Positions 1 through 15,045 are shown, numbered from the stretch's first letter. The stretch is 15,045 nucleotides of DNA from Promethearchaeota archaeon (GCA_019057865.1 JAHLWP010000062.1:1-15045), one strand, 5' to 3'. Made by a program: numbers and translations. The notes: a model not told the origin generated them from the letters alone.

Positions 1-86
1 TCCGAAGCGATTAATGGAATGCTATTTTTAAACCAATCATGATGCTCCATCAAAATTTTTCGGATTTCATGTACTTTCTTACTCAA
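1..86 (-). CDS. glyA: Serine hydroxymethyltransferase, N-terminal 28 codons (gene runs off the left edge)
   Basis: Manual translation from the TTG at 86-84 gives MSKKVHEIRKILMEHHDWFKNSIPLIAS(E). The HHxW..SIxLIASE(N) stretch is the N-terminal signature of archaeal SHMT. An in-frame TGA lies 3 codons upstream. Not in the ORF track. Confidence 0.88.
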   Translation of the reverse strand, partial: MSKKVHEIRKILMEHHDWFKNSIPLIAS

Positions 87-101
87 ATTTATTCAAATCC
101 T

Positions 102-309
102 TTCCATTAATTTTAAGCGTTATTAAAATAATAAATCTACAATTTTATTAAACCGTATTTAGTTCTCTTAATTTTTAATTAAACTTTGAAAATTATATTT
201 GAAAATTCCATTAATTTTAGGCGTTATTAAAATAATAAATCTACAATTTTATTAAACCTTATTTAGTTCTCTTAATTTTTAATTAGACTTTGAAAATTAT
301 ATTTGAAAA
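102..309. repeat. 104-bp direct tandem duplication (102-205 and 206-309)
   Basis: The two copies align over 104 bp with 3 mismatches (116a/220g, 155g/259t, 182a/286g). Confidence 0.97.
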
Positions 310-786
310 TGATATTTGAAAATCATAATATCTTATTTCATTTAAGAATAATGTAGGATTAAATTTCTTTGGTAAATCTTGTTTATTAAAAGCAATGATA
401 ATAGGAATGTTTTTAAGGGTTTCGCGAAAATATGATAGTCGTTCTTTCCAAGATGCTAAATTTCGTTCATAAACTTCTTTTTGAGAATCTATAACAAATA
501 TTATTCCATCAACCGCACGTAAGGTAATTGATCTAGTAACAAAATATAAATCTTGGTCCGTGGTGGTATAAATATGAAGTTTTAATCTCCTTTCTTGATT
601 CTGAAATGTAACTATGACATAATCAAAAAATAAAGTCCTATTTACTGTACATTCAATACTGTGTAGCGGCTCCCCCTTACCAAAATGAGAGAATAAGGCT
701 TTAATTGAAGTAGTTTTTCCCGAGAAAGCGGGACCAAAATACACTATTTTTATGCTGATCGTTTTGCCACAGTGATCTATAATCAT
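283..786 (-). pseudogene. MglA-like small GTPase, degenerate and C-terminally truncated (probable pseudogene)
   Basis: KIVYFGPAFSGKTT (G1), RTLFFDY (MglA switch I), VDGIIFVIDSQ and NKQDLP (G4) are MglA-family signatures. G3 reads TTDQ instead of xxGQ, and no G5 or final helix is visible before the stop, which lies inside the tandem repeat. GAGGA precedes the ATG. Confidence 0.7.
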
Positions 787-1016
787 GATTCCTCGGAGTC
801 ATTATAACTTTAATTGGTGTTATTTTAATTCTATTTTAATTAAAAAGGTTATATAGAAAAAATCATATTAATCATATTTTAAACCAAATATTTATTAGTG
901 TTTTTTACAGTTTAGTTAATAATTAAAAGTAATATAAAAATTTAAGAAAAATTCAAATACGATAAGACTAAATTTAGTATCAAGAAAAATAATAAACGAT
1001 TTGTAAAATTTCCAAT

Positions 1017-2069
1017 TTGTTTAATAGAGTTCCTAAATATCAAAAGAAAGAAAAAGAAAAATCTAGAAGTGAAAGAAAATTAAGTGATGATCAACCAAAG
1101 AATCTAAAATTATTGGCATTACTTTTTACTTTTTTTCTAATATTTTTAACATTTGAGATTCCTTTTCTTATTAACAATTGTTTAATCCAAATATTTCCAG
1201 ATATTCATCCTGTATTCTCTCCCGATGAAATTGAGGTTTTTATTAATGGAGTTAGACCAATTGGTTATATATGCTTAATAATCATTGTTATATTTATCAT
1301 AATTGGCTTTTTAATAAAAAAAGAAAAGATTTCTGTCTCAAGCTCATTTTTACTATTTTTACCTACTTTTGGAAGTTTTGGTTGGTCGATGTTTTTTCTT
1401 GCAGGTATTGGGATTCTAGAAGTAGTATGGTTGCCATTAGATACACCTTACTTTAATTTTCTAACACTTGGGATAATTGTTTTTATTCCGGTTTATCTTT
1501 TAGTTTATCTTTTCTATTTGGGTCCTATTGGGTTTATTATTATTGTGATCCTTCCATGGATTTTTATGATCTTGGGATTATATATTTTCACATCAGGAGT
1601 CATTAGTTGGTTTTATGGGAAGTACCAGAAGAGAGATATAATAGAATTCTCAATATATAAATATTCAAGACATCCTCAATATTTAGGATTTCTCATTTGG
1701 AGTTATGGTTTATTTGTTCATTATATGAATCTTGAATTAATATATATGCCCGCGGGTAAAATAGGATTAGAGGCTAGTTTACCATGGGTAATTTTTGCTT
1801 TAATAATTGTTGGTATTGCTTTTCTTGAAGATATTAATTTATCAAAAAAGTATCCAGATAAATATGCAGAATATCGTAAAAGAACACCATTTCTAATAAA
1901 ACTCCCAAAAACATTAAACTTAATAGCTAGTTTTCCTTTACGATATATCCTAAAAAAGAATTTCCCAGAAACAAATAAAGATATCCTTAAAGTAGTTATT
2001 TTTTATGGAATGATTATAATAATTCTTTCATTGTTGATATTATTAATGTTTCCTACTTTTTATCAATAA
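1017..2069 (+). CDS. Polytopic membrane protein with a C-terminal PEMT/ICMT (STE14/DUF1295)-like methyltransferase domain
   Basis: Many hydrophobic segments; IYKYSRHPQYLG motif and the downstream ED..L..KY...YAEYRKRTPFL motif typical of the ICMT/PEMT clan. TTG start is uncertain. Confidence 0.8.
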   Translation: MFNRVPKYQKKEKEKSRSERKLSDDQPKNLKLLALLFTFFLIFLTFEIPFLINNCLIQIFPDIHPVFSPDEIEVFINGVRPIGYICLIIIVIFIIIGFLIKKEKISVSSSFLLFLPTFGSFGWSMFFLAGIGILEVVWLPLDTPYFNFLTLGIIVFIPVYLLVYLFYLGPIGFIIIVILPWIFMILGLYIFTSGVISWFYGKYQKRDIIEFSIYKYSRHPQYLGFLIWSYGLFVHYMNLELIYMPAGKIGLEASLPWVIFALIIVGIAFLEDINLSKKYPDKYAEYRKRTPFLIKLPKTLNLIASFPLRYILKKNFPETNKDILKVVIFYGMIIIILSLLILLMFPTFYQ

Positions 2070-2556
2070 AAATATAATCCAATCTTCTTCTTATTTTCAT
2101 AATTGTAGTTTTTGAGTTAAAAATCTCATTATATGGAAGGTAACTGTTATTAACTGGATGTCTTTTTTGGTAAATATTCAAAAGGTTAATTATATTGTCA
2201 AATATTTAATAATTTAGACTACCCTATAACAGTATTGAAGCCTATATTCTTCTGAAGATGTAGATAACATTACCTAATTAATTAGGATTGCTAAAATTTT
2301 TTTCTAATTCTTTTCCACTTATTAAAATTTTGAAATTTTTTTAACAACAACAATTATGTTATTAATAGCTCAATATTAGATATGGTCGTTAAATTTATAT
2401 ATATAAATTTTAATTTAACAAAGTTGTCAATTCAATTATTTTAAACCTTTTGGCAAATTTAAAAGTCTAATAAATTAAAATCTATCTGTATTTGCATTTA
2501 ATAAAAAAGACCGCTTAAAAAGAATATAAAAAACCCCTTTTATCATTAAATCTTAT

Positions 2557-3486
2557 TTATCCTTTGGATTTTTCTAAAATTAATCTAGCTTCAAATAAAT
2601 TTAATTTTTTTCCAGCTTTTTGTTTTTCTAGAGCTTTTTCTAATTTATCTTGTTTTAATTTTTTAAGTAATTCATTCTTTTTAGTACTTGGAGTATATTT
2701 TTTAACAGATTTTTTGCTTGCGTAATAAGGTCGTTTGCCTTTAGAAATTTTTCTTCTTTGATTCATTAATTTCAAAAATTGTTCATGATAATGATCAGCT
2801 GCTTTTTTATTTTCTATTAGCTCTTCCTCCATTCTTTTCTTTTTTTCTTTTAAGGCATATACTCTTTGGAAGAGATCTTGCATTTTAGCGTGATTTTCTT
2901 GTGATTTGTTTGACCATTTATTTAATTGTTCATAGATTTTGCTTAAATTTATTTTTACTATCTCAATTTTGCGTTCAAGTTTAAAGAGATCACTGTTTAT
3001 CTGTTCAGCAAGATATTCTTGTTTCATTTCAGCTAATTTTCTGATATTATCAATAATAGCATTTTCTTCAGCAATATTGAGATTTTCTGTTTCAATTTTT
3101 CTTTCTAAATTATCAATTTTACGGTCAATCTGTTTAATAGAAACAAAATTTTTTGAAGCCTTACCATCATCAGTAGATTTTTGAATTTTATTCTTTTCCC
3201 CTATAAAATTGTCTAATAAGTTCTTATACTCTATTTTTTTCTCTTTTAATTTCTTTACTTTATCATTCCAATAATCTCGTTTTTTTCTATATTTCTCCTT
3301 CGCAATTTTTAAAGTATTATTGATTTCAATCTCAATATCTTGTAATGCATTGATAAAATCCTTTGTTTTTTTATTTAAATCATCTCTTTTTTGTCTAAAA
3401 TCTTCAATTTGATGTTGGAGGTCCCTAAAGGATAATCTAGAACTTTGAGAATTATTGGTTTTATCCTTACTCATAAAAGAATTCAT
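2557..3486 (-). CDS. Archaeal coiled-coil protein (COG1340-like)
   Basis: K/E/Q-rich heptad sequence throughout, with IETENLNIAEENAII, ADHYHEQF and a C-terminal ALEKQKAGKKLNLFE resembling the conserved segments of this family. Confidence 0.7.
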   Translation of the reverse strand: MNSFMSKDKTNNSQSSRLSFRDLQHQIEDFRQKRDDLNKKTKDFINALQDIEIEINNTLKIAKEKYRKKRDYWNDKVKKLKEKKIEYKNLLDNFIGEKNKIQKSTDDGKASKNFVSIKQIDRKIDNLERKIETENLNIAEENAIIDNIRKLAEMKQEYLAEQINSDLFKLERKIEIVKINLSKIYEQLNKWSNKSQENHAKMQDLFQRVYALKEKKKRMEEELIENKKAADHYHEQFLKLMNQRRKISKGKRPYYASKKSVKKYTPSTKKNELLKKLKQDKLEKALEKQKAGKKLNLFEARLILEKSKG

Positions 3487-3654
3487 TAAAGAATATTTAT
3501 AAAAAAGAATTTTATAAATGTAGTTAAGTATGACAATATAATATTTTTTATATATTTTTTGTATATAAACTAATGATAAAAGAAAGCGTATGATAAAAAA
3601 TTAAAGATTTGTAAATATATTAGAAATAAATGAAAAATTTGTTTAAAAAATATT

Positions 3655-4521
3655 ATGGACGCAAATATAATAAAAGAAAATGATTTAATCTTTTTAATCC
3701 TTGATGATAGAAGAAGATGGCTAGTTCAAGTAAAGCCAGGAGGTAGTTTTCACACACATAGAGGTATTATTGAATTTGATGATATTATTGGAAAACCTTT
3801 TGGGTCTGTAATTTTCTCTAAACCGTATGAAAGTCAAGGATATAGATTTTATGCTTTAAAACCCTTACCTTCTGATTATGTTCTTCATATGACTAGAAAA
3901 ACACAAATTATTTATCCAGAAGATGCTGGTTTAATCGTAATTTATTCTGGGATTGGACCTGGAAGTATTGTTATTGAAGCTGGTTGTGGCTCTGGAGCTT
4001 TAACCAGCATTTTAGGAAATTATGTAAAACCAAGTGGGCATGTGTATTCATATGATATTCGTGAAAAATCTCTTAAAAGAGCTAAAAAGAATATTATTAA
4101 AGCTAACTTACAAGATGTTATTACTATACAATATGGAGATATAATTGAAGATATTTATGAATATAGAGATATTGATGCTATTATTTTAGATATAGCGACC
4201 CCTTGGAAAGCCGTGGAGAAAGTTAAAACATATTTAAAATTAAGTGGGATATTGGTTTCTTTTTCCCCTACAATTGAGCAGGTAAAAAAAACTACTTTCG
4301 CATTGAGAAATAATGATTTTGTTGAGATAAATACATATGAATTACTGAAAAGAAGAATACAAGTTAAAGAAAATGCAACTCGTCCAGAAGTTAGAATGAT
4401 TGGTCATACAGGATACTTAACTTTTGGAAGAAAAATTAAAAATATAAAAAATCCATATCGAGAAAAAAAGCCAAAAATGAAAGAGTATGTTAATTTGAAT
4501 GGAATGCCATTAAGAAGTTGA
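3655..4521 (+). CDS. trmI: tRNA (adenine-57/58-N1)-methyltransferase, TrmI/GCD14 family
   Basis: FHTHRGII, RKTQIIYPED, SAM-binding EAGCGSGALT, LDIATPW, FSPTIEQV and RP..RMIGHTGYL motifs. Confidence 0.96.
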   Translation: MDANIIKENDLIFLILDDRRRWLVQVKPGGSFHTHRGIIEFDDIIGKPFGSVIFSKPYESQGYRFYALKPLPSDYVLHMTRKTQIIYPEDAGLIVIYSGIGPGSIVIEAGCGSGALTSILGNYVKPSGHVYSYDIREKSLKRAKKNIIKANLQDVITIQYGDIIEDIYEYRDIDAIILDIATPWKAVEKVKTYLKLSGILVSFSPTIEQVKKTTFALRNNDFVEINTYELLKRRIQVKENATRPEVRMIGHTGYLTFGRKIKNIKNPYREKKPKMKEYVNLNGMPLRS

Positions 4522-4528
4522 GAATTTT

Positions 4529-4864
4529 ATGGAAATTGAGTATGAAGATTTTATTAAATTAGATATAAGAGTTGGACTAATAAAGAGTTGTGAAAAAATC
4601 CCTAAATCACAGAATCTCTATAAATTGATGGTGGATTGCGGTGAAAAAAGTCTTAGGCAAATTTTAACTGGAATTTCATTGTATTATTCACCTAAAGAAC
4701 TAGTTAATGAAAAGATTGTTGTATTAACTAATTTAAAACCTAGAAAAATTATGGGTGTTGAAAGTCAAGGAATGTTACTCGCAGCTGATTTTAACAATGA
4801 ACCATATTTATTGAAAATTGATGAGAAAAAGAGAACTGTCCCTCCTGGATCTAAAATTAAATAG
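4529..4864 (+). CDS. Stand-alone tRNA-binding OB-fold protein (Trbp111/CsaA/MetRS C-terminal-like)
   Basis: YEDFIKLDIRVG, RQILTGI, NLKPRKIMGVESQGMLLAA and PGSKIK motifs; 7 nt downstream of trmI, so probably co-transcribed. Confidence 0.93.
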   Translation: MEIEYEDFIKLDIRVGLIKSCEKIPKSQNLYKLMVDCGEKSLRQILTGISLYYSPKELVNEKIVVLTNLKPRKIMGVESQGMLLAADFNNEPYLLKIDEKKRTVPPGSKIK

Positions 4865-5287
4865 TTAAAAACCTTTGAGTTGGGTCCCGACTTTAAATTC
4901 TTTCTTTTTCTTAAACCTTTCAGTTTTGAAATAGTGCCTCTTTTTTTCCGGTAAGATCTCAACATATTTTCTCAATATATCTTCAACATATTCCTTAGTT
5001 TGCTTATTACTTGTAATTTTATTAGGATTGGATAAAAATTCTAATATATCTTTATTTTTAGAATTCTCTGGTATGCCTAAGTTTTTAATAGGAATATGAA
5101 CAGAATGTAAAAACCAACCAGATGATTGATCATCATGAGCAGACACTTTCAATATATTAGCAACTTCCTTACGAATTTTTATATCAATCAATTTTTTTCC
5201 AGTACGAACTATTATAGAAGCATATTCTGGAATCTTGTTTTTAGAATCATGAATTTTTTTCAAGAAATCCTTTAATTTCTCGCTCAT
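4865..5287 (-). CDS. Hypothetical basic protein, 140 aa
   Basis: ATG-initiated ORF that fills the gap. Its stop directly abuts the stop of the convergent upstream gene. No recognised motif. Confidence 0.7.
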   Translation of the reverse strand: MSEKLKDFLKKIHDSKNKIPEYASIIVRTGKKLIDIKIRKEVANILKVSAHDDQSSGWFLHSVHIPIKNLGIPENSKNKDILEFLSNPNKITSNKQTKEYVEDILRKYVEILPEKKRHYFKTERFKKKKEFKVGTQLKGF

Positions 5288-5408
5288 TATTTAATCATGA
5301 AATTTGATTGTAGTATATCTTATTAAAATGGATAAATTAGAATTAATAAAAAAACTTTTTAAAAAAATTTTTTAATAAAAAATTTCTTTTACATCTAGTG
5401 GTGTTACA

Positions 5409-6467
5409 TTGAATTCATGTGAACTTCTTGAACCTATTGAATATTACCTTAAAAAGAAAATTTGTCTTCTAGGGGGAACTGAGTTATATAAAAATGAATT
5501 TCAGAAAAAAATAAGTTCAAATTGTCTTCCTTTAGAAAATAAGGAGAACATAGGTGTAAATATAAGCAGAATTGAATATTTCTATCAGTTAACTAAAAAA
5601 CATCAAAAATTTGAGTTTCTATTATGGAATATAGATTGCAGGCAACGGAGGTCTTTCTTACGGACTATTTTTTACAATGGAGCTGAGGTAATGCTAGTTT
5701 TTATATCAGATACAAAAATAGAACAAATTTATCATTACTTTAGTGAAATTAGACTTAGAATGCCAGCAATAACGATAATTTTTTGCGTAATTCTTGAAAA
5801 ATTTTCAAAAGAAGAGATTATCAATGCTCAATTTGAAAATGAAGATTTTAGATTTTTGGTAAAAAATAATAATATTCAAATTAATGAAATTTCAGAACCT
5901 TTTGAAATTTTAGACCAAATCTGCTCAATCTGCTTAAATAAGATAAAAAATAAAGAAATTGAAAATTGCTATATTATTAATTTAATTCCTTTACAATCGC
6001 TACTTAATCATTCTGGAGTTAAAGATAATTGTAATGATTATTATGAGCCGCAACCTCATGATGAAAAAATAAAAAAAAAAATTAATACAAATGCTCTAAC
6101 CAATTTTCTATCCAAAATTGGTATTAAAGTTGAAGATAAATCTCAGAATTGGATTCGAATAAAGAATAAAAACTTTGGCACGTTCTCTATTTATCTTAAA
6201 AATGGCAATGTGTATTATTTTCCTATTGTCTGCGAAAAATGTAAAGATAAAAAATGTTTAACATATAACAAAGCACCGTTTTTTATTTGTATTGAAGCAG
6301 AATCAGGATCACATGGTTGGAGTAATATTAAGGGATTTAACCAAGATGAACTTCTTATTTTATCAAAAATTTTTGCAATATTGGAAGGTAATGAAAAAAC
6401 ATTACCTAAATCGGTATTAAAACAAATTAAAAGAGTAAATATATGTAATAAATTAAAATTGAAGTGA
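5409..6467 (+). CDS. Hypothetical protein: degenerate Rab/Ras-like G-domain plus a Cys-rich C-terminal domain
   Basis: KKKICLLGG, NIGVN, FEFLLWNI and LRTIFYNGAEVMLVF follow Rab-fold order and spacing, but the catalytic residues are lost. CEKCKDKKC...C lies in the C-terminal half. GGTG SD-like motif just before the TTG start. Confidence 0.7.
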   Translation: MNSCELLEPIEYYLKKKICLLGGTELYKNEFQKKISSNCLPLENKENIGVNISRIEYFYQLTKKHQKFEFLLWNIDCRQRRSFLRTIFYNGAEVMLVFISDTKIEQIYHYFSEIRLRMPAITIIFCVILEKFSKEEIINAQFENEDFRFLVKNNNIQINEISEPFEILDQICSICLNKIKNKEIENCYIINLIPLQSLLNHSGVKDNCNDYYEPQPHDEKIKKKINTNALTNFLSKIGIKVEDKSQNWIRIKNKNFGTFSIYLKNGNVYYFPIVCEKCKDKKCLTYNKAPFFICIEAESGSHGWSNIKGFNQDELLILSKIFAILEGNEKTLPKSVLKQIKRVNICNKLKLK

Positions 6468-6468
6468 A

Positions 6469-6891
6469 ATGACTGTAATTTTCGAATCTTTTAAGTTAAG
6501 TTCTAAAGCATATTGTGACATTATCAATATAACTTCTCACGTTCGGAACTCAATAAATAAAAGTGGAATTAAAAATGGGTTGGTTAATGTGCATATTGGA
6601 GGTTCCACTGGAGCTATTTCTACTGTTGAATATGAACCAGGATTAGCCCAACATGACATAAAGGAATTTCTAGAAAAAATTATTCCCTATGATAAAAACT
6701 ATAAACATCATCGAACTTGGGGTGATAATAACGGGGCAGGACATCTTAGAAGTTTTCTTCTCAAGACTTCCCAAACTTTTCCTTTTAAAAACCAACAATT
6801 AATCCTAGGAACATGGCAACAAATCATTTTTATTGAATGCGATGAAAAACCGCGCTCTAGAACGATTTATTGTACTATTGTGGGGGAATAA
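6469..6891 (+). CDS. yjbQ: YjbQ/UPF0047 family protein (secondary thiamine-phosphate synthase-like)
   Basis: DIINIT, GSTGAISTVEYEPGL, YKHH..WGDNNGAGHLRS, LGTWQQIIFIECD..PRSR motifs. Confidence 0.93.
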   Translation: MTVIFESFKLSSKAYCDIINITSHVRNSINKSGIKNGLVNVHIGGSTGAISTVEYEPGLAQHDIKEFLEKIIPYDKNYKHHRTWGDNNGAGHLRSFLLKTSQTFPFKNQQLILGTWQQIIFIECDEKPRSRTIYCTIVGE

Positions 6892-6922
6892 ATTATCTTT
6901 AATATTAGAAAAAAATAATTAT

Positions 6923-7126
6923 TTATTGAGATTTTTTCATTAGGCTATCCAATTCTTCTATTATTATTTGATATTTATCTCGTACCTGAATATTTACTAA
7001 TTGTTCTTCACTTTTTTCTAATTCTGACGTAAAGGCAGGGAATTTTCTATATGGGTGAATGGTTTTTTTCTTTATACTTATTCGATAATGTAAATTTTCC
7101 ATAAATTTGTTTTCCAAATCAATCAA
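6923..7126 (-). CDS. Small hypothetical protein, 67 aa
   Basis: Non-overlapping ORF with an AGGTG SD-like motif 6 nt upstream of the TTG start and an amphipathic-looking C-terminal helix. Confidence 0.55.
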   Translation of the reverse strand: MIDLENKFMENLHYRISIKKKTIHPYRKFPAFTSELEKSEEQLVNIQVRDKYQIIIEELDSLMKKSQ

Positions 7127-7451
7127 TTAATACACCTTTTTAAAATTACATTTTATTAATAGTTGATGAAAAACACTCTATCACTGTTAAAAAATACGTA
7201 TATCATACTTATGTTATTAAAACAGCATTAAAACTAGGAGTTTTAACACGCCTCTAACGTATAAAAAAGTTATAGAATATATAGATAATATCCAGATAAA
7301 TTTTTTACAATATCCAAATAGATATAATTAAAATAAGAAAGTCAAAAATAATTAATTATGTTCAGTATATTGAAATAAAACTAAAAATAATAGTAATTTA
7401 AATAAATCCTTTTTTTTATTAAAATTAATAAATATCTATTAAGAATATTAG

Positions 7452-8387
7452 TTGAAAACAATGGAACGATTCATAAAAGTAATAATATCTGGCTTGGACA
7501 ATGCCGGAAAAACATCAATTTTAACTGCTTTAGATAAAAAATATGATTTTCAAAAAGATATCATGGAACTAAAGCCAACCATTAGGGTTGAATATCATAA
7601 GATGAATTTTCTTACAACATTAGTAAATTTTTGGGATATGGGCGGACAAGAAATCTATAGAGAAATCTATCAAAAGAATCAGGAAGTATATTTTGATGGA
7701 ACCGACTTGCTTATTTATGTAATTGATATTCAAGATCCAAACAGATTTGAGAACTCTCTTGAATATTTGAACTCTATTTTACAATTTTTTAAAGATAGTG
7801 ATATGAAAGTACCAATTATTGTTACTTTTCATAAATATGACCCTGATTTAAGGAATGATGAAACAATATTAACTAATATCGAAAAATTAAGAGAAATGAT
7901 TTTTAACAAATATTCAACATTTAAGGTATTATTTCAACGAAGTTCTATTTATGATATTCTTTCTGTTATACAATTGGTTTCATATGGGCTTTCTGTTTTT
8001 GATGAGAAATTTTTTGAACTTTCTGAGTTGTTGGAGAATTATTTGGAACAGTTTAATAGTCAAGCTCTTATTGTGTTTGATAGAAATGGAATAATTATTT
8101 CAGAATATTATAGCGAGGAAATAGAGTCAGATACTTATATTGAACTTTTAGAATCAATAAAGGAGCATCTTTTTTTGCTCAAAAGAATGCAAGAGGAATC
8201 ATATGATGAAAATCATAATTTTTTCACAATTGAAGATAAACTTCTAACATATCTTCACAGAATGAAGATTAAATCAGAGATATTTTTTGCATCAGTTGTA
8301 ATTAAAGAAAATCAAAAGGAGGATTTTTTAGATAAGTTTCCTGATTTTCTTGAAGATTTAACGAAAATTTTAAATGAATTAATCTAA
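7452..8387 (+). CDS. Rag/Arf-like small GTPase with a C-terminal roadblock/longin-like domain
   Basis: G1 GLDNAGKTS, G2 PTI, G3 WDMGGQ, G4 HKYD and G5 SSIYD (the last two are Rag/Gtr-like). The C-terminal ~130 aa contains ALIVFDRNGIIISEY. Alternative ATG at 7461. Confidence 0.9.
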   Translation: MKTMERFIKVIISGLDNAGKTSILTALDKKYDFQKDIMELKPTIRVEYHKMNFLTTLVNFWDMGGQEIYREIYQKNQEVYFDGTDLLIYVIDIQDPNRFENSLEYLNSILQFFKDSDMKVPIIVTFHKYDPDLRNDETILTNIEKLREMIFNKYSTFKVLFQRSSIYDILSVIQLVSYGLSVFDEKFFELSELLENYLEQFNSQALIVFDRNGIIISEYYSEEIESDTYIELLESIKEHLFLLKRMQEESYDENHNFFTIEDKLLTYLHRMKIKSEIFFASVVIKENQKEDFLDKFPDFLEDLTKILNELI

Positions 8388-8449
8388 TTCGATATATTTA
8401 AAAAAATTTAAAATTCTTATAAAAATTTTAAAAAATTATTGAGTTATCT

Positions 8450-9178
8450 ATGGTAAAAGTTCTAGCAATCAACAGTAGTCCTCGTATGAGTAAAGGAACT
8501 ACAGCTTTGATATTGAATCTCTTTTTGGAAGGCATGAAAGAAAAAGACGCCGAAATCGAGAAATTGTATACTCAAAAACTTAATATAAAACCATGTACAG
8601 CATGCTTTAATTGTTGGTTTCCAACAGAAGGAGAATGTTCAATAAGAGATGATATGGATGATATCCTTCCGAAGATAGCTGAAGCGGATATTTTAGTAGT
8701 TGCTTCACCTCTTTATATAGATGGAATCACAGGGCCCATGAAAAATTTGATTGATCGAATGCTACCGTTGTTAGAACCATTTGTAGAGCTTAGAAATGGT
8801 CATTGTCGTCATCCCCTCCGCGTGTATTCAAAACCAGGTAAGGTTGTATACGTTGCTACATGTGCATGGTGGAAATTAGACAATTTTGATCCCATGATTC
8901 TATATATGAAAGCTATGTGTGCTAATATGGGTAGAGAATTTGCTGGAGCCTTATTACGACCTCATGCAAGTGCTATGATGTATTTAAAAGCAACAGGTAA
9001 ATCTGTTGATGACATCATTAATGCTGCAAAAGAATCAGGTCGTGAACTTATTGAAAATGGTAAAATCTCTAGTGAAAATCTTAAAACGATCAGTCGTGAG
9101 TTGGTTCCATTAGATGAGTATATTCAATTATTTAATCAAGGGATGGAAGAGTCTATCAAATCTGCAAGGAAGAGATAG
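8450..9178 (+). CDS. Iron-sulfur flavoprotein / multimeric flavodoxin (NADPH-dependent FMN reductase family)
   Basis: INSSPR..GTT FMN loop, CTACFNCW......C Fe-S motif and ASPLY..GITGPMKNLIDR. Confidence 0.9.
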   Translation: MVKVLAINSSPRMSKGTTALILNLFLEGMKEKDAEIEKLYTQKLNIKPCTACFNCWFPTEGECSIRDDMDDILPKIAEADILVVASPLYIDGITGPMKNLIDRMLPLLEPFVELRNGHCRHPLRVYSKPGKVVYVATCAWWKLDNFDPMILYMKAMCANMGREFAGALLRPHASAMMYLKATGKSVDDIINAAKESGRELIENGKISSENLKTISRELVPLDEYIQLFNQGMEESIKSARKR

Positions 9179-9200
9179 TAATAGAATATATTAAAAAGGA

Positions 9201-9725
9201 TTAATCAATATTCAAAAGTTTTTTAGCTTTATCTAATAATTTTTCTTTTTTCTTTCTATGATTTTCTACGAATTTCAATACTTTCTCTATACATTCTCGT
9301 TTATGATCTCCACACATTAATTCTCCTTTAATACAACTTTCAAAATCGTTAGCCAATTTTTCATCATCTTCCTCAAAAGTATACATTAGCATTTTATAAA
9401 TCATGCATTTTTGAGGTTCTCCACCTAGTTTTTGTTGTTCCTTTTTATTTTTTCTTCCTCCAGTAAGTGCGCCCATAATTTTCTTTTCTATCGATTCTAA
9501 GGGCTCATTAAACGTAAAGTAGCTATTAGGATTTCTTTTGGCCATTTTATCTGAGCCATCTATTCCAGCTAGTAAATAATGGTAAGTTGCACCGGGTATA
9601 AAGTAGCCTTTATAATATCTACGAGTTAAATCTCTTGTAAGTCTTATGTGAGGATCTTGATCAATTCCAACTGGCACTATTGTTGGTTGTGGATTTTCCA
9701 TGATTTGAGGTAATACAATATCACC
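9201..9725 (-). pseudogene. trpS: 5'-truncated tryptophanyl-tRNA synthetase (C-terminal half only; ORF 9201-9701)
   Basis: PVGIDQDPHIRLTRD, KMAKR (KMSKS-loop variant), ALTGGR and GELMCG motifs. Homology continues upstream of the ATG in frame (GDIVLPQI, to 9725), then an in-frame TGA occurs at 9740-9738. No HIGH motif. Confidence 0.85.
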
Positions 9726-9891
9726 ATTATTAATATGTCATATCTTTGTTTAAATGATTTTATAAGATTTTTTTCTCTTATTTGTTTCAAGAATGAAATG
9801 ATTTTAAAGACATCAAGTTTTAAAATCTTCAATATCTAAATAAAAATAAAATATTTACTTATTATAAATAAGAAATAAATTTGATTAATAA

Positions 9892-11055
9892 ATGCCTGAT
9901 TTTATAGTTACTCCATGGGAAGTTAGCGGTGAAGTAGATTATGATCTATTAATAAAAGAGTTTGGAATAGAACCTATTGATGAAAAATTATTGTTTTATT
10001 TTAAGGAGATTACAAATGAGATTCATCCCTTTCTAAGAAGAAAAGTTTTTTTTGCCCATAGAGATTTTCAATGGATTATTGAGGAATATAAAAAAGGAAA
10101 TCCATTTTATCTTTATACGGGAAGAGGTCCTTCAGGAAATGTCCATCTTGGTCATTTATTACCTTGGATTTTTTCAAAATGGCTTCAAGAAAAATTTAAT
10201 GTAGAATTATGGTTCCAATTAACTGATGATGAAAAGTTTTTATTTAATCAATCCATTTCATTAGAAGAAACTCATAAATATGCGTATGATAATGCTTTAG
10301 ATGTTATTGCCTTAGGATTTAATCCAAAGAAGACATATATCTTTTCTGATATTGATCTTGCAGGTACTCTTTATAGAAATGCTCTGAAAATAGCTAAAAA
10401 AATAACCTTCTCTACAGTCAAAGCAACATTCGGTTTAGACAATAGTTCAAACATAGGTCAAATATTTTATACAAGTATTCAAACAGTTCCAGCTATGCTT
10501 AAAAGTATGATAGAGGGAAAAAATGTTCCATGTTTAATCCCTCTTGCTGTAGATCAAGATCCTCATTTTAGATTATCTAGAGATGTTCTACCAAAACTTG
10601 GTTTTTATAAGCCGGCTCTTATTGAATGTGTATTTCTTCCAAACCTTCAACAAGGTGGGAAAATGTCTGCATCAGTAGAAGATACTGCGATCTTCACAAA
10701 AGATAAACCAGATACAGTAAAAAAAAAAGTAAATAATGCATTCACTGGTGGACAAGCAAATGCAAAATTGCAAAGAGAACTAGGGGGAAATCCTTCAGTG
10801 TGTTCTGTTTATAAATACCATTTTATGCTTTTCACTTTAGATGATAATGAACTTAGAAGTATTCAATCAAAATGTATAGGAGGAGAGTTACTTTGTGGAG
10901 AATGTAAAAAAGATTTAATACAAAAGATTAATAAATTCCTTAATGAGCACCAAAAACAGAGAGAAAAGGCAAAAGACATTTTCGAAGATTATTTACTCAA
11001 AGAAAAAGTAGATTTAAAATATTTAATAAATGAAAAAAATAAAGAAACTCATTAA
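9892..11055 (+). CDS. trpS: Tryptophanyl-tRNA synthetase (archaeal/eukaryote-like type), complete
   Basis: VTPWEV, LRRKVFFAHRD, YLYTGRGPSGNVHLGH (HIGH), QLTDDEKFL, VDQDPHFRLSRD, KMSAS and AFTGG motifs. Confidence 0.98.
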   Translation: MPDFIVTPWEVSGEVDYDLLIKEFGIEPIDEKLLFYFKEITNEIHPFLRRKVFFAHRDFQWIIEEYKKGNPFYLYTGRGPSGNVHLGHLLPWIFSKWLQEKFNVELWFQLTDDEKFLFNQSISLEETHKYAYDNALDVIALGFNPKKTYIFSDIDLAGTLYRNALKIAKKITFSTVKATFGLDNSSNIGQIFYTSIQTVPAMLKSMIEGKNVPCLIPLAVDQDPHFRLSRDVLPKLGFYKPALIECVFLPNLQQGGKMSASVEDTAIFTKDKPDTVKKKVNNAFTGGQANAKLQRELGGNPSVCSVYKYHFMLFTLDDNELRSIQSKCIGGELLCGECKKDLIQKINKFLNEHQKQREKAKDIFEDYLLKEKVDLKYLINEKNKETH

Positions 11056-11058
11056 ATA

Positions 11059-14000
11059 TTAAAGGAGTCTATAGTAATTTTTAAAATGGTTTATTAAAGA
11101 AATAAATTCTCTTCCCTTTTCTGTTAAAATAAACCTAGTAGGAGTAGGAGCCAAACCAATTTTAATTTCAATAGATTGTTTTAGTAGCTCGCTCTCTTTC
11201 TTAAAAAAGCTATGAATAGTAGACGGATTAAATCCTGTAAAGTTTGCTATGTCAGATATGGTAACTTCATGTTTTAACTTTGAAATTTCAAAAATTGCCG
11301 TTAAATATCTTTCGAAAGTTTCATTTATATATAATGGCTTTTTTAAAGGGTCTTTTATTAATACATCACTAAGATTATCCATTGGAGTGAATTTGCGATG
11401 AGCGGAATTGTAATCTTCTTGAATTTTTTTTACTATATTTTTATCTTCATAAATATCATCTAACAAATGAATAAGTTTATATTGAATAACAGTATGACAA
11501 TTAGAACAAATGTACCCTCCTTTTTCTTGTATCAGGATTTTGATAATCTCAGAGCAAGAATAAGTATCATATAATTCATGAGCTTTAATATTTTGTGAAT
11601 CTTCATTTAGATGATGATAATCAAATGCAGATAAATCTTCCCTAATATTAAATTCTTCACAAATATGACAATATTCTCCATAAAATCTTTCTATAATATA
11701 TCTTTTCTTTATTTTTCTAAGCATATTTTTCTTTTTAGCAGCCTTTTCATTTGGAGATAAATCTTTAGTTAGTCTGAAATTATTTATTGAAACCCTAACA
11801 AGTAAATGAATCATTTCAGCAGGAAAAGAAAAAAGATCCTTCCAATTAACAATATAATCAAATTCATCATTAAAATGTAATCTTCTATGATGATTTCTAC
11901 ATAAGAGAATTATTCCTTCTGATTCCAATAAATTGATCAAATCTTCTAATACATTTGGATTGCCACGATTTTTATTAAATAATAAATATAAATTATCTGA
12001 TTTGAACTTATTCTCTTTTTCAGCAGAATCATGGTGGCAATCCAAAGCTTTTAATCTGTGATTTTTTAAATTAATTTCCAATCCTTCTTTAACACACTCT
12101 GGGCATTTAATAAGGTCACCATCAAAATATCTTCCATTATAAATATTTTTTAGTACATATAATTTTAATTTATTTGCGATAATTCTTCTATATTCTCTAT
12201 CTCTCTTTTCTTTTTCTTTTTTAGGAAGCTTCTCACGACTCCCCCAGCGAATTGGGAAAAAAGTAGGAAACTTTTCTTTTAAAGTGTTAAAAATGTTATT
12301 AATTGAATTATACAATTTCCCTTTTTGTAATAAATTAATATTTCTCTCTCTTAAATATTCTACCAAAGGATTTAATGAAAGAAGCGCGCCAATTTTTTTA
12401 TGTGTGATACTTGAAATAATAAGGCTTCTTACTATTTCAACCAAATCAGAAAAATATTTTTCAAATTTTTCTTGTTTGTAAATTATAATTTCACAGAGCA
12501 TCTTGATATCTTTTTGAGACAGTTGTGGGGGAAGGTTTACATTCATTAAAATATTATTTTTCAAAATTGTAACCATATCAGATGTCTTAATATCAATATC
12601 CTTTAAAATATCAAAAAAATATAAAGAAATGAAATTTTTAATTCTTCCAAGTTTATATTCCGAAAGAAGAAATTCTGTTTTTGGGTATGAATCTTTAAAA
12701 TACTTTCTATAATAATAACCCAGATTGCTTGGATTTACATTCGCGATTTTGCTTATTTTAGTAATAGAAATTCTTGGCATATTTTTATTTGAAATAATGG
12801 TAGTATAAATGATGCTAGTAGCAATTAATCTAAAATTAATATTTGTAGAGATAGAAATTTCCTTTTTCTTTACTCTTGAAATAAATTCACTTAATATCTC
12901 TTGAGATTTTGACCATATGAACTCTTTTTGGTCTTGTGAAGCTTCAATTAAATTATTTAAATTTTTTAAATGTTCTGTTACTTTTTGCTTAAAATGAGTT
13001 ATATTGGGAGGTGGTACAGCAGCAATCTCGTTAATTTTCTTTTTATGTCTCATGTATAATGCATTTTCTCTTTGATTTAATTTCTTCTTATAATTTATTA
13101 ACCCCACTGATTTTATTGGTGAAATATTATAAACTAATTTTCGAATGTACTTAGCATGAAGTTGTTTAAATTTAGATATATTTTTTGAGTGTTGTTTTAA
13201 GACTTCATATTTTTTGGACAGATGTCTGAGAAATTTATATTTTATTTCATTAATAAGCGCGGGATTCCACCAATGATGTTCTTGATAATACGCTTTAAAT
13301 CCGCTTATATTCAAATATAAATGTAAGTGAATAGGGCTTATATTTAATAGTTTGTTTATAATGAAATTCAACACTTCTTTATTTTTTTCAGTTAATTCTC
13401 CTTTTTCATATCTTTTATATAATTCTTCTAATTTTTCATATTCTTGAAAATTTTGAAGTATCTCTTTCAAAACTACTTTAAGTTCAGAGCTGAGCTCTTC
13501 TTCGTTAGATCCTTCTATCCACTTTTTAAGTTTCTTTCGCCATTCCTCCTCTTCTTGTTCTTTCTCTTCTAACTCTTTAGTTTTTAATTCTTGTCTTTCT
13601 AGCCATTGGCTAAATCCTTTTGTTTCTTTTCCAGCATAAATTGGTCTTTTACCAGTTTCTTGGCGATATAATTGCTGAAGCTTTTCATATTCTTCTTCTT
13701 CAGATTCTTTACTCTCTAGCTTGTCTTCTTTCTCAATGGATTCGTTGATTCTTTCGTGATATGGTTCCACATCATCAGTTTCTATATCATTTAATTCTGT
13801 TTTGATCTCTTCTTCTGCTTCTTTTTTTTCCACTTCTTCATGAGTTTTTCTATTGTCATCGTTATCATAAACAGAGATTTGTTTAATCTGTTCCTGTTCT
13901 TTTAGATCTGAGTTTATTTCATCAGTTCCAGCTTGTTCGATTCTAAGTTCTTCACTCACATCTTTTTCTTGTTCATTTTGTTGTTTTTCTTCTATTTCAT

Positions 14001-15045
14001 TTAAGAAGAAATCCTTCGCAATTTCTTCCACCTGCTCGTCTATTTCTTCTTGAGATTTTCCTTGTTGGTGTAATTTTTCTTCAGTATTTAAAAAATATTC
14101 TATTGCATCTACCCTATCAATCTCTTCTCTTACATCATCGTCATCCTCTTCATCTTCGTGGTCGATTAATTTTAATTTTTCTTGTTGTTCATAGAGCTTT
14201 TCAACACTTTTTAACATTTTATAAGTTTCTTCTGCCTCCTGCATTAAATTACTGATCTCTTCAGAACTCTTACCTTCTTGTTCATACTGTTCATATTTTT
14301 CCCAGAGATAATCAAACTCTTCTGGCTCTATCTCTGCTTCTTTAGGTATTTTATCAACATCTCCCTCTTGTTCATCACCAGAAAACATTTCCTCAATATG
14401 CTCTTCCTTCTGTTTTTCAGTAATTTCTTTCTCTTGTTCCTCTAATTCTTGGGCCTCTTCCTTTTCTTCTTTATTACTATTTCTTTCTTTAATTTCCCTA
14501 TAAGCTTGCTCTGCATTAAAAGCAGTATTATCATTTTCTTCTTCAGGATAGCCTAACTTCTCATCATATTCTTTCAGCATGCGCCCCAATTCTTCCATAT
14601 CCCTAACAAATTCTATCTCTTCGGTATCAATAATAGGATCTTGGTCATTTTCGTATTCTTCTGGATCTATCTCTATTGCTTCTTCCTCATTCTCTAGGTA
14701 CTCCTCTTCCTCCTCAGTATATTCCTCACTTTCAGCTTGAAGTTCTTCCTGATTTTCTCCTTCTATTTCGAGATTTTCATGCATTAATACAGTACTTTGA
14801 GAGCCAATATTTTCATATTCCTCTTCCATCTCATTAAATTGCTCATCAAACTCCTTATCAAGCTCCTCATCTGTTAATTCTCCCATCTCATGAAATCCAG
14901 AATTAAACCCCCCATCAATCTCATCTGTTAATTCTTCCATCTCATGAAATCCGGAATTAAACCCCTCATCAGTCTCATCTGCTAACTCTTCCATCTCATG
15001 AAATCCACTATTAAATTCCTCATCAGTCTCATCTGCTAATTCTCC
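11059..15045 (-). CDS. Giant multidomain protein (>1328 aa, 5'-partial): 18-aa repeats, acidic region, TFIIB-like cyclin fold, two HNH-like modules, winged HTH
   Basis: The frame stays open from 14994 to the window end (GELADETDEEFNSGFHE precedes the track's Met), so the true start lies outside the window. Domain calls come from motifs described in the findings. Confidence 0.85.
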   Translation of the reverse strand, partial: GELADETDEEFNSGFHEMEELADETDEGFNSGFHEMEELTDEIDGGFNSGFHEMGELTDEELDKEFDEQFNEMEEEYENIGSQSTVLMHENLEIEGENQEELQAESEEYTEEEEEYLENEEEAIEIDPEEYENDQDPIIDTEEIEFVRDMEELGRMLKEYDEKLGYPEEENDNTAFNAEQAYREIKERNSNKEEKEEAQELEEQEKEITEKQKEEHIEEMFSGDEQEGDVDKIPKEAEIEPEEFDYLWEKYEQYEQEGKSSEEISNLMQEAEETYKMLKSVEKLYEQQEKLKLIDHEDEEDDDDVREEIDRVDAIEYFLNTEEKLHQQGKSQEEIDEQVEEIAKDFFLNEIEEKQQNEQEKDVSEELRIEQAGTDEINSDLKEQEQIKQISVYDNDDNRKTHEEVEKKEAEEEIKTELNDIETDDVEPYHERINESIEKEDKLESKESEEEEYEKLQQLYRQETGKRPIYAGKETKGFSQWLERQELKTKELEEKEQEEEEWRKKLKKWIEGSNEEELSSELKVVLKEILQNFQEYEKLEELYKRYEKGELTEKNKEVLNFIINKLLNISPIHLHLYLNISGFKAYYQEHHWWNPALINEIKYKFLRHLSKKYEVLKQHSKNISKFKQLHAKYIRKLVYNISPIKSVGLINYKKKLNQRENALYMRHKKKINEIAAVPPPNITHFKQKVTEHLKNLNNLIEASQDQKEFIWSKSQEILSEFISRVKKKEISISTNINFRLIATSIIYTTIISNKNMPRISITKISKIANVNPSNLGYYYRKYFKDSYPKTEFLLSEYKLGRIKNFISLYFFDILKDIDIKTSDMVTILKNNILMNVNLPPQLSQKDIKMLCEIIIYKQEKFEKYFSDLVEIVRSLIISSITHKKIGALLSLNPLVEYLRERNINLLQKGKLYNSINNIFNTLKEKFPTFFPIRWGSREKLPKKEKEKRDREYRRIIANKLKLYVLKNIYNGRYFDGDLIKCPECVKEGLEINLKNHRLKALDCHHDSAEKENKFKSDNLYLLFNKNRGNPNVLEDLINLLESEGIILLCRNHHRRLHFNDEFDYIVNWKDLFSFPAEMIHLLVRVSINNFRLTKDLSPNEKAAKKKNMLRKIKKRYIIERFYGEYCHICEEFNIREDLSAFDYHHLNEDSQNIKAHELYDTYSCSEIIKILIQEKGGYICSNCHTVIQYKLIHLLDDIYEDKNIVKKIQEDYNSAHRKFTPMDNLSDVLIKDPLKKPLYINETFERYLTAIFEISKLKHEVTISDIANFTGFNPSTIHSFFKKESELLKQSIEIKIGLAPTPTRFILTEKGREFISLINHFKNYYRLL
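14866..15045. repeat. 54-bp coding tandem repeat (at least 3.3 copies, runs off the right edge)
   Basis: Units start at 14866, 14920, 14974 and 15028 (ctcatctg[t/c]taa...) and encode M(E/G)EL(A/T)DE(T/I)D(E/G)(E/G)FNSGFHE on the minus strand. Confidence 0.96.

Follow-up and report, generated by a model that had tools for sequence, protein, structure and literature searches.

The window, comprising the whole 15,045-nucleotide stretch of DNA that was analysed (Promethearchaeota archaeon, GCA_019057865.1 JAHLWP010000062.1:1-15045), ends in a minus-strand ORF of 1328 codons plus a stop (11059..15045), which is open throughout but loses its 5′ end at the end of the contig, so that the true N-terminus is missing. 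The contig stops within 54-bp tandem repeats that break the assembly, while complete paralogs and homologs begin straight with acidic sequence and show neither a signal peptide nor a transmembrane segment. Searches of the whole ORF against Pfam and NCBIfam returned nothing significant. The ORF belongs to a family of giant modular proteins that occurs in multiple copies and is restricted to a single family of Loki-type Asgard archaea (Promethearchaeota). These giants consist of a polyacidic arm, the first part of which is made up of tandem 18-residue repeats, followed by a helical adaptor of 170 residues and an exchangeable C-terminal DNA-targeting cassette, and we regard the modular architecture and mobility of the family as very well supported. 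The features of the locus are as follows:

11059..15045, minus strand: whole ORF, 1328 codons plus stop, 5′ end at the contig end
14866..15045, minus strand: 54-bp tandem repeats, 3.3 copies with 89% matches, encoding 18-residue acidic units
13684..15045, minus strand: polyacidic arm, residues 1-454, 39% D/E, net charge -136
13171..13683, minus strand: helical adaptor ('linker'), family-defining, residues 455-625 (alignment A1)
13069..13170, minus strand: basic junction, residues 626-659; similarity to most paralogs stops at residues 614-639
11062..13068, minus strand: captured payload, residues 660-1328, corresponding over its whole length to a free-standing protein family
12673..13008, minus strand: TFIIB/TFB-type cyclin repeat, residues 680-791, resembling the first TFIIB repeat
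12139..12672, minus strand: second helical domain, residues 792-969
11875..12129, minus strand: HNH-like zinc finger 1 (C981, C984, H1004, H1005, C1049, N1051, H1052, H1053, H1057)
11473..11694, minus strand: HNH-like zinc finger 2 (C1126, C1129, H1144, H1145, C1180, N1182, C1183, H1184)
11062..11334, minus strand: C-terminal winged helix-turn-helix of DtxR/MntR/MarR type, residues 1238-1328
11059..11064, unstranded: insertion boundary; homology to the empty site in the genome G227 ends at 11063

The preliminary description of this locus reported an extremely acidic, low-complexity front of about 490 amino acids. The arm is indeed strongly D/E-rich, but ends at around residue 454, and it is not mere low complexity: it shares 65-90% amino acid identity with at least seven paralogs, and dN/dS values of 0.25-0.41 for the arm and adaptor among paralogs indicate purifying selection. 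The adaptor, which carries the motifs TGKRPIYAGK.TKGF..WL and WWNP, defines the family and recurs in sixteen proteins from outside this genome, all from Promethearchaeota where named. It was found in 113 of the 134 genomes of one Asgard family and in 3/265 others in the phylum, while strong full-length matches are present in roughly 40 of 135 genomes of this Asgard family, with up to 8-11 copies of the giants per genome. Neither arm nor adaptor matches any Pfam, NCBIfam or PADLOC model, an ESM Atlas search with the adaptor gave no usable match, a metagenome scan yielded only two loci, and a pattern scan of IMG/VR viral contigs found neither the adaptor nor the tail. The shared 5′ non-coding region furthermore shows no match in Rfam.

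At least ten paralogs in this genome, most of them at contig ends, share the arm and adaptor, and in at least eight these recur at 78-95% DNA identity, each joined to a different tail, with DNA similarity lost completely after residues 614-694. The window copy and that on contig C49, for example, have 90-94% identity across arm and adaptor, yet their tails are unrelated, while the converse is seen for the copies of contig C80 and genome G227, the fronts of which share 35% identity and the tails 69%. Fifty family members fall into at least seven tail classes. Among these are LAGLIDADG proteins (Pfam; e-value: 1e-8 to 2e-4), helix-turn-helix arrays that terminate in a PD-(D/E)xK-like part, a nuclease of treble-clef zinc-ribbon type and a DEDD exonuclease. 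An earlier proposal that a conserved carrier bears an exchangeable C-terminal payload is thus upheld: arm and adaptor are shared up to a sharp point of divergence, front and tail are decoupled, and the polymorphic-payload model is not refuted since a search for invariant C-termini across homologs showed that they vary. A free-standing protein of 675 amino acids encoded elsewhere (P0167) is 96% identical to the window tail over its full length. The tail family comprises 202 cluster representatives, many of 650-680 amino acids, and occurs in 31/134 genomes of the same Asgard family and 0/265 elsewhere. The window tail is thus a whole free-standing Asgard gene captured in frame, with the cassette swapped by recombination just after the adaptor, while the arm and adaptor are homogenised among the copies by concerted evolution.

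The preliminary description further assigned TFIIB-like, double HNH and wHTH domains to the tail; the cyclin and wHTH assignments are substantiated by the folds in the structural model (pLDDT 91.5), whereas the HNH fold was not recovered. The region from the junction onwards (residues 626-1328) is basic, with a pI of 9.45 and a net charge of +35. Within it, residues 680-791 form a cyclin repeat (Z ~13) most similar to the first TFIIB repeat, with TFIIB, TFB and Brf chains filling the top 26 rows of the fold search (Z 12.3-13.8; rmsd ~2 Å over ~100 residues), including 1ais_B (Z 12.7; rmsd 1.8 Å over 95 residues). The Pfam TFIIB repeat model matches one of 45 homologs (e-value: 2.5e-4), and not the window's own sequence. 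The following helical domain may, in the model, constitute a second cyclin-like repeat: Foldseek aligns ~254 columns to the two-repeat TFB core with a probability of 0.99 but an rmsd of 13 Å, while VIA aligns the first repeat only. A zinc ribbon or B-reader is absent ahead of the cyclin core, where the adaptor and basic junction are found instead, although Zn_Ribbon_TF weakly matches 2/45 free-standing homologs (0.0056). The C-terminal winged helix is recognised both by fold (Z 9-10) and by a family profile that matches DtxR-type repressors (e-value: 1.2e-5).

The two intervening fingers each carry a CxxC...[DC/DY]HH...CxN[CH]H motif, and C1049, H1052, H1053, C1126, C1129, H1145, C1180, N1182, C1183 and H1184 are conserved in at least 90% of 45 homologs. 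Finger 2 matches the phrog_2255 phage HNH endonuclease profile (e-value: 5.8e-6) and, weakly, E. coli McrA (e-value: 0.083), while finger 1 matches no profile and is collinear with finger 2 without significant similarity (e-value: 0.47). Pfam HNH (PF01844) recovers 1/45 homologs (e-value: 7.6e-5) and misses the window's own sequence. The model of residues 964-1239 (pLDDT 93) returned nothing in Foldseek and a best Z of 3.4 in a wide VIA search, and the HNH regions of Cas9 and IscB are matched weakly (Z 2.4-2.7). A helical insert of roughly 40 residues splits the hairpin in this region. The HNH-like assignment, which draws on motifs and one phage profile, is therefore less secure than those of the cyclin repeat and winged helix, yet the tail is probably an active nuclease.

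The insertion boundary at position 11063 lies inside the stop and last codon of the ORF, and trpS (9892-11055), a convergent gene, has its stop 3 nt before it. Three related genomes (G227, G209 and G201) contain empty sites, where synteny is kept, the giant gene is absent and homology breaks at its stop codon. Copies on three further contigs (C80, C23 and C48) are likewise missing from the same sites in three relatives each, and the regions downstream of the paralogs have no DNA sequence in common. The giant gene represents accessory DNA, its insertion site being the trpS 3′ end.

The gene immediately preceding the giant, in the same orientation, encodes a HerA-like ATPase at 15 of 21 loci outside this genome and at three places within it, the remaining six outside giants having no adjacent HerA. 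The Walker A, Walker B and arginine finger of the ATPase are intact, and it matches defence-associated HerA models weakly (PADLOC HerA: 2.9e-8; mad8: 4.8e-11). It is also present in 31 of 39 adaptor-positive genomes, which are related to one another. The gene preceding it encodes either a protein with 4-6 transmembrane segments or a 1280-residue protein with 3-5 such segments, giving the cassette order in relatives of membrane protein, HerA/FtsK-type ATPase and, usually last, the giant. As the upstream region of the window copy is missing, its own HerA link rests on contig-graph inference: contig C67, which carries genes found downstream of trpS in relatives, overlaps contig C33 by 55 identical bases, and at its opposite end C33 contains the beginning of a cassette gene oriented towards the window's giant, making it probable that this copy is HerA-linked. 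A co-evolving HerA-adaptor docking pair was considered and rejected, with the identity matrices being uncorrelated (Spearman 0.00; permutation p 0.45); the adaptors cluster by genus, which argues against tight co-evolution. No giant examined gave a Pfam or PADLOC match to a Sir2, DUF4297 or NurA effector. Defence genes flank two of ~12 cassettes examined, namely the C33 island and one locus in G179, whereas ten neighbours of other cassettes have no PADLOC match. An immunity gene was sought downstream of eleven copies in this genome and twenty outside it, but the genes found there are housekeeping genes of unrelated kinds, often in convergent orientation, as is trpS, located 3 nt from the window giant.

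We propose that the cyclin repeat and winged helix would bind a specific DNA site, which the HNH fingers would cut, while the HerA-type motor and its membrane partner would act on the giant via the constant arm and adaptor, holding it inactive, unfolding it or moving it. The polyanionic arm would resemble the usual DNA substrate of the motor, and the suggestion that it serves as the motor's handle is a tentative one. From its modular parts, its mobility and this proposed action, the giant would therefore be a mobile conflict module rather than a housekeeping gene, and a conflict module with a swappable DNA-targeting tail, on which a HerA-type motor acts through the arm and adaptor, is somewhat favoured as the best overall explanation. 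If it is such a module, a role in intracellular defence and one as an exported toxin are conceivable to much the same degree, neither being the expected outcome. A still more speculative possibility is that a HerA/FtsK-type DNA pump, anchored by the polytopic membrane partner, has been repurposed as a protein translocase that threads the DNA-like arm and exports site-specific nucleases between Asgard cells, with the lack of the target site providing immunity; if this were true, it would constitute a new archaeal secretion system.

The ORF is extremely improbable as an assembly artefact or decaying pseudogene, for although the contig end cuts it inside tandem repeats and the genome bin has an estimated contamination of 5%, it extends over 1328 codons without a stop, its dN/dS is well below 1 and full-length homologs occur in many independent assemblies. 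Alternatively, the protein may be a non-catalytic DNA-binding regulator, in which the zinc modules formed by the fingers are structural, promoter DNA or TBP is contacted by the TFB-like repeat together with the winged helix, and the acidic arm acts as an activation or decoy region. The close similarity of the cyclin repeat to TFIIB/TFB, the failure of the structure search to recover an HNH fold and the weak zinc-ribbon matches of some free-standing homologs are in keeping with such a role. The near-invariance of the His and Cys residues of both fingers, the endonuclease profile match of finger 2, the LAGLIDADG, exonuclease and PD-(D/E)xK-like tails in the same position in sister copies, and the accessory, mobile nature of the gene nevertheless make it highly unlikely.

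Selfish homing merits closer consideration, even though we judge it an unlikely account of the family. The tail would represent a free-standing homing endonuclease that cuts the empty site adjoining a conserved gene, into which repair then copies it, so that the tail sets the site of each copy, while the arm, adaptor and HerA are cargo or helpers. Several observations agree with this: the tails are of types well known from homing nucleases (LAGLIDADG, HNH) and carry large DNA-binding modules, the window tail has a nearly identical free-standing twin, presence/absence polymorphism is seen at four sites at the 3′ ends of conserved genes, the insertion boundary coincides with the tail's stop codon, and no immunity gene accompanies the giants. 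Furthermore, tail and site remain paired while the fronts differ in two pairs of copies (C80/G227 and G179/G183), but such linkage could also reflect plain vertical inheritance with losses, and in G225, which has the closest giant of this tail type (50% identical), that giant and trpS lie on different contigs. Homing also leaves unexplained both a 450-residue arm that is under purifying selection and homogenised among copies, and the conserved ATPase and membrane genes.

Several known systems resemble the giants in part. In HerA-nuclease systems, which include the NurA-HerA end-resection complex and the anti-phage Sir2-HerA and HerA-DUF4297 pairs, a hexameric HerA-type ATPase is encoded beside a nuclease or effector, the latter varying while the ATPase remains constant. 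Such adjacency of a HerA-type ATPase to a varying effector is seen for most giants outside this genome and is probable for the window copy, but the effectors of the giants are unrelated to NurA, Sir2 or DUF4297, their cassettes include a polytopic membrane protein and they are present in multiple copies per genome. The first cyclin repeat superposes on archaeal TFB and eukaryotic TFIIB (Z 12.7-13.8; rmsd ~2 Å), but the tail differs from these factors in having no zinc ribbon or B-reader, a second repeat that is only a possible one, and a fusion of the cyclin repeat to HNH-like fingers and a winged helix. Bacterial polymorphic toxins, such as those of the LXG/T7SS, Rhs and CDI systems, combine a constant N-terminus with variable C-terminal nuclease domains, which are renewed by recombination with stand-alone cassettes, and occur in several copies per genome; those of the T7SS are handled by an ATPase of the FtsK/HerA superfamily (PMC3482391). 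The giants similarly have a constant front and variable tails exchanged with stand-alone cassettes. They differ in the lack of an adjacent immunity gene, in a constant part made up of a polyacidic arm and an Asgard-only adaptor, in tails that are sequence-specific-type DNA enzymes with large DNA-binding modules and in their archaeal host, and they have no signal peptide, transmembrane segment or recognised trafficking domain. Free-standing homing endonucleases, such as Seg/Mob of phage T4 and F-CphI, are HNH or LAGLIDADG nucleases whose genes lie between conserved ones, vary in presence among close relatives and have no immunity gene (PMC6083498). The giants likewise show presence/absence polymorphism at a fixed position adjoining a conserved gene, but their tails are joined to an acidic arm and adaptor of 650 residues, and ATPase and membrane genes usually precede them. 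No description of this giant family was found in the full-text literature, although an earlier mention in work on archaeal polymorphic toxins is possible.

No known group is more closely related to the eukaryotes than the Asgard archaea, whose conflict systems and mobile elements have barely been charted. The repeats of the giants fragment assemblies, which is relevant to the reconstruction of Asgard genomes. In this family, a DNA-translocase-type ATPase and a membrane partner are brought together with a giant protein whose cartridge-like tail is predicted to cut DNA. If the arm is the substrate of the motor, the family would illustrate the conversion of a DNA pump to the handling of protein, and if the tails are homing nucleases, they would represent a large and so far unexploited source of DNA enzymes with long target sites, one of them derived from TFB.

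The window constitutes one complete contig (C83; 15,045 bp) of a 4.26 Mb genome bin (G000) that comprises 87 contigs at ~25% GC. Besides genes for small GTPases and tRNA synthetases, it carries one giant ORF:

15045 down to 11059, minus strand: giant ORF of 1328 open codons, whose reading frame leaves the contig end

Both these neighbouring genes and the closest database relatives of the giant assign it to the Promethearchaeota (Loki-type Asgard archaea). Comparison of the ORF against Pfam and NCBIfam yielded no significant match. The acidic front and basic C-terminal part proposed in the preliminary description are borne out by composition: residues 1-454 (the arm) have a net charge of -136 and consist of 39% D/E, residues 455-625 (the adaptor) are about neutral, and residues 626-1328 have a pI of 9.45. 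The terminal 180 bases of the contig are occupied by 54-bp tandem repeats encoding acidic 18-residue units. Small GTPases with P-loop motifs have been reported for Asgard archaea, and small GTPase-like ORFs with such motifs are found at 283-786 (-) and 7452-8387 (+) in the window, with synteny of the latter being retained in three relatives (69-72% identity).

Arm and adaptor are found again on contigs C23, C48, C49, C63, C69, C77 and C80, and C58 holds a fragment; C4 and C9 carry a second, more distant giant type. In the genome as a whole, nearly all copies are located at contig ends. The paralogues share 78-95% DNA identity with the window copy across up to 1.9 kb. This identity ends at residues 614-639, or at residue 694 in C77, which retains the first 30 residues of the window-type tail as a scar, and beyond the break the proteins are unrelated. 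Among the tail classes are LAGLIDADG nucleases, HTH arrays with a PD-(D/E)xK-like end, a nuclease type with a treble-clef zinc ribbon, repeats joined to a DEDD exonuclease, winged-helix repeats that accompany another double HNH, and several of unknown kind; the same classes are recombined with different fronts across 50 family members. For example, the C83 and C49 copies have unrelated tails but fronts that are 90-94% identical, while the C80 copy and one of the related genome G227 share 69% identity in their tails and 35% in their fronts. Among the paralogues, purifying selection acts on arm and adaptor (dN/dS: 0.21-0.52), and the arm is therefore not junk. Some giants contain two adaptor domains in tandem (G232:C54, G251:C316, G230:C63 and G268:C20), and in many a second conserved module, containing ...KNY[IV][KR]WGWDF, follows the adaptor.

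The giant of the window is an insertion: in three related genomes (G227, G209 and G201) the gene order of the window is maintained through trpS, after which there is no giant; homology between the window and G227 stops at 11063, within the stop and last codon of the giant. The genes that come after trpS in the relatives are carried by contig C67, the first 55 bases of which are identical to the last 55 bases of C33, while the other end of C33 holds the start of a 1280-residue cassette gene oriented towards the giant of the window. From this overlap and gene start, it is probable that a HerA cassette, consisting of genes for a membrane protein, a HerA-type ATPase and the giant, extends upstream of the window copy. 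C33 (loci L091 and L092) further encodes AbiEi (PADLOC: 1e-47), JetC/JetD-like (Wadjet-like) proteins and a set of SMC-like, Mre11-like and HerA-like proteins. This arrangement suggests that an accessory island of >30 kb, with AbiEi and Wadjet-like genes, separates trpS from the next core gene. The sites of the C80, C23 and C48 copies are likewise found without these copies in three relatives each; G227 has another giant, of the same tail class, at the C80 site. The giants of G179 and G183 have a tail and flanking gene in common, their fronts differ and HerA is present in only one. Elsewhere in the window, a 242-residue flavodoxin-like ORF (8450-9178, +) and a 166-residue ORF (9201-9701, -) are both missing in three relatives, whose GTPase gene and trpS adjoin each other in the syntenic region. 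The 166-residue ORF is a diverged copy, at 37% identity, of residues 213-362 in the full-length trpS beside it. The stretch 8450-9701 has the appearance of either another small insertion or the relic of a displaced trpS.

Among 21 distinct loci outside G000 with upstream DNA present, 15 encode a HerA/DUF87-like ATPase (630-730 residues) directly upstream of the giant on the same strand, while six giants are orphans. Within G000 the ATPase-giant arrangement is found on C49, C70 (continuing into C4) and C51 (continuing into C9). The cassette ATPase retains Walker A, Walker B and the arginine finger, and is preceded by a gene for either a ~255-residue protein with 4-6 TM segments or a 1280-residue protein with 3-5, the latter showing a faint HerA match; the giants lack both TM segments and a signal peptide. 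HerA identity does not co-vary with adaptor identity. The adaptors group by genus, indicating concerted evolution among copies. In a variant cassette (C75:142634-148124), the HerA-like protein is 944 residues long and hydrophobic at its N-terminus; next comes a protein of 890 residues that starts acidic and in which no adaptor was detected. In G179, one HerA-giant cassette is closely preceded by genes for Csm6 (CARF-HEPN) and Cas6 (L026:3398-5657). An AT-rich non-coding stretch of ~550 bp, 5′ of the C58 giant start (C58:54701-55250; L014:4701-5250), is repeated at 87-98% identity in C33:1938-2309 and C61:5367-5765, and also occurs at the ends of contigs C31, C50, C57, C66 and C73. It had no match in Rfam and seems to be a common 5′ region of cassettes. 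About the first 15 codons of the C58 giant are shared with those of a 347-residue gene on C33.

A free-standing protein of 675 residues with its own start (P0167), from another metagenome, shares 96% identity with residues 660-1328 of the giant. Many tail relatives are 650-680 residues long or have different N-termini, and three occur elsewhere in G000. These comparisons identify the tail as a captured gene. Searched exhaustively with HMMER, residues 680-1328 recovered 202 cluster representatives, of which 45 were aligned for an AlphaFold model (pLDDT: 91.5). Residues 680-791 form a cyclin repeat corresponding to the first TFIIB repeat, with TFIIB, TFB and Brf chains as the best structural matches and as the top 26 rows of a second structural alignment (Z: 12.3-13.8; rmsd: ~2 Å over ~100 residues), while true cyclins score lower (Z: 10-11.8). 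The modelled helical domain that follows (792-969) may be a second cyclin-like repeat. The winged helix (1238-1328) aligns with MarR/DtxR proteins (Z: 9-10), and the tail family profile matches SloR (E: 1.2e-5).

The segment between the helical domain and the winged helix contains two units, collinear with each other, that share the pattern CxxC...HH...Cx N[CH]H; their cysteines and histidines show at least 90% conservation among the 45 aligned homologues. Unit 2 is matched by the profile of a phage HNH endonuclease (E: 5.8e-6) and, weakly, by McrA, while a Pfam HNH match was found in 1/45 homologues. When the region was modelled on its own (pLDDT: 93), a structure search recovered no fold match above Z 3.4; Cas9 and IscB, in their HNH regions, reached only ~2.5. 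Given the motif and profile match, yet unrecovered fold, we refer to these units, which contain a helical insert, as HNH-like fingers. Catalysis by them is probable, and a tail acting as a non-catalytic regulator is a minor alternative.

The adaptor was detected in 113/134 genomes of one Asgard family and in 3/265 elsewhere in the phylum, with many of the matches being weak and strong full-length matches occurring in ~40 genomes; the tail family is present in 31/134 and 0/265 genomes, respectively. By these profile searches, both appear only in this family, bar the three adaptor matches. Single ORFs of ~260 residues in many related genomes (e.g. G278:C2:24771-24857 and G256:C123:2695-2781) are matched by the initial 30 residues of the adaptor profile (L..Y...TGKRPIYAGK.TKGF..WL) as well; these residues may represent a shared short binding motif. 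A full-text literature search, with incomplete coverage of archaeal polymorphic toxins, found no description of the giant family.

No immunity gene directly follows any of the copies examined downstream (11 in G000 and 20 outside), which counts against a classical polymorphic toxin and agrees with site-specific nucleases. The main rival explanation is pure homing, in which a site-specific nuclease serves self-propagation. In the mechanism we propose, the tail would bind a specific DNA site and cut there, while the motor would act on the constant arm and adaptor. The outcome may be defence, export or self-propagation. Taken together, the data show the giant to be an accessory module, mobile and present in multiple copies, that is built for sequence-directed DNA action and in most cases coupled to a HerA-type motor associated with the membrane.
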